From assembly GCA_031551045.1 (NCBI GenBank), contig JAVBOD010000006.1, positions 652-64,651 of the forward strand: a stretch of 64,000 nt of DNA, in the 5' to 3' direction. Positions 1 to 64,000 of the stretch are shown in pieces. Source of the DNA: Bacteroidales bacterium. Its GTDB lineage: Bacteria; Bacteroidota; Bacteroidia; Bacteroidales; UBA932. The translations under genes and the position numbers were made by a program. Each line of letters starts with the position of its first letter. Position 1 is the first letter of the stretch. The notes below the pieces were generated by a model, which saw only the letters and a program-made list of their open reading frames with translations, had not been told where the DNA came from and did no database searches.

Positions 1-18
1 CAATGATGAATACTATAC

Positions 19-51
19 AGATTTGACAAATTTTTGAAATTTGTCAAATCT
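19..51. repeat. AT-rich perfect palindrome (family A)
   Basis: AGATTTGACAAATTTTTGAAATTTGTCAAATCT, the same element as at 26301-26333. Confidence 0.85.
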
Positions 52-84
52 CTCAAGACCTTGTTAGGGATAGAATTTGCTTTC

Positions 85-147
85 GTCATTGCGAGCGTAG
101 CGAAGCAATCTGTAATATGAAGAGTGCTTCGCTGCGCTCGCAATGAC
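85..147. repeat. hairpin repeat, family B variant
   Basis: GTCATTGCGAGCGTAGCGAAGCA ... TGCTTCGCTGCGCTCGCAATGAC inverted arms. Related to GTCATTCTGAGCGAAGCGAAGAATC. Confidence 0.8.
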
Positions 148-179
148 GGTGCTGTTTTACTGCCAACTTGTTCTACTGG

Positions 180-2285
180 TTAGTTTAATCCGCGATTCTT
201 TAACAGCGGTTCTATTCCCGGTTCTTTTCCGCGGAAGTTGACGTACATTTTCATCTCGTCGTCTTGTCCGCCGCGCGAAAGCACTTCTTTGCGGAATTTA
301 GCGGCTACTTCTTTATTGAAAATATCGCCTGTTTCCACAAACGCTTCGAACGCATCGCAATCCAATTGCTCGGCCCAAATGTAGCTGTAGTAACCGGCAG
401 TGTAGCCTCCGCCCATGGTGTGGCTGAAATACGTAGTGCGGTAACGTGGCGGAATTTGAGTGAGTAAGCCGCGTTTCACGTTCAACATATCCACTTCAAA
501 TTTCGGAATATCGAGGTTTGCCGGAATTTCTTTCAACGTGTGGTAATCCATATCGAGTAACGAAGCCGCTAAATATTCGGAGGTAACAAAACCTTGTCCG
601 TATTTGCCCGATTTGTCTAACTTATCGACCAATTCCTGCGGAATGACTTCGCCGGTTTGCCAATGTTTGGCATACACTTTCAACACTTCGGGTTCGAAGG
701 CCCAGTGTTCCATGATTTGCGAAGGAAGCTCCACAAAATCGCGCGATACACCCGACACGCCGTAGTAATGCACATCTTTAAATAAATTATGAAGTGCATG
801 GCCGAACTCGTGGAAGAATGTTTCCACTTCATCGGCGCTGAGTAAAGCCGGCTGGTCGCCCACAGGGCGTGTGAAGTTGCATACAATTGTTACAAGCGGA
901 GCAATACGTTGGCCGTCTTTGTAGCCTTGCGAGCGGTAACCGCCGCACCATGCGCCGCCGTTTTTCGCGCCCGGACGCGAGAACATGTCTAAAAACAAAA
1001 TACCGAGGTGCGTACCGTCGGCGTCTTTACATTCAAACGCCGATGATTCATCGGTGGGAACAGGTACGTCTTTCAATTCGGTAAAAGTGATGCCGTATAA
1101 TTTATTCGATACGTAAAAAATACCGTCGCGCACATTTTCTAATTTGAAATAAGGGCGCGTCATTTGGTCGTTGATGTCGAACTTTTGATTCTTTACAATT
1201 TCGTTGTAGTAGCGCCAGTCCGATGCTTCCAACGTAAATTTTCCGCCTTCTTTAGCAATTACTTTTTGCATGTCGGCCGCTTCGGCTTTCGCTACTTTCA
1301 TGGTCGGAACCCACAGTTGGTCTAACAATTTATAGACATTCTCCGGATTTTTAGCCATGCGGTCTTCCAATACGTAATCGGCAAAGCTTGCGAAACCCAT
1401 GAGTTGCGCTTTTTCCAAGCGAAGGGCAATTAATTTTTTTACTACTTCTTTATTGTCTTTGTCGTTATTATTATTTGCACGATTCAAGTAGGCATTCAGT
1501 ATTTCGCGGCGTTTGTCGCGGTTTTGGTCGTATTCCAAAAACGGCATGATGCTGGGGTTGTCTAATCCGAAAATCCATTTGCCGTCCATGCTGTCTTTTT
1601 TAGCACGTGTGGCTGCGGCGTTTTTCAAGTTGTCCGACAGTCCGGCGAGGTCCGCCTCGTTATCGATAATGAGTTTAAACCCGTTTGTTTCCGCCAAAAC
1701 ATTTTGTCCGAATTGTGTTTGCAGCTTGGCTATTTCGGTATTCAATTCGCGGAGCTTGGCTTGTTTTTCAGCCGGAAGATTGGCGCCATTGCGTTCGAAG
1801 TTTTTATACATTTCGGTAAGCAAGCGCATTTGTTCCTCGTTTAATCTTAAACTTTCCCGTTGTTCATACACGGTTTTTACACGTTGAAATAATCCGGGAT
1901 TCAAGCGGATATCATCGTTGTGCTTCGTGAGAATGGGTGATAAGTCACGGGCCATGGCCTGCATTTCCGGCGTGGTGTTCGACGAATTGATACCGCCGAA
2001 TACCGGCGCTATTTTACTCATCAAACGGCCGGCTTGGTCGTAGGCTACAATCGTGTTTTCGAATGTAGGAGTTTCCGAATTGTTCACAATAGCATCGATT
2101 TCCGCCTTGTGTTGTTTCATCGCTTCTTCGTAAGCGGGCATGTAGTGTTCCAACTTAATTTGGTCGAACGGAGGAATGCCGAAAGGTGTTTTCCATTCGG
2201 CTAACAACGGATTTTCGTTTGTCTTTTCTTGACAAGCAGTGAGAAGGGTAGTAGCGCTAAGCATACAAAGTAATATTTTTTTCAT
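180..2285 (-). CDS. dcp: M3-family zinc metallopeptidase (peptidyl-dipeptidase Dcp / oligopeptidase A-like), lipoprotein-type signal
   Basis: 701-aa ORF with the HEFGH zinc motif (FFHEFGHALH). Length is typical of the M3 family. N-terminal signal has a lipobox-like LLTAC. Confidence 0.9.
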   Translation of the reverse strand: MKKILLCMLSATTLLTACQEKTNENPLLAEWKTPFGIPPFDQIKLEHYMPAYEEAMKQHKAEIDAIVNNSETPTFENTIVAYDQAGRLMSKIAPVFGGINSSNTTPEMQAMARDLSPILTKHNDDIRLNPGLFQRVKTVYEQRESLRLNEEQMRLLTEMYKNFERNGANLPAEKQAKLRELNTEIAKLQTQFGQNVLAETNGFKLIIDNEADLAGLSDNLKNAAATRAKKDSMDGKWIFGLDNPSIMPFLEYDQNRDKRREILNAYLNRANNNNDKDNKEVVKKLIALRLEKAQLMGFASFADYVLEDRMAKNPENVYKLLDQLWVPTMKVAKAEAADMQKVIAKEGGKFTLEASDWRYYNEIVKNQKFDINDQMTRPYFKLENVRDGIFYVSNKLYGITFTELKDVPVPTDESSAFECKDADGTHLGILFLDMFSRPGAKNGGAWCGGYRSQGYKDGQRIAPLVTIVCNFTRPVGDQPALLSADEVETFFHEFGHALHNLFKDVHYYGVSGVSRDFVELPSQIMEHWAFEPEVLKVYAKHWQTGEVIPQELVDKLDKSGKYGQGFVTSEYLAASLLDMDYHTLKEIPANLDIPKFEVDMLNVKRGLLTQIPPRYRTTYFSHTMGGGYTAGYYSYIWAEQLDCDAFEAFVETGDIFNKEVAAKFRKEVLSRGGQDDEMKMYVNFRGKEPGIEPLLKNRGLN

Positions 2286-2386
2286 GTATCATTGGGTTTT
2301 AGAGGTTTTATATCTGGTTATAGTATATTAGATGTATCTTACAAAGGTAACTATTTTTTAGTTGTAACTCAAAACCCTGAAAGGGT

Positions 2387-2544
2387 TTAATTTGAATAAC
2401 CACGGGTGTAAACCCGTGGACGTAGTATCTGCTTTACATTAGCGCACGGAGTACAGCCTGTTTTTCAACGGATAATATACTTCCCGTGCGCGATAGTACT
2501 CATGCTATTTGCCTCCGGTTATACCGGAGGTTATTCAAATTTAA
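2387..2544. repeat. ~158-bp element bounded by 15/16-nt terminal inverted repeats, packed with hairpins (MITE-like or structured RNA)
   Basis: TIRs are TTAATTTGAATAACC (2387-2401) and GGTTATTCAAATTTAA (2529-2544). Internal hairpins: CCACGGGT-GTAA-ACCCGTGG (2400-2419), GCGCACGG...CCGTGCGC (2442-2491) and CCTCCGGT-TAT-ACCGGAGG (2512-2530). A separate hairpin lies just outside the left TIR: AAACCCT-GAA-AGGGTTT (2372-2388). Confidence 0.6.
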
Positions 2545-2586
2545 TCGCTTCGCGACATCAAGGCTCGAATTATCATATATCTAATC

Positions 2587-4593
2587 CTACGACAATTTTT
2601 TCTGCAAGGCGTACATTTCGTCGCGGTAGCGGGCGGCGGTCATAAAGTCCAGTTCTTTGGCCGCCTTTTCCATTTGTTGTTTGGCGTACTCAATCGCTTT
2701 TTCCAATTGTTGGCGGTTCATATAGCCGATGACCGGATCGGCGGCAATATTCGGTTCGCCCGTATCGGCATAAGCATAGCCCTTGTCTGTTTTCAACTGT
2801 TCTCCGGTGAGGATGGAACGGTTATTTTTTACGATTTGCTGCGGGGTGATGCCGTGCATTTCGTTGTAGTGCAATTGTTTTTCGCGGCGCCGGTTGGTTT
2901 CGTCCATCGTGCGTTGCATAGAGTCGGTCACTTTGTCGGCATACATGATAACGCGGCCGTTGATGTTACGCGCCGCCCTTCCGGCAGTTTGCGTAAGCGC
3001 CCTTTCCGACCGCAGGAATCCTTCTTTGTCGGCATCGAGAATGGCGACCAGCGATACTTGCGGCAAGTCCAACCCTTCGCGCAAGAGGTTTACACCCACC
3101 AATACGTCGAACAGTCCGCGTTGCAACTCTTCAATAATCTGTATGCGTTCCAGCGTATCGACATCGGAATGGATGTAGCGGCAACGGATGCCTATTTTTT
3201 CAAAATATTTTGTCAGCTCTTCGGCCATGCGCTTGGTGAGCGTGGTTACCAGCACGCGTTCGTCACGCTCGGCACGCACGGTAATTTCTTCCACCAAGTC
3301 GTCAATCTGGTTTTCCGTAGGCCGCACTTCGATAATGGGGTCGAGCAAACCGGTGGGGCGCACCACTTGTTCGATAACCACGCCTTCGCTTTTTTCCAGT
3401 TCGTAGTCGGCCGGCGTGGCGCTTACAAAAACCGTTTGTTTTACCAGACTTTCAAATTCATCGAAGGTAAGCGGGCGGTTGTCGGCCGCCGCAGGCAAGC
3501 GGAAGCCGAATTCAATCAGTGTTTGCTTGCGCGAACGGTCGCCGCCGTACATGGCGCGGATTTGCGATACCGTCACGTGGCTTTCGTCGATAAACGTCAG
3601 GAAATCTTTCGGAAAATAATCGAGCAGGCAGAACGGGCGCGTGCCGGCTGCCCGTCCGTCGAAGTAACGCGAGTAGTTTTCGATGCCCGGGCAGTAGCCC
3701 AGTTCCTTAATCATTTCCATGTCGAATTCCACGCGCTGTTGCAGCCGTTTTGCTTCCAACGGCTTTCCTATTTCACGGAAATAATCGCACTGTTTTACCA
3801 TGTCGTCCTGAATGTGTCGAATGGCTTGGTGCATGCGGTCTTTGGTCGTTACAAAAATATTGGCCGGATAAACGGTCACCGATAAAGGCTCATCGATCGT
3901 GCGTCCGCCAAGGGGTTCAAAAGTTTCTATCTTTTCAATTTCATCGCCCCAGAAAACAATACGGTAAGCATAATCGCTGTAGGCTAAATATACGTCCACT
4001 GTGTCGCCTTTCACACGAAAGGTGCCGCGCTTGAAATCCGTTTCATTGCGCGAATACAGCGAATCGACCAGCGCATACAGCAGTTTGTTGCGCGACAGTT
4101 TTTGCCCGGCGTTAATAGTAATCGTGTTGGAATGAAAATCTTCGGGATTGCCGATTCCGTACAAACACGAAACGCTGGAAACCACTATGACGTCGCGTCG
4201 TCCGGAGAGTAGGGCAGAAGTGGTGCTGAGCCGCAATTTTTCAATTTCGTCGTTAATGCTTAAATCTTTTTCGATATACGTGTCGGTAGTCGGCAAATAC
4301 GCTTCGGGTTGGTAATAGTCGTAGTAAGATACGAAATATTCTACGGCGTTTTCCGGAAAAAACGCTTTGAATTCGCCGTACAACTGCGCCGCCAGTGTTT
4401 TGTTGTGGCTCAATATCAATGCCGGGCGTTTCAGCTCGGCAATCACATTGGCCATGGTAAATGTTTTTCCGGAACCGGTAACGCCCAACAAGGTGCTGCT
4501 GGGGGCGCCCTCGCGAATATTTTTTACCAATTGCGCAATGGCATCGGGTTGGTCGCCCGTGGGTTTGTATGCCGATGTCAAGTTGAAATCCAT
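2587..4593 (-). CDS. uvrB: excinuclease ABC subunit B
   Basis: Walker A GVTGSGKTF, helicase motifs and a C-terminal UVR domain (AARYRDEMYALQKKL). MDFNLTSAYKPTGDQP matches the canonical UvrB N-terminus, so the ATG at 4593 is preferred over the ORF-track start at 4641. Confidence 0.95.
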   Translation of the reverse strand: MDFNLTSAYKPTGDQPDAIAQLVKNIREGAPSSTLLGVTGSGKTFTMANVIAELKRPALILSHNKTLAAQLYGEFKAFFPENAVEYFVSYYDYYQPEAYLPTTDTYIEKDLSINDEIEKLRLSTTSALLSGRRDVIVVSSVSCLYGIGNPEDFHSNTITINAGQKLSRNKLLYALVDSLYSRNETDFKRGTFRVKGDTVDVYLAYSDYAYRIVFWGDEIEKIETFEPLGGRTIDEPLSVTVYPANIFVTTKDRMHQAIRHIQDDMVKQCDYFREIGKPLEAKRLQQRVEFDMEMIKELGYCPGIENYSRYFDGRAAGTRPFCLLDYFPKDFLTFIDESHVTVSQIRAMYGGDRSRKQTLIEFGFRLPAAADNRPLTFDEFESLVKQTVFVSATPADYELEKSEGVVIEQVVRPTGLLDPIIEVRPTENQIDDLVEEITVRAERDERVLVTTLTKRMAEELTKYFEKIGIRCRYIHSDVDTLERIQIIEELQRGLFDVLVGVNLLREGLDLPQVSLVAILDADKEGFLRSERALTQTAGRAARNINGRVIMYADKVTDSMQRTMDETNRRREKQLHYNEMHGITPQQIVKNNRSILTGEQLKTDKGYAYADTGEPNIAADPVIGYMNRQQLEKAIEYAKQQMEKAAKELDFMTAARYRDEMYALQKKLS

Positions 4594-4649
4594 GCGACAA
4601 AGGTAGAAAAAAGATACCGGATATTGAATGGTGTACGTCATTGGAATTT

Positions 4650-4742
4650 GTCATTCTGAGCAAAGCGAAGAATCTGTCAATAGATTGCTTTCCAGCCCTG
4701 CGGAACAATGACGAGAGGATTCTTCGCTTTGCTCAGAATGAC
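4650..4742. repeat. hairpin repeat, family B (25-nt perfect arms)
   Basis: GTCATTCTGAGCAAAGCGAAGAATC (4650-4674) and its exact reverse complement (4718-4742). The 43-nt loop contains AGATTGCTTTCCAGCCCTGCGG, which recurs at 41921. Confidence 0.85.
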
Positions 4743-4829
4743 AAAGAGCGCTTTAGCCTGAAAATTTAAACATCCGCTGATACTTTTGATATATCATCAA
4801 AAAGATTACCTTTGAAAATTCAAACCATA

Positions 4830-5369
4830 ATGATTCGCCACTACATAAAAATAGGTAATACGGAGCATGCATTTAAAAACCTCTTCATGGATTTTTATGC
4901 ATCGCAAGTCCTGTTTGCTCGGAAATTGCTTTCCGGAGAGGCGCATGCCCAGGACATTGTTCAGGATATTTTCATAAAGGTATTGGAATCTCAAACCGAA
5001 TTTAGCAATGAAATCGCTTTTAAATCCTATTTGTATATTTCGACACGGAATGCGTGCATTGACTATTTGAGGCGAAAAAATAAAATTCTTGGAGATGTAT
5101 CGCTTCTTGGCAATGTGGAAGCAGAAGCCACCGAGGTGATGAAAGAAGAAGCGTTTTATTTGCTGGAGCAAGCTATTACAACGCTCCCGGCGCAAAGCAG
5201 GCGGATTTTTGAATTGACGCTCCAGGGTTTGTCTATTCATGATATTGCCGCCGAACTGCATATTTCCGAAAACACGGTGAAGACACTCAAGCAACGTGCA
5301 TACAAAGCGCTACGCAATCGATTCGGAGACTTCTTTATGCTTATAGCCTTTTTGTTCTTTCAATCATAG
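4830..5369 (+). CDS. ECF-type RNA polymerase sigma-70 factor
   Basis: Region 2 (DIVQDIFIKVLE) and region 4 HTH (LSIHDIAAELHISENTVKTLKQRAYKALR). The track start at 4812 is TTG; the first ATG is at 4830. Confidence 0.85.
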   Translation: MIRHYIKIGNTEHAFKNLFMDFYASQVLFARKLLSGEAHAQDIVQDIFIKVLESQTEFSNEIAFKSYLYISTRNACIDYLRRKNKILGDVSLLGNVEAEATEVMKEEAFYLLEQAITTLPAQSRRIFELTLQGLSIHDIAAELHISENTVKTLKQRAYKALRNRFGDFFMLIAFLFFQS

Positions 5370-5464
5370 GCTCATCAACGTTTTTTACATTATTTTTTAT
5401 ACTGCTGTCACCCTTTTTGGAATTGTATTCGTTTTATATAAAAGCGAGGGATTATTATAAATTT

Positions 5465-6559
5465 ATGGAAGAAAAATACTCAAAAGCTATTCGTGAAGCA
5501 AAAGAATTGGCGGAACAAATGTTGGAACAGATGACCGATGAGCAACTCCGCGATTGCCGGAAAAGGGCGTATCAATTGAAGTCTATCAATACCCGAAGCG
5601 GATGGCGTAGCATTTGGTGGCGTATAAACAAAGGGAAGATATACGGTATTTCGGCTGCCGCCGCTGTGTTGATTGCTTTCGGGCTCTTGTTTATGAATCA
5701 ACAGCCGCCTGTTTCCGAAGCGCCCGTTATCAACCTCATGCCTGCCGACAAAAGCAATGTGGTATTGACTTTAGGCAACGGCAAAACCATCGAGCTGAAT
5801 GAAGAAGCCGCCGGGGCTGCCAACCGGCCGGCCGGTGTGGTAATCGATAAAAAAGAGTCGAAAATTTCGTACGAAAATGTTGCCGCGCAAGAGCAAGCGT
5901 TAGAGTACAACGAATTGTCCGTCCCCAAAGGGAAAACCTATTCCCTTATATTGAGCGACGGGACAAAAGTGTGGTTGAACGCCATGAGTAAAATCCGCTA
6001 CCCTGTCCGCTTTGGCGCTTCCGGACGGAAAGTGAAAATTACGGGGGAAGCTTATTTTGAAGTCACACAGCAAAAAACAAATCCGTTCTACGTAGAAACA
6101 GATGATTACACCGTCAAGGTGCTCGGTACGGTTTTTAATGTCAATGCATATGCCGACGAAGATGCGACCGTAACGACCTTGGCTTCCGGTTCCATCCTGA
6201 TTCAAAATAAACAGCATAACACGGAACAGCAATTAAGTGCCGGGCAGCAATACCACTACAATCACCTCCGCCAAACGGAAGAACTTGCTTACGTGCAGAC
6301 GGAGCTTTATACTTCATGGATTAATAATATTCTTTTTATAGAAGAAGCCACGTTGGCGGATATTTTCAAGATATTAAAAAGAAGGTACGATATAGAAGTC
6401 GCCTTTGACGACCTGCTGACTTCCGGCGAAAAGTATTCGGGGAAATTGCCGCTTAATGACAATCTGGGCATTATCCTGCAGCAAATTTCGAAGGTAGCCA
6501 ACGTTGAATTCGTCGCCGAGCACTATACCATCCACGTAAAGTACAAAACTAAACAATAA
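5465..6559 (+). CDS. FecR-family anti-sigma factor
   Basis: Single TM helix (IYGISAAAAVLIAFGLLFM) followed by a FecR-like periplasmic domain (TKVWLNAMSKIRYP, YFEVTQQKTNPFYVET). It sits between the sigma factor and the SusC-like gene. ATG 5465 is preferred over TTG 5417. Confidence 0.85.
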   Translation: MEEKYSKAIREAKELAEQMLEQMTDEQLRDCRKRAYQLKSINTRSGWRSIWWRINKGKIYGISAAAAVLIAFGLLFMNQQPPVSEAPVINLMPADKSNVVLTLGNGKTIELNEEAAGAANRPAGVVIDKKESKISYENVAAQEQALEYNELSVPKGKTYSLILSDGTKVWLNAMSKIRYPVRFGASGRKVKITGEAYFEVTQQKTNPFYVETDDYTVKVLGTVFNVNAYADEDATVTTLASGSILIQNKQHNTEQQLSAGQQYHYNHLRQTEELAYVQTELYTSWINNILFIEEATLADIFKILKRRYDIEVAFDDLLTSGEKYSGKLPLNDNLGIILQQISKVANVEFVAEHYTIHVKYKTKQ

Positions 6560-6588
6560 CTATTTCATCACCTTAAAACTTAAATCAG

Positions 6589-9500
6589 ATGAAGCCATTT
6601 ATTCGAGTTCATTTTTTCTTTCTACCACTGTTCCTGCTGTTTATTTCCGTGCAGGATGTGCAAGCGCAGCAACTCACTTCATTTAGGGTTCAAAATGCAA
6701 GTTTGAGCGAATGCCTAAAACAGATCGAGAAACAAACCGGTCTGGGATACCTCTCCAAAGGAAGAGATTTGGGTAGTGTAAAAGGAATTTCCTACACTGC
6801 CGAAAATACGGATGTTCGTACGGTACTACAAGCCATATTGGCTAACACCGGATTGACTTTTGAGATTGATAACGGGGTGATTTTGATTCTTGACAAAACG
6901 GAACCGGTAAAATCCACGACTGCGCAAAGTCAAGCAACGATGCGTGTGGTAACCGGCACAATAACCGATTCCGGCCAATTGCCGTTGGAAGGTACGACGG
7001 TGGCCTACAAGGGTTCTTCCATATTTGCTTTCTCGGATAAGGACGGGAATTTTTCCATTCGCATCCCCGACAACAACGCCGGCGTTCTGCTATTCTCCTT
7101 CATTAGCATGAAAACAAAAGAAGTGGCCATCGGCGAGCGCAGCGTTGTGAATGTTACGATGGAAGAGGAGGCGCAAACATTGTCGGATGTGGTGGTGACG
7201 GGTTATGCCAACATTAAAAAAGAAAGTTTTACCGGCACTTCTACTAAAATTACAAAAGACGAACTCCTGCGCGTATCGCAGGGTAGCGTACTGAACGCCC
7301 TTCAGGCATTCGACCCGTCTATGCGCATAGCCCCGAATCTGGAGATTGGATCAAACCCGAATGTTATGCCCGAATATTATATCCGTGGACAATCGGGAAT
7401 CGGCGTGCGCGATTTGGATGTGTTAGCGGCCAACGATGTGTCGCGCTATGCTTTGCTTAATAATCCGAACCTTCCTATTTTTATTATGGACGGCTACGAA
7501 GTGAGCATGGAAAAAGTGTTTGATTTGGACCCCAACCGGCTCAGTAGCATTACTATTTTGAAAGATGCGGCGGCGACAGCTATGTACGGTTCGCGTGCGG
7601 CCAACGGGATTGTTGTTATTGAAACGCTGGCTCCGCAGCAAGGAAAATTGCGCGTTTCGTATAATTTTACCGGCTCGCTGACGGTACCCGACCTTTCCGA
7701 CTATAACCTGATGAATGCCCGGGAAAAATTAGACGCCGAAGTGGCAGCAGGCCTTTTAGACGAAGGTGGAAATTATTATCAGCGCCTGAACGATTACCGC
7801 GATAAAGAAAACAATATTTTGCGCGGTGTCGATACGTATTGGTTATCGCAGCCCCTGCAAACGCAATTCAACTACAACAATAATCTCTATATCGACGGCG
7901 GATCGGAGACTATCCGTTTTGGGATGGGGCTGAATTTCGGCGCCGACAACGGAATAATGAAAGAATCTTACCGCAAGCGTTTCGGCGCCGACTTGCGGGT
8001 TGATTACCGGTTGAAAAATTTTCAAATTACCGATAATGTATCGTACAGCCAGACAAGGGCGCAGGATTCGCCCTATGGCTCGTTTGCCACGTATGCCGGT
8101 TTACAGCCTTACTTGTCTCCGACAGATCTGGATACGGGCGAACTTCTGAAAACGTTCCAGTCCATGTATAACGCTAATAATCCGGTGGCCAATCCGCTGT
8201 ATGAAGCAACGCTTGGGAATTTTTCCCGGAACGGGTACAATACTATCACCAATAACTTAAGCATGAACGGCTATTTTCTTCATCATTTCCAAATAAAATT
8301 TCAATTATCCGTTTATTATAAGGAGGACGACAACCGGAGATTCACAGACCCCAATTCTACCAAATATAATTCGGGAAATAAAACTGCTTTTGATAAAGGC
8401 GAATTGAATCTTTCCAGCAATAAAGCTTTCGGATGGAATACCAACCTGCTGTTAATGTACAATAACCGGGTAGGCAAGCACAACATGAATTTTACATTGG
8501 GCTTGAATGCTATGGAAGACCAAATGGATGTCTCTACTTTTCATTACATGGGTTTTCCATCGGCCCAGCTCAACGACCCGAAATATGCTCACTCCATAGT
8601 AGGAATGCCTATTGTGTCGGATTACATTTCGAGGTTGGTTGGCGGATTTATTATGGGGAACTATACGTTTAACGATATCTATCTCTTGGATTTGTCGGTG
8701 CGTACGGACGGTTCTTCAAAATTCGGAAGCAACCACCGCTTTGCTCCGTTCTGGTCTTTCGGAGCCGGTATTAATTTGCATAAATACGCTTTTCTGCGCG
8801 ACAATAAGGTTATTAATAATGCAAAAATCAGAGCCAACTATGGACAAATGGGGCGTGTGGGATTCCCTCCGTACGCGGCGCGTAATATGTATGAAATCAT
8901 GCTTGACGGCTGGCACCCCACGGGCATCGGCGGCGTATTGATCGGCATGGGGAACGACAATCTTACCTGGGATAAAGCCAATACGCTGAACATCGGTTTT
9001 GACCTGGGATTGTTCAAACGCCTCAACCTGACTTTTTCATGGTATGATAAAGTGACCAATAGTATGGTAACCAATATCTCCATTCCGTCTTCTTCCGGTT
9101 TTACATCCTATACGGAAAATATGGGAAAGGTATCCAATAAAGGTTTCGAATTTGATATTAACTATGCCGTGATACAAAATAACGATTGGAATTTTAATAT
9201 TTCATTAAAGGGTGCGCACAACAAGAACAAAATCCTTGAAATTTCCGATGCCCTGAAAGAATATAACGACCGGGTGGACGCCTTTTATTCCGACTATAAA
9301 GAAAATTCGCCGATCTTTCAGAACCAGCAATACATCAAACCTATCCGCAAATATGTGGAAGGTGGATCGGAAACAGCCATCTTTGGGATGAAATCATTGG
9401 GTATAGCTCCCGCCAACGGCAGCGAGTTGTTTATGAATCGCGACGGTAGCGTTACCTACGACTGGAATCCGGCCGAGCAGGTGATCATAGGAAATACGGA

Positions 9501-9957
9501 GCCGGTTATGCATGGTATTATCGCATTCAACCTTCGCTATAAGAAACTGACCATGTACTCTACTTTCATGTACGAGTGGGGCGGCGATATTTACAACTCT
9601 ACCTTGGTTAGCAAAGTGGAGAGCGTCGATATCTGGAGAACCAATGTGGACAAACGGGTAATGACGGAGCGTTGGCAGCAGCCGGGCGACTTGGCAACCA
9701 TGAAATCTATTAAAGACCGCTACACGGTGACCCGTCCTACTTCCCGTTTTATCCAGCAGAATAATTACCTTTCCTTTAACTCCTTGTCGATAGGATACGA
9801 TATGGATCAAAAATTTGTGAAAAAGATAGGATTAAGCATGCTTCGTTTTCAATTTACCATGAACGATATTTTCCGGATTTCTACCGTGAAGATAGAGCGT
9901 GGAACAGCTTATCCTTATGCCCGCACAGCAGGGTTTACCATTAATGCCAGTTTCTAA
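6589..9957 (+). CDS. SusC/RagA-family TonB-dependent outer-membrane transporter with N-terminal STN signalling domain
   Basis: 1122 aa. Order of domains: signal peptide, STN-like segment (SLSECLKQIEKQTGLGYL...GVILILDK), carboxypeptidase-regulatory-like fold (MRVVTGTITDSGQLPLEGTTV), plug (VVVTGYANIKKESFTGTSTKI), then a barrel ending in a terminal Phe. Confidence 0.9.
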   Translation: MKPFIRVHFFFLPLFLLFISVQDVQAQQLTSFRVQNASLSECLKQIEKQTGLGYLSKGRDLGSVKGISYTAENTDVRTVLQAILANTGLTFEIDNGVILILDKTEPVKSTTAQSQATMRVVTGTITDSGQLPLEGTTVAYKGSSIFAFSDKDGNFSIRIPDNNAGVLLFSFISMKTKEVAIGERSVVNVTMEEEAQTLSDVVVTGYANIKKESFTGTSTKITKDELLRVSQGSVLNALQAFDPSMRIAPNLEIGSNPNVMPEYYIRGQSGIGVRDLDVLAANDVSRYALLNNPNLPIFIMDGYEVSMEKVFDLDPNRLSSITILKDAAATAMYGSRAANGIVVIETLAPQQGKLRVSYNFTGSLTVPDLSDYNLMNAREKLDAEVAAGLLDEGGNYYQRLNDYRDKENNILRGVDTYWLSQPLQTQFNYNNNLYIDGGSETIRFGMGLNFGADNGIMKESYRKRFGADLRVDYRLKNFQITDNVSYSQTRAQDSPYGSFATYAGLQPYLSPTDLDTGELLKTFQSMYNANNPVANPLYEATLGNFSRNGYNTITNNLSMNGYFLHHFQIKFQLSVYYKEDDNRRFTDPNSTKYNSGNKTAFDKGELNLSSNKAFGWNTNLLLMYNNRVGKHNMNFTLGLNAMEDQMDVSTFHYMGFPSAQLNDPKYAHSIVGMPIVSDYISRLVGGFIMGNYTFNDIYLLDLSVRTDGSSKFGSNHRFAPFWSFGAGINLHKYAFLRDNKVINNAKIRANYGQMGRVGFPPYAARNMYEIMLDGWHPTGIGGVLIGMGNDNLTWDKANTLNIGFDLGLFKRLNLTFSWYDKVTNSMVTNISIPSSSGFTSYTENMGKVSNKGFEFDINYAVIQNNDWNFNISLKGAHNKNKILEISDALKEYNDRVDAFYSDYKENSPIFQNQQYIKPIRKYVEGGSETAIFGMKSLGIAPANGSELFMNRDGSVTYDWNPAEQVIIGNTEPVMHGIIAFNLRYKKLTMYSTFMYEWGGDIYNSTLVSKVESVDIWRTNVDKRVMTERWQQPGDLATMKSIKDRYTVTRPTSRFIQQNNYLSFNSLSIGYDMDQKFVKKIGLSMLRFQFTMNDIFRISTVKIERGTAYPYARTAGFTINASF

Positions 9958-9975
9958 TAATACCCATAGACGATC

Positions 9976-11508
9976 ATGAAAATTTTAAAAAATAGTATAT
10001 ACATCGTGCTGCTACTCTCGGCTTCCCTTGCCTGTTTCACATCTTGTAACAAGTGGTTGGAAGTGAGTTCAGATTCTGAAACTACTCAGGAAAAACTTTT
10101 TGAAAATTACGACGGCTTTTACACGGCGGTGAATGGCGTGTACCGCTTGTTAGGCGATAAAAGCCTGTACGGGCAAAACCTCAGTTGGGGAATGGCCAGC
10201 GTATTGGGCAATAATTACGACGATACAAAATTACCGGTTGACTATGTCACGGTTGCCAACGGAAACTATACGAGCGCTTACAGTACGGCCTTGATTTCCC
10301 CTATCTGGGAAAAAGGCTACCGTGCCATAGCCAATTGCAACAATGTATTGGGCAATATTGCCGGCAAGGAAAACTCCTTCTTTCCGATGGGCGCGGTAGA
10401 AAAGGATGTGATTACCGGAGAAATGCTGGGAGTTCGCGCCATGATACATTTGGATTTGCTGCGTTTGTTCGCACCCGCTACTTTAGCCAACGACGGAGGC
10501 GCTTATATTCCTTATGTAACGGTATTCCCCGACAAGCAACCCCGTCATATGGCCGTGGCCGAAGTATTGGAGAATATTATTAAGGATTTGGAACAGGCAA
10601 AAGCACTTTTGGCTTACAACGATACGGCTTACAATTCGGGCGCCATTAACACGGTGGTACAGCGTATGGGCAGTTATAGCGCCAGCGGCGGAACGGCGAA
10701 AGGCGGTTTGTTTTACTCGTTCCGTGGCGTACGCATGAACTATTTTGCGGCCACAGCCCTTTTGGCGCGTGCTTACCAATGGCGTAACGCGCCCGGCGAT
10801 ATGGAAAAAGCTTATCGCGCGGCCGGCGACATGTACCGCTATTCCACGGTATATACATGGTTTCAGTTTACCCCGGCTTCCAGTTCGAGCCGTTCGGCCA
10901 TGGAGTCGGTGGAAAATGAAATATGCCGTAAAATGTACGACGATATTCTTTTTGCAGGATACAATAGTTTGATGTACACAATATTCAATAACAACAACTA
11001 CAATCAGGCTGTGCCCGGCAAGTTTCTCTATAAAAACGTAGCGCATTTGTTTGCTGCCGATCCGGATGATTATCGTACGACACGCTTAATCAATACAGAC
11101 TTTACTTCGCGCAGATGGTCTTCGCCCGACGTTACTACCAACTCCACGATTACGAACGACGTTATTACCTATCAAGGGCCGTTGGCTCCGGTAATCAGGA
11201 TGAGCGAAGTTTATTACATTATGTGCGAATATTTGGCCGGAAGTAATTTGGGCGAAGCAATTACGCTGCTTGATAAGCTGCGTTTGGCAAGAGGTGAAAA
11301 AACGCCTTTATCTTCCACGCTTACCAAAGAAGAATTTTTGGATAAATTGTATCTGGATATGACCCGCGAATTTATGTCGGAAGGGCAAACGTTCTATTTG
11401 TACAAACGTTTGAACAGGCCGATATACAACGGAGCCGTTTCGTTGGACATGACGGGGCGCTACGTATTGCCGATACCGTACAGTGAAACGGATTATACAG
11501 GATTATAA
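9976..11508 (+). CDS. SusD/RagB-family nutrient-binding outer-membrane lipoprotein
   Basis: 510 aa with a lipoprotein signal (LACFTSC). Lies 18 nt after the SusC-like gene. Length and helical TPR-like composition are typical of SusD. Confidence 0.85.
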   Translation: MKILKNSIYIVLLLSASLACFTSCNKWLEVSSDSETTQEKLFENYDGFYTAVNGVYRLLGDKSLYGQNLSWGMASVLGNNYDDTKLPVDYVTVANGNYTSAYSTALISPIWEKGYRAIANCNNVLGNIAGKENSFFPMGAVEKDVITGEMLGVRAMIHLDLLRLFAPATLANDGGAYIPYVTVFPDKQPRHMAVAEVLENIIKDLEQAKALLAYNDTAYNSGAINTVVQRMGSYSASGGTAKGGLFYSFRGVRMNYFAATALLARAYQWRNAPGDMEKAYRAAGDMYRYSTVYTWFQFTPASSSSRSAMESVENEICRKMYDDILFAGYNSLMYTIFNNNNYNQAVPGKFLYKNVAHLFAADPDDYRTTRLINTDFTSRRWSSPDVTTNSTITNDVITYQGPLAPVIRMSEVYYIMCEYLAGSNLGEAITLLDKLRLARGEKTPLSSTLTKEEFLDKLYLDMTREFMSEGQTFYLYKRLNRPIYNGAVSLDMTGRYVLPIPYSETDYTGL

Positions 11509-11541
11509 ACGATTACCCCAACTTTAAACATAATCAGAATT

Positions 11542-12252
11542 ATGAATAAACAAATAATACTTATCCTCAGCGTATGCTTCGTGTGTCTGGCAGCCTGCAA
11601 GGAAGATACTATCGATACTTATAGCGGAGCTAATTATGTGCAATTTTCAACCAGCTATGCCGATTCCTTAACCATCGCTTTTTTGTTAGCCCCCGGCAAA
11701 AATTCTATCGATTCTTCTTTGGTAATTACCATGTCAGGCTTGGCCAACCAAACCGCTATGTCCTACAAAATCGTTGTAAACACACAGCTTTCTACCGCCA
11801 TTGAAGGCGTACATTTTGCGCTTCCCTCCGCCACTGCTTTCAAACAGGGAGCTTATATGGATACGATTCCCGTTACGTTCTACCGCACGGATGACATGAG
11901 AACCAAGGAATACCGGCTGGTATTGCAATTAGTTTCCAACGAAAATTTTATGGTAGGGCAGGAAAATTATCTCTATAAAATTTTTAGAATTAACGACAAG
12001 ATAACCCAACCCGCATGGTGGACAACCACCGGCACCCTTAACGTTAAGGATACATACTTAGGCGTGTATTCCGATAAGAAGTACGAATACTTCATTGCGG
12101 TTACCGGCGTTGCAGATCTGACGAATGCTACGGCTAGCGAAATGCGTATGTATGCCTTACAGTTTAAATATTGGTTGGCCGCTAAAAAGGCTGCCGACGA
12201 AACAGTGCTCGAAGATAATGGGAACGAGATGACCGTTACAGTTATTGGCTAA
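11542..12252 (+). CDS. DUF4843-like surface lipoprotein
   Basis: 236 aa with lipobox LAAC. Position directly after SusD, and the N-terminal ...TYSGANYVQFS pattern, as in DUF4843 proteins of SusCD loci. Family assignment is from memory, not searched. Confidence 0.6.
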   Translation: MNKQIILILSVCFVCLAACKEDTIDTYSGANYVQFSTSYADSLTIAFLLAPGKNSIDSSLVITMSGLANQTAMSYKIVVNTQLSTAIEGVHFALPSATAFKQGAYMDTIPVTFYRTDDMRTKEYRLVLQLVSNENFMVGQENYLYKIFRINDKITQPAWWTTTGTLNVKDTYLGVYSDKKYEYFIAVTGVADLTNATASEMRMYALQFKYWLAAKKAADETVLEDNGNEMTVTVIG

Positions 12253-12282
12253 AGATATCCGTGATTTAAAATTGAAAAAAAG

Positions 12283-13875
12283 ATGAAACACATATTATTT
12301 ATATCCCTGCTTGCATGCTTGAGCCTGCAAAGTTGCTACGAAGACAAAGGTAATTACGACTACTTGCCTTCAAATGAAGTAACCATCAACATGAACCCTC
12401 CCAGCACCAACGCTTATTTGGGAGAGACTTATTCTTATACGCCGGAAATAACTTTTCAGAATACTCCCGGTGCGAATGATTTTGAATATTGGTGGGAACT
12501 TGTAAGTTTGGGAACCCGTAACGTCGGACGGCAGGATGTTGTCAGTACAGGAACCCAATTGAACTATTTGCCGCGTACCACCGGAAATCAAGGCATTCAG
12601 TTTTGCGTAAAAGAAGTGAAGACGGGTGTGATTACACGTTCTTCGTTGACTATTACCGCCCAAGCGCCTTACGAAAAAGGCTGGATGATTCTCAGCAAAA
12701 TGCCCGGAAACATATCGTCGCTGAGTTACGTCCGCCCCGGATATACAGCTTTGGAAGGCGGCGAAAAACAACGAACCTATACCGATTTCCCCGATTTTTA
12801 TGCAAGAACCTACCCCGACAACGTTTTAGGTACGAACCCGATTTGTATTCGCCAGGTGTTGACGGGTAATTCTTCCAATACAACTGTTTCGGCCTTATAT
12901 GTCTTGCAGGACGAATCTGTTTGTTTGAATGGCAACAGTTATGCAAAGGAAATATTGATGAAAGATGAATTCCTTGGCGGCACGCCGCCGAACTTTAAGC
13001 CGGTGGACTATTATCAGGGAACTTATAACAGCGTGGCGCTCGATGCCAGTGGAAAGCTTTATTTCCGCTATCCTCCGCTGGGTGGCGATACTCCGCTTTT
13101 TACCTATCAATTCCCTAATTTTCCCATGCAGTATAATGGTACGGAACTGAAGGCCGATCAACTTTTTCCGGGTACTTTCTCGCTCTTTTTCGGAGCTTAC
13201 GACAAGGCAAACAAGCGCATCCTCTGGATAAGGGGAAGCCTGAACGGAAAAGGAGGCGAGGTGCTTACCCGTACGTTTAGCCCGGTGCCTAGCATTCCCG
13301 AATGGTTGGATGTGGATGCGCTGGGCAACGCCGAGATAATCTATGCCGGCTCGTATCAGGAATTTGCTAATAATGCCGTTATTTTTAATCTGTATCAACG
13401 CGATACAGCCGTGTATGCCCAGTATTTCCAGGCTATGTCGCCGGCTTCAGGCTCGGCGTTCCGCTATGGCCCTGTGACCAATACGCCATTCCCGAGCCCG
13501 GAGCTGATTACGCCCACTACCAAATACTATAACCACCGTTCGAGGGCGGGCTCGCTGTTCTTGGGCGTGGAAAACAAACTCTATGCCTACGATATCACGG
13601 CGAAAATCATTCCGGCCGTATTGTATTATACATTTCCGGCAGGAGAAACCGTGGTTGATATGTCAACCAATCCGCAGGAATCGGAGTTGGGGGTAATTAC
13701 GATAGACGGCGGCGGCAACAGCTTCTTCTACACGTTCAATATAGCTACGCCCGTACTGCCCCAAACAGCTTATATTTACCGGACGACTGTTCCGGGCGTG
13801 GCGCTGGATTTGGAATACAAGTATGCAAGCTATGCGGGATACCAACTAAGAACAAATGCTCAATATAATGATTAA
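12283..13875 (+). CDS. PKD-like family surface lipoprotein
   Basis: 530 aa with lipobox LQSC followed by YEDKGNYDY, characteristic of PKD-like lipoproteins that follow DUF4843 genes in Bacteroidota SusCD loci. Confidence 0.6.
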   Translation: MKHILFISLLACLSLQSCYEDKGNYDYLPSNEVTINMNPPSTNAYLGETYSYTPEITFQNTPGANDFEYWWELVSLGTRNVGRQDVVSTGTQLNYLPRTTGNQGIQFCVKEVKTGVITRSSLTITAQAPYEKGWMILSKMPGNISSLSYVRPGYTALEGGEKQRTYTDFPDFYARTYPDNVLGTNPICIRQVLTGNSSNTTVSALYVLQDESVCLNGNSYAKEILMKDEFLGGTPPNFKPVDYYQGTYNSVALDASGKLYFRYPPLGGDTPLFTYQFPNFPMQYNGTELKADQLFPGTFSLFFGAYDKANKRILWIRGSLNGKGGEVLTRTFSPVPSIPEWLDVDALGNAEIIYAGSYQEFANNAVIFNLYQRDTAVYAQYFQAMSPASGSAFRYGPVTNTPFPSPELITPTTKYYNHRSRAGSLFLGVENKLYAYDITAKIIPAVLYYTFPAGETVVDMSTNPQESELGVITIDGGGNSFFYTFNIATPVLPQTAYIYRTTVPGVALDLEYKYASYAGYQLRTNAQYND

Positions 13876-13883
13876 TTAATAAC

Positions 13884-14804
13884 ATGGATCAACCAATCGT
13901 AAAAGTAGAACAACTATCGCACCGCTATAGCGTACAGTGGGCTATCCGCAATATCGATTTCGAAATTCAGGGAAAGGGAATATACGGTTTGCTCGGTTCC
14001 AACGGCGCCGGTAAATCGACCCTGATGAATATCATGTGCGGAGTGTTGAAGCAAACAAGCGGAAATGTGTATATAAACGGCATCAATACCAAGGAAAAAC
14101 CGGTGCAGGCTAAACGCTATATCGGATTCCTTCCGCAAAAACCGCCGCTTCAGCCCGACTTGACCGTAGAAGAATATCTTCGCTACAGCGCCTATCTCCG
14201 TTCCGTTCCCGAGGCGGAAATGAATAAAGCAGTGGATGAAGTACTGGAAAAATGTAGCATAGCTCATTTCAGGAAACGATTGATAAGCAACCTTTCCGGA
14301 GGATACCAGCAACGGGTGGGCATTGCACAGGCAATTATTCATAAGCCGGTTTTAGTGGTATTGGACGAACCGACGAACGGATTAGACCCTAACCAGATAT
14401 TGGAAATCCGGAATTTAATCAAAGAGATTGCGCAAGAGCGCACCGTCATTCTTTCCACACATGTTCTTACCGAAGTGCAAGCCTCCTGTGATTATATCCG
14501 GATGATAGAACACGGGCAGGTTGTATTTGCGGGAACCGTTACGGAATTTAATAACTACATCACGCCGAGTACATTTGTCGTAACATTGCTCAATGCGCCC
14601 GAGGAAAAAGAATTACACGCTATTCAAGGAGTTACGGCGGTAGAAAAAATAGAAGATAATCGTTTCCGTTTTTCCGGCGATGCCGGAACGGTGGAAAAAA
14701 CCGTACAGCTCAGCGTGGCTAAGGAATGGCGGCTGACAGAAATTATGGTGGAAAAAATCTCTTTAGATTCCATATTTGCCGAATTATCCAAGAAAAATAA
14801 ATAA
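13884..14804 (+). CDS. ABC transporter ATP-binding protein (GldA-like)
   Basis: Walker A GSNGAGKST, signature LSGGYQQR, Walker B VLVVLDEPTNGLD. Starts 8 nt after the PKD-like gene. Confidence 0.85.
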   Translation: MDQPIVKVEQLSHRYSVQWAIRNIDFEIQGKGIYGLLGSNGAGKSTLMNIMCGVLKQTSGNVYINGINTKEKPVQAKRYIGFLPQKPPLQPDLTVEEYLRYSAYLRSVPEAEMNKAVDEVLEKCSIAHFRKRLISNLSGGYQQRVGIAQAIIHKPVLVVLDEPTNGLDPNQILEIRNLIKEIAQERTVILSTHVLTEVQASCDYIRMIEHGQVVFAGTVTEFNNYITPSTFVVTLLNAPEEKELHAIQGVTAVEKIEDNRFRFSGDAGTVEKTVQLSVAKEWRLTEIMVEKISLDSIFAELSKKNK

Positions 14805-14817
14805 TCCTGTTGTGACC

Positions 14818-17112
14818 ATGAAAAAAATTATAAAGATTGCACAAACCGAACTGAAGACGCTTTTCTATTCTCCTGTGGCGTGGTTGATTCTTATTGTATT
14901 TAGCTTTCAGGCCGCCATGACCTATGTCGATATCCTTAGCGGATACACCAAAGCGCAGGAAATGACCGGATTTCTTGAAAATCTTACGTTGAATTTTTTT
15001 AGCGGCAAAATCGGTTTATTTACTAAAATACAAGATTATCTATATTTGTATATCCCTTTGCTGACCATGGGGTTGATGAGCCGGGAACTCAACAGTGGCT
15101 CCATAAAGTTGCTGTATTCCTCTCCGGTCACTAACGTCCAAATTATTATAGGAAAATATCTTTCCATGATGTTTTATGGGCTTATCCTGATGGCTATTCT
15201 GTTCGTCCTTGTGATTCATGCCTCGTTCAGCATTCAATCGTTCGATTTTCCGGTGGTGTTGGCAGGCTTGCTGGGCTTGTATTTACTGCTATGTACCTAT
15301 GCGGCCATCGGGCTTTTTATGTCGAGCCTGACCTCCTATCAGGTAGTAGCGGCTATCGGAACGCTCGCGGTACTGGTACTGCTGAACTTTATCGGAAGTT
15401 TTTGGCAAGACGTGGAGTTTGTCAGGGATATTACCTATTGGCTCTCCATCGGAGGACGGGCGAATGAATTTATCCGCGGCCTCATTTGCAGCGAGGATGT
15501 GTTGTATTTCATTATTGTAACACTTTTATTCCTGTCGCTTTGCATACTCCGGCTGCAAGCCAACCGACAAAAAAGCAAATGGACGGTTTCATGGGCGAAA
15601 TACGCCGTAGCATTTGTAGCGGCCATGATGTTGGGCTATGTCACTTCACGCCCCGTATGTAAGGCTTTTTGCGATGTTACCCGCACCAAACAGCGCACAC
15701 TCACACAAAACAGCCGGGATATCCTCCGGGAAGTGAAGGGAGGTCTTACCATGACCACTTACGTCAACCTTTTGGATGACGATTACAAATTCGGATTGCC
15801 TAAATCCAGGAACAGCGATATGGATCGTTTCCAGCAATACACGCGCTTCAAACCCGAAATCAAGATGAAATACGTGTATTACTATAAGGAAGCGGAAGGC
15901 CAGCTCTCTAAAATGCGCTTCCCCGAATTATCGGAGCGCGAACGGGCCGAGAAGATGTGCGGGATAGAGGATATTCCTCTCAGCATGTTTATGACGCCGG
16001 ACGAGATTGACAAAATAATAGACCTGAAGCCTGAAAATTACCGAATGGTACGACTGTTGGAGCGTGAAAACGGTGAAACAACGTTTCTGCGCATGTTCTC
16101 CGATTTCATACGGTATCCTACCGAATCCGAGATTTCGGCCGCCCTTAAACGTTTGGTGATGAAACTGCCGGTTGTCGCTTTTTTGTCCGGACACGAAGGG
16201 CGTAGTTTCGAAGACCGTGAAAATTCGGGATACAGCCGTTTGACCGGAGAAAAATCATTCCGGCAAGCGCTCATCAACCAAGGATTCGATTTTACGACAG
16301 TAACATTGGAGCAAGACATACCTGACGATATAAATATATTAGTTATTTCGGATATTAAAACACCCCTTAGCCCAGCAGCGCACGCGTGTTTGGATAGGTA
16401 TATTGCGCGCGGAGGAAACCTGATTTTGCTGGCAGAACCCCGGCGCACGGAATATATGCGCCCGATAGTCCGGCAATTCGGCGTGGATTTTGTACCGGGA
16501 GTCTTGGTTAACACGCCCTCCTCCGGATCGCGGGCCAATATTGTTTTTGCCAAACCTACTACGCAGTCAGGAACGTTTTCATACCTGTTCGAAGCCATGC
16601 GCGAACGCAAAACGGTAGTTTCCATGCCGGGATGTATGGGTTTGACATTCCGTACCGATAGTGTTTATAAAGCAGTTCCTCTCTTCACAACAGGAGAAGG
16701 ATATTGGAATGAGTTGGAAACGACCGATTTTCAGGAAGGCATCCCACCGTACAATCCGGAGAAAGGAGAGCTTAAAGCGGATTACTGCACGATTCTATCC
16801 CTTTCGAGGCAAGTGAACGGAGGGGAACAGAAAATTATGATTTTCGGAGATGCCGATTGTCTTTCAAATGAGGAAATATTATTAAAACGCAATAACGTGG
16901 CCGTAGCGAACTATAGCCTCATTATGGGGGTATTTTCATGGATGTCGGACGGCGAAGCGCCTATTGATGTGCGCCGTCCCGTTCCGCCGGATAATGCCCT
17001 TTCTATGCGCAAAAGCGGCATTGCTGTCAGTAGAGTATTGTTAGTGTATGTTTTTCCGTCCATTCTCGTACTGCTTAGTTTGTTGATATGGATACGGCGA
17101 AGAAGGCGCTAA
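14818..17112 (+). CDS. fused ABC-2 permease (GldF-like) and GldG-like auxiliary domain protein
   Basis: 764 aa from the ATG at 14818. The N-terminal ~260 aa form a polytopic ABC-2-type permease. A large extracytoplasmic domain follows, beginning ...DVTRTKQRTLTQNSRDILREVKGGLTMTTYV (ABC_transp_aux/GldG-like). A final C-terminal TM anchor ends in RRRRR. Confidence 0.7.
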   Translation: MKKIIKIAQTELKTLFYSPVAWLILIVFSFQAAMTYVDILSGYTKAQEMTGFLENLTLNFFSGKIGLFTKIQDYLYLYIPLLTMGLMSRELNSGSIKLLYSSPVTNVQIIIGKYLSMMFYGLILMAILFVLVIHASFSIQSFDFPVVLAGLLGLYLLLCTYAAIGLFMSSLTSYQVVAAIGTLAVLVLLNFIGSFWQDVEFVRDITYWLSIGGRANEFIRGLICSEDVLYFIIVTLLFLSLCILRLQANRQKSKWTVSWAKYAVAFVAAMMLGYVTSRPVCKAFCDVTRTKQRTLTQNSRDILREVKGGLTMTTYVNLLDDDYKFGLPKSRNSDMDRFQQYTRFKPEIKMKYVYYYKEAEGQLSKMRFPELSERERAEKMCGIEDIPLSMFMTPDEIDKIIDLKPENYRMVRLLERENGETTFLRMFSDFIRYPTESEISAALKRLVMKLPVVAFLSGHEGRSFEDRENSGYSRLTGEKSFRQALINQGFDFTTVTLEQDIPDDINILVISDIKTPLSPAAHACLDRYIARGGNLILLAEPRRTEYMRPIVRQFGVDFVPGVLVNTPSSGSRANIVFAKPTTQSGTFSYLFEAMRERKTVVSMPGCMGLTFRTDSVYKAVPLFTTGEGYWNELETTDFQEGIPPYNPEKGELKADYCTILSLSRQVNGGEQKIMIFGDADCLSNEEILLKRNNVAVANYSLIMGVFSWMSDGEAPIDVRRPVPPDNALSMRKSGIAVSRVLLVYVFPSILVLLSLLIWIRRRRR

Positions 17113-17130
17113 AAGAATATTCGGATGAGG

Positions 17131-17385
17131 GGCTGTTCAAAAAGTATTTTTTCAACTTACGATGGTAAGATTACACCTCTTTTTCATTGCCGTCAGCTAA
17201 AGCTGACGGTATCCGGATGTCCTGAAATATTGCGCGCGAAGCAAGTTGTTTACTCAAAGGATATACTTGTTTCGCGCGCTTTTGCTGCTGTTTTCTTCTA
17301 TCCGTCAGCTAAAGCTGACGGCAATGAAATTGATGCTGACAACTTTCAAATTGTAAACTTCTCCGTAAGAGGTTGTTCAATTTTT
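17131..17385. repeat. composite palindromic intergenic repeat (families C and D)
   Basis: Two inverted copies of TTCATTGC-CCGTCAGCTAAAGCTGACGG (hairpins at 17190-17209 and 17292-17311) flank a third hairpin (GCGCGCGAAGCAAGT at 17232-17246 / ACTTGTTTCGCGCGC at 17265-17279). The left end GGCTGTTCAAAAA is shared with the element at 27801. Related copy at 52386-52520. Confidence 0.8.
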
Positions 17386-17423
17386 ATCTAATAATAAATT
17401 CGATACGTTTTTACAACGGATGG

Positions 17424-18041
17424 CTACTGACTAACCTGAAACGGTTGCCGGTTTTTGATGGAGCGGCCCAGGGTGAGCTCGTCGGTATATTCCAGCTCGT
17501 CGCCGAAACCTACGCCGCGGGCGATAGTAGTGACGGGAACGTTGAACGGCCGTAATTTTTTGAACAGGTAAAAACACGTGGTTTCCCCTTCCATCGTGGT
17601 GCTCAGGGCTAAAATAATTTCCTGTATTTCGCCTTGCTCCATGCGCGAAACCAAGGTGTCGATTTTCAAATCGGCCGGGCCGATGCCGTCCATGGGCGAA
17701 ATAATACCGCCCAGCACATGATAGGAACCCTTGTACTGCTGCGTGTTCTCGATGCTCAACACATCGCGGATGCTTTCCACCACGCAAATGGTATGATGGT
17801 CGCGGCGCGGGTTGCTGCAAATGTCGCAAATTTCCGTATCGGAAAGCGTGTTGCATACCGTGCAATGTTTTATCTCGTTCCGCAGCGTAATGAATGCCTG
17901 CCCGAAACGTTCTACCTCTTCGCGCGGTTGCTTCAACAGGTGTAAAGCCAACCGCAGTGCGGTTTTCCGGCCTACGCCCGGCAACTTGGCCATTTCATCT
18001 ACAGCGTTGTTTAATAATCTGGAAGGAAGTATGGTGTTCAT
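17424..18041 (-). CDS. recR: recombination protein RecR
   Basis: 205 aa with helix-hairpin-helix ([17 protein letters not shown]), Cys4 zinc finger ([16 protein letters not shown]) and a Toprim domain. Confidence 0.95.
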
Positions 18042-18043
18042 TT

Positions 18044-18886
18044 TTACGTGTCCTGAATTGGTATATGATAGCGGAGCAGCCCGTCGATAGCGCCTTTGGC
18101 AATGTTCCCGATAGTCATGCCGCGCCGCTGAGCGGTTGTTTTGATGATATCCTGAAAATAAAAAGCGACGGAACCCAATAAGTGTATGGGATAATTTTTA
18201 TAATCGTAATGCATCACGTTACGCACAAAAAAATGGTCGAAACTTTCGAACAACAGTTCCTGTACATATCTTTCGTTCCGTTGTTTGTGAAGAAATTCCG
18301 TAAATGAAGCGAGAAAACGATTTGGGAATGGTTTTCTATACACATTTTCTAAAATAATTTCTTGCGTCAAATGAAAAGTGTCGATAAATTTTTCCTGTAA
18401 ATCTTTCGGCAATTGCCGCTTCAATACATCGGAAATCAATTTTTTTCCCAACGCAGCGCCACTTCCTTCGTCACCTAAAATAAAACCGAGCGGCGGTACA
18501 TGGTCGGCTATTGCAACGCCATCGTAAAAACAAGAATTGGAGCCGGTTCCGAGAATACATGCAATGCCTTTGTCATGTCCGCATAAAGCCCTTGCCGCCC
18601 CTAATAAATCGGTGCAGGCTTCTATCGAAATATGCTGAAAAATTTTTTGAAAACACGATTGGAGCAATTGCGCTTTTTCAGCCGATGCCACGCCGGCGCC
18701 GTAGAAATATACTTTTTCAATGGTTCCGTCAAGTTGTTCCGCCAACGATTTCAATTCGTTTTGTATTTCCTCTTCGGTCATATAAAACGGATTGATGCCC
18801 GATGTACTCAGGCGCTGCGTGCAGCCGTCGGCGCCCAAACGGCACCAGGCTGTTTTCGTTGAACCGCTGTCGGCAATAAGTACCAT
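18044..18886 (-). CDS. BadF/BadG/BcrA/BcrD-type ATPase, N-acetylglucosamine-kinase-like
   Basis: [12 protein letters not shown] phosphate-1 motif and ILGTGSNS motif. The ATG at 18886 is preferred because the track 5' extension overlaps the upstream gene. Confidence 0.75.
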
Positions 18887-18888
18887 AT

Positions 18889-19992
18889 TTATAGTTTGAT
18901 GAATATCCGTTGCCGGTAAAGCACAATAGCAAAAAGGCACGTACACACTGCGAAAATAACGGCATAAGCCAGAGAAGCCCACACGTTATCGCCCAAGATA
19001 GCCGCATAAACATGGTCGTATAACCAATTTCTTAAAGACATGCCGGAGATGGTGCGCACATGTTGCAAAGTATAGGTAAACACCGATGCCATGATGTATA
19101 TAATCAACGGGTTTGTGCCGCATGCTTTAAACGGGTAAAGGCATTTTTGCGCAGCCTTTAATTCCGATAAATAGATACAAGCTGTGAAGGCAAGACAAGC
19201 CCAGCCGGCTCCGAGAAGCGCAAATGAACCGGTCCATAACGGTTTATTGATGGGCAGAATATCATCGGCAAGTAAACCGGCGCCCAGCATAATGGCACCT
19301 AAAGTAAACAAACGTTGCATTACTACTTTCTGATTGCGGATAGTGTTTGCCAGCCAGCCGGCAAGGAATCCGAACAATACATTGGCAGCGCCGGGAATAA
19401 CACCCAGCAAGCCTTCCGAATCGAAAGGAGCTATTAAATGCGGTTGTAAGTGGTGTTCGCCCACAAGGAATGCATCTATTCTTCCGGCAACATTCCCTTC
19501 TATCGTATAATCGCCGAAAATAGCTAATACCGCCCAGTGCAGTAAAATAAGTACGGCTATGGCTAAGCCTAATTTAGGAGGCGTTTTCAACCACAAGGCA
19601 ATACACGCAGCCAGTCCATACACCAATGCCGCCCGTTGTAATACGCCGAATATGCGCAGTTCGCTCCAATTGATGGTGAAAAAGGGAAAAGCGTTTAGCG
19701 CTACGCCTAATAAAAATAAATACAATGTACGTTTCCCGATTTTCCGGAAGCTTGCTTTGTTGGGTGTGCTTCCGTTTTGCTTAAACGAAAAAAATAAGGA
19801 TACACCCATGGCAAAAAGAAATACCGGGAATATGATATCGGCGAAAGTGCACCCCTTCCATCCGGATAGTTGCAGTTGAGAAAAAACCTGTTCTGGCGAA
19901 CCGGGATTCAGTACAATAATCATAGCAACAATCGCTATGCCGCGTAATATATCCAACGGAGCATAGCGGAAAGGAGTCTTTGGTGTAGTCAT
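18889..19992 (-). CDS. polytopic membrane protein, DUF5009 / heparan-alpha-glucosaminide N-acetyltransferase-like
   Basis: 367 aa with ~10 TM segments. N-terminal RYAPLDILRGIAIVAMI is typical of this acyltransferase-like family. Its stop lies 2 nt before the kinase start. Confidence 0.65.
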   Translation of the reverse strand: MTTPKTPFRYAPLDILRGIAIVAMIIVLNPGSPEQVFSQLQLSGWKGCTFADIIFPVFLFAMGVSLFFSFKQNGSTPNKASFRKIGKRTLYLFLLGVALNAFPFFTINWSELRIFGVLQRAALVYGLAACIALWLKTPPKLGLAIAVLILLHWAVLAIFGDYTIEGNVAGRIDAFLVGEHHLQPHLIAPFDSEGLLGVIPGAANVLFGFLAGWLANTIRNQKVVMQRLFTLGAIMLGAGLLADDILPINKPLWTGSFALLGAGWACLAFTACIYLSELKAAQKCLYPFKACGTNPLIIYIMASVFTYTLQHVRTISGMSLRNWLYDHVYAAILGDNVWASLAYAVIFAVCTCLFAIVLYRQRIFIKL

Positions 19993-20046
19993 TGCTTAAA
20001 AATTAATGACCACAAAGATAGTTAAAAAGGATAAAAACGGCAACGC

Positions 20047-21657
20047 TTAGTTATACAAATAACGTTTGATTTTTTGCGTAGGAGTCTTCTCAAATGAACG
20101 CGGTTGTTCTACTACTAATGTAATTCGTGAGAACTTATTGACACGGGTATTGACATAAATATAGAGCTCTTGTTTCAGCATTTCTATTTTCTCGTTCATA
20201 GATTCATACGTTTCCGCTTTCCATTGTTCGAGCTTTTCGTAATTGAAATGTACCAATGCTACTAATTTCCCTTTATTTTCTTGCACTAACGATTCTTGTA
20301 CCATGGCATGGCCGTTGATTACCGATTCGATTTCTTCGGGATAAATATTTTCGCCGCTTGGGCCTAATATCATATTATTCAGGCGGCCTTTGATATATAC
20401 GCGGTTATGCTTGTCGAGCACGCCAAGATCTTTGGTGCGGAACCATCCGTCGGGTGTGAATACTTCTTGCGTGGCCTCCGGATTCTTGTAATATCCCATC
20501 ATCACGTTATCGCCTTTGACCACGATTTCTCCTTCGCCCGTCGCCGCATTCGGGTGGTCGATGCGCAAATCCACTCCGGTAATAGCCGGCCCCGCCGATT
20601 GCCATTTTGTTTTCCAAGGCACCGCAGCAGTTAGTAACGGCGCGGTTTCCGTGAGTCCGTAGCCGATAGCGTATGGAAATTTTGCTTCCATCAGAAATTG
20701 TTCTATCACAGGATCTGTTTTGGCGCCTCCTATACCGAAAAAGTGCAAACGTCCGCCGAATGTTTTGTAAAGTTTCCGACCGGCTATACGGTGCAATACT
20801 TTCCGGAAAGCGGGGATAGCATATATCCGGCGCATGAAAGCCGACGCCGTAAATTTCGGCAGAATACTATTACGGAAAACCTTTTCCATAATCAACGGCA
20901 CGGAGAGCATCATCGTAGGGCGCACTTCTTTTAAGGCCGGCAATAGTACGTTGGGGGTCGGTAACTTATCCAAGTAAACGACTTCGGCGCCGGTCATGAA
21001 CGGTAGCAACATGCCCAACGAGCATTCATAAGTATGCGGAAGCGGCAGGATGGATAAAAGCACATCGCTCTCATCCATTTTTTGAATGTCGAATACCATG
21101 TTTAGCTGGCGGCAGAGATTGCGGTGGCTCAACATCACTCCCTTCGGCGTACCGGTAGTGCCCGATGTATAAATTATAACCGCCAGGTCGTTTGTTTCGA
21201 CGTTGGCCGGAGTCGCCTTTTGATTTTCCGGCGCAGCATACAGCACCGAGAAATCGTCTATACATACAATCAACTTGAATTGTTGCTTGATAGTGTCGGT
21301 GAGTTTTGGCAGCAATTTTTTCGATACAAAAATGGCTTTCGCTTCGGAGTGTTGTAAAATGATTTCTATCTCGCACTCCGAAAAGTCTGTCAGCAAGGGT
21401 ACAGCCACGCGCCCGGTAGTAGTAACCGCAAAGTAAACGACCGCCCAATGAGGTAAGTTTTGGCTCAGGATGGCAACTTTATCGCCTTTTTCCAAACCGG
21501 ACAAACTCATAATAGATGTTAGTTTCTCTACTTTTCTGGCAAACGCCCCATAGCTCATTCCTTCGCCTTTAAAGGTGGAGGACACTTGCTTGTTTGCATA
21601 GTGATGAACGCTATACTCGTATAATTCGCACAGCGTCGTATAATTGTATTTATTCAT
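20047..21657 (-). CDS. AMP-dependent synthetase / long-chain-fatty-acid--CoA ligase
   Basis: AMP-binding motif IIYTSGTTGTPKGVMLSHRN and conserved GYGLTE. The ATG at 21657 is preferred over the GTG at 21672. Confidence 0.85.
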   Translation of the reverse strand: MNKYNYTTLCELYEYSVHHYANKQVSSTFKGEGMSYGAFARKVEKLTSIMSLSGLEKGDKVAILSQNLPHWAVVYFAVTTTGRVAVPLLTDFSECEIEIILQHSEAKAIFVSKKLLPKLTDTIKQQFKLIVCIDDFSVLYAAPENQKATPANVETNDLAVIIYTSGTTGTPKGVMLSHRNLCRQLNMVFDIQKMDESDVLLSILPLPHTYECSLGMLLPFMTGAEVVYLDKLPTPNVLLPALKEVRPTMMLSVPLIMEKVFRNSILPKFTASAFMRRIYAIPAFRKVLHRIAGRKLYKTFGGRLHFFGIGGAKTDPVIEQFLMEAKFPYAIGYGLTETAPLLTAAVPWKTKWQSAGPAITGVDLRIDHPNAATGEGEIVVKGDNVMMGYYKNPEATQEVFTPDGWFRTKDLGVLDKHNRVYIKGRLNNMILGPSGENIYPEEIESVINGHAMVQESLVQENKGKLVALVHFNYEKLEQWKAETYESMNEKIEMLKQELYIYVNTRVNKFSRITLVVEQPRSFEKTPTQKIKRYLYN

Positions 21658-21820
21658 TCGTTTTAAAATCACACAAAGGTAAGTATATATTTTACAGTGT
21701 CGCTTTACACGGTGTTAATTTATATACCGCCCTTTCCATTTTAGACATTTAATGCTTAAAAAAGATTAATCAGCAGTGCTATATGCGGAAAAATGAGTAA
21801 ATTGCGAAAAATTTTATAGA

Positions 21821-22066
21821 ATGGAATGTCGAGAAGGTTGTGCCGCTTGTTGTATTGTACTATCAATATCTTCGCCGATTCCCGGAATGCCCGATGGGAA
21901 ACCGAGAGGCGTTCCCTGCATTCATCTTACAGGCGATTTGAAATGCGATTTATGGGGAAGCCCCGACCGACCGCGAGTATGCAATAACTATATGCCCGAA
22001 GAACTTTTCTGTGGTGAAAACCGCGAACAAGCTTTTCATATTTTAGAAAGTCTGTACGACAATTAG
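21821..22066 (+). CDS. YkgJ-family cysteine-cluster protein
   Basis: 81 aa. Pattern CREGCAACC...C(x)HL...CDLW...RPRVC is typical of UPF0153/YkgJ. Confidence 0.6.
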   Translation: MECREGCAACCIVLSISSPIPGMPDGKPRGVPCIHLTGDLKCDLWGSPDRPRVCNNYMPEELFCGENREQAFHILESLYDN

Positions 22067-22090
22067 CGCTTGTTTAAAAACGATTTGAAT

Positions 22091-23473
22091 TCATTTCTTT
22101 CGTTTTTTGGTACGTTGCGCCGAAGCATATACTCCTAATACGCATAAGGCCGCAAAAATGATGAAAGTAATGTGAAGGCTTTCCAAAAAAGCGGGATAGT
22201 TGCCGGGTTGGATTTTCTGCTCGCCTAATTTAAGTGCAAGGGCCATCCCTGCAATTCCCATACTGAATGCTTGCCCTGCAAGCCGCATGGTTCCTGTGGT
22301 TGCCGAGGCTTGCCCGTAATACTTTTTATCCACCGAACTCATAATAACATTGGTGTTGGGAGAAGAGAAGATGCCGAAACCGATACCCAGCACTACCAAT
22401 AAAATAATAATAAAAGCAACAGGCGTAGTAGCGGTTATAAATGCCATCCCTATCAAGCCAACTGTAATAATAACCATGCCTAATGTGGCTAAACGCGAAG
22501 GCGGTATTTTGTCGGATAACCGGCCGGCAAATACGGAAAACACAGCCTGAATACAAGCTTGTGAAATCAAAATAAACCCTGCATGACGGGCATCGTATCC
22601 TCGAACATATTGTAAATACAAGCTCAGCATAAAAGCTATAGCCGAGGTCGCGGCGTAATTTATGAGAGCTGAGAGCGAGGAAAACGCAAATACACGGTTT
22701 CCGCTGAAAATTTTTATATCGAGTATCGGGGCGCTGCAGCGCTGTTCGTATAGTATGAATCCTATGAGCCCCAGCATACCGATAGCCAGCCAACAGAAGC
22801 CTTTTATTTGAGGTAAATTACTAAATCCGTATATCAATCCGAAAAGCCCCACGCCATATACGACACTTCCCACAAAGTCGAATTTTTCCCCTTTTGCTTC
22901 AATCCACTCAGCCTTCATGATGATGCGAGACAATATAACCACCACCAAGCCAACAGTTCCACATACGAAAAACAAACTTTGCCAACCGAAATAATGTGTC
23001 AGTAATCCGCCGAGAAATGGGCCGGCAGCTAAGGATGTATATACGGTTGCTACGTTTATCCCCATGGCTCTTCCGCGTTGTTGCGGAGGAAAAACGGACG
23101 TGAGGATGGCCATGCTGGTACCGAACATCATGGCGCTGCCCAGGCCGGCCATAAAACGCAATCCGATAAGAATATCGCCCGTAGGAGCGAAACCGCATAA
23201 TATAGTGCACACAGAAAAACATAGAACGCCCCATTCAAACACTTTTCTACGTCCCAATAAGTCGGCTACACGGGCAAAAGGGACTTGGAAAATGGCTGTG
23301 GATATAAGGTAAATCGTATTCATCCATGCTAAAGTAACAGCATTCATCGAAAAAGCTGCTTCAATTTTGGGTAATGCGAGATTAATGGACGAGCCCATAA
23401 AAGGGACTAAAAAGGAAGCTATACAAAGTACCAATAGTATTTTTTGAGGATGAATCTGAGAATTGTTGTCCAT
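22091..23473 (-). CDS. MFS transporter, DHA2/EmrB-like (14-TMS type)
   Basis: 460 aa and highly hydrophobic. MFS motif RVADLLGRRKVF after TM2. The ATG at 23473 is preferred over the TTG at 23500. Confidence 0.85.
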   Translation of the reverse strand: MDNNSQIHPQKILLVLCIASFLVPFMGSSINLALPKIEAAFSMNAVTLAWMNTIYLISTAIFQVPFARVADLLGRRKVFEWGVLCFSVCTILCGFAPTGDILIGLRFMAGLGSAMMFGTSMAILTSVFPPQQRGRAMGINVATVYTSLAAGPFLGGLLTHYFGWQSLFFVCGTVGLVVVILSRIIMKAEWIEAKGEKFDFVGSVVYGVGLFGLIYGFSNLPQIKGFCWLAIGMLGLIGFILYEQRCSAPILDIKIFSGNRVFAFSSLSALINYAATSAIAFMLSLYLQYVRGYDARHAGFILISQACIQAVFSVFAGRLSDKIPPSRLATLGMVIITVGLIGMAFITATTPVAFIIILLVVLGIGFGIFSSPNTNVIMSSVDKKYYGQASATTGTMRLAGQAFSMGIAGMALALKLGEQKIQPGNYPAFLESLHITFIIFAALCVLGVYASAQRTKKRKK

Positions 23474-23665
23474 GTTGATGATTGTTACAAAAGCGTACAA
23501 AGATATAATTTTTTAGTTCATAGAATTATTAATGAAGGAAGGGATAGAGGATGCGCGTTTATTTTTTTCTGTTAAGAGCATGTTTGGCCATTTAAAGTGG
23601 TATGAAATTTGTTTGACTTTCCAAAATATAATAATTATATATTTCAATTTTAAATCCAACGTATT

Positions 23666-24115
23666 ATGAAAAAGACTGTATTGTGTGTTCTCGGAGCTAT
23701 GGCATTAATGCTGAGTTCTTGTGTTAAGAATGACGCCGCTTTGGTGAAAGAAACGGCTGAAAAGTTTTTGACGGCTATTGTTGCCGGTGATTTGACTACC
23801 GCTAAAACATTGGTAACTCCGGCTACCTCTGAAAAATGGGGAGAAACGGCTGAATTTTTAGAAATGGTAATGTTGCCTGAAATAAAAGCTGCTATCCAAT
23901 CGGCTGCCACTAAAGTAACCGATGTGAAAGTAGAAGGAGAAACGGCACAGGCCACTGTAGCTGTAGCCATTCCTTCGGTAGTAGGAGAAATTAGCATATT
24001 GCATTTTCTGAAACAGGGAGACCAATGGCTCGTGAATGAACCCGGTGTTCTTGTAGTGAATGTTATTGAAAGAAATGTTGTTGTGATGGATGCCGATAGC
24101 ACTGTTACGAAATAA
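23666..24115 (+). CDS. small lipoprotein of unknown function (DUF4878-like)
   Basis: 149 aa with lipobox LSSC. The antisense ORF 23650-24102 is judged to be a shadow. Confidence 0.55.
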   Translation: MKKTVLCVLGAMALMLSSCVKNDAALVKETAEKFLTAIVAGDLTTAKTLVTPATSEKWGETAEFLEMVMLPEIKAAIQSAATKVTDVKVEGETAQATVAVAIPSVVGEISILHFLKQGDQWLVNEPGVLVVNVIERNVVVMDADSTVTK

Positions 24116-24128
24116 AGTGTGTGTTTAA

Positions 24129-24180
24129 ATTCATAAAAGAAGCCATTGAGATAAAAAACTCAATGGCTTCTTTTATGAAT
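24129..24180. terminator. bidirectional intrinsic terminator hairpin
   Basis: Perfect 22-nt arms ATTCATAAAAGAAGCCATTGAG / CTCAATGGCTTCTTTTATGAAT around an 8-nt loop. Lies between the convergent genes ending at 24115 (+) and 24217 (-). Confidence 0.7.
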
Positions 24181-24216
24181 TCGAAAAAGTGTGGAAAAAT
24201 GAGGAAATAAATGATT

Positions 24217-24957
24217 TTAATCGTAGATTCCACAGCAAAGCAAATAGTTTTCTCCTTGTTGAAGGACTTGTCCGGGAGATATTTTTGACAAAAGTTTTGC
24301 ACCATCACCGGCATGAGCATATTGAATCAGGCAACAGGTGCCTTTCTCCGATAAGCCTTGCCAAACTTCATATTCTTTTAGTGGCTCCAGCAGCGACGAT
24401 AGTTCCGGACTTATCGCAAAAGCGCCGAGCGGGCCCCGTGCATATTTTAAATTACCGGAATAAGGTGTTTTCAAAAAATGCAGTTGTTCCGGGATCGTTA
24501 ACTTTTCCTCATTTTGTATATTCATACACTGTTGAAGCAATTTTTCCGCACCTTTTCGGGCAGCACTTGTTCCCGAAGGAAAGACAATAGAAATATAATT
24601 ATTTCCAACCGCCGCCTGTAGTTGATATTTCGAGAGGCAATCGAAGGCGCCTAACGAATCGGTACGAAGGCACTTGAAAGTGTGTATGGAATAAATACCG
24701 AATGCATCGGTAGGAGAGGGCATCCGGTAGATTTCAATCGTGTATTCCTCGTTGTTATATACCGCATCGACAACTTTTAATTCCTGAAAACCATATTCCA
24801 GAAATAATTCGGAACCGCCGTTCATAAAACCGTATAAGGCCGCACCGGTGAATGTCCGCTCGCGGTTGACTTGCACATCGCTTGTGAAAAGCTGCGCGGT
24901 TGCCGGATATACGAGAAAGAGCCCGAGCAATAATATGATGAATGATTTGGTTTGCAC
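24217..24957 (-). CDS. secreted protein of unknown function
   Basis: 246 aa with a clear signal peptide (FIILLLGLFLVYPATAQ). It is reached only from a GTG start; there is no in-frame ATG before residue 45. Lies 40 nt downstream of the DUF362 gene. Confidence 0.6.
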   Translation of the reverse strand: MQTKSFIILLLGLFLVYPATAQLFTSDVQVNRERTFTGAALYGFMNGGSELFLEYGFQELKVVDAVYNNEEYTIEIYRMPSPTDAFGIYSIHTFKCLRTDSLGAFDCLSKYQLQAAVGNNYISIVFPSGTSAARKGAEKLLQQCMNIQNEEKLTIPEQLHFLKTPYSGNLKYARGPLGAFAISPELSSLLEPLKEYEVWQGLSEKGTCCLIQYAHAGDGAKLLSKISPGQVLQQGENYLLCCGIYD

Positions 24958-24997
24958 GTGGTGTTTACGCTAAATTTATAGTTCTTGTGAAATTCTT

Positions 24998-26146
24998 TTA
25001 CACTTCCAACAACTCAATCTTGCTCCTGTCGGACACACCCAAGCCGAGTTCCTGAGCCATGTCTATAAAACGGCTTGCGCTGGGTTTGTCGGTAGTTTGT
25101 TTTCCTTCTTCGATGCGTTTGCCAACCACTATTTCGTGCCCGATTCTATCTACGGCCACCGGGTCGGTGCCTACCAACATGGTGTTGTATTGGCAGATGA
25201 ATTGTGCGTTAGCTGCCGGGCCGCCATCAAAACAACCGATAAAACCGTCCACAATGTTGAGCACCACCTTGTCGCGCAAGGGCGGAAAAGCACACGCATA
25301 CGCGCAGGTCTCGTGCCACAGCGCCTGATGCAAGCGCCCCGTATTACTCAAGGCGCCGAATGCCAGATTTTTCAGGCACAACGTAACGGTCGCTCCGGCA
25401 TTTTTCAGAATCGGGACATTAATAATTTTGGTCACTTGCTGCGTACACACGTTGCCGAAATAAGAATATTTTCCGCCATTCACCATAAACGGCATGGTAT
25501 AGGCATCGTATTCGCCTTCCACGTCGGCATAAAAATAATGGCCTTTGTCGATGCGTTTTTCGCTGTACAGTTTTCCATCGCTATCGAAATAACCGCCGTT
25601 CGCATCTTCGCATTCGGTGCCGGTAATCGTAATGCCCGGATAGTTTTCGGCCGTGTAACCGGTTTCGTGCAATTGCATTTCGCGGCGGTCCCAAATCACG
25701 ATATTTTTACGGGGAATGCCCGCTTCTTCCAATTGTTTAATAATCGATTGCGTAACAGCATGCGAAGTCGTCAATAGCTTTCCGGCCACCGGATTTACTT
25801 TCAGCCCAATCACATCGTCCGGCCCGACAAATTGGAGCCAGGCCTGTGCCAGTGTAGCCGCGCCGGTGAGTTTCAGCATGCATGATTGTAGCATGTCGTA
25901 AGCGGCCTGTTCCGAAGGCTTGCCATCTATTACGCAATGCTCGTTATATGCTTTCACCACTTTCCCCGGATATTTCCCCGGCATGGAATCCTTGGTACGC
26001 GGAATAGCCATAGCATCGGCAATATTTGTAGTCGGTTTATCGTCGGCAGCAACCAAGCCGGCCGATTTGGCGGCACCCACAACAGGAGCCAGCGCTACTC
26101 CCAGGCTGCCGGTAGTAAGCACTTTGAAAAATTTTCTTCTGAACAT
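24998..26146 (-). CDS. DUF362-domain protein with twin-arginine (Tat) signal
   Basis: 382 aa. N-terminal MFRRKFFKVLTTGSLGVALAPVVGAAKSA fits the RRxFxK Tat consensus. The body resembles DUF362 (assignment from memory). Confidence 0.7.
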   Translation of the reverse strand: MFRRKFFKVLTTGSLGVALAPVVGAAKSAGLVAADDKPTTNIADAMAIPRTKDSMPGKYPGKVVKAYNEHCVIDGKPSEQAAYDMLQSCMLKLTGAATLAQAWLQFVGPDDVIGLKVNPVAGKLLTTSHAVTQSIIKQLEEAGIPRKNIVIWDRREMQLHETGYTAENYPGITITGTECEDANGGYFDSDGKLYSEKRIDKGHYFYADVEGEYDAYTMPFMVNGGKYSYFGNVCTQQVTKIINVPILKNAGATVTLCLKNLAFGALSNTGRLHQALWHETCAYACAFPPLRDKVVLNIVDGFIGCFDGGPAANAQFICQYNTMLVGTDPVAVDRIGHEIVVGKRIEEGKQTTDKPSASRFIDMAQELGLGVSDRSKIELLEV

Positions 26147-26300
26147 GGCAAATAAATTTAAGGTGAAAGATTTATATCGTACAAATATAGTTAAAAAATT
26201 AAGGATTGTTTAAATTTCTATAAAAATGATTTAGAGGGCGCGGATTCAAAGAAAACATAAACAACTTTTATATCTGATAATTGAATTTTCTGTTTCTGAA

Positions 26301-26333
26301 AGATTTGACAAATTTTTAAAAATTTGTCAAATC
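26301..26333. repeat. AT-rich perfect palindrome (family A)
   Basis: AGATTTGACAAATTTTTAAAAATTTGTCAAATCT. A near-identical copy lies at 19-51. Confidence 0.85.
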
Positions 26334-26448
26334 TAAGTAAATCAAAGTTAACACCAGCAGAGGTTGATTTTGCTTGTGAAGTTTAAGAAGAAACGCGATA
26401 ATTCCCCGTCGTTGTAAAGCCGCTATACGATGAATTACGCACAAATCC

Positions 26449-26479
26449 TTTGAAAAAAGAATATTTTTTGTTATTTTTG
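26449..26479 (+). promoter_or_regulatory. candidate Bacteroidota sigma-A promoter for cbpA-cbpM
   Basis: -33 TTTG (26449-26452) and -7 TATTTTTG (26472-26479, fits TAnnTTTG) with 19-nt spacing. Lies ~26 nt upstream of the ATG at 26505. Confidence 0.4.
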
Positions 26480-26504
26480 CAGTTAGCAGATAAGAAAGGA
26501 ACAT

Positions 26505-27434
26505 ATGGCGTTTATTGATTATTATAGTATTTTAGGCCTTGATCGCAATGCTTCGGACGCGGACATTAAAAAGGCCTACCGGAAATTGGCACGCAAATAT
26601 CACCCCGATGTGAACCAGCATAATCCGGAAGCACAAGCCAAATTTCAACAGATAAATGAAGCGAACGAAGTATTGAGTGATCCCGAAAAACGCAAGAAGT
26701 ACGATGCGTATGGCGAAAATTGGAAACATGGCGAAGAGTACGAAAAAGCGCGGCAATATCAATCGCAGCACGGTGGATTTGCCGATTTCTCTAACTTCGG
26801 TGGCGCCGGTGATGGAAATTACCGGTATGAATTTTCGGGCAGCGATTTCGGAAGTGGCTTTTCCGATTTTTTCGAAAATCTTTTCGGAAGCGGCGTACAT
26901 TCCGAAGGGCGGAGGCGCACTGCCGGTTATAAAGGCAGCGACTATCAGGCCGAGTTGCATATGGGTTTGCGCGATGCGGCAACAACACAGAAACAAACCC
27001 TGAATGTAAACGGGAAAAATATCCGCATCACAGTGCCGGCCGGTATTGCCGACGGGCAGGTGATTAAATTGTCCGGACACGGCGCTCCCGGCATGAACGG
27101 CGGCCCCAACGGCGATTTGTATATTACGTTCATCATCGGGAAAGACCCGCATTTCGAGCGGCGAGGCGATGATTTATACACAACGGTTCCCTTGAATTTA
27201 TACACGGCGGTGCTGGGTGGCGAAATAACGGTGGACACGCTGGACGGAAAAGTGAAGCTAAACGTGCAACCGGAAACACAAAACGGCGCGAAAATTCGCC
27301 TGAAAGGAAAAGGTTTTCCGGTGTATAAAAAAGACGGGCAATCCGGCGATTTGTTAGTAACCTATACCATCGATATTCCTAAAAATCTCACGGAAAAACA
27401 AAAAGAATTATTCCGGCAATTGGCAAACTCTTAA
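26505..27434 (+). CDS. cbpA: J-domain co-chaperone, curved-DNA-binding protein CbpA type
   Basis: J domain with HPD ([13 protein letters not shown]), a G/F-rich linker, no CxxCxGxG zinc-finger region, and DnaJ C-terminal domains. Confidence 0.85.
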
Positions 27435-27763
27435 TGCTGACAATTATGGAAAGAGAATTAATATTACTTAGCGAATACTGCGAAAACAGCCGCATAGAAC
27501 TCGATTTTTTAGTACGTCTGGAAGAAGAAGGGCTGATTGAAATAGAAGTACACGACCAAACGAAATATCTGCCACTGTCGCAACTCAGCGAACTGGAATT
27601 ATTTGCCCGCCTGCATTATGACCTTTCCGTGAATATCGAGGGAATTGATATTATCCGTAATCTTCTGGCACGAATTCGCACCATGGAGCAGGAGTTGGGT
27701 AAACTACAACGGCAAATAGGTATGGATTATCTTTTCGAACAAAAGTCCCCGGAATTTATGTAA
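27434..27763 (+). CDS. cbpM: chaperone-modulatory protein CbpM (MerR-like)
   Basis: 109 aa. Its start overlaps the cbpA stop (TAATG). Size and position are typical of CbpM. Confidence 0.7.
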   Translation: MLTIMERELILLSEYCENSRIELDFLVRLEEEGLIEIEVHDQTKYLPLSQLSELELFARLHYDLSVNIEGIDIIRNLLARIRTMEQELGKLQRQIGMDYLFEQKSPEFM

Positions 27764-27800
27764 GAAATTGTTTAAATTTGTCAATAGCGTTTGTTATGGA

Positions 27801-27938
27801 AGGCTGTTCAGAAAATCAAAAACACATTAAACGCAAAGGCGCTAAGAGTTTATACAAAGAGCCAAAAGTTTGAATGGGATGATTTTAAACTTCGCGGGCT
27901 TTGTGCTCTTCGCGGTTAAAATGCTTTTGGAACAGCCT
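27801..27938. repeat. ~138-bp intergenic repeat (family D) with inverted ends
   Basis: Ends are AGGCTGTTC (27801-27809) and GAACAGCCT (27930-27938). Internal motifs are ACGCAAAGGCGCTAAGAG and CTTCGCGGGCTTTGTGCTCTTCGCGGTTAAAA. An inverted remnant is at 49721-49755, and the left end is shared with 17131. Confidence 0.7.
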
Positions 27939-28092
27939 CGTGTTATTTCGTATTTTTAGTGGTTAACATGGCTTTGGGGGCAGCCTCATGATAGCTGTGA
28001 AAGAGAACGCGACCATCACCGGAATTTGCATATATTGGTTTGAAAATGTAAATTTGTAGTAAAATAATTAATCTCCTGAAACCGTTACAATA

Positions 28093-29172
28093 ATGGATAA
28101 CTTGAAACAAATAGCCGCCACCTTTGTATTAGAAGGCACCGTTACCGGTGTAGATCAGCTTGGCGAAGGATTTATTAACGACACGTTTGTCGTAAAAACA
28201 GATACGGGAAACCAGTATATATTACAGCGAAAGAATAAGAATATTTTTAAAAATATTCCGGCTATGATGGATAATATCCAAAAAGTGACGGCTCATATCA
28301 AGAAAAAATTAGTGAAAGACGGAAAAGATCCCATGCGGGAAGCGCTCACAGTGGTTCCCGCTAAGGACGGCAAATGGTATCATATAGATGCGCAAGGCGA
28401 TTATTGGGCTGTTTGCGTGTTGATTCCCGGATCGGTAACTTATCAAGCGGCTACAACGCCCGGGCTGGCTTATGCCGGCGGAAAAGGGATAGGGCTTTTT
28501 CAAAACCAATTATCGGATTTCAAAGAACCGTTGACTGATATTTTACCGGGATTTCATAACATCCGCTTCCGCTTCGAGCAATGGGACGTCTCGTTGGCGG
28601 CTGATAAGGCAGGGCGTAAAAAGAACTTGGCGGAAGAAATTTCGTGGGTGGAAAGCCGCCGCAAAGAAATGCTGGATTTCTGGAAATTAGTGGAAACAGG
28701 CGTGATCCCGACCCGCGTAACGCATAACGATACGAAAATTTCGAATATTCTGTTCGACGAAAAAGGCGAAGTATTGTGTGTGATTGATTTAGATACGGTG
28801 TTGAGCAGCACCGTGCTGAACGACTATGGCGATGCTATGCGCTCCTACACGAACACCGGAAAAGAAGACGATGAGAATTTGGACAACGTGTCGATGAGCT
28901 TGCCTATTTTCGAGGCCTACACCAACGGCTATCTCTCGGAAGCCAAAAAATTCCTGAGCGATTCGGAAAAAGAATACCTTGCTTTTTCGGCGAAATATAT
29001 CACTTATGAACAAGTATTGCGTTTTCTGATGGATTACATCGACGGCGATACATACTACAAAATCAAATCACCCGAACATAATTTGCAACGAACCCGTGCC
29101 CAATACAAGCTTTTGCAAAGCATGGAAGCGCAATACGACAAGATGAAAGAAATTGTGCGAAAAGCAATGTAG
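28093..29172 (+). CDS. aminoglycoside-phosphotransferase-fold kinase (N-acetylhexosamine-1-kinase-like)
   Basis: 359 aa with catalytic loop HNDTKISNILFD and metal-binding IDLDTV. Confidence 0.75.
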   Translation: MDNLKQIAATFVLEGTVTGVDQLGEGFINDTFVVKTDTGNQYILQRKNKNIFKNIPAMMDNIQKVTAHIKKKLVKDGKDPMREALTVVPAKDGKWYHIDAQGDYWAVCVLIPGSVTYQAATTPGLAYAGGKGIGLFQNQLSDFKEPLTDILPGFHNIRFRFEQWDVSLAADKAGRKKNLAEEISWVESRRKEMLDFWKLVETGVIPTRVTHNDTKISNILFDEKGEVLCVIDLDTVLSSTVLNDYGDAMRSYTNTGKEDDENLDNVSMSLPIFEAYTNGYLSEAKKFLSDSEKEYLAFSAKYITYEQVLRFLMDYIDGDTYYKIKSPEHNLQRTRAQYKLLQSMEAQYDKMKEIVRKAM

Positions 29173-29181
29173 AATGACGGC

Positions 29182-30669
29182 ATGAAAAGGTGGCTCTATT
29201 ATATTGTTTCCATTTGTACCTGTTGTGTCTCCACCATCGGTAATGCTCAAGTCTGCCAAACGTATGGCAATATCATCACTGCGGTGACTACCGATCCGTT
29301 AACCGGTTTTCAAGTGATTCAATGGAAAGATCCGGCCGCCTTGAATGCTTCGGCTATTAAATACATTGTTTACGAATATCTGGGAGGAGCTTACTGCACT
29401 CAGGAAATAACACGCGTACCTATTACACAACATACCTACACAGATCCGGTGGTGCCGGTATCGCAAAAAAAATACACGATTGCGATTGATATAGGAACGG
29501 CTTATCCGGAGCCTATCACCCATGAGCATGGCCCTGCTTTCATTTATGAATGCAATTACGATGCGTGCAACTATGCACTTCAATTGAAATGGAACGCCTA
29601 TGTAGGTTGGGCACAATCTCCCGAATATCGTGTGTACGCTTCGGAAGACGGTGGTGCTAATTGGAGTTTGAAAGGAACGCTTTCCTCTACGGAGTTTGTT
29701 ATAGCCAATCTCCCCGATAACGTGAATTATGGCGTATATGTAGAAGCGGTAAATGCAGACGACACGAATGTTAGAAGCATTTCCAATACCCGCTGGGTGA
29801 TGACCGCTACGCAAAAACGTCCGGCATATATTGACTTAACGTCTATCGATTACCGGAATGAAGAGTCTTTATTAGGTTTTTCATTAGACCTTACCGCCGA
29901 TCCTGCTTTTCAATACATCGTGCAACGAGCGCCGTCGGGAACAGCAGATTTTGAGCAGCGCGGGCAGTTTGCCGATAAAACACAAACCTCTTTTCGAGAT
30001 ACGGATGTGAGTACGGTATTCGATTATCGTTTGCTTGCCGTTAACGCTTGCAATCTGCCTGTAAGAACAAGTAATGTTTTGAACAATATTATATTGTCGA
30101 TGGAGCAGGAGGGGAGTAATGTACAACTGGAATGGACGGCATCGAATATTCCGGGCGCTACTTACGAAATAGCATGCGTATCGCCTGCTGTAGGCACGTT
30201 GGCTACCGGTATTGTAGCTACATCCGTCATACTTCCTATTCCGGATATGATGGCCTATCCGTCATTAGAACTTTGTTACCGGATTACGGCCGGGAACGGG
30301 GCAGTTAGCAGCAGTGCAACCGCTTGTATAAACTATCTTCCGGAAATATACATGCCGGATGCGGTGAATCCTTATAGTACCGTGCAGCATCCTACGACTC
30401 TTCGCCGGCGAAACCAATTCGGCCCTGTAATAAATATACATCCTTCTACCTATAGTTATCAGTTGGAAATTTACTCCCGGAACGGAACACTTGTTGCGCG
30501 TATGAACAAATCTTTGACGGACGACCCGTTGGAAAAATCGTGGAATGGAACCCATAAAAATGGGGATATCGTTCGGGAAGATATATATACTTATAGTTTG
30601 AAAGTAACATTTGTAAGCGGTAAAACCGTTTCAAAAACAGGTACTGTTACCGTCATTGCCGAAGAATAA
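29182..30669 (+). CDS. secreted protein with T9SS type-B (gliding-motility-associated) C-terminal sorting domain
   Basis: 495 aa with a signal peptide and Ig/FN3-like repeats. The C-terminal ~95 aa match the type-B CTD pattern (MPDAVNP...NQFGPV...YQLEIYSRNGTLV...WNGTHKNGDIV...YTYSLKVTF..GK...GTVTVI). Confidence 0.7.
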   Translation: MKRWLYYIVSICTCCVSTIGNAQVCQTYGNIITAVTTDPLTGFQVIQWKDPAALNASAIKYIVYEYLGGAYCTQEITRVPITQHTYTDPVVPVSQKKYTIAIDIGTAYPEPITHEHGPAFIYECNYDACNYALQLKWNAYVGWAQSPEYRVYASEDGGANWSLKGTLSSTEFVIANLPDNVNYGVYVEAVNADDTNVRSISNTRWVMTATQKRPAYIDLTSIDYRNEESLLGFSLDLTADPAFQYIVQRAPSGTADFEQRGQFADKTQTSFRDTDVSTVFDYRLLAVNACNLPVRTSNVLNNIILSMEQEGSNVQLEWTASNIPGATYEIACVSPAVGTLATGIVATSVILPIPDMMAYPSLELCYRITAGNGAVSSSATACINYLPEIYMPDAVNPYSTVQHPTTLRRRNQFGPVINIHPSTYSYQLEIYSRNGTLVARMNKSLTDDPLEKSWNGTHKNGDIVREDIYTYSLKVTFVSGKTVSKTGTVTVIAEE

Positions 30670-30678
30670 GAACAAAAT

Positions 30679-32943
30679 ATGGAGTTACAAACAGAACAAG
30701 ATAAAGCGTTAATTCAACAGGAATTTGAAGAGCTGGAAACTATCTGCCGGCCTCGGTGTAAAAATGACGAGGAGTGGCAAAATGTAGTGCGTGCTTTTAA
30801 CTTGGCAAACGATGCGCATAAAGGCATTCGGCGCAAGTCGGGAGAGCCGTATATCATCCACCCGATGGCCGTCGCAAAAATCGTAGTGCAGGAAATCGGC
30901 TTGGCTTATAAATCCATTGTCGCGTCCTTGTTGCACGATGTGGTAGAAGATACGGATTATACGGTGGAAGATATTCGCCGCTTGTTCGGCGATAAAATTG
31001 CCTCGCTGGTGGATGGTTTAACAAAAATTCAAGGCGCCATTGCAAGCTCTACTTCCGATTCCAGCCAGGCAGAAAATTTCAAGCGCATTCTACTCACTTT
31101 AAACGATGATGTACGGGTAATCCTTATCAAACTGGCCGACCGTTTGCACAATATGCGGACCATTGAATTCATGCCGGAACACAAGCGGGCAAAAGTGATT
31201 GCGGAAACCATGTATATTTTTGTCCCCTTAGCTCATCGCTTAGGCTTGTATGCCATCAAATCGGAATTGGAAGATATTTCGCTGAAATATTCGCATCCCG
31301 ACGAATACGCAATGATTCAAAATAAAATCAGTGAAAGTGAAAACAGCCGCCGCGATTTTATTCAGCGTTTCACCCAACCTATTATTGATGAACTGGACAA
31401 AGCCGGTGTAAAATACGAAATCAGCGGGCGGCCTAAATCGGTTTATTCCATTTACCATAAAATGAATACCAAGCACGTAAGTTTCGAAGAGATTTACGAC
31501 TTGTTTGCCGTGCGTATTGTATTTGAACCGGTCCCGGGATTATCGGAGCGCACGCAATGCTATCAGATTTATTCGATGGTGACGGAAACTTATCACGAAA
31601 ATCCGGAACGCCGGCGCGATTGGATAAATACACCGAAAGCAAATGGCTACGAGGCATTGCACTGCACTGTTATGGGGCCGCGTGGAAAATGGGTGGAAGT
31701 ACAAATACGTTCGCGCCGCATGGAAGAAATTGCCGAACGTGGATTGGCGGCACATTGGAAATATAAAGATGTCGGTAGTCAGGAACACGATTTAGACCGC
31801 TGGTTGCAGCAAGTACGGGACATCTTAGAAAATCCCGACATAGATGCCTTGGAATTTTTAGACAGGTTTCATGCCGGTTTATTGACCACGGAAATTTATG
31901 TTTTTACGCCGAAAGGAGAACCTAAATTATTACCTAAAGGAGCCACTGCTCTTGATTTTGCCTACAATATTCACTCGGCTATCGGCAACAAAGCTATTGC
32001 TGCAAAAGTAAATCATAAGTTGGTATCGTTGAATCATATTTTGCGTTCCGGTGACCAGGTGGAGATTCTCACCGCAGAAACACAGCGCCCTCAGAAAGAA
32101 TGGCTGAATATGGTGATTACACCTAAAGCCAAATCATTTATCACGGATGCGTTGAAATCGGAAGTGAAAGACCTCTCCAAAGTGGGACGCGAAATGATTG
32201 AAGAACGCCTTGCCAAGATGGGGATTCAGCCACAGTCGCGGGTTTTTCATAAGTTGGTGAATGCTTATGGCGTGAATAATAAACACGAACTGTTTAGTAA
32301 AGTAGGTGCCGGATTGATTGACCTGACGGATTTCGAGAAAAAAATCAAAAAAAATACCGAAAATAAATGGGTCAACTATTGGGGCATACAATTCTCTCGT
32401 ATCATCGGATTTGGTGATAAATCGCCGCAAACGGCACCTGCTGACGAATCGCTATCAAATGGGAAAATCGACAAAAAACAACTTTTCTTATTAGAAGAAA
32501 ATGTGGAGGAAGATAGCTTGTCATACCATATTGCGCCTTGTTGCAAGCCGATTCCCGGAGATGATATTATAGGGTTTATTGACAATGACCAAACGGTTCT
32601 TATTCATAAACGCAGTTGTCCCGTGGCCGTCCGTTATGCGGCGCAACACGGCGATCGCATTATCAAATCGCGCTGGACCAAGCATACCGTAAAATCGTTT
32701 TTAGCGCGTATCGGGATGCGTGGTATAGACCGTGTCGGTATTCTCAACGAGTTGACAAATATTGTTACCGGTGAATTAGCCGTAAATATCCGGAAACTTT
32801 TTATTGAAAGCCACGATGGTATTTTTGAAGGATATATCGACCTGTATGTGCACGATACTTCCGACCTTGATAACTTAGTGGTAAAAGTGAAGAAAATTAG
32901 AGGGATGGAAACGTTCCACCGCTTGGAAAAAGTAGAAGATTAA
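30679..32943 (+). CDS. rsh: long RelA/SpoT homologue with intact HD hydrolase and synthetase motifs (bifunctional (p)ppGpp synthetase/hydrolase)
   Basis: 754 aa. HD domain (RKSGEPYIIHPMAV, LLHDVVEDT), synthetase domain (RPKSVYSIYHKM, GYEALHCTV, VEVQIRSRRMEEIAERGLAAHWKYK), then TGS and ACT-like C-terminal domains. Confidence 0.95.
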   Translation: MELQTEQDKALIQQEFEELETICRPRCKNDEEWQNVVRAFNLANDAHKGIRRKSGEPYIIHPMAVAKIVVQEIGLAYKSIVASLLHDVVEDTDYTVEDIRRLFGDKIASLVDGLTKIQGAIASSTSDSSQAENFKRILLTLNDDVRVILIKLADRLHNMRTIEFMPEHKRAKVIAETMYIFVPLAHRLGLYAIKSELEDISLKYSHPDEYAMIQNKISESENSRRDFIQRFTQPIIDELDKAGVKYEISGRPKSVYSIYHKMNTKHVSFEEIYDLFAVRIVFEPVPGLSERTQCYQIYSMVTETYHENPERRRDWINTPKANGYEALHCTVMGPRGKWVEVQIRSRRMEEIAERGLAAHWKYKDVGSQEHDLDRWLQQVRDILENPDIDALEFLDRFHAGLLTTEIYVFTPKGEPKLLPKGATALDFAYNIHSAIGNKAIAAKVNHKLVSLNHILRSGDQVEILTAETQRPQKEWLNMVITPKAKSFITDALKSEVKDLSKVGREMIEERLAKMGIQPQSRVFHKLVNAYGVNNKHELFSKVGAGLIDLTDFEKKIKKNTENKWVNYWGIQFSRIIGFGDKSPQTAPADESLSNGKIDKKQLFLLEENVEEDSLSYHIAPCCKPIPGDDIIGFIDNDQTVLIHKRSCPVAVRYAAQHGDRIIKSRWTKHTVKSFLARIGMRGIDRVGILNELTNIVTGELAVNIRKLFIESHDGIFEGYIDLYVHDTSDLDNLVVKVKKIRGMETFHRLEKVED

Positions 32944-32959
32944 GGTAATGATGTTTGTT

Positions 32960-32984
32960 GTCATTCTGAGCGAAGCGAAGAATC
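32960..32984. repeat. solo arm of family B repeat
   Basis: GTCATTCTGAGCGAAGCGAAGAATC between the convergent genes ending at 32943 and 33007. Confidence 0.8.
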
Positions 32985-33006
32985 TGTTCGTCATCGCGAA
33001 AATGGT

Positions 33007-33504
33007 TTAGTATTTTCGCGGCCATTCACCCACTTCCAAATCAAGAATAGCGCCCTGGTCTAACGTAAAACGGACAGCGGTGCGCACCGTATGGATACCG
33101 TATTCACCGGCAGCACCGGGATTGATGTGTAGCAATTGTAGCTGCGGATCGTTGATTACTTTCAGAATATGAGAATGCCCGCAAATGTATAACTTTGGTT
33201 TTTCCGTATAGATTAATTGGCGCGCCATAGAGGTGTAGCCGCCCGGATAACCGCCAATGTGCAGCATCAACACTTTTACCTCTTCTTCCGTAAAACATTG
33301 GTATTCCGGATAGCTTGCACGAACCTCCCAACCATCGCAATTACCATACACGGCACGCAAGGGCTTGAACGCAGCAATCTCGTCGGCCACATTAACCGTT
33401 CCGAAATCTCCGGCATGCCAAATTTCGTCGGTTTCTTCGAAAAAGCGATAGAGTTTTTCGTCGAAATAACCGTGTGTGTCCGATAATAATCCAATGCGTT
33501 TCAT
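33007..33504 (-). CDS. YfcE/MJ0936-family metallophosphoesterase
   Basis: 165 aa with motifs LLSDTHG, HAGDF, GNCD and GHSH. Confidence 0.85.
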   Translation of the reverse strand: MKRIGLLSDTHGYFDEKLYRFFEETDEIWHAGDFGTVNVADEIAAFKPLRAVYGNCDGWEVRASYPEYQCFTEEEVKVLMLHIGGYPGGYTSMARQLIYTEKPKLYICGHSHILKVINDPQLQLLHINPGAAGEYGIHTVRTAVRFTLDQGAILDLEVGEWPRKY

Positions 33505-33562
33505 GGAGCAAAGATAATAAATGCGTAATAAAGTGCTATCTTTGTTGGCAAGATAATTTTTT

Positions 33563-34267
33563 ATGTATTTGTTTTATACGCCGGATATCGCTGGAAATAC
33601 GTATCAATTAAGCGATGATGAAGCTGCTCATTGTGTACGGGTATTGCGTTTGAAAGTAGGAGATATACTGCACCTTACCGACGGGCGCGGAACGCTTTTC
33701 ACAGCTCGTGTAGCAGACAACAATCCGAAGCATTGCTTGGTAAACATAGAGCAGGTGCAGCACGATTATCAGCCATGCGGCTATTATTTACACTTAGCAG
33801 TGGCATTCACGAAGAACATAGATCGCTACGAATGGATGCTCGAAAAAATCACGGAAATAGGAGTCGATGAAATTACGCCCTTGCTATGTGAGCATTCGGA
33901 ACGCCGGATATGGAAAAAAGAGCGGGCCGAAAAAATACTGGTCTCCGCCATGAAACAGTCGCTGAAAACACGTTTGCCGAAGCTGAACGATCCTTGCGGA
34001 ATGCATGCTTTTGTACACCAGCCTTTCGATGGTACAAAGTTGATAGCCCATTGCGATGAAGGAATGCGGAATAATATGAAAGAAGCGATTCGTAATACTG
34101 CCCGCATTCAAGTATTGATAGGGCCGGAAGGTGATTTTTCGCCGGAGGAAATAGAGATGGCTTTGCGTAACGGTTACATGCCGGTTACTTTAGGAGAAAG
34201 CCGTTTACGTACCGAAACCGCCGGTATGATGGCTTGCGCTGCCGTGTATATCGCACATGAATTTTGA
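33563..34267 (+). CDS. rsmE: 16S rRNA (uracil1498-N3)-methyltransferase
   Basis: 234 aa. PUA-like N-terminus (HCVRVLRLKVGD) and a SPOUT C-terminal domain (LIGPEGDFSPEE ... LGESRLRTETA). Confidence 0.85.
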   Translation: MYLFYTPDIAGNTYQLSDDEAAHCVRVLRLKVGDILHLTDGRGTLFTARVADNNPKHCLVNIEQVQHDYQPCGYYLHLAVAFTKNIDRYEWMLEKITEIGVDEITPLLCEHSERRIWKKERAEKILVSAMKQSLKTRLPKLNDPCGMHAFVHQPFDGTKLIAHCDEGMRNNMKEAIRNTARIQVLIGPEGDFSPEEIEMALRNGYMPVTLGESRLRTETAGMMACAAVYIAHEF

Positions 34268-35027
34268 AAAAGGAATGATTACTAAAGCCGAAATAAAACT
34301 GATTACGTCGTTGGCACATAAAAAATACCGCGATGAAGAACGCCTTTTTGTGGTAGAAGGTGAAAAAATGACGGAAGAGTTATTAGATAGCCCTTTCAGT
34401 ATTTATAAACTATACAGCACCATACCTCTACAGCCGACCTTCCGGTTTCCGGCCGAGCAAATCAGTGAGGTGGAAATGAAGAAAATCACCGGCTTGAAAA
34501 CGGCTTCCCCCGTATTGGCGGTCGTTCACCAACCGGTGTTTCCGAAGGCGCCGGCTATTCCGCCGGATGATTTGGTAATAGCGGTGGACGACGTGCAGGA
34601 TCCCGGTAATTTAGGCACCATTATCCGATTGGCCGACTGGTTCGGCATTCGCGATGTGGTTTGCTCGCCGCACACGGTTGATTGCTTTAATCCGAAAGTA
34701 ATACAGGCTACGATGGGAGCTATTTTCCGAATTAGAATAACTTATCTTGACTTGGCTTCTTTTCTGGCGCAAGCAGCTAAAAAAGCGCCGGTGTACGGAA
34801 CATTTTTAGATGGTGACAATATCTATGAAACAGTTCTCGAAAATAAAGCTGTTTTGGTAATGGGCAATGAAGGAAATGGAATTTCGGAAACAGTTGCCCG
34901 CCAAGTGACAAGCCGTTTATTAATACCTCCGTTTCCTATTCACCGGAAAGGAAGCGAGTCGTTAAATGTGGCAGTAAGTACGGCTATTGCTTGTGCGGAA
35001 TTCCGCCGCCGGACTATTCAAAATTGA
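34257..35027 (+). CDS. TrmH/SpoU-family RNA 2'-O-methyltransferase
   Basis: SpoU motifs DVQDPGNLGTIIR, LVMGNEGNGIS and LNVAVSTAI. The start could alternatively be the ATG at 34275. Confidence 0.8.
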   Translation: MNFEKGMITKAEIKLITSLAHKKYRDEERLFVVEGEKMTEELLDSPFSIYKLYSTIPLQPTFRFPAEQISEVEMKKITGLKTASPVLAVVHQPVFPKAPAIPPDDLVIAVDDVQDPGNLGTIIRLADWFGIRDVVCSPHTVDCFNPKVIQATMGAIFRIRITYLDLASFLAQAAKKAPVYGTFLDGDNIYETVLENKAVLVMGNEGNGISETVARQVTSRLLIPPFPIHRKGSESLNVAVSTAIACAEFRRRTIQN

Positions 35028-35769
35028 ACGCCAAGGTCAACATTTGCGAGCAAAGCTTATCGATGGAATTTCCGTAAGCCTCGTAGCCGGGAGCTTGTTT
35101 GAAGTTACTTCCTTTCGATATAAGATTGGTAAGGCCGAAAGAATATTTTAATTCCATGCCGAACTTGAAGTAGTAGAAATACTGGTCGAGCCCAAGTCCG
35201 AATTCTATAAAGGACTCTACCGGTTTTAATCCGAAATATACGCCTTTTTTCTCGGCTATTTTCGAATTGAGGTTAATTTTAAGATTACCTCCGAGAATCA
35301 TATATGGGCGAACATTGCTGTTTCTTTTAGCCGAATACTTTAGCAATACCGGAACTTCAATGTAATAGGAATCAAACTCCATACTATATGCCAAGTCCGA
35401 AAAATTTCCATTGGCATCCGTTTGATAAAAATTAAGCGTACGCGTACCGAAACTTAGGCCAGGTAAGGTACGGGCGTTGAAATTAGGAGCAATGCGATAA
35501 TCGATAATACCTTGCAAATTAAACCCGGGCGACACGCTGTTTACCACAGAACGCAATACGGTCGGTGTTGTTGCATTCGGTAATGTTACAGGAGTTAAGG
35601 AATTTCGTACATAAAAGTCGTATATGTTCATACCCAACGAAAACCCAAAGTGCCAGCGCCTGTCGTAGTCATAACGGGTGAAAAATAGGGGCCCTTTGTT
35701 TTGTACCTGCGCCGCTATGGGAAGCGCCGATAAAACACACAAAGTTAATATGGTTAAATGCTTTTTCAT
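35014..35769 (-). CDS. outer-membrane beta-barrel protein (PorT / OMP_b-brl_2-like)
   Basis: 251 aa with a signal peptide, alternating beta-strand pattern and terminal Phe-x (AFNFE). The 3' end overlaps the TrmH-family gene by 14 nt (convergent). Confidence 0.55.
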   Translation of the reverse strand: MKKHLTILTLCVLSALPIAAQVQNKGPLFFTRYDYDRRWHFGFSLGMNIYDFYVRNSLTPVTLPNATTPTVLRSVVNSVSPGFNLQGIIDYRIAPNFNARTLPGLSFGTRTLNFYQTDANGNFSDLAYSMEFDSYYIEVPVLLKYSAKRNSNVRPYMILGGNLKINLNSKIAEKKGVYFGLKPVESFIEFGLGLDQYFYYFKFGMELKYSFGLTNLISKGSNFKQAPGYEAYGNSIDKLCSQMLTLAFNFE

Positions 35770-35928
35770 CTCAGTTTAATTAAACAAAGATAGATTTTTT
35801 TAATGAAATGCAAATATTTTTTAACCAAAAACCGCGATTATCCATAAAAAATGTTAGTAACGGCTTATTATTTAAGAATATTGATATATTTTAAGTGATT
35901 GATTATTAATATATTTCAGATATTTATT

Positions 35929-37332
35929 TTATCTTGGTTTATACCCCACTAAATATAACTTTTCGGTAGCACGTGTAATGGCCGTGTAGAGCCAGCGCAG
36001 GTCTTCGGTGGTGGGCGTGTAGTCGCCCCAAAACGGATAATCGACAAACACGGCTTTCCATTGTCCGCCTTGCGCTTTATGGCAAGTGACGGCATGCGCG
36101 TATTTCAGTTGCAGCGCGTTGAAATACAAATCTTCGCGCACGGCGCTATAGCGTTTTTGCTTGCTTTTGTAGTGATTGTAGTCTTCCATCACATCGAAAA
36201 ACAATTGCCGTTGGCGTTCGCTGCCCAGCGAAGGCGATTCCAGTTGCAGCGTGTCGAGCAGGATTTTGGCCGTTATTTCCGTTTGCTGATAATCGGGAAA
36301 TTGCAACACCGCTTCGGCATAATGTAAACCGTAGCGTTCTTCGTATTTGCGGATGTTTTGAATCTCGGCCACATCGCCATTGGCAATAAAATCCAATTGT
36401 TCGTTTTCTTCTAAAAATTGATAACAGTTCTTCACAATCATCACGCGGTCGTGCCGGGTGAGCTGCTCCTCGCGGAACAATAAACGTGAACGGATGCCGT
36501 TGTTGTAGCGGTTGGCGCGTTTGTTCGAACGGCACACCACCACCGTTTCGTGTTCGCCGTAGCGTTCGTAGGCTTCGGAAAGTTTTTCGAGCACCTCGCC
36601 ACCCGTGATGTTTTCAATATCCGGAAATTGAAAAGAGAAATCGGGGACCACCGGATAGTTCCGTTCGATATTTTTTCGCAGCAAAGTAGCATTGTATAAT
36701 ATTCCCGAAGATTCGGCCTGCCGGACAACATCCGTCAATTCCACCGGATGCACTTTCCCGTATTTTTCGAGCGATAGGCTGTCTAACGCCGGACTCCGGT
36801 CGAGCCCGACAGGCGGCAACTGAGCTGTGTCGCCTACTAAGACGAGTTTGCAATTAGCGCCGCTGCGCACGAATTCCTGCAAATCGTCGAGCAAATGCCC
36901 AGTCCCGAAAATAGACTCCGAAAGCGTTCCGTTAGCAATCATCGAGGCTTCGTCCACAATAAAAAAAGTGTTTTTATAATCGTTGTGGTTTAGTACAAAA
37001 AGCCCCACGCCGTCGGCATGCGATTTTTGCCGGTATATTTTTTTATGAATCGTATAAGCCGGTTTTTGCGAATAGTTGGCCATCACTTTAGCCGCGCGGC
37101 CGGTAGGCGCCATGAGTACGTAGCGGATTTTAAACTCGTCTAACAATTTTACTAACGCGGCAATGACGGTGGTTTTTCCGGTTCCGGCATAGCCGTTAAT
37201 AAGAAAGGTTTCTTTAGCCTCGTTTTTGGTAATAAACTCGGCTAAATCGTGTAGCAACACCTGTTGGCCTTCGGTAGGCGCATGCTGTAGATATAGTTTT
37301 AGTTTTTCATGCAAATGTTGCGATAACGACAT
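35929..37332 (-). CDS. RecD-like superfamily-1 DNA helicase
   Basis: 467 aa. Walker A GYAGTGKTT, Walker B IVDEASM, and C-terminal UvrD_C_2-like AVTCHKAQGGQW. Confidence 0.8.
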   Translation of the reverse strand: MSLSQHLHEKLKLYLQHAPTEGQQVLLHDLAEFITKNEAKETFLINGYAGTGKTTVIAALVKLLDEFKIRYVLMAPTGRAAKVMANYSQKPAYTIHKKIYRQKSHADGVGLFVLNHNDYKNTFFIVDEASMIANGTLSESIFGTGHLLDDLQEFVRSGANCKLVLVGDTAQLPPVGLDRSPALDSLSLEKYGKVHPVELTDVVRQAESSGILYNATLLRKNIERNYPVVPDFSFQFPDIENITGGEVLEKLSEAYERYGEHETVVVCRSNKRANRYNNGIRSRLLFREEQLTRHDRVMIVKNCYQFLEENEQLDFIANGDVAEIQNIRKYEERYGLHYAEAVLQFPDYQQTEITAKILLDTLQLESPSLGSERQRQLFFDVMEDYNHYKSKQKRYSAVREDLYFNALQLKYAHAVTCHKAQGGQWKAVFVDYPFWGDYTPTTEDLRWLYTAITRATEKLYLVGYKPR

Positions 37333-37372
37333 GTTTCCTTCAGTTGATTGTAGATAACGGTTTTCGTGTGTC

Positions 37373-37810
37373 TTAGTATTTTTCGTTCAATCTTTTGCCA
37401 TATTTTTTATTGAGGAAAGTATCTTTGGTTTTGAAGATTACCCAGTTTTTCTCTTCCATGTACGCTGCAAATGCTGCGCGCCCTTGTTCCTTAATCATTG
37501 CGAGCGCCTTGCTACGGTCGCTGCTCTCCAGCCACGAGGCAAACCGGAGTATCAAAGGATTGTATTTTTTACAGTCTTTTGTGGATGTAAATGTCGTACA
37601 ATCGCCACAGGTATAAAACTTGTTTTCGGCACAACACGGTTTTACTTGGCATTGCTTATATACAACAGCGCTTTTGGCCGAATTACCCCTGCACCCGTCA
37701 CATTTACCGGAAGTAAAGGAAGGGCAGTATTTACAATAAAGGCCGCAATGAGCAATTAACTGTTCCCGGTCGGTTGTTTGTCCGCTTTGATTTTGATACA
37801 TGTTTGTCAT
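37373..37810 (-). CDS. Cys-rich DUF3795-like protein
   Basis: 145 aa with CGLYCKYCPSFTSGKCDGC plus further Cys pairs. Family assignment is from memory. Confidence 0.55.
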   Translation of the reverse strand: MTNMYQNQSGQTTDREQLIAHCGLYCKYCPSFTSGKCDGCRGNSAKSAVVYKQCQVKPCCAENKFYTCGDCTTFTSTKDCKKYNPLILRFASWLESSDRSKALAMIKEQGRAAFAAYMEEKNWVIFKTKDTFLNKKYGKRLNEKY

Positions 37811-38114
37811 AGCATGGTAGGTTTAAATGAATAATTATTTCAATTTTTTCTTTACTGTCCGGTTTGTTTGTCCGCCGCTCTGTTGCCCACGTGCTGCCGG
37901 TTTACCCGGCAAGGCCTGTGATGCAAAGGTAGTCTTCGGTTATATTGGATAATCGTTCAACGTCTTTCTTTCCAGCATAATTTGTGCCGTAATTCTAAGG
38001 TTTTAATAACTACAAATTTACAATTAAATTTCAGTATTAAAAATGTATTTCTTCCGTTTTTGGTATGAATCATGACATTCCGCGGCGGGCGGTGCAAATC
38101 GCTCAGATGCTCAC

Positions 38115-38885
38115 TTATTCACTGTCATTCATTTTTTTGCATACAACTATTTGCTTCTCTGATTTATCTTCAAATGTTTCTTCTCCAAATCCACCGAATT
38201 TATGAATAATTTTAAATCCGGAAAAACTTAAATATGCCTCTAATTCTTTTGGAAAAAACAGCCGCATATCCATATTTTGAATAGAATCAAATTTGCCATT
38301 TATAAAGTAATGCCATTTTATACGATTAATCTGAGTTGTATTTTCATACATCATGGTCTGTTTCACAACAACCTTCCGGCCGTCTTTGGTCGAATATCCG
38401 GCAATCATCTTTTCTTCCTTTTCCGAATGTACGATGTAGTGAATATTCGGATTGAAACAATCGACTATGAAATATCCATCTTCTTTCAGGTGTTTCTTTA
38501 CGCTTGTTAATACATTGAAAAAATCTTGATTCGTATATAAATGATGAATGGAATTAAAAGGAATAAAAATAATATCATACACTTTCGGTAAATCTAAAGA
38601 CCTTATGTCAGCCTTAATAAACTTTACAGGAAGGTTCAATTCGTTCGCTTTTTCCTTGGCTTTGTTCAACATTGATGTGCTATTATCAACGCCGGTAATA
38701 TGATATCCTTCTTGTGCAAGAGGGAGCGTAAGCCTGCCTGTGCCGCAACATAATTCGAGGATATGACCATTCTTTCTTTTGCTGAGCCAACGTGAATAAA
38801 ATGGCAAATCAACGGTTGCTGTATTCATGCCATCATAAATGTTAGCATCGTAAACTAATTTTCCTACTTTATACTTTTCTTCCAT
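38115..38885 (-). CDS. class I SAM-dependent methyltransferase
   Basis: Motif I ILELCCGTGRLTLPLA and motif II-like YDIIFIPFNS. Confidence 0.8.
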   Translation of the reverse strand: MEEKYKVGKLVYDANIYDGMNTATVDLPFYSRWLSKRKNGHILELCCGTGRLTLPLAQEGYHITGVDNSTSMLNKAKEKANELNLPVKFIKADIRSLDLPKVYDIIFIPFNSIHHLYTNQDFFNVLTSVKKHLKEDGYFIVDCFNPNIHYIVHSEKEEKMIAGYSTKDGRKVVVKQTMMYENTTQINRIKWHYFINGKFDSIQNMDMRLFFPKELEAYLSFSGFKIIHKFGGFGEETFEDKSEKQIVVCKKMNDSE

Positions 38886-39020
38886 TTTTTTATTGCTTTA
38901 ATTTTTCACTTTGGAGGTTCCTATGCAAAAACAAATATACTTAAAATATACTGAAAACGTCTTTTCATCAGCCGTTCAAAAAAAGTCGATACAAAAATTT
39001 GCACAATTCAAAAACTAATC

Positions 39021-39046
39021 GTTACTTTGCAATTAAAAGTACTTTT
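39021..39046 (+). promoter_or_regulatory. 26-nt conserved box, copy 1 (candidate promoter/operator)
   Basis: GTTACTTTGCAATTAAAAGTACTTTT is 23/26 identical to the box at 39994-40019. It contains the inverted half-sites TACTTT/AAAGTA and overlaps a TACTTTTG (TAnnTTTG) element at 39040-39047. Confidence 0.5.
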
Positions 39047-39049
39047 GAT

Positions 39050-39685
39050 ATGACAACAATTCAAAATTCGGAAGATATTAAACACATCAGGAAATTGATG
39101 GAACGCTCATCGAAATTCATGGCCTTGAGCGGCTGGTCGATATTTGCAGCAGGCGTAATGGCGTTAATCGGCACCGCCGTGGCGCGTTTTTTTGTCTTGA
39201 GCAACGGAGCCGTGCGTTACGACGAATATATGCGGGGCGTGGGAACGTCCGTCGGCCAGCCGATTCGCACGAAAATGATTTTGTTGGCAGCAGGAGTACT
39301 GTTTTGTGCCATCATGGCAACTTATTATTTCATTGCCCGGAAAGCAAAAAAAGCCGGGCAAAAAGTATGGACGCTTTCGGCACGGCGTACACTTATACAT
39401 TTTTGTATTCCGTTTATAACCGGCGGTATTTTTTGTATAGCCCTGCTGCTTCACGGGCACATCCAGTTTTTGGCGTCGGCCATGCTTATTTTCTACGGAT
39501 TGGCTTTGGTAAGCGCCGGTAAATTTACCATCCCCGAAATTCACTATTTAGGCTTATGCGAAATAGTATTAGGCTTGTTGGACGCCTTCTTTTTCGGTCA
39601 CAGCCTGTTGTTTTGGGTACTGGGATTCGGCATTGCCAACGTGGTGGCCGGATTAATTATTTATTTTAACTACGACCGGAAATGA
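39050..39685 (+). CDS. polytopic membrane protein of unknown function
   Basis: 211 aa from the ATG at 39050 (track start 38999 is TTG). If transcription initiates from the -7-like box at 39040, the start would be the ATG at 39098 (MERSSKF...). About 5 TM segments. The stop overlaps the next gene's start (ATGA). Confidence 0.6.
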   Translation: MTTIQNSEDIKHIRKLMERSSKFMALSGWSIFAAGVMALIGTAVARFFVLSNGAVRYDEYMRGVGTSVGQPIRTKMILLAAGVLFCAIMATYYFIARKAKKAGQKVWTLSARRTLIHFCIPFITGGIFCIALLLHGHIQFLASAMLIFYGLALVSAGKFTIPEIHYLGLCEIVLGLLDAFFFGHSLLFWVLGFGIANVVAGLIIYFNYDRK

Positions 39686-39981
39686 AAAATATTATTTCGG
39701 GCTTAAATAAAGTGTTCGATAACCGCATCCGGTTGGGGATTATGGCGGTGTTGTCGGTCAACGACAGCCTTTCGTTCAACGAATTGAAAGAGCTGCTGGA
39801 AATTACCGACGGGAATTTGGCGACCCACATCAAAGCGCTTGAGAGCAATGGCCTGGTGGGAAGCCACAAACAATTTATCGGTAAAAAACCGAATACATCC
39901 TATTCTATAACCAAATTGGGCGAAAAATTATTTCAGCAACACCTGAAAGCCTTGGAAGACTTAATGAACATACAACAATAA
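39682..39981 (+). CDS. small winged-helix transcriptional regulator
   Basis: 99 aa. LSFNELKELLEITDGNLATHIKALESNGLV is a typical wHTH recognition region (ArsR/PadR-like fold). Confidence 0.75.
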   Translation: MKNIISGLNKVFDNRIRLGIMAVLSVNDSLSFNELKELLEITDGNLATHIKALESNGLVGSHKQFIGKKPNTSYSITKLGEKLFQQHLKALEDLMNIQQ

Positions 39982-39993
39982 TTTTTTTATCTA

Positions 39994-40019
39994 TTTACTT
40001 TGAAAATAAAAGTACTTTT
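39994..40019 (+). promoter_or_regulatory. 26-nt conserved box, copy 2 (candidate promoter/operator of creD)
   Basis: TTTACTTTGAAAATAAAAGTACTTTT lies in the 66-nt gap between the regulator stop and the creD ATG. It is 23/26 identical to copy 1. Confidence 0.5.
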
Positions 40020-40047
40020 AAATTATAAAATAAAAAATTAAACAATT

Positions 40048-41406
40048 ATGGAAACACCCAACAACCCTATTCAATCCCTGTGGTCGAAAGTGACCGGCAG
40101 CATTACCTTCAAAGCGATCTCTATCGGCGTGCTCACGCTGCTCTTGCTTATTCCCATTGTCATGGTACAAAATTTGATTTTCGAACGCGAGTCGGCCAGC
40201 CGTTCCGTCGTGCAAGAAGTGAGTTCGAAGTGGGGCGATGCGCAGACCTTAACCGGCCCCATTATTAAAGTCCCCTACAAGTACACCTATTCCAAATCTA
40301 CCGGAACAAAAGGGGAAGTAGAAATAATAGAAGAATCGGACAATGCCTACTTCCTTCCTGAAGAATTGGGCATCAGAGCCACCATGGAGCCCGAAATTCT
40401 ACACCGGAGCATTTATAATGTGGTGGTGTATCAAGCGAAAATCAATGTACAAGGGCATTTCAAGCAGCCTAATTTCGAAGAGTTGAATGTGAAACCGACG
40501 GCTATCGATTGGCAAAACGCCTGCTTATACATAGGTATATCCGACATGCGTGGGATACGCAATAAAATGGCTTTCGTTTGGAATAATGAAATGCGCGAAA
40601 CGATGCCGGGGATTGAAGGTTCATCCCTTTTGCCATCGGGTGTGACGATTAAATTACCCTTGCAAGCAACGGCTTCGCCCGATATGGAATATCCCTTCAG
40701 CTATGAATTACTGCTCAACGGAAGCGAAGGCTTGGCGTTTACGCCGGTGGGAAAAACCACTAAAGTAGCCGTAGTATCTCCTTGGAACGCTCCCAGTTTC
40801 GACGGCGCTTTTCTGCCCGACAACCGTAACATTACAAATACCGGATTTACGGCCGATTGGAGCGTATTTAACTACAACCGGAATTTCCCGCAAGCATGGG
40901 TGGGGGCGCTGTCTTCGTTAGAGTCTGCCGACTTCGGAGTGAATCTTATTTTACCGGTTGACCATTATCAAAAGTCGATGCGTGCCGTGAAATACGCGAT
41001 ATTATTCATTGCTCTCACATTCCTGGCATTTTTCCTGGTTGAGTTGATTAGCCGCAAGCGTATTCACGTCATGCAATACCTCTTGGTAAGCATCGGGTTG
41101 ATTCTTTTCTACAGCTTGCTGGTGGCATTCTCGGAGCAAATGAGTTTCTGGTTGGCCTACCTTATTTCGGCAACAGCTATTGTTATTTTGATAACCAGTT
41201 ATTCCTATTCCATTTTCAAAAAAGCAAAACAAACAATGTTGATTGGCTCGTTGTTCACGGTATTATACATTTTCCTGTATGTGATTTTGCAACTCGAAGA
41301 TTTGGCGTTACTCATCGGAAGTATCGGCTTGTTTATTGCTTTGGCGGTAATCATGTACGCTTCACGAAAAGTAAACTGGTTTCAAGGTAAAGAAGAAAAT
41401 AATTAA
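40048..41406 (+). CDS. creD: inner-membrane protein CreD
   Basis: 452 aa. N-terminal TM helix, large periplasmic domain and a C-terminal cluster of ~5 TM helices. Overall architecture and conserved GPIIKVPY-type segment as in CreD. Confidence 0.8.
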   Translation: METPNNPIQSLWSKVTGSITFKAISIGVLTLLLLIPIVMVQNLIFERESASRSVVQEVSSKWGDAQTLTGPIIKVPYKYTYSKSTGTKGEVEIIEESDNAYFLPEELGIRATMEPEILHRSIYNVVVYQAKINVQGHFKQPNFEELNVKPTAIDWQNACLYIGISDMRGIRNKMAFVWNNEMRETMPGIEGSSLLPSGVTIKLPLQATASPDMEYPFSYELLLNGSEGLAFTPVGKTTKVAVVSPWNAPSFDGAFLPDNRNITNTGFTADWSVFNYNRNFPQAWVGALSSLESADFGVNLILPVDHYQKSMRAVKYAILFIALTFLAFFLVELISRKRIHVMQYLLVSIGLILFYSLLVAFSEQMSFWLAYLISATAIVILITSYSYSIFKKAKQTMLIGSLFTVLYIFLYVILQLEDLALLIGSIGLFIALAVIMYASRKVNWFQGKEENN

Positions 41407-41424
41407 TGATAAAATGATTGAATT

Positions 41425-41784
41425 ATGACTAAACAAAACGAACTGTTAGGACACATCCTGTCTGACAATTTTTTTAGAAAACGTGTATTGCAAGGCGCCG
41501 GCATTGCGCTCGTACTGATGATGCTGTTCCTGTTTTTTATTTTTGGGATTGCAGGAGTAGTGAGTGGGAAAAATTGGGGGCAAGCTCTTTGGGAGTTTTT
41601 TCCGCTCCTCACGGTAACTCTTGGCGGAGCTTCCGGCGGATTCATTTATTACTTGTTGGTGCATGTGTGGTCGCCGAGCGGATGGAAGAAAGGCTTGGCC
41701 ATCGGCCTAAGTATAGTAATTTATATCGCCATCACGTACTGTTGCCTGATAATCGGATTCAGCGCCACAGGGCACTGGGATTGA
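41425..41784 (+). CDS. small membrane protein of unknown function
   Basis: 119 aa with 3-4 TM segments, 18 nt after creD. Confidence 0.5.
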   Translation: MTKQNELLGHILSDNFFRKRVLQGAGIALVLMMLFLFFIFGIAGVVSGKNWGQALWEFFPLLTVTLGGASGGFIYYLLVHVWSPSGWKKGLAIGLSIVIYIAITYCCLIIGFSATGHWD

Positions 41785-41839
41785 CCGGTTATTCCTGACT
41801 GTTGTTGATTTCTATCCAGTAATATATTTCTTGATCTTT

Positions 41840-41887
41840 TGAGCGAAGCGAAGAATCTGTGGAAGTACAGATTCTTCGCTTCGCTCA
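41840..41887. repeat. family B hairpin (21-nt perfect stem, 6-nt loop); likely also a bidirectional terminator
   Basis: TGAGCGAAGCGAAGAATCTGT-GGAAGT-ACAGATTCTTCGCTTCGCTCA between the convergent genes ending at 41784 and 41971. Followed by AGATTGCTTTCCCGCCTTGCGGG (41921), as in the 4650 copy. Confidence 0.8.
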
Positions 41888-41970
41888 GAATGTTAATGTT
41901 CTGCTCTACTGTTCACAGTATTAGATTGCTTTCCCGCCTTGCGGGAGTCCGCTACCGTCCACTGTTGCTA

Positions 41971-43419
41971 TTATCTCCAACTTTTAGCAAAGAAGAAAAT
42001 GAGTAACCCGTATATTTCTAAGCGGCCTAACAGCATTTCTACGGATAGCAACGCTTTTGCCAAAAACGGCATCGAAGAATAATTACCGAGTGAACCTATG
42101 CTATCGCCGAATCCCGGCCCGACATTGGCCATACACGAGGCCGAGGCGGAAAAACTGTCCATGATATTCAAATCCAGCAGCGTGAGAATGACTGCTACCA
42201 GAAAAACAATAAAAATATAGGTTGCCGTATAAAGTATGACACCTGCCGTTACATCGGATTCCAAGGTTGCGCCGTTCATGCGTACAGGAACGACAGCATT
42301 CGGGTGTTGTAGCTTGCGCACTTGTGCTTGCATACTTTTGAACAAAATTAAAAACCTGTCGGCCTTCAATCCGCCGGAGGTGGAGCCGGCACAAGCACAT
42401 TGAAACATAAAGTAGAACAAGACCAGGACGGAAAAACTCGGCCATATGGAAGTATCGGCGGTAGCAAATCCGGTGGTGGTACATAGGGATACTACTTGGA
42501 AAGACGCTAAACGCAGCGCTTTGGGCCAAGCATAAGCCGCTTCGCTCCAGTGCAGGTTGCAGGCCACAAAGACAATACCTATCAACGTCGAGAAAAAATA
42601 AAATTTCACAATCGTAGAATGAAGAAACGTACGCATATGCCCGGTAACGGCCAAAAATATCAAACCGAAATGCAAGCCGGAGATAAACATAAACACGGTG
42701 ATAATTACTTCTATCCAAACGTTATCAAAACCCAGTACGCTTAAATTACGGGTGCTGAATCCACCTGTGGAAATCGTGCTGAATGCATGGTTGACGGCAT
42801 CGAAAAGATTCATCCCGGCCAGCCACAATAATATTGTAGTAACAAAGGTAAGGGTTAAATAAACCCAGGTGATAATGCGAATGGTTTGCTGTGTGCGGAA
42901 TTTGAAACTACTTTTCGACAGGGAAGACATCTCTAATTTTGCCAACCGTTGCTTAAGGTTGCGCATCGTAGGAAGAATAAGCAACATGCAAATGATAATC
43001 CCGATACCACCCAACCAGTGGGTACACGAACGCCAGAACAATAATCCATGGGGAATGGCTTCCACATCTGTCAGAATAGTGGCGCCGGTACCGGAAAATC
43101 CCGACACGCTCTCGAACCACGCATTAATAAACGTAAATTCTCCTCCCCACAATAAATAAGGAAGCATGCCGAAAGTGCAAGTCGCAATCCATGCCAGAAA
43201 GACAATAACATAACCTTCTTTCGTAGATATTTCGGTAGGTGCCGGCACAAATACCAAAGGAAATATGCCCACGGTGGCGCAAATAAATGTACTGAGCAGG
43301 AGGGGAGAAAAAGAGGAATCGGCCTGATAACACAATGAAACAATGGCCGATAAAAACATTAAAAAGGCGCTTACCAGTAATACAAAACCGGTGTAACGTA
43401 CGACAACCTGCAGTCTCAT
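41971..43419 (-). CDS. trkH: TrkH-family potassium uptake protein
   Basis: 482 aa, polytopic, with repeated selectivity-filter-like GFSGTGA / TGGFST / TTGFAT / NVGPGFG motifs. Confidence 0.9.
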   Translation of the reverse strand: MRLQVVVRYTGFVLLVSAFLMFLSAIVSLCYQADSSFSPLLLSTFICATVGIFPLVFVPAPTEISTKEGYVIVFLAWIATCTFGMLPYLLWGGEFTFINAWFESVSGFSGTGATILTDVEAIPHGLLFWRSCTHWLGGIGIIICMLLILPTMRNLKQRLAKLEMSSLSKSSFKFRTQQTIRIITWVYLTLTFVTTILLWLAGMNLFDAVNHAFSTISTGGFSTRNLSVLGFDNVWIEVIITVFMFISGLHFGLIFLAVTGHMRTFLHSTIVKFYFFSTLIGIVFVACNLHWSEAAYAWPKALRLASFQVVSLCTTTGFATADTSIWPSFSVLVLFYFMFQCACAGSTSGGLKADRFLILFKSMQAQVRKLQHPNAVVPVRMNGATLESDVTAGVILYTATYIFIVFLVAVILTLLDLNIMDSFSASASCMANVGPGFGDSIGSLGNYSSMPFLAKALLSVEMLLGRLEIYGLLIFFFAKSWR

Positions 43420-44189
43420 TGTTGCTTGCTTTTTGCTAAACTCTTGTATTCGCTAATCAATGTTTTGATGGCATGGTTCAGTTCCTGAATCTCATCCTCG
43501 TTTTCGGCTTCTACAGTATAGGGAATACGATTGGAGAGATAGGCATTGACACCTTTTGTAATACGTAAGACAGGCGTTACAATGTATAGATTGATGAAAT
43601 AGTTGAACAGGATGACTAATAAAATACCGGCACAAGTGGCAATAACGCCGGGCATGATAGAACGGTAGAACCCGCTCTCTATTTCTTGCGAGTTCTTTTC
43701 TAAAGCTCGTTGACTCATTTCCATGGTGTGTTCTAAAAGATCATGAAGTTGTATATAGGCCGGCCGAAATCTATTGGAAATCCAATTCGTGCGTATGTTT
43801 TCGGAATATCCCCATATTCCGGGAGCCTCTTCCACCACGGCTATATAGAGATCATAAGCGTTATATAAGCTATCTAATAAGCTGGAATAATTGATGCTTA
43901 AATGGCTGTTATTGAGTTTTTCAAAATAGTCTTCATGGAACTTTTCGTGCTTCGCAAAAAAAGAGGTGTCAAGAGTCTCTGCTTGTAAATTTTTTAATAA
44001 TAAATCCGCATAATTCGCCACATCCGTTTCAATTCTTTTTGTATTTAAAAGGGCGTCCACATTATCGGAGAGGACTCCCGATACCTTGTCGCGCATCCGG
44101 GTTACTTCAAAAATAGACACTAAGCCGGAGAGGAACAGAATAAATCCAACAACGATAAACCCGAATAAAACCTTTCTATGAATACCCAT
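43416..44189 (-). CDS. membrane sensor-like protein: periplasmic four-helix-bundle-like domain plus HAMP, no output domain
   Basis: 257 aa from the ATG at 44189. TM1 (VLFGFIVVGFILFLSGLV), a ~150-aa helical periplasmic region, TM2, then a HAMP-like TPVLRITKGVNAYL...NEDEIQELNHAIKTL. The protein ends there. Its stop overlaps the trkH start (ATGA). Confidence 0.6.
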   Translation of the reverse strand: MGIHRKVLFGFIVVGFILFLSGLVSIFEVTRMRDKVSGVLSDNVDALLNTKRIETDVANYADLLLKNLQAETLDTSFFAKHEKFHEDYFEKLNNSHLSINYSSLLDSLYNAYDLYIAVVEEAPGIWGYSENIRTNWISNRFRPAYIQLHDLLEHTMEMSQRALEKNSQEIESGFYRSIMPGVIATCAGILLVILFNYFINLYIVTPVLRITKGVNAYLSNRIPYTVEAENEDEIQELNHAIKTLISEYKSLAKSKQQ

Positions 44190-44269
44190 AATATTATTAA
44201 TTTTATGCAAACATAGTTATTCTTTTAGAAAAAATAGAAAGTAACACTTTTTGAAACATTTTCATTTTT

Positions 44270-45673
44270 TTATTGCTTCTCCGCCAAGACCACATTTTCC
44301 ACGTGATGCGTGTGGGGAAACATATCCACCGGTTGTATTTTCCTGATTGCATACATGCCGGAAAGCAGCGCCAAATCGCGCGCTTGCGTGGCCGGATTGC
44401 AACTTACATACACAATGCGCGGCGCCGCTACGCGCAGTAGCACCTTTGCAATGTCGGGATGGATACCGGCGCGCGGCGGATCTAAAATCACCACATCGGG
44501 AGCACCGTGTGTAGTGACGAACGCTTCGGTGAAAATGTCTTTCATATCGCCGGCGAAGAAAGCAGTGTTCGCAAGTTGGTTGCGTGCTGCGTTATCTTTG
44601 GCATCGGCAATGGCTTCGGGCACATATTCAACGCCCACCACTTTTTTGGCTTGGTGTGCCACAAAGTTTGCAATAGTGCCCGTTCCGGTGTATAAATCAT
44701 ACACCGTTTCGTTTCCGGTAAGTTGTGCAAACTCGCGCGCCACGCTGTATAGCCGGTAGGCCTGTGCTGAATTGGTCTGGTAAAACGACTTCGGCCCGAT
44801 TTTAAACCGCAGGTCTTCCATGCGTTCTTCTATATAATCGCGACCGGCGAAAAGATGTACGGGCAAGTCGGAAATAGTGTCGTTGCGCTTGCCGTTTATC
44901 ACATACATCAGCGAGGTGATTTGCGGAAACGCCTGTTGAATATGTGTCATCAGCAGTGTGCGAGCCGGTTCGTCGTCATACGCAAATACCACAATCACCA
45001 TCACTTCGCCCGTGGAACTGCTACGGATAATGAGATTACGCAGTAAACCCGTTTGTTGACGCAAATCAAAAAACGGTAATCGATGCTTGATGGCAAAGGC
45101 TTTTACGGCTAAGCGGATAGCGTTCGACGGTTCGGCTTGCAGATAGCAGGTGCGGATATCGAGCACCTTGTCGAATAGGCCGGGAATGTGGAATCCCAGC
45201 GCATCGCGGTCGGTAATGGTATCGGCGCGGCCAATTTCTTCCTTGGTCATCCAGCGGCTGCACGAAAAGGTAAATTCCAATTTATTACGGTAGTGTGTCG
45301 TTTGTTCCGATCCGATAATCGGCATTATTTCCGGTAATACTAAATTTCCGATACGGCTTAGCTGCTCTTGCACTTGTTGTTGTTTATAGTGTAATTGCAA
45401 AGAGTAGGGCAGGTGCTGCCATTTACATCCGCCGCAGATACCGAAATGTTCACAGAAAGGCGCTATCCGGTTGTCGGACGGTTTCACGAGCTTGGTCACG
45501 AAACCTTCCATAAAACTGCTCCGCTTGTTAGTTACTTGTACGTTTACAATGTCGCCGGGAACAGCCTGCGGAACAAACAATACTTTCCCGTCAACACGGG
45601 CAACCGCTTTGCCTTCGGCGGCAACGCCGGTGATAAGAACGTTTTCTAATAAGGGTTTCGGATGTCTCGCCAT
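44270..45673 (-). CDS. rlmD: 23S rRNA (uracil1939-C5)-methyltransferase RlmD/RumA
   Basis: TRAM N-terminal domain, Fe-S cysteines (CEHFGICGGCKWQH), SAM motif DLYTGTGTIA and catalytic VYVSCNPATQARD. The ATG at 45673 is preferred over 45709. Confidence 0.9.
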   Translation of the reverse strand: MARHPKPLLENVLITGVAAEGKAVARVDGKVLFVPQAVPGDIVNVQVTNKRSSFMEGFVTKLVKPSDNRIAPFCEHFGICGGCKWQHLPYSLQLHYKQQQVQEQLSRIGNLVLPEIMPIIGSEQTTHYRNKLEFTFSCSRWMTKEEIGRADTITDRDALGFHIPGLFDKVLDIRTCYLQAEPSNAIRLAVKAFAIKHRLPFFDLRQQTGLLRNLIIRSSSTGEVMVIVVFAYDDEPARTLLMTHIQQAFPQITSLMYVINGKRNDTISDLPVHLFAGRDYIEERMEDLRFKIGPKSFYQTNSAQAYRLYSVAREFAQLTGNETVYDLYTGTGTIANFVAHQAKKVVGVEYVPEAIADAKDNAARNQLANTAFFAGDMKDIFTEAFVTTHGAPDVVILDPPRAGIHPDIAKVLLRVAAPRIVYVSCNPATQARDLALLSGMYAIRKIQPVDMFPHTHHVENVVLAEKQ

Positions 45674-45819
45674 TGTTAATTTTTTAAAATACTTTGCAAA
45701 GATGCGCATTTTTTATAAATTTGTGATTGGTTATTTTTGTGTTGTTCTGTGCGAAGTAATCTGTAATTTTGAATACCTGATATTAGATATCGGATTTTAG
45801 ACATTTATCCATGGAATTT

Positions 45820-45844
45820 GTCATTCTGAGCGAAACGAAGAATC
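45820..45844. repeat. solo arm of family B repeat
   Basis: GTCATTCTGAGCGAAACGAAGAATC, preceded by GGAATTT as at 4643. Confidence 0.8.
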
Positions 45845-45909
45845 TGTGGTTTTAGATGTCAGATAGTAGATGCCGGATGCTATATATTGGATATTTGTTG
45901 GCGAGGCTT

Positions 45910-45932
45910 GTCATTCTGAGCAAAGCGAAGAA
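45910..45932. repeat. solo arm of family B repeat (truncated)
   Basis: GTCATTCTGAGCAAAGCGAAGAA, in the same orientation as the copy 90 nt upstream. Confidence 0.75.
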
Positions 45933-45964
45933 CGACAAACAAGTAAAATAGATTGTAAAAAATA

Positions 45965-48274
45965 ATGTCATCATCATTAAATATAAAAGAGTTGGATTTT
46001 TGCGCGCACTTTCCTGCGGCAGACCAGGCGCTTATTGGCCGGGCATACGCTACAGCGGTAGATGCGTTAAAAAACCGTACGCGCGAAAACGGCGATCCTT
46101 TCGTGTTTCACGCATTAGCGGTGGCGCGCATGGCGGTCGAGGAAATGGGTTTGATGCCGTCGGTAGTGGCAGCTATTTTTCTGCACGAAGCTTTTCCGCT
46201 GAATAAGGACGAGAAAGCGGAAATGGAAGCGCGGCGCAATACGGGCAAAAGAGAAAGTAAAGAAAAAACAGCTTCGAAAGCGCTGAGCAATCAGGAGTGG
46301 CAGGAATGGTTAGATAAGGAAAGTAAACGTAAACGACAATTGATTGCCGCCATTGCAAAACAATACGGCGACGAAATTGCGCTGATGGTGCAGAGCCTGA
46401 ATAACATTGCCGAAATAGATCCTAAGAATACCAGCTTGCAAGCCGAAAATTTCCGTAAGCTCATTGTTTCCTATTCGCTGGACCCGCGCGTGACGATTGT
46501 AAAATTGTTAGACCGTTTGGAAGTAATGCGTTCGCTGCATTTCTTTCCAAAGTCGAAACAAGATAAAAAAGCGTTGGAAACGTCCTTATTGTATGTCCCG
46601 TTGGCGCATCAGTTGGGTTTGTATTATATAAAATCCGAGATGGAAGATTTGTCGATGAAGTTCATGCAACCCGATATGCACCGCCTCATTTCGAATAAGT
46701 TGAAAACAACAGTAGGCGAAAGGGAGCAATTTATCGCCGGCTTCATTAAGCCGATTGAAGAGGAATTGAAAAAGCAAGGTTTCCGTTACGAAATAAAAAG
46801 CCGTACAAAATCCGTTCATTCCATTTGGCAAAAAATGAAGGCGCAGAAAGTGGATTTCGAAGGGGTGTATGATGTTTTTGCCATTCGCATTATCCTCGAA
46901 ACGCCGCTCGAGCGCGAGAAAAGCGACTGCTGGAAAGTTTTTTCCATGGTGACGGATTGTTACGAACAGGACGCGAAGCGGATGCGCGACTGGCTTACGG
47001 TGCCGCGCCCCAGCGGCTACGAATCCTTACATGCTACGGTAAAAGTTCCTGATGGAAAAATGGTGGAAGTGCAAATCCGCAGTACGCGGATGGACGATAT
47101 TGCCGAACGCGGCTCTGCCGCACACTGGCGCTATAAAGGAGTGAAGCAGGAGCAGGGATTGCAGGCGTGGCTCGAGAATGTACGCCGTTTACTGGAGGCG
47201 CCCGAAGAAACGAACCCGGATGATGCGCGGAAATATTTTTCAGAATTTAAGTTGGACGAGGTAATTGTTTTTACGAAAGACGGCGATTTGCGGCGTTTAT
47301 CGTCGGGAGCGTCGGTACTCGATTTTGCGTTTGACGTGCATACCGGTCTCGGGCAAAAATGCGTGGGTGCTATTGTAAACGGCAAGAATGTTGCCATTAA
47401 AGAAAAATTGCATACGGGCGACGTGGTGGAAATTCTTACCTCGAAAAATCAAACGCCCAGCGAGGACTGGCTGAAGTGGACGGTGACCTCCAAGGCCCGC
47501 ACAAAGATTAAACAGCGCTTGCGCGAAGAAGCCGGCAAACAGGCGCAAACCGGCAAAGAAATTTTGGACCGGCGCATGAAAAACTGGAAGCTTAGCTTGA
47601 CGGACGAGCTGTTGGGTATCTTGTTGAAATACTTCAAATATAAACAAATCACCGATTTTTATACCGCTATTGCGGCCGGGAAAATTGATTTGGCCGATGT
47701 GAAAGAGCGTTTGTTAACTTGGCAGGAAACGCCCGAACCTGTCGAGCCCTCGTCACGGCCGGCCTCAAAACCCCTTGAAGAAAAAGCGGCCGATGCGTCC
47801 GATTATTTACTGATTGACGAACGGCTGAGCAATATGGGCTACAAATTGGCAAAATGCTGCAATCCCATATTCGGCGACGAGATTTTCGGTTTTGTCAGCG
47901 TGAAGGACGGTATTAAAATCCACCGGTTTTCGTGCCCCAATGCAAGCCGCCTGCTCGATAAGTATCCCTATCGCGTGCTGAAAGCCAAATGGCGGAACGA
48001 TGCGGCCACGAACGCTTTCCAAACCTTTATCAAAATCACGGGGTTTGATGAGCCGGGCCTCGTGAACGCCGTGGCCGAAGCGGTGTCCAAAGTGGGCGCT
48101 ACCTTGCGCGCTATCAACGTGGCCGAACGTTCCGGCACGTTCGACGGGCGGATTCAGGTGTCGGTAAACAGCCATAAACAGCTCGATTTATTATTATATC
48201 AATTGAAAAATATTCAAGGCATACAAAGAGTGATGCGCGTGGCTAACTACGAAAGGCGGGTGAAGAGAATATAG
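45965..48274 (+). CDS. rsh: long RelA/SpoT homologue with degenerate hydrolase motif (predicted synthetase-only, RelA-like)
   Basis: 769 aa. Synthetase motifs are intact (RTKSVHSIWQKM, GYESLHATV, VEVQIRSTRMDDIAERGSAAHWRYK). The HD signature reads LHEAFP instead of LHDVVED and is followed by a ~45-aa Lys/Glu-rich insertion. TGS and ACT-like domains are present. Confidence 0.9.
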   Translation: MSSSLNIKELDFCAHFPAADQALIGRAYATAVDALKNRTRENGDPFVFHALAVARMAVEEMGLMPSVVAAIFLHEAFPLNKDEKAEMEARRNTGKRESKEKTASKALSNQEWQEWLDKESKRKRQLIAAIAKQYGDEIALMVQSLNNIAEIDPKNTSLQAENFRKLIVSYSLDPRVTIVKLLDRLEVMRSLHFFPKSKQDKKALETSLLYVPLAHQLGLYYIKSEMEDLSMKFMQPDMHRLISNKLKTTVGEREQFIAGFIKPIEEELKKQGFRYEIKSRTKSVHSIWQKMKAQKVDFEGVYDVFAIRIILETPLEREKSDCWKVFSMVTDCYEQDAKRMRDWLTVPRPSGYESLHATVKVPDGKMVEVQIRSTRMDDIAERGSAAHWRYKGVKQEQGLQAWLENVRRLLEAPEETNPDDARKYFSEFKLDEVIVFTKDGDLRRLSSGASVLDFAFDVHTGLGQKCVGAIVNGKNVAIKEKLHTGDVVEILTSKNQTPSEDWLKWTVTSKARTKIKQRLREEAGKQAQTGKEILDRRMKNWKLSLTDELLGILLKYFKYKQITDFYTAIAAGKIDLADVKERLLTWQETPEPVEPSSRPASKPLEEKAADASDYLLIDERLSNMGYKLAKCCNPIFGDEIFGFVSVKDGIKIHRFSCPNASRLLDKYPYRVLKAKWRNDAATNAFQTFIKITGFDEPGLVNAVAEAVSKVGATLRAINVAERSGTFDGRIQVSVNSHKQLDLLLYQLKNIQGIQRVMRVANYERRVKRI

Positions 48275-48322
48275 GTATTAATTTTTTTGTGTTACGATAA
48301 CCATTATTTAACCAATATATCT

Positions 48323-49390
48323 ATGAAAAATATTTTTACTTATGCATTTTTGCTCCTATTATTGGGGTCTTGTTCTCCCAAGTTGGCAACGAATATCTTG
48401 AAAACTTATCCGCCGTTGGATGCCGCTGCTTACGTATCGGTTTACAGTAATTCGAATCAGGTTCCCTTATCTTCAGAGGCATTAGGAGCTGTGAATATTC
48501 ATGATTCAGGCCTTTCTACACACTGTGATTCGGTAACGGTTTTTACAATGGCGATGAATGAGGCGAGAAAAATAGGTGGCAATGCCTTATTGATTACCGA
48601 GCACCACCGCCCCTCATTTTGGGGTAGTTCATGCCATCAAATCGAGGCTACCATCCTGAAAGTATCGGAGACACCGCAAAACACCTTAGCATTTTCCGAT
48701 ACAATGGCCCGGGAAATGCCTAATGCCTATAATACAATGACAGGTATGATGGCAGAGAAACATGCCGCACGAGAACGCTTATTGCCCCGTATGACATGGG
48801 CTGTTGATGCCGGCTATAGTTGGCGGACAGCCAAAATCAGAGAGGATATAAGTTCTTATGCAATATCATTTTACAAAAAGATGGACGCCGGTTTTACATG
48901 GGATGTTTCCGGGGCATATTTTTTTGCAGACCAACACGGGCTTCAGTTTTCCTTTCAAAATTATCGAGCGTCACATCATGAGTTAGCAACCGATACGGAA
49001 ACCGGTATCTCCGGAATGCTGGAAATTTCCGATTGCATTAATTATATAGGGGCTGCGTACGTTTTCCGCGGAGCAACACGAAATACGAAATGGTTATTTG
49101 ATGTTTCGATAGGGCTTGGCTATATCGGTTATATAAGCAACATGGGCTTTGCGGGAGAGCATACTAAAGCAACAGGCGCCAATGTCGGCTTGCAAACATC
49201 ATTCGGGGTGGAATATATGATTTCACCGGTAATCGGGATAGGTATGAATTTGAAAGCAACCAGTGGGACACTTAGCCAACTTACTTATGAGGAAAACGGT
49301 GTAAAGAGAACGGAAAAATTTAAGGATGAGGAAAGAGAAGGCCTCGGACTGATTAATGCGTTGGCCGGAATTCGGATACATATCAAATAG
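48323..49390 (+). CDS. lipoprotein / outer-membrane protein of unknown function
   Basis: 355 aa from the ATG at 48323 (track start is TTG). Lipobox LLGSC. The C-terminal half has an alternating beta-strand-like pattern. Confidence 0.55.
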   Translation: MKNIFTYAFLLLLLGSCSPKLATNILKTYPPLDAAAYVSVYSNSNQVPLSSEALGAVNIHDSGLSTHCDSVTVFTMAMNEARKIGGNALLITEHHRPSFWGSSCHQIEATILKVSETPQNTLAFSDTMAREMPNAYNTMTGMMAEKHAARERLLPRMTWAVDAGYSWRTAKIREDISSYAISFYKKMDAGFTWDVSGAYFFADQHGLQFSFQNYRASHHELATDTETGISGMLEISDCINYIGAAYVFRGATRNTKWLFDVSIGLGYIGYISNMGFAGEHTKATGANVGLQTSFGVEYMISPVIGIGMNLKATSGTLSQLTYEENGVKRTEKFKDEEREGLGLINALAGIRIHIK

Positions 49391-49720
49391 TCGTTAAATT
49401 TTTCCTAGTAAATAGTAAAAAATACAATCTTTTATTTACAAAAAAAATAGTGTATTGAATATTAGTAAATTATAAAATAAGTTGATATTTTTTTATTCTA
49501 ACACTTGTTAATCTAAAAAATATTTTATATACTTGCACATTGAATCTAAATTAGCTTACAAAAGATTCGCTTTTCTAAAAAAAAAAACCGTGTTTGAGTA
49601 GTTGAAGGGAGAAAAGATAAGAGGAGCCTTTCCTGTATTTTGTTCTGTATGTATGGTTAACAAAAACACGGCATATTGCCGGAAAAAATATAAAATGAAC
49701 GAGGCCGTTTGAAAAGTCTT

Positions 49721-49781
49721 TTTTAACCGCTAAGTTCGCAAAGAAAGCGCGAAGGACATCATTGCGAGGAACGAAGCAATC
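49721..49781. repeat. repeat remnants (family D inverted fragment plus family B-variant solo arm)
   Basis: TTTTAACCGCTAAGTTCGCAAAGAAAGCGCGAAGG, then CATCATTGCGAGGAACGAAGCAATC. These explain the spurious 123-aa antisense ORF 49575-49946. Confidence 0.7.
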
Positions 49782-50051
49782 TCTGATGTTTTTCGAACAT
49801 GGAGTGTTGAATTTTGGAAAAAGGAAATTAAATGATATAGTAGTAATTGAAATCCAGAAGGAAGAAAAGGGGCGGAAATTGTGAAGCTCGGTAAAAGTCC
49901 AACAACCCACCCCTACTTCCTTTCTATAAAAAAGGAGGTGCCCCAAAGATACATAATTTTTTTAATATGCAGCACTTGCTGTGTGGGCTGTTGAAATGAT
50001 AGATACGGCCCGCTATAGTTATTTATTTAAACAATTTAAAATTAAAAGATT

Positions 50052-50240
50052 ATGAAAAAGTTAGCATTAAGTCAAATGGAACAAGTGAATGGTGGTATAA
50101 CAATGTCTGAGGAAAAATGTAATAAAGCTGCAAAAGTAGCTACTGTTGCGAGTATTTTAAGCTGTTTTAGTGCACTTATCTTTGCTCCAACTGCTATTGG
50201 ATTAGCTGTAGGCTCATGGATAGGTGGATGCTATGATTAA
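50052..50240 (+). CDS. double-glycine-leader precursor peptide (candidate class II bacteriocin)
   Basis: 62 aa. The leader MKKLALSQMEQVNGG has hydrophobic residues at -4, -7, -12 and -15 and GG at -2/-1. The predicted 47-aa core ITMSEEKCNKAAKVATVASILSCFSALIFAPTAIGLAVGSWIGGCYD is amphipathic to hydrophobic and has 3 Cys. A C39-ABC exporter lies 3 kb downstream. Confidence 0.75.
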   Translation: MKKLALSQMEQVNGGITMSEEKCNKAAKVATVASILSCFSALIFAPTAIGLAVGSWIGGCYD

Positions 50241-50276
50241 ATCATTAATGAATAATGTCCCAATCTATAAAATAAT

Positions 50277-50672
50277 ATGATGTCAAAAGTAAATATTAAA
50301 AATGGATGTTTATTCTCGTTTCAACCAATTGATGTTTTTATAGGAGACGAACTTATTCGTGTCAAAAACAATCAAATAAGAACGATTGAGGTGCCTATGG
50401 GAAACTATACAATTAAAGCACAGCAATTTTGGTCGTCAGGTTACGAACAAATGAATATAAAGACAGAGATAGCTTCTATAGTTATCCGTAGAAGAGTCCC
50501 TGAGTTTGTGCGAGCATTAGCAATCGGCTTCTTAATAATGGTTTTTGTTCTATTTTCTTTTTCTATGATAAGCATTTCTCTGACTATGATTGCGACTACC
50601 TCTATTGCCGTACTTAGTTTGTTAGATAGCATATTTGCTAAAAAACACTATTTCAAGATACGACCGGCATAA
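50277..50672 (+). CDS. small membrane protein (soluble N-terminal beta-rich domain plus 2 TM); candidate immunity/accessory protein
   Basis: 131 aa, 36 nt after the peptide gene. C-terminal TM pair ALAIGFLIMVFVLFSFSMISISLTMIATTSIAVLSLL. No family recognised. Confidence 0.55.
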   Translation: MMSKVNIKNGCLFSFQPIDVFIGDELIRVKNNQIRTIEVPMGNYTIKAQQFWSSGYEQMNIKTEIASIVIRRRVPEFVRALAIGFLIMVFVLFSFSMISISLTMIATTSIAVLSLLDSIFAKKHYFKIRPA

Positions 50673-50697
50673 ACAACGTCTCTCTAATCATTATTTG

Positions 50698-50754
50698 AAT
50701 ATACTGATATTTATTTATTACAATATATTGAGATTAATAGGATATCAGTATATT
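50698..50754. terminator. 13-bp perfect inverted repeat between the first cassette and the decayed second peptide gene (attenuator/terminator or binding site)
   Basis: AATATACTGATAT (50698-50710) and ATATCAGTATATT (50742-50754) with a 31-nt AT-rich spacer. Confidence 0.35.
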
Positions 50755-50762
50755 AAAAAATC

Positions 50763-50963
50763 ATGAAAAAGTAGCATTAAATCAAATGGAACAAGTGAAT
50801 GGTGGTGATGGTTGGGCATTTTGGGATAAAACATGTGCCCTTTGGGGGAGCAAGTCGTATACTTAAAATAGTGTCCTATGTAACTCCTGCCACCGCAGCC
50901 TTGGCGACAGCTGCAGACATAACTTGCGCTACTTACGCCATTGTCAGAGTCGCAACTTCGTAG
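50763..50963 (+). pseudogene. second GG-leader peptide gene, disrupted by two single-nucleotide frameshifts
   Basis: The leader DNA matches 50052-50096 except for a 1-nt deletion (AAGTTAGC to AAGTAGC, giving MKK-stop) and one substitution. Reading resumes at ATGGAACAAGTGAATGGTGGT. A second shift occurs at the G5 run (50844-50848). The reconstructed core is DGWAFWDKTCALWGASRILKIVSYVTPATAALATAADITCATYAIVRVATS. Confidence 0.55.
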
Positions 50964-50971
50964 TTTGAAAT

Positions 50972-51164
50972 ATGCATTATGAAATGATTAACTAAGTTAA
51001 ATTGGCTCTTGTGGTTTCTATTGGTACTTGTATGCGTGTGTTTCTTTATTTTTGATAACAATAGTATTTACTATAAAATATCACTAGTATGCTGTGCTAT
51101 GATACTACTCTTCATAGCTGTTAAGAATACAATGGAATTTGTAAAAAACATACGCAAAAAATAA
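50972..51164 (+). pseudogene. possible frameshifted small 2-TM protein (decayed immunity-type gene)
   Basis: ATG at 50972 gives MHYEMIN-stop. The adjacent frame (50988-51164) is open and reads ...LNWLLWFLLVLVCVCFFIFDNNSIYYKISLVCCAMILLFIAVKNTMEFVKNIRKK, with no ATG near its 5' end. Confidence 0.3.
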
Positions 51165-51269
51165 TAAGACCATCACACTTGGATGATTTTAAAGTAGGAG
51201 AACTGGTTGCATAAAATAATTACTCCTGCAACCAGTTTTTCTATAACTATTATTTGATTATTATTGATT

Positions 51270-51470
51270 ATGGCCAAGAAAACAGATTATCTTCCTGCTG
51301 GATTTTATCGTGGACTGCTCATATTTTGGATATTATATTCCATAGCAAATATCGTTCGTTTATTTTTGCAAGAAGCGTTTTCTATTGACATTGTTCTTCT
51401 TATGATTTGTGGCGGATGCGGCATTCTGTCTTGTATTTTTACGTTACAAAAAATCAAAAAATCCGATTAA
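51270..51470 (+). CDS. 66-aa two-TM hydrophobic protein
   Basis: MAKKTDYLPAGFYRGLLIFWILYSIANIVRLF...LLMICGGCGILSCIFTL from the ATG at 51270 (track start is TTG). No family recognised. Confidence 0.45.
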   Translation: MAKKTDYLPAGFYRGLLIFWILYSIANIVRLFLQEAFSIDIVLLMICGGCGILSCIFTLQKIKKSD

Positions 51471-51492
51471 ACTTTTAATGTGTAAAATGTTT

Positions 51493-51642
51493 ATGAAAAA
51501 AGTTATTCTAACTGCAATGATAGCGCTATTATTAATAGCGGCCATGCTAATGCTTCTCGAAATAACAACCAATAAGTATGTCATTACTTCAATTTATTTT
51601 GAGTTGGCTATTCTGTTGGTTATCACAATATATAAAAAGTAG
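51493..51642 (+). CDS. ~49-aa two-TM hydrophobic protein
   Basis: MKKVILTAMIALLLIAAMLMLLEITTNKYVITSIYFELAILLVITIYKK. Alternative ATGs at 51478 and 51487. Confidence 0.4.
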   Translation: MKKVILTAMIALLLIAAMLMLLEITTNKYVITSIYFELAILLVITIYKK

Positions 51643-51704
51643 CAAGATTCATGCTCACGAACCCTACAAATATTCATAAATCGCTATACTAAACTTTATT
51701 ATTT

Positions 51705-52349
51705 ATGAAGTCGTTTTTAGAAGAACTTTATAATTGCAAAAAAAGCTATTTTTTTTTGGGCTTGATAGTGTTTCTGCTATTTATTAGCATCATTCAGAAA
51801 AAGCTGTTCTTTACCGAAAATTTGTATTACCAAACCTACGGTGAGCAACTGAGCATAGAGCGTATCGATGAAATGTGGGAAGTAGGCAAACAATGGGAAT
51901 GGATCGGCTATTTGCTGCTGCCCGTCATCATTCTATTGCGCGTGTCGTTTACAGCTCTTTGCCTTTACACGGGTTTGTTTTTTGGTAGCCATCAAGATAA
52001 ATCGTTCGGAGCCTGCTTCAACATCGCCCTAAAGGCCGATATGGTGTTTGCTGTGGCAGCGGCTGGTAATCTTATTTATTTTCTTTTTGCAGGAGCCGCT
52101 ACGCTTGCAGATTTAAGCATCTCGCCGTTTTCGCTCTTATTTTATGTCTATCACCCGCAAATGCCGGTGTATCTCAATTATCCGTTAGCCTTGGTCAATG
52201 TGTTCGAAATTCTCTATTGGCTGCTGTTGGCGGCGTTTGTAGCCTACGCATTCCGGAAAACGTTTGCAAAAGGGATGGAATTTGTGTTTCAAACCTACGG
52301 TGTCGGCCTGCTATTGTGGGTGCTGGTCATGATTTTAATTACGATGTGA
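51705..52349 (+). CDS. 214-aa polytopic membrane protein of unknown function
   Basis: About 5 TM segments. No CPBP/Abi motifs were seen. Last gene of the AT-rich part of the island. Confidence 0.6.
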   Translation: MKSFLEELYNCKKSYFFLGLIVFLLFISIIQKKLFFTENLYYQTYGEQLSIERIDEMWEVGKQWEWIGYLLLPVIILLRVSFTALCLYTGLFFGSHQDKSFGACFNIALKADMVFAVAAAGNLIYFLFAGAATLADLSISPFSLLFYVYHPQMPVYLNYPLALVNVFEILYWLLLAAFVAYAFRKTFAKGMEFVFQTYGVGLLLWVLVMILITM

Positions 52350-52385
52350 TACCTAATGATCTTCCAATTGTAAACCGGTATTTTG

Positions 52386-52520
52386 CCGTCTGTTTTAGCT
52401 GACGGACAATTGGCAAGTATGTTATACAAGTGCGGAGCAATTATTTTTTTTGAGATACAGACGGTATTCCGCGCTCAGTTCATCGGCTGTATTTTGTAAT
52501 CCGTCAGCTAAAGCGGACGG
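52386..52520. repeat. family C repeat locus (degenerate and intact CCGTCAGCTAAAGC(T/G)GACGG hairpins)
   Basis: CCGTCTGTTTTAGCTGACGG-ACAATTGG (52386-) and CCGTCAGCTAAAGCGGACGG-CAATTGAATG (52501-52520). The upstream CAATTGTAAAC matches 17347. Confidence 0.75.
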
Positions 52521-52557
52521 CAATTGAATGTATATAAAATTTGAATTTTAAATCTTT

Positions 52558-53061
52558 ATGCTGAAAATTATTATTCGTATTGCGCTTATAGCAGCTATTG
52601 CGGCTTTAGCCGTGGTTGTGGTATTAAAGCTAAACCATAAAAAAAAAGTGGCGGAACAAATCGCTTTGCTGCCCGGTTTTGCTTTTCCATTAGTTCCTTC
52701 GGGGAATATTGCTACGGACAATTTACCGGCAAAAACCACCTTTGTTATTTTCTTCAATCCGGGCTGTGGACACTGCGAGTACGAAGGACGCGAGCTCAGC
52801 CGCGCGCAGGAAGCTTTTAAAGAGGCTACGGTGCTTATGGTTAGCACCGCCCCGCGCGACAGTATTATCGACTACCGCCACCGGTATGGATTCGACACTA
52901 TTCCGCATTTTTACACGGCTATAGATAGCACCTATATGAGCCTGCCGCTGTTCGACGTAAAATCTATTCCCACCGTATTTATTTACGACACCGAACGTCG
53001 CTTACGGAAAACATTTTTCGGCGAAGTAAAAATAGAAGCCCTGTTATCTTACATTCCATAA
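52558..53061 (+). CDS. membrane-anchored thioredoxin-fold protein (TlpA/redoxin-like) with CGHC active site
   Basis: 167 aa. N-terminal TM anchor (IALIAAIAALAVVVVL), then the thioredoxin motif FFNPGCGHCEYE. Ends 6 nt before the ABC exporter gene. Confidence 0.8.
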   Translation: MLKIIIRIALIAAIAALAVVVVLKLNHKKKVAEQIALLPGFAFPLVPSGNIATDNLPAKTTFVIFFNPGCGHCEYEGRELSRAQEAFKEATVLMVSTAPRDSIIDYRHRYGFDTIPHFYTAIDSTYMSLPLFDVKSIPTVFIYDTERRLRKTFFGEVKIEALLSYIP

Positions 53062-53067
53062 ACAAGC

Positions 53068-55149
53068 ATGCAGCCTCTTACTTTAAAACATATCGAAAAA
53101 ACACTGGTACGTCAGCATAACCAATCGTGGTGCGGCTTAGCGTGCTTGGCATCTATTGTAAAATATTTTGGAGGCAACATTCCGCAGGAAAAACTGCAAG
53201 CACAAAGCGGGACATCGCTTACCGGCACCACCTTGTTAGGTTTGTATCAAGCAGCTAACAACATAGGTTTAGCAGCCGAAGGCTTCGAAGCAGAAATTGA
53301 AAACCTTCAGGAAATTACCGCTCCGGCTATTTTACATGTAACCTTAGACGACGGGTTGGAACACTATGTGGTTTGTTACGGGCATTCACCAAGCGGTTTT
53401 GTGATTGGCGATCCGGCAAAAGGCATCGCTATTATGACGGAAAAGGATGTTGAGCATTTCTGGAAAAGTAAAAAACTATTATTGGTTGAAAAAGGAGAAA
53501 AATTTCAAACAACGAGCGATGTAGCCAAACATAAACAGGCATGGTTAAAATCGTTGTTAAAGCCCGATATATCCATTCTTTCCATTATCGCCGTACTTGG
53601 CATGGTGGTGTCGGTTGCCGGTATTTCGCTGGCCATCTTTTCGCAAAAACTCATCGACCAGATTTTACCGGCTAAAGATTTTCAAAAATTGTGGGTGGGT
53701 GTGATCGTTTTAGGCTTGCTGTTATTGGCTAAAAATGGCTTGGGCTATCTTCGTGGCGTATTAGTGGCGCGGCAAAGTAAAGATTTTTCGAACCGTATTG
53801 TCGGGAGTTTCTACAATCTGATTTTATATCTTCCCAAATCATTTTTCGACAGTCTGAAAACCGGTGAAATTACTGCCCGTCTGAACGATGCTTCGCGCAT
53901 CCAGCGGACGATAAACTATGCTTCAGGTACTTTACTCGTCGATATATTAACGGTTGTTATCTGCACCGTTTTACTATTCAACTATTGGTGGGCAAGCGGC
54001 GTGGTCACGCTCATCGGCGCGTTACTTTTTGCACTTATATTTATGGAATACAGTAAAAAAATTATTGCCGGACAGCGTAGCGTGATGATGTCGTATGCCG
54101 GCGCCGAAAGTAATTTTTTCGATACGGTACAGGGCGTAGAAGTCATTAAGTCGAATAATAAGGAAGACTTTTTTACAAACTACACCAAGCATATTTACGC
54201 TACCTTTCAAACATCCATTTATGATTTGGCACTACTGGGAAACCGCGTGGGATTCCGTGTAGAAAATGTAGGAACATTAGCTATCCTCGGCGTCATTGTT
54301 TTCAGTTCTTTTGCCGTATTGCACGATGTGTTGAGTTTAGGAGCGTTAGTCGCCGTATTATCATTGTCAGCCTCTGTTATTAATTCGTCTGCATCTTTAT
54401 CGGGCGCTTATATAACGCTGCAAGAAGCAAAAGTAGCCTATGACCGGCTTTATGAGTTTGTAAGTATGGACAAAGAAAGCGATGAGGTCGTACCTCGAAA
54501 AGAAACCGAAACAATAGAAACATTGCAGGTGAAAAATATTCGCTTCCGCTTTCCCGGGCGTCCGTTACTTTTAAATGATGTAAACTTTACCGCCCATAAA
54601 GGAAAGCTCACAGCTATTCTGGGTGAAATCGGTTGTGGGAAAAGTACATTGTTACAAATTTTACAACGATTCTATGACGTAGAAGCCGGTGAAATAGTAA
54701 TGGATGACATTCCGTGGAAATCCTTTCCGCTAAACGATTGGCGTGAAAGAATAGGCGTTATGCCGCAACACATTAAACTATTCAATGCATCACTCATTGA
54801 AAATATTTGCCTGACAAACGATGAAGAAAATATCAAGAGATGTTTGGATTTTTGTGAGCAATTAGGTATCGGTATTTATTTTAATAACTTGCCATTAGGT
54901 ACTCTTACCCGAGTGGGGGAGGACGGCATCAATCTATCGGGTGGGCAACGCCAATTGGTAGGGCTGTGCCGCGCTTTATATAAAAATCCCGCTATCCTTC
55001 TATTGGACGAACCGACAAACAATATGGACAAATCTACCATTCAGTTTGTGTGGAATTTATTGGAGCGTGAAAAACATCAACGCATTTGTGTACTGGTTAC
55101 GCACAATGAAGTATTGGCTGCAAAAGCGGAACTGGTGATTAATCTATAA
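53068..55149 (+). CDS. peptidase-C39-domain ABC transporter (bacteriocin/GG-peptide processing and export ATPase-permease)
   Basis: 693 aa. C39 triad context is QSWCGLACL (Cys), EHYVVCYG (His) and GDPAKG (Asp). Six-TM ABC membrane domain. Walker A GEIGCGKST, signature LSGGQRQ, Walker B ILLLDEPT, H-loop VLVTHN. Confidence 0.92.
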   Translation: MQPLTLKHIEKTLVRQHNQSWCGLACLASIVKYFGGNIPQEKLQAQSGTSLTGTTLLGLYQAANNIGLAAEGFEAEIENLQEITAPAILHVTLDDGLEHYVVCYGHSPSGFVIGDPAKGIAIMTEKDVEHFWKSKKLLLVEKGEKFQTTSDVAKHKQAWLKSLLKPDISILSIIAVLGMVVSVAGISLAIFSQKLIDQILPAKDFQKLWVGVIVLGLLLLAKNGLGYLRGVLVARQSKDFSNRIVGSFYNLILYLPKSFFDSLKTGEITARLNDASRIQRTINYASGTLLVDILTVVICTVLLFNYWWASGVVTLIGALLFALIFMEYSKKIIAGQRSVMMSYAGAESNFFDTVQGVEVIKSNNKEDFFTNYTKHIYATFQTSIYDLALLGNRVGFRVENVGTLAILGVIVFSSFAVLHDVLSLGALVAVLSLSASVINSSASLSGAYITLQEAKVAYDRLYEFVSMDKESDEVVPRKETETIETLQVKNIRFRFPGRPLLLNDVNFTAHKGKLTAILGEIGCGKSTLLQILQRFYDVEAGEIVMDDIPWKSFPLNDWRERIGVMPQHIKLFNASLIENICLTNDEENIKRCLDFCEQLGIGIYFNNLPLGTLTRVGEDGINLSGGQRQLVGLCRALYKNPAILLLDEPTNNMDKSTIQFVWNLLEREKHQRICVLVTHNEVLAAKAELVINL

Positions 55150-55212
55150 GAATAATCAACTAAGAACAAAAGCCGGTAAAAGCAATTCTTTAGTGGGAAA
55201 TGACTGTAAATT
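55093..55212. repeat. direct repeat copy 1 (3' end of the ABC gene plus downstream flank)
   Basis: 117/120 identical to 56137-56256, with three T/C differences. Weaker similarity continues to ~55230. Confidence 0.9.
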
Positions 55213-55250
55213 CTTCTTAGTCCCTTTTTTATTAATTGTTTAAAAATAGC

Positions 55251-56135
55251 ATGAAATATCAATTATTAACAGTTCTTCTCTTGAACGTATTTTTCTCAGT
55301 CGGTTTAACAGCACAAATAATAATTGCCGACGCTGAAACAAAGGAGGTTTTTCCCTACGTTACAGTAATCTTCCTTAAAGAACAAAAGGGAATCTATACT
55401 GACGAACAGGGCAGATTTATTGTACCTACAGAATATCACGAAAAGGATAGTATTCTCCTGCAAATGATGGGGTATCATGACTTACGGACAATCATTGCCT
55501 CCTTATCCGGAACTGTTTATTTAACCCCAAAAACGTATGTACTGAACGAAGTAGTAATACGCCCTCTAAAAGTACATACAAGAATAGTGGGAGATCTAAA
55601 AAAAAGAAGAAGAGAAGTGTTTGGAAGGTGGTATGATAAAGCAAGTGGAAAACCCGTGTTTGACCCAACTATTATAGCAACCTATGTCAGTAGCAATAAA
55701 TATCAGTTGTGTCCCATCGAAAAATTGTATTATCGCTACCAAGTGCAAGATAAGTCGGTAAGTTTTATAGTACGCCCACAAATTTACAGTGTAACCAGCG
55801 ACGGAAAACCCGGTGTATCCTTGCTAAACAAAAGTCAAGTGATAGAACTGCGGGGTCAAGGGATATTGGAAGTCAACATTCGAGATGAATGGATTTCCCT
55901 GCCTCCCGAAGGAATATTTGTGGCGATGGAAATCATCCAAGAGATTAATAACAAGAGTGAGGAAAGTTCGCATGAAGAGCCATTTCCAATCTTTCCTGTT
56001 ACATCTCGGAAGTTGGAAACATTTTTTATTGATATTAATAAAATATATGAATGGCAACTTATCGGTTTTCCAGAAAATAATTCACACATAAAATATCCGT
56101 TTGCCATAGGCATTAGAGAAAATAATAAGAATTAG
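55251..56135 (+). CDS. secreted protein with carboxypeptidase-regulatory-like N-terminal domain, C-terminal part unknown
   Basis: 294 aa from the ATG at 55251. Signal peptide LLTVLLLNVFFSVGLTAQ, then IIIADAETKEVFPYVTVIFLKEQKGIYTDEQGRFIV (CarboxypepD_reg-like). AT-rich. Bracketed by the 120-nt direct repeat. Confidence 0.65.
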   Translation: MKYQLLTVLLLNVFFSVGLTAQIIIADAETKEVFPYVTVIFLKEQKGIYTDEQGRFIVPTEYHEKDSILLQMMGYHDLRTIIASLSGTVYLTPKTYVLNEVVIRPLKVHTRIVGDLKKRRREVFGRWYDKASGKPVFDPTIIATYVSSNKYQLCPIEKLYYRYQVQDKSVSFIVRPQIYSVTSDGKPGVSLLNKSQVIELRGQGILEVNIRDEWISLPPEGIFVAMEIIQEINNKSEESSHEEPFPIFPVTSRKLETFFIDINKIYEWQLIGFPENNSHIKYPFAIGIRENNKN

Positions 56136-56136
56136 G

Positions 56137-56193
56137 CTGGTTACGCACAATGAAGTACTGGCTGCAAAAGCGGAACTGGTGATTAATCTATAA
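56137..56193 (+). pseudogene. orphan 3' fragment (last 18 codons plus stop) of a C39-ABC transporter gene
   Basis: Translates to LVTHNEVLAAKAELVINL-stop, identical to the C-terminus of the 53068-55149 product. The one nucleotide difference is synonymous (TTG to CTG). Confidence 0.7.
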
Positions 56194-56256
56194 GAATAAT
56201 CAACTAAGAACAAAAGCCGGTAAAAGCAATTCTTTAGCGGGAAATGACTGCAAATT
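56137..56256. repeat. direct repeat copy 2
   Basis: See copy 1. It starts 1 nt after the stop codon of the 294-aa gene. Confidence 0.9.
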
Positions 56257-56307
56257 ATTGCTTAGTCCATTTTTTTGATAAATATGTCTTATCGCGAATA
56301 CCAACAA

Positions 56308-56339
56308 TTTGCTATTTCAATATAAAAGTACTACATTTG
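56308..56339 (+). promoter_or_regulatory. candidate Bacteroidota sigma-A promoter of the kor operon
   Basis: -33 TTTG (56308-56311) and -7 TACATTTG (56332-56339) with 20-nt spacing. Confidence 0.4.
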
Positions 56340-56421
56340 CGATGCGAAAAATTACATTTTTTTGAAAAAAGCTTGTAGTTTGCTTTCATATAGTAATCAA
56401 ATCATAAAAAAGAAAAAAAAT

Positions 56422-56643
56422 ATGGCACTTAAAGGAGCAATAGTGGTGGATAACGAAAAATGCAAAGGTTGCAGCGTGTGTGTTGTCAACTGTCCCACCA
56501 AAGTGATCGCATTGGCAAAGGAAGTGAATGCGAAGGGATATAATTATGCCTATATGCTGAATCCCGAAGCATGTACCGGTTGTACGAACTGCGCAACGGT
56601 TTGTCCCGATTCGTGCATTACGGTTTATCGCGTAAAAGTATAA
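56422..56643 (+). CDS. korD: 4Fe-4S ferredoxin-type delta subunit of 2-oxoacid:ferredoxin oxidoreductase
   Basis: 73 aa from the ATG at 56422. Two CxxCxxCxxxCP clusters (CKGCSVCVVNCP, CTGCTNCATVCP). Confidence 0.8.
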   Translation: MALKGAIVVDNEKCKGCSVCVVNCPTKVIALAKEVNAKGYNYAYMLNPEACTGCTNCATVCPDSCITVYRVKV

Positions 56644-56745
56644 ACCAATTCAAAGATTCAACCATTCCACGATTTCATCATTTTTGAATCGTTGAATTTT
56701 GGAATCATTGAATTATTGAATTTAAAAATCTGAAAATTAAATAAT

Positions 56746-57828
56746 ATGGCAGAGAAAAAACTCCTGAAAGGAAATGAAGTGATTGCGCTGGCAGCTATCC
56801 GTTGCGGTTGCGATGGCTATTTCGGATATCCGATAACCCCCCAATCCGAAATTATGGAAACGCTCATGGAAGAAAAACCATGGGAAACTACCGGTATGGT
56901 AGTATTGCAAGCCGAAAGCGAAACCTCGTCTATCAACATGTTGTATGGCGGCGCCGCCACCGGCAAAAAAGTAATGACCTCGTCGAGCAGCCCCGGTATC
57001 AGTTTGATGACCGAAGGCTTGAGCTACTTAGCCGGAGCGGAACTTCCGTGTTTGGTGGTAAACGTAGTGCGCGGCGGCCCGGGCTTAGGAACTATCCAAC
57101 CGGCGCAAAGCGACTATTTTCAAGCGACTAAAGGCGGCGGACATGGCGACTATCATATGATTGTGCTTGCGCCTGCATCGGTACAGGAAATGAACGACTT
57201 TGTGGATGTAGGTTTCGAACTCGCTTTCAAATACCGCAATCCTGCGCTGATTTTGGCTGACGGCGTGATTGGCCAAATGATGGAAAAAGTAGAACTGAGC
57301 CCCGAAAAACCGCGTTGGACGGAAGCGGAAATTCAAAAAATGTCGGGCGACTGGGCTTGCCTCGGAAAAACGAAAGACCGTGCGCGCCACGTCATCACCT
57401 CGCTGGCATTGGAAGCCGACGTGCAGGAACGCTTCAATTTAAAACTGATAGAGAAATACAATAAAATTCGTGAAAACGAAACACGTTTCGAGAGAATCAA
57501 CTGCGACGATGCCGAATACCTGATTGTGGCCTATGGCGCCATGTCGCGTATTTGCCAGGAAACCGTAGAAATGGCACGCGCGCAAGGCATCAAACTCGGT
57601 TTGTTGCGCCCCATCACCCTGTTCCCGTATCCCACAAAAGCGATTCAAGCATTGGTGCCGCAACTGAAAGGCGTACTTTCGGTAGAATTGAGTGCCGGAC
57701 AAATGGTAGAAGATGTTCGCTTGGCGGTAAACGGCAAGGTGCCGGTAGAACATTACGGCCGCTTGGGCGGTATGGTTCCCGATCCGGGACAAGTATTGGA
57801 TGCGTTGAAAAAGACGTTTTCGTTATAA
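56746..57828 (+). CDS. korA: 2-oxoglutarate/2-oxoacid:ferredoxin oxidoreductase alpha subunit
   Basis: 360 aa. N-terminal LKGNEVIALAAIRCGCDGYFGYPITPQSEI is typical of the POR/KOR alpha domain. Confidence 0.9.
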   Translation: MAEKKLLKGNEVIALAAIRCGCDGYFGYPITPQSEIMETLMEEKPWETTGMVVLQAESETSSINMLYGGAATGKKVMTSSSSPGISLMTEGLSYLAGAELPCLVVNVVRGGPGLGTIQPAQSDYFQATKGGGHGDYHMIVLAPASVQEMNDFVDVGFELAFKYRNPALILADGVIGQMMEKVELSPEKPRWTEAEIQKMSGDWACLGKTKDRARHVITSLALEADVQERFNLKLIEKYNKIRENETRFERINCDDAEYLIVAYGAMSRICQETVEMARAQGIKLGLLRPITLFPYPTKAIQALVPQLKGVLSVELSAGQMVEDVRLAVNGKVPVEHYGRLGGMVPDPGQVLDALKKTFSL

Positions 57829-57858
57829 TAGTTTATCCATTTCATAAAAAGAAAGACT

Positions 57859-58620
57859 ATGGACATAAAAGACATCATAAAACCAGAAAATAAAGTGTAC
57901 AGCAAAACGCCGGTGTTGACCGACACGGTAATGCACTATTGCCCCGGTTGCACCCATGGCGAAGTACACAAACTCATTGCCGAAGTTATCGAAGAAATGG
58001 GTATCCAGGAGAAAACAGTCGGCGTGTCACCGGTAGGTTGTGCCGTATTTGCATACAACTACCTCGATATCGATTGGGAACAGGCTGCTCACGGACGCGC
58101 TCCGGCGGTGGCCACGGCTATCAAACGCCTGAATCCCGATAAGTATGTATTCACTTACCAAGGCGATGGCGACCTGGCCTCTATCGGTACGGCCGAAATC
58201 ATGCACGCCTGCAACCGTGGCGAGAACATAGTGGTTGTTTTCATCAACAATGCCATCTACGGCATGACAGGCGGACAAATGGCCCCGACTACCTTGATAG
58301 GACAAGTAACCGCCACTACGCCTTACGGACGTAATGCAGAGCTAAACGGCCACCCGTTGCGCATTACCGAACTCATTGCACAATTGAAAGGCACTTGCTA
58401 CGTAACCCGCCAATCGGCTCAAACGCCGGCAGCTGCCCGCAAAGCGAAAAAAGCGATTCGCAAAGCATTCGAAAATTCGGCCTTGAAAAAAGGAACTTCA
58501 TTTATAGAAGTAGTGGGCACTTGTAATTCCGGTTGGAAGCTGACTCCGGTAGATTCCAATAAATGGATGGAAGAAAACATGTTCCCCGAATATCCGTTGG
58601 GAGATATAAAAGACGAGTAA
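57859..58620 (+). CDS. korB: 2-oxoacid:ferredoxin oxidoreductase beta subunit (TPP-binding)
   Basis: 253 aa with YCPGCTHGEV and the TPP motif QGDGDLASIG...NNAIYGMTGGQ. Confidence 0.9.
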   Translation: MDIKDIIKPENKVYSKTPVLTDTVMHYCPGCTHGEVHKLIAEVIEEMGIQEKTVGVSPVGCAVFAYNYLDIDWEQAAHGRAPAVATAIKRLNPDKYVFTYQGDGDLASIGTAEIMHACNRGENIVVVFINNAIYGMTGGQMAPTTLIGQVTATTPYGRNAELNGHPLRITELIAQLKGTCYVTRQSAQTPAAARKAKKAIRKAFENSALKKGTSFIEVVGTCNSGWKLTPVDSNKWMEENMFPEYPLGDIKDE

Positions 58621-58635
58621 GAGCCCCACTCCCGA

Positions 58636-58777
58636 CCTCTCCCCAAAAGGGAGAGGAGATATGAGAGGCTTTTAATAATTAATTGCTACTTTAAAAAATG
58701 AGCAAAAAATAAAATCAGAGTCACAGGCCCATACGCTCCCTTCTCCTTTGGAGAGGGTTGGGGAGAGGCTTTTAATT
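58636..58777. repeat. pair of family E hairpin repeats inside the kor operon
   Basis: CCTCTCCC-CAAAA-GGGAGAGG (58636-58656) and CCCTTCTCC-TTTG-GAGAGGG (58738-58757). Each is followed by GAGAGGCTTTTAAT (58663-58676 and 58764-58777). Confidence 0.75.
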
Positions 58778-58786
58778 TGAAATAAT

Positions 58787-59332
58787 ATGAAAGAAGAAAT
58801 TATCATAGCAGGATTCGGAGGACAAGGCGTTCTCTCGATGGGAAAAATATTGGCTTACTCGGGTATCATGCAAGACATGGAAGTAACATGGATGCCTTCG
58901 TACGGCCCCGAAATGCGCGGCGGCACAGCCAACGTAACAGTCGTATTGAGCAGCAACCGCATCAGTTCGCCGATTGTGAACAAATGCGACACGGCTATCA
59001 TCCTTAACCAACAATCGTTGGATAAGTTTGAAAACACGGTACGCCCGGGCGGCATGCTATTGTACGATCCGAACGGTATTACCAAGCCGCCGGTACGCAA
59101 AGACATTACAGTTTGCAAAATCGAAGCGGCCGAAGAAGCCGCCAAGATGGGCAACGCCAAAGCCTACAACATGGTGGTGTTGGGAGCATACCTGAAAAAA
59201 CGCCCCGTAGTGAAAATGGAAAACGTGATTGCCGGTTTGAAAAAATCGTTGCCCGAACGCCACCACAAACTCATCCCGATGAACGAACAGGCCATTCAAC
59301 GTGGTATGGAAGCGGTGCAAGAGGTGAAATAA
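58787..59332 (+). CDS. korC: 2-oxoacid:ferredoxin oxidoreductase gamma subunit
   Basis: 181 aa. IIIAGFGGQGVLSMGKILA is typical of the POR gamma domain. Confidence 0.9.
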   Translation: MKEEIIIAGFGGQGVLSMGKILAYSGIMQDMEVTWMPSYGPEMRGGTANVTVVLSSNRISSPIVNKCDTAIILNQQSLDKFENTVRPGGMLLYDPNGITKPPVRKDITVCKIEAAEEAAKMGNAKAYNMVVLGAYLKKRPVVKMENVIAGLKKSLPERHHKLIPMNEQAIQRGMEAVQEVK

Positions 59333-59360
59333 AGCTCTACATAAAGTTATTTAACCGTCT

Positions 59361-60020
59361 ATGTTTAAAAAAAGTATATTATTTATTCTCTGTTGTTTAA
59401 CGACCATAGTTGTTACCGCACAGGATGCCAAATCCCATATAGAAGCGTTTGTTAAGAAAATGAATGCATATCCCATCGTGGAAATGAATTTTATTGCAAA
59501 ATTCGAAAATTTGCAAGACAATGCCACCGAAGAACATCGGGGAACACTTCTATATAGCGGTAATAAATTCCGGATACTTATGGGCGAGATAGAAGTGTAT
59601 TGTGATGGAAAAAGCAAATGGTTCTATAACAAACCGGTCGATGAAGTAACTATTTTCCCGGCTGGTGAAGCTATGGACATTACGGATAATCCGTTGGCAT
59701 ATATTACTGCAAACTATAAAAATGGTTTTAAATATAAACAAAAACCGGATAGGACAGAGGATGGGAAGCAACTGAAAGAAATAGAGATGTTTCCTAATGA
59801 TCGGAAAAGCAACTACATCTCTATTATTCTTACATTTGAAGCGAAAAGTTTGAGTCCCTATATCATTAATTACAATACGAAAGACGGCATTCGCTACACG
59901 GTTAAAGTGATTAATTTTGCATCGAGTGTGACCAATATAGAGGACGGCAGTTTTATTTATCCGGCTCAACGTTATCCGAACGCGGAAGTGGTGGACTTGA
60001 GAGGGAACAATCTAAAATAA
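59361..60020 (+). CDS. LolA-like outer-membrane lipoprotein carrier protein
   Basis: 219 aa with a signal peptide. LolA-like pattern (GTLLYSGNKFRILMGEIEVYCDGKSKWFYN). Confidence 0.65.
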   Translation: MFKKSILFILCCLTTIVVTAQDAKSHIEAFVKKMNAYPIVEMNFIAKFENLQDNATEEHRGTLLYSGNKFRILMGEIEVYCDGKSKWFYNKPVDEVTIFPAGEAMDITDNPLAYITANYKNGFKYKQKPDRTEDGKQLKEIEMFPNDRKSNYISIILTFEAKSLSPYIINYNTKDGIRYTVKVINFASSVTNIEDGSFIYPAQRYPNAEVVDLRGNNLK

Positions 60021-60050
60021 AGAATTATACTCACTAGAGTTCAAAAGTTT

Positions 60051-60094
60051 ATACGTAAAAAGCGGAATTTTAAGTAATTCCGCTTTTTACGTAT
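60051..60094. terminator. bidirectional intrinsic terminator
   Basis: Perfect arms ATACGTAAAAAGCGGAAT / ATTCCGCTTTTTACGTAT. The GC core is flanked by an A-run on one side and a T-run on the other. Lies between the convergent genes ending at 60020 and 60111. Confidence 0.8.
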
Positions 60095-60110
60095 AAGTGA
60101 CTAAAGAATC

Positions 60111-61205
60111 TTATTCGTCATCGTCTTCTTCAGCGGCAAAGGCCGGATTATTTTCATCATCGGTATCGGTGTCCGTTTCCGGGAAATCAGGATCTCCAGA
60201 ATCGCCGCCTCCGCCGAATATTACCTTTTCAACTTCATCATAATCATCCACTTTTACATCTACTTTTACCAAATAAACGGTATCGGGCAGGTCGAGGGTA
60301 ATAGCATGAAAATAGGTGCCATCCGGTTTGGTTACTTTCATGATCTCATCCATGTAGTCGATGTATCCGTGCGGATATTTTTCTTTTAGCTCGGCCATGA
60401 GCTCAGGAGAAAGGTTCTTAAAGCTGACGACTAAACGTCGTTTCGTACCGGTTGCCGAGTAGGGGCGGGTAGCCGGTGCCGGTTTTGTAACGTTTTTCGT
60501 TGTTTCTTCTGTTTTTTGAGATTTTGTTACGTTGGTTGCTTTCTTACTAATACTTTCATTAACATTTTTGGGTTCTTTCATCACGGGATCCTTCTGCATT
60601 GTTTTATTTTTTACTTCTATTTTTTGAATGGTCTTTACAGGTTTTACGGGAACGGCCATTTTCTTCGGCTCCGCTTTTATGCCTATTTTAGTTGTTTTTA
60701 TTGATTTTTCCGGAACGATTATTTTTTTAGATTCCGCCTTTTTTACGGCCTTAACCGGGGCTGCCTTGAGGGGAGTCTTTGTTCTTTGCTTTACTACTTT
60801 AGCGGGAGCTTGTTTTTTCAGGGGCTTCTTGGCCGGAACAGGTTTCGTTACTTTTTTGACAGCCTTTTTGGCTGGAGTTAGTTGTTTTTTAGCCAGCGTT
60901 TTAACTGTTTTCTTCGGAGTCGTTTTTTTCACCGGCGCTTGCTTTTTAACCGTTGGCTTGACGGGAGCTTTTTTTACGGGTTTAGCCTTAGGAACTACTT
61001 TTTTAGTTACCTTTTTCACCGGCTTTGTTGTTTTTACTACTTTTTTTGAAATTTTTGTAGTTTTCTTTGCTACAGGTTTTGCCGGCGCTTTTTTTGCCGG
61101 TTTAGAAACCGTCTTTTTGACCGGTTTTTGAGTCGTTTTTTTTACAGGTTTTGTCACCTTATTCTTAGCTGTAGCGCCTTTTTTTATAACCTTTTTTGCT
61201 CCCAT
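60111..61205 (-). CDS. histone-H1-like Lys/Pro/Val/Thr-rich protein with globular C-terminal domain and acidic tail
   Basis: 364 aa. Residues 1 to ~240 are degenerate KKxxKPVKK-type repeats. A ~85-aa ordered segment follows (RRLVVSFKNLSPELMAELKEKYPHGYIDY...VYLVKVDVKVDD), then DSGDPDFPETDTDTDDENNPAFAAEEDDDE. Confidence 0.75.
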   Translation of the reverse strand: MGAKKVIKKGATAKNKVTKPVKKTTQKPVKKTVSKPAKKAPAKPVAKKTTKISKKVVKTTKPVKKVTKKVVPKAKPVKKAPVKPTVKKQAPVKKTTPKKTVKTLAKKQLTPAKKAVKKVTKPVPAKKPLKKQAPAKVVKQRTKTPLKAAPVKAVKKAESKKIIVPEKSIKTTKIGIKAEPKKMAVPVKPVKTIQKIEVKNKTMQKDPVMKEPKNVNESISKKATNVTKSQKTEETTKNVTKPAPATRPYSATGTKRRLVVSFKNLSPELMAELKEKYPHGYIDYMDEIMKVTKPDGTYFHAITLDLPDTVYLVKVDVKVDDYDEVEKVIFGGGGDSGDPDFPETDTDTDDENNPAFAAEEDDDE

Positions 61206-61530
61206 AATGCATTATTTTTAAGCAATAAAATTTTTGCAATAATACATTAAAAAATTAAATCCTTAAAAATTTTTTTTAAGACTTTTCAAAATTCGTGGAT
61301 AATAAGTTGCTTTTTTGCTTTAAACTATATAGTTATGTTTCATTTTGTTTTTCAAGTTATTGATTTTAAAGACATTGTTATAATAATAACACAATTTATA
61401 TTATGTTAAATAAATATGTTAATAATTAGTTAATAACTAATGTTATAGAGCCCTTCAAATATTCCTTCTAATAATATAAATTTGCACGCATTGGAATATC
61501 CATTACAAACTAAACTTAAATTTCTTTCTT

Positions 61531-61980
61531 ATGAAATCATCAAAAGTAACTCTTCTGACAATGGTAATAGCTTTCATGTTGCCATTACTGGTTTCATGTA
61601 AAACCGACGAAACTACTCATACCGATGTTGCTGTTTATGCCTACAATGACGCAGACAGGATAAATATATCGGTGTCTATCAGTGAAAAAAACGGCATGAA
61701 GTATTTATCGGGTTATTCATTCTCGTATAGGGATAATGATGATATACCTGCAATTAAAGCTAATAATACGACCATAGAAGCTATGTTGTCAAGTGGGAAA
61801 GTTATGATAGATTTTGCAAAATTAGCCGCTGGTTTACACGCCACTAAACCATCTTATATGGAATTAGCTTTAACTGACGACGGGAACTTGAATATCCAGT
61901 ATGTACTTAACATAGAAAATAATGATATATCGGTGGCCGGTAATTGCGAATTATTGCCTAAGGATATTATTACTTTATAG
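61531..61980 (+). CDS. small lipoprotein of unknown function
   Basis: 149 aa with lipobox LLVSC. The 3' end overlaps the GH92 gene by 11 nt (convergent). Confidence 0.5.
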   Translation: MKSSKVTLLTMVIAFMLPLLVSCKTDETTHTDVAVYAYNDADRINISVSISEKNGMKYLSGYSFSYRDNDDIPAIKANNTTIEAMLSSGKVMIDFAKLAAGLHATKPSYMELALTDDGNLNIQYVLNIENNDISVAGNCELLPKDIITL

Positions 61981-64000
61981 ATAGCGAAAAAGAATAAGGT
62001 ACCTCGTTTTCTGCAATCCCCCTTTTATAATTCGGAGTGGAATGCATCTCCAAAAAGAGGGTTGCTCCTTGTAATAAATCACTATAAACCATGTAATTCT
62101 TAGTGTATGGCTTTCTGTTAAAGGTCATTGACCGGATATAACGGTTTGTCGGGTTATTGTTAGGCGACTCTATACAAACGGTTTTCCCATTTGTCAATGT
62201 CAAGGTTATTTTTTTGAATAAAGGTGCGCCTAATACATATTGGTCGCTGCCGGGGCATACGGGATAAAAGCCCATTGCCGAGAATACGTACCAGGCCGAG
62301 GTTTGGCCATTATCCTCATCGCCGCAGTAACCGTCTGGTGTGGAAGTATATAAGCGATTCATTACTTCTCTTACCCAATATTGGGTTTTCCACGGCTCTC
62401 CCGAATAGTTGTAAAGATAAATCATGTGTTGAATAGGCTGATTTCCATGAGCATATTGCCCCATATTCATGATTTGCATCTCGCGGATTTCATGAATTAC
62501 GCCGCCATAATAACTTTCATCAAATATAGGCGGTAGGCTGAATATGGTATCGAGCATCCGGTTAAAGGATAGCTTCCCTCCCATCAAATCTATCAGTCCC
62601 TGCACGTCATGGAATACGCTCCATGTATAGTGCCACGCATTTCCTTCTGTGAAAGCATCGCCCCATTTAAAGGGATTAAAAGGTTTTTGAAAACTTCCGC
62701 CGGCATTCCGCCCACGCATGAGGTTGGTTTCAGGGTCAAACAGTTTCCGGTAGTTTTGACTACGCTGCGTGTACAGTTCTATTTCTTCCTGCGGGCGTCC
62801 TAATTTTTTACCCATTTGCGCCATACACCAGTCGTCGTAGGCGTATTCCAAGGTACGGGCTGCATTTTCGTTGATTTTTACATCGTACGGCACATATCCG
62901 AGCGTATTGTAATATTCATAACCCAATCGGCCTGTTGATGCTATTTTCGGATTTACATTATTAGCGCCATGTAGAAGGGCTTCGTATAATTTATTGACGT
63001 CGGAAACCGTAATTCCTTTCAGGAAAGCATCGGCCACTACCGAGGCAGAGTTATTGCCTACCATGCAGTTGCGATGTCCGGGGCTGGCCCATTCGGGCAA
63101 CCATCCGCTTTCTTTGTAGGTATTCAGCAAACCTTCCTGTATTTCGGCGTTCACTTCGGGATATACCAGATTTAACAAAGGGAATAATGCCCGGAAGGTA
63201 TCCCAAAAACCGGTGCCGGTATATAAATAACCGGATGATACTTCTCCGTTGAACGGGCTGTAATGCACAGGCTTTCCTTCGGCATTGATTTCGTAAAGTT
63301 TATGCGGGAAAAATAAACATCGGTAAAGACAAGAGTAAAATGTACATAGCTGTTCATCCGTCCCTCCTTCTACCTTAATTCTCTCCATTGCTTTATTCCA
63401 CACTGTTTTCGCTTCTTGCCGGACAGTATCGAAGTCTTTGTTCCCAATTTCGCGTTGCAAATTCAATTCTGCCTGATCTGTGCTGATAAAGGACGATGCT
63501 ACGCGCAACACCACTTGTTCTCCCCGCTGCGTTTTGAATCCGACTACAGCGCCTACGTGTTCATCATAAAGTTCTGTCGGGTCAACCAGCCCTTCCTTGT
63601 TCCATAATTTGTAGAAAGAAAAAGGTTTAGAGCTGTAAATGACAAAATAGTTTTTGAAATTCGCGGCCACTCCCCCACTGTTTTTAGTGCTGTAACCCAC
63701 TATTTTATTTTCTTCAGGAATTACTTTTATATAGGCGCCTTTGTCGAGTGCATCAATCACTATATATGCGCTGTCGGTTTCGGGATACGTAAAGCGGAAT
63801 ATTGCAGAACGCTCGGTGGGTGTTAATTCGGCAGTTATATTATGGTCGGCTAAGTAAACGCTGTAATAATAAGGTTTGGCTATTTCTGCTTTATGTGAAA
63901 ACCAACTGGCACGGTCGTCCTCATTGTAGCAAAGTTTACCGGTCACCGGCATGACGACGAATTGCCCGAAATCGTTGATCCACGGGCTGGGTTGATGGGT
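61970..64000 (-). CDS. GH92-family alpha-mannosidase (N-terminus outside the window)
   Basis: GH92 signatures HQPSPWINDFGQF (at the window edge), GDAFTEGNAWHYTW and HGNQPIQHMIYLYNYSGEPWKTQ. The reading frame stays open to position 64000. Confidence 0.9.
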   Translation of the reverse strand, partial: THQPSPWINDFGQFVVMPVTGKLCYNEDDRASWFSHKAEIAKPYYYSVYLADHNITAELTPTERSAIFRFTYPETDSAYIVIDALDKGAYIKVIPEENKIVGYSTKNSGGVAANFKNYFVIYSSKPFSFYKLWNKEGLVDPTELYDEHVGAVVGFKTQRGEQVVLRVASSFISTDQAELNLQREIGNKDFDTVRQEAKTVWNKAMERIKVEGGTDEQLCTFYSCLYRCLFFPHKLYEINAEGKPVHYSPFNGEVSSGYLYTGTGFWDTFRALFPLLNLVYPEVNAEIQEGLLNTYKESGWLPEWASPGHRNCMVGNNSASVVADAFLKGITVSDVNKLYEALLHGANNVNPKIASTGRLGYEYYNTLGYVPYDVKINENAARTLEYAYDDWCMAQMGKKLGRPQEEIELYTQRSQNYRKLFDPETNLMRGRNAGGSFQKPFNPFKWGDAFTEGNAWHYTWSVFHDVQGLIDLMGGKLSFNRMLDTIFSLPPIFDESYYGGVIHEIREMQIMNMGQYAHGNQPIQHMIYLYNYSGEPWKTQYWVREVMNRLYTSTPDGYCGDEDNGQTSAWYVFSAMGFYPVCPGSDQYVLGAPLFKKITLTLTNGKTVCIESPNNNPTNRYIRSMTFNRKPYTKNYMVYSDLLQGATLFLEMHSTPNYKRGIAENEVPYSFSLSIK

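Follow-up and report, generated by a model that had tools for sequence, protein, structure and literature searches.

Does a 6.9-kb stretch lying between housekeeping genes (RelA/SpoT on one side, ferredoxin/2-oxoacid oxidoreductase genes on the other) encode a peptide toxin with its own exporter, and if so, is the system a new one? The locus is part of a 64,000-nucleotide stretch of a Bacteroidales genome that was analysed as a whole (the window). It contains an intact 62-aa precursor with a double-glycine (GG) leader, a frameshifted paralogue, small membrane ORFs, a CGHC thioredoxin-fold gene (Trx) and a C39-ABC exporter (PCAT). Judging from sequence and homology, we consider it probable that this is a class II (unmodified, GG-leader) bacteriocin or microcin-like system on the type of machinery that Bacteroidota use in bacteroidetocin regions (class IIf; Coyne et al, 2019, PMC6671954; Matano et al, 2021, PMC8546649), and we infer toxin activity for the 62-aa peptide.

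Peptide genes and adjoining membrane proteins

The peptide gene(s) come first, followed by the small ORFs, TM, a repeat element, Trx and PCAT, with all genes and ORFs on the plus strand. The intact precursor (50052–50240, 62 aa) consists of a 15-aa GG leader, MKKLALSQMEQVNGG, which agrees with the consensus of its family, and a 47-aa hydrophobic core (GRAVY +0.82) with Cys at core positions 8, 23 and 45; the leader, the core length and the number of Cys agree with an earlier note on this DNA. Three Cys are an odd number, which counts against the bacteriocin reading. The AT-rich intergenic region upstream (49391–50051, G+C 0.31) is the presumed promoter region of the peptide cassette, and its last ~40 nt recur upstream of the second leader (D2/D3). 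The strict Bacteroidetes promoter consensus, TTTG..TAnnTTTG, was not found in 49391–50051, which also counts against a bacteriocin. The peptide is a sequence singleton among 5.8 billion proteins and matches none of the bacteriocin and microcin models; with Pfam PF10439 (Bacteriocin_IIc) and TIGR01847, the latter the GG-leader type of model that had been suggested as a check, there was no match at E<=1, and the peptide stays below the curated thresholds. The core that the earlier note did not recognise is not of an orphan type: it is 33–50% identical to peptides of three related loci (L016, L021 and L026) and the class to which it belongs, hydrophobic GG peptides with two Cys, is widespread.

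The decayed paralogue, said to have a nearly identical leader and an unrelated core, was found as such (50763–50963). Its leader copy starts at 50763 and shares 93% identity with the first over 41 nt (D4), and the reading frame is broken by two compensating indels, a 1-nt deletion that leads to TAG at codon 4 and a further shift in a G5 run. The reconstructed peptide (MKKVALNQMEQVNGG plus DGWAFWDKTCALWGGASRILKIVSYVTPATAALATAADITCATYAIVRVATS) has a core with no relation to the first one and a weak similarity to the peptide of L029 (30% over 43 aa). The pseudogene sequence is also present in Logan contig L001, and the Logan assembly of run SRR23967709, which may share the same reads, matches at 100% identity over 2,340 nt, also in the indels. 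That one of two peptide genes is dead counts against the bacteriocin reading.

Five to six consecutive small hydrophobic ORFs had been described after the peptide genes. These ORFs exist but are not a single array, as one encodes a 131-aa protein and one a 214-aa five-TM protein, three are two-TM ORFs, and another is the distal half of the broken peptide gene. What was taken for a large immunity array is better described as two peptide/immunity cassettes, one of them decayed, plus a conserved five-TM machinery gene. The 131-aa protein (50277–50672), which matches nothing in Pfam or NCBIfam, has a beta-rich domain at its N-terminus besides two TM helices and a basic tail; its AF2 single-sequence model has low confidence in the N-terminal domain. 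Homologues directly follow related peptides in L016/L017, L021 and L026, and there is a look-alike in L052. Because the pair of peptide and 131-aa protein recurs in four other loci, we consider the latter a candidate cognate immunity protein. Two further ORFs with two TM helices and a basic tail, one of 51 aa (51009–51164) and one of 68 aa (51264–51470), are orphan immunity candidates of uncertain coding status; they have no homologue in the fetched loci, and neither is called as a gene on the Logan contig. A third ORF with two TM helices (51487–51642, 51 aa, starting MFMKKV), called as a gene on that contig, is likewise an immunity candidate. It has a homologue in L029 (1548–1703), downstream of the peptide resembling the pseudogene core, and is possibly the partner of the decayed second peptide. 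In 24 of 46 related loci, a peptide is followed within 300 nt by a small ORF with two or more TM helices, and other loci have DUF5687 and an ABC ATPase in place of the small two-TM ORF. Immunity is not a given for this type of machinery, since bacteroidetocin producers carry none (PMC6671954).

The conserved TM-Trx-PCAT module and its clade

The machinery consists of three conserved genes, which we compared with those of L076, a genuine bacteroidetocin A (Bd-A) locus from metagenomes. First, the 214-aa protein (51705–52349) is a distant orthologue of the bacteroidetocin "TM protein" and belongs to a family with 1,629 representatives (~1,600 sequence clusters). It has five hydrophobic segments and homology of the EH213_01845 type, being 25% identical to the TM protein of L076 (BLASTP E 7e-11; hhalign probability 98.6%, E 8e-16, 202 columns). 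Its AF2 model is all-helical (pLDDT 93.9) and has no fold match in the PDB, nor does the protein match Pfam or NCBIfam.

Second, the 167-aa Trx protein (52558–53061) is a membrane-anchored thioredoxin-fold protein with a CGHC motif that matches AhpC-TSA (2.8e-6) and is ResA-like over residues 4–166. It is presumed to be the periplasmic disulfide-forming enzyme for the peptide, a topology predicted from the N-terminal anchor and the ResA-like homology only. A C-x-H-C motif, which is the DsbA/PDI type, is present in 47/61 Trx homologues. In the Bd-A locus the corresponding adjacent CxxC oxidoreductase has the motif CDFC and ~25% identity to the window's protein (BLASTP E 3e-8).

Third, the 693-aa PCAT (53068–55149), separated from the Trx ORF by 6 nt, contains Peptidase_C39 (2.6e-30), ABC_membrane (5e-27) and ABC_tran (1.8e-29) domains. 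It matches PCAT1 (PDB 4RY2, E 8.5e-85), with the C39 Cys/His/Asp residues aligned, and ComA is also among its PDB matches. It is predicted to cleave after GG and export the peptide because this is what its family does; the domains and the catalytic triad themselves are observed. Identity to the L076 PCAT is 34% over the full 693 aa (E 5e-132), and to PCATs of its own clade 39–69%. The earlier description of a CGHC thioredoxin and a C39-ABC gene with intact Cys/His/Asp, 6 nt apart, is borne out, the domain searches that it proposed for these two genes (Peptidase_C39, ABC_membrane, ABC_tran and AhpC-TSA) gave matches, and its comparison of the locus with bacteroidetocins holds, as the TM, Trx and ABC proteins all have homologues in the Bd-A locus L076.

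The clade to which the window's machinery belongs covers 61 Bacteroidota species-representative genomes. TM-Trx-PCAT is present in essentially all of 62 related loci (TM in 62, Trx in 59, PCAT in 58), and 46 loci together have 79 GG peptides, 75 of which lie upstream of the TM gene (1–6 per locus); in the window, too, there is no GG peptide in the TM-Trx gap. The leader has 15 aa in 76/79 peptides. The cores are hydrophobic and Gly/Ala-rich (median 48 aa, median GRAVY +1.01), and 57/79 peptides have exactly two Cys, at a median of 5 residues from each end. The best clade peptide scores 26.9 bits against Bacteriocin_IIc (threshold 27.1), one matches the Pfam MccV model (E 1.3e-3), and one relative exceeds the TIGR01847 threshold (16.1 vs 15.7 bits).

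Between the RelA/SpoT and ferredoxin/2-oxoacid oxidoreductase genes, we found no HlyD/TolC, regulator, integrase or transposase gene. The earlier note had regarded the lack of HlyD/TolC and a regulator as unusual. The absence itself stands, but it is the documented norm for bacteroidetocin regions (PMC6671954), and no MFP/TolC family recurs among the 62 related loci or among their Pfam-annotated neighbours.

Base composition, repeats and the state of the locus

A G+C content of about one third had been proposed for much of the locus. This applies to 49391–51704 (0.32) and 55150–56361 (0.356), compared with a mean of 0.444 (sd 0.036) in 1-kb windows over the rest of the window, but not to the five-TM gene (0.425). 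The TM-Trx-ABC module (0.423; GC3 0.42–0.52) is no different from its surroundings. The proposed horizontal acquisition survives in weakened form, with the cargo/immunity part and a 299-aa gene being AT-rich and the machinery having ordinary G+C. That the whole 6.9 kb is one recently acquired genomic island is, in our view, doubtful. The two AT-rich segments, the housekeeping genes on both sides and the patchy occurrence of related loci across Bacteroidota would fit an island, but the composition of the module lies inside the window's range, and the low G+C of the AT-rich part has a compositional cause, since this part is made up of short hydrophobic ORFs and spacers. There is no integrase or transposase, as the earlier note had it, and the 6.9 kb as a whole have no att-like ends. 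The composition appears mosaic: native-like machinery, exchangeable cargo and a separate insertion.

This insertion, the 299-aa gene (55236–56135, G+C 0.367), encodes a secreted protein with a CarboxypepD_reg-like domain (Pfam 4.7e-8) and is bracketed by the two copies of a 138-nt direct repeat (D1; 92% identity). Copy 1 (55093–55230) covers the last 18 PCAT codons, the stop codon and ~80 nt downstream; copy 2 (56137–56274) encodes LVTHNEVLAAKAELVINL followed by a stop codon. The gene is likely a later insertion. In L039 a homologue (28% identity over 228 aa, E 4e-17) lies directly next to a GG peptide, and a link to the peptide system is uncertain. A second type of repeat, a palindromic element of ~140 nt (52383–52523), is inserted between the TM and Trx genes, which abut or overlap in relatives. 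Its 24-nt arms are 92% complementary (I2), as an RNA hairpin it has −60.9 kcal/mol (z −5.8), and a second copy is found at 17190–17322. The element could disturb the co-transcription of TM and Trx, which counts against the bacteriocin reading.

These features raise the alternative that the locus is a decaying remnant that is no longer functional, which we consider improbable. Two frameshifts in the second peptide gene, the element between TM and Trx, the inserted 299-aa gene with the duplicated PCAT 3' end and the missing promoter consensus all point in this direction. Nevertheless, the first peptide, the 131-aa protein, TM, Trx and PCAT each have a full-length gene, with intact catalytic and ATP-binding motifs and C-termini that agree with those of relatives, and repeat copy 1 reconstitutes the PCAT 3' end.

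Proposed mechanism and comparison with known systems

If the locus is a functional bacteriocin or microcin-like system, the C39 domain of PCAT would recognise the 15-aa leader, cut after Gly15 and pump the peptide across the inner membrane, where the membrane-anchored CGHC thioredoxin-fold protein would oxidise core cysteines. The most likely bond is Cys8–Cys45, given that one Cys near each end is a family-wide feature and following the reasoning for bacteroidetocins; it would staple both ends of a hydrophobic helical peptide. By analogy with bacteroidetocin B, the only case with genetic evidence, the five-TM protein would be a required accessory, and the peptide system would have no membrane-fusion or TolC partner dedicated to it. 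The released hydrophobic peptide probably kills related bacteria via a membrane, as its composition and the weak similarity of its family to Bacteriocin_IIc and MccV suggest. The 131-aa two-TM protein is the likely cognate immunity protein of the adjoining peptide, and the later two-TM ORFs would be orphan immunity genes from the second, now frameshifted, peptide cassette.

That the product serves instead as a signal, or is some other hydrophobic peptide, secreted or inserted in a membrane, that shares this processing machinery, seems quite unlikely to us. GG leaders and PCATs export pheromones too (e.g., ComC), and the window peptide matches no bacteriocin model, but neither the locus nor its vicinity encodes a sensor kinase or response regulator, and the cores are highly variable beside conserved leaders. 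The multi-copy cassettes, the adjoining small two-TM proteins or ABC-2-type pumps and the decayed paralogue are, together with the variable cores, hallmarks of toxin/immunity diversification and argue against a signal.

More tentatively, and with the odds somewhat against it, TM-Trx-PCAT may be a phylum-wide Bacteroidota route for hydrophobic peptides stapled end to end by a disulfide, with no MFP/TolC, in which the five-TM protein is the missing mechanistic component and the peptide and 131-aa protein are a new toxin/immunity family acting on the cytoplasmic membrane and not on BamA. If so, the five-TM protein might, for instance, act as a chaperone or pass the peptide on between PCAT, the oxidoreductase and the outer membrane. 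To our knowledge, no GG-leader peptide toxins of Bacteroidota other than bacteroidetocins have been validated. One three-protein machinery would here serve a second, chemically opposite cargo class, with immunity-like genes, and the clade offers a comparative handle on the role of the five-TM protein and the oxidoreductase as well as a pool of candidate narrow- or broad-spectrum peptides. The practical yield from the window is modest, a single intact candidate pair of peptide and immunity protein in the genome of an uncultured or poorly represented member of the Bacteroidota.

The closest known systems are the bacteroidetocin regions, with which the locus shares a five-TM protein, a GG peptide with a 15-aa leader and at least two Cys, an anchored thiol oxidoreductase and a PCAT (the three accessory proteins being homologous), the lack of MFP/TolC and regulator, and the host phylum Bacteroidota. 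In those regions, four genes (five-TM protein, peptide, thiol oxidoreductase and PCAT) are enough for toxin production, even in E. coli; Bacteroides lack a general disulfide machinery, and activity depends on both the TM and the Trx gene, the five-TM gene being needed for production and giving no immunity (PMC6671954). The 19 published peptides follow loose criteria (15–16-aa GG leader, 35–53-aa mature peptide, at least two Cys; PMC6671954), within which the window peptide falls with its 15-aa leader, 47-aa core and 3 Cys. The differences are as follows. Bd-A and Bd-B are polar, aromatic and cationic, whereas the cargo of the clade is hydrophobic, Gly/Ala-rich and unrelated; the BLAST comparison that had been suggested aligned the intact core with neither Bd-A nor Bd-B at E<=10 (2 of the 19 published peptides compared). 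The bacteroidetocin order is TM, peptide, oxidoreductase and PCAT, whereas the peptides of the window lie upstream of TM and those of the clade are often multi-copy. The window has immunity-like two-TM genes, and its accessory proteins form a sister clade (~25%, 25% and 34% identity). The target of the window peptide is presumably not BamA. That this is a true bacteroidetocin, its peptide belonging to the family of Bd-A to Bd-D and killing through binding to BamA, is very improbable, as homologous machinery, host and loosely fitting leader, core and Cys stand against an unrelated core (GRAVY +0.82 vs −0.64 for Bd-A and −0.85 for Bd-B), a peptide gene upstream of TM and not between TM and Trx, machinery to which Bd-A is an outgroup, and immunity-like genes that bacteroidetocin producers do not have.

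Class II microcins of Enterobacteria (microcin V, CvaA/CvaB/TolC) share the 15-aa GG leader, the PCAT, small hydrophobic or Gly-rich unmodified peptides with disulfides and small membrane immunity proteins, and the same features are shared with the "putative class II microcins" of Bacteroidaceae that have been catalogued computationally (PMC12219008). They differ in that the window has no gene for an HlyD-family membrane-fusion protein with its PCAT (none in 45965–59332) and has the five-TM and thioredoxin-fold proteins instead. Gram-positive class IIb/IIc bacteriocins (PF10439, TIGR03949) share the GG leader, Gly-rich hydrophobic cores and small membrane immunity proteins, but the host here is diderm and the accessory proteins are others. 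Pediocin has a thioredoxin-like accessory protein, PedC, which secures disulfide formation. We know of no Gram-positive class IIb/IIc family that features one Cys near each end. Overall, the cluster is an uncharacterised variant of the known bacteroidetocin-type system and not a new kind of system: its machinery is distantly related to that of bacteroidetocins, and its cargo is a different hydrophobic, Cys-bearing type.

Organization and composition of the locus

Every gene of the locus lies on the + strand. Upstream, it is flanked by a RelA/SpoT gene (45965-48274) and an ORF with a weak match to outer membrane beta-barrel proteins (48287-49390), and a 661-nt AT-rich spacer directly precedes a 62-aa ORF (50052-50240), which encodes a MKKLALSQMEQVNGG leader followed by a ITMSEEKCNKAAKVATVASILSCFSALIFAPTAIGLAVGSWIGGCYD core. 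Part of this spacer (49560-49990) is hairpin-forming (CCGTGTTT...AAACACGG and CATTGCGAGGAACGAAGCAATC), occurs once in the window and resembles intergenic repeats common in Bacteroidales. Next come a 131-aa ORF (50277-50672), another copy of the leader (from 50763), three short ORFs for two-TM proteins (51009-51164, 51264-51470 and 51487-51642) and a 214-aa five-TM ORF (51705-52349, "TM"). A gap of 208 nt separates TM from a 167-aa thioredoxin-fold ORF with a CGHC motif (52558-53061, "Trx"), which is followed 6 nt later by a 693-aa ABC transporter (53068-55149, "PCAT"). A 299-aa ORF (55236-56135) is the last gene before the downstream flank, where 4Fe-4S ferredoxin and 2-oxoacid:ferredoxin oxidoreductase genes begin at 56362.

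The double-glycine (GG) leader peptide and C39-ABC genes are thus present as the earlier note described. PCAT matches Peptidase_C39 (2.6e-30), ABC_membrane and ABC_tran in Pfam, and NCBIfam places it among peptide cleavage/export ABC transporters; Trx matches AhpC-TSA/Thioredoxin (Pfam) and falls near ResA (NCBIfam). The Cys, His and Asp of the C39 domain align to those of PCAT1 (PDB 4RY2). The closely spaced Trx and C39-ABC pair, with its catalytic residues in place, is likewise as the note described. An Rfam search of the window returned no RNA family, and a RelA/SpoT query against genome contigs, used for flank synteny, found no relative.

The stretch had also been described as an AT-rich island. 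Compared with the whole window (G+C 0.436; 1-kb windows outside the locus, mean 0.444, sd 0.036), G+C was low in the part with the peptide and small ORFs (49391-51704, 0.32) and in the stretch with the 299-aa gene (55150-56361, 0.356), but ordinary in the TM-Trx-ABC module (0.423). Low G+C is therefore true of two sub-regions and not of the whole stretch, and the composition pattern of the locus is a mosaic. Elsewhere in the window, further AT-rich patches are found at 38.0-38.9 kb (G+C ~0.33, holding a 256-aa ORF on the - strand) and at 60.5-61.5 kb (G+C ~0.30, with a strong negative AT skew).

A broken peptide gene and two repeats

At the nucleotide level the two leader copies share 93% identity; the second lacks one T after ATGAAAAAGT, which creates a TAG at codon 4. 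Two compensating indels were located in 50763-50963, one base lost near 50772 (-1) and one gained near 50845 within a G5 run (+1), so the start frame is also the distal frame and the frame is lost for only ~75 nt between the two. Once reconstructed, the core (DGWAFWDKTCALWGG...ITCATYAIVRVATS) shows no relation to that of the first peptide and is weakly similar to the peptide of a related locus, L029. The gene is accordingly, as had been proposed, a decayed paralogue with a near-identical leader and an unrelated core. A Logan assembly from run SRR23967709 matches perfectly over 2,340 nt, including the indels, and may derive from the same reads. In a locus from a related Bacteroidales MAG (L008, 133-450), a GG peptide is likewise split by a frameshift, its leader ending in ...NVSGGGKF* and its core lying in a different frame. 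Such breaks in cargo genes could be frequent in this group of loci, or they may be MAG assembly errors.

Two repeats are also present. First, a palindromic element of ~140 nt, bounded by the arms TTGCCGTCAGCT..AGCTGACGG and enclosing a GC-rich palindrome, is present at 52383-52523 and 17190-17322; at the RNA level it forms a -60.9 kcal/mol hairpin (z -5.8). The copy at 52383-52523 separates TM from Trx, two genes that are directly adjacent in relatives. Second, a 138-nt direct repeat (55093-55230 and 56137-56274; 92% identity, with the first ~115 nt nearly perfect) brackets the 299-aa gene. It comprises the final 18 codons of PCAT, the stop and ~80 nt downstream, and copy 2 still codes for LVTHNEVLAAKAELVINL*, the last 18 PCAT residues and stop; the Logan contig of the locus terminates inside copy 1. 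The 299-aa gene appears to have been inserted separately, restoring the 3' end of PCAT, judging from this repeat, whose pattern resembles that of an insertion regenerating the 3' end of its target, yet no integrase is present. In the 299-aa protein, a signal sequence accompanies a CarboxypepD_reg-like domain (Pfam), and a homologue encoded in L039 (28% identical over 228 aa, E 4e-17) abuts a GG peptide. Proteins with such an N-terminal domain adjoin GG-peptide/PCAT loci in four cases (window 55236-56135, L039 3267-4217, L002 6383-8596 and L076 2971-5286), comprising two TonB-dependent receptors and two 300-aa proteins; in L076, a genuine bacteroidetocin A locus, the gene lies 24 nt upstream of the TM gene. 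This adjacency could be chance, as such genes are abundant in Bacteroidota.

Related loci, their cargo and candidate immunity genes

The window peptide matched only itself among 5.8 billion proteins, and relatives were reached solely via the neighboring TM gene. The TM family, which has no Pfam or NCBIfam model, comprises 1,629 cluster representatives at E<=1e-3 (1.84 billion searched), the nearest relative being from a Prevotellaceae MAG (54% identity). In species-representative genomes of Bacteroidota it was found in 61 loci, three of which carry titles of other phyla or of an unlabelled assembly. Hosts include Prolixibacteraceae, Draconibacterium, Mariniphaga, several Cytophagales, Chitinophaga, Flavobacteriales, Saprospiraceae and gut-type Prevotellaceae/Bacteroidales MAGs. 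A plasmid collection gave a single distant TM homologue, in Flammeovirga, and no match to bacteroidetocin A (Bd-A).

The order TM, Trx, PCAT is nearly invariant (62, 59 and 58 loci, respectively, in the non-redundant set), with 1-6 GG peptides per locus upstream of TM (79 counted in 46 loci). The leader is 15 aa in 76/79 peptides (consensus MK[KE]LSFEQME-x-[VI]-x-GG), and the cores have a median length of 48 aa, a median GRAVY of +1.01 and ~31% Gly+Ala. Exactly two Cys are present in 57/79, at a median of five residues from either core end. Some family members come near Pfam Bacteriocin_IIc (26.9 bits vs 27.1) and approach the MccV (1.3e-3), TIGR03949 class IIb and E492-type microcin models, whereas the window peptide itself does not. 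Recurrent neighbors were DUF2059 (19 loci), a UDPGT/EryCIII-like glycosyltransferase (8), HTH_3 regulators (4), DUF5687 with an ABC ATPase, and M16 peptidases; neither HlyD nor TolC was a recurrent family among the 62 loci. In 8/62 loci the glycosyltransferase gene sits between Trx and PCAT (for example, L031 4887-6287), which suggests that a subgroup of this system is glycosylated (glycocin-like).

The window core is 33-50% identical to cores from three of these loci (L016, L021 and L026), sharing ATV..AS[IV].S[CA]F...PTA[IL]G, and in all three the gene after the peptide is a homologue of the 131-aa protein; a look-alike follows the peptide in L052. The 131-aa protein has a beta-rich N-domain, two TM helices and a basic tail, with the N-terminal domain at low confidence in an AF2 model built without an alignment. 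Considering this build and its co-inheritance with related peptides, it is the best candidate for immunity. More broadly, a small ORF with at least two TM helices lies within 300 nt after the peptide in 24/46 loci. The 51-aa ORF at 51487 has its sole homologue downstream of the L029 peptide, the one that the pseudogene core weakly resembles. The ORFs at 51009 and 51264 have no homologue and no gene call on the Logan contig, and it is uncertain that they are real genes. Candidate immunity ORFs are present, as the earlier note held, but the large array that it saw in them is, given these pairings, best read as two cassettes, one decayed, plus left-over immunity-type ORFs.

Proposed mechanism and comparison with bacteroidetocins

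The domain content, catalytic residues, homologies, conserved module, cargo pattern and co-inherited peptide/131-aa pair are established, and alongside them we infer the following pathway. PCAT would cut the precursor after Gly15 and export a peptide that begins at Ile16, and the anchored Trx would form the peptide disulfide, joining both ends of the core through a predicted Cys8-Cys45 bond. C-x-H-C, a motif of the DsbA/PDI type, is found in 47/61 Trx homologues, and the N-terminal anchor and ResA-like alignment suggest a periplasmic Trx domain. The peptide would kill via the membrane, and the two-TM proteins would give immunity. For the five-TM protein, the very confident AF2 model (pLDDT 93.9) had no fold match in the PDB by Foldseek (best E 1.5). 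The invariant residues of its family are Tyr, Trp, Gly and Pro; a DsbB/VKOR-like redox role was rejected, as the family has no conserved Cys pair and Foldseek found nothing in the PDB.

The bacteroidetocin region consists of four genes, encoding a five-TM protein, the peptide, a thiol oxidoreductase and a PCAT, which are enough for toxin production in E. coli (Coyne et al, PMC6671954). The TM and oxidoreductase genes are required for activity and give no immunity, producers kill themselves, and the oxidoreductase was proposed to form the disulfide because Bacteroides lack general disulfide machinery (PMC6671954). The missing HlyD/TolC and regulator, which the earlier note considered unusual, therefore match the published norm, as would missing immunity genes.

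We took the sequences of Bd-A and bacteroidetocin B (Bd-B) from Supplementary Fig. 2 of PMC6671954 and then fetched Bd-A loci from metagenomes. L076 encodes, in order, a TonB-dependent receptor, a TM protein (220 aa), Bd-A, Trx (171 aa, CDFC) and PCAT (732 aa). The window proteins are homologous to these (TM, 25% identity, E 7e-11; Trx, 25%, E 3e-8; PCAT, 34% over the full length, E 5e-132), and the TM family profile matches the Bd-A TM protein over 202 columns (hhalign probability 98.6%, E 8e-16). The reading as a putative bacteriocin-type locus was right in kind. The window PCAT is 43% identical to clade members at the median (maximum 69%), and the Bd-A proteins are about equidistant from all of them (PCAT near 34.5%, TM near 25%). 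By these comparisons, the window proteins fall inside a new clade, sister to the bacteroidetocin machinery. Five genera from the related loci were looked for in the supplementary files of PMC6671954, which list the published regions, and none was present.

Many unvalidated GG peptides of Bacteroidota are already on record from large surveys: one lists 690 "putative class II microcins" in Bacteroidaceae, separate from the 19 bacteroidetocins (PMC12219008), and the IIBacFinder catalogue counts 4,494 class II bacteriocin sequences for the phylum (PMC12648112); the present peptide class may be among them. The possibility that a bacteroidetocin gene once lay between TM and Trx was considered and rejected, as three-frame translation of the gap gave no GG leader and the gap is the palindromic element. 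The intact window core does not align with Bd-A or Bd-B, whose cores are polar, aromatic and cationic (GRAVY -0.64 and -0.85, respectively, compared with +0.82). Gene order differs as well, with Bd-A between TM and Trx in L076 and the window peptides upstream of TM, and the window clade carries immunity-type genes whereas bacteroidetocin regions have none. Relative to the literature searched, the sister clade, its hydrophobic cargo with Cys near each end and its immunity-type genes appear to be new.
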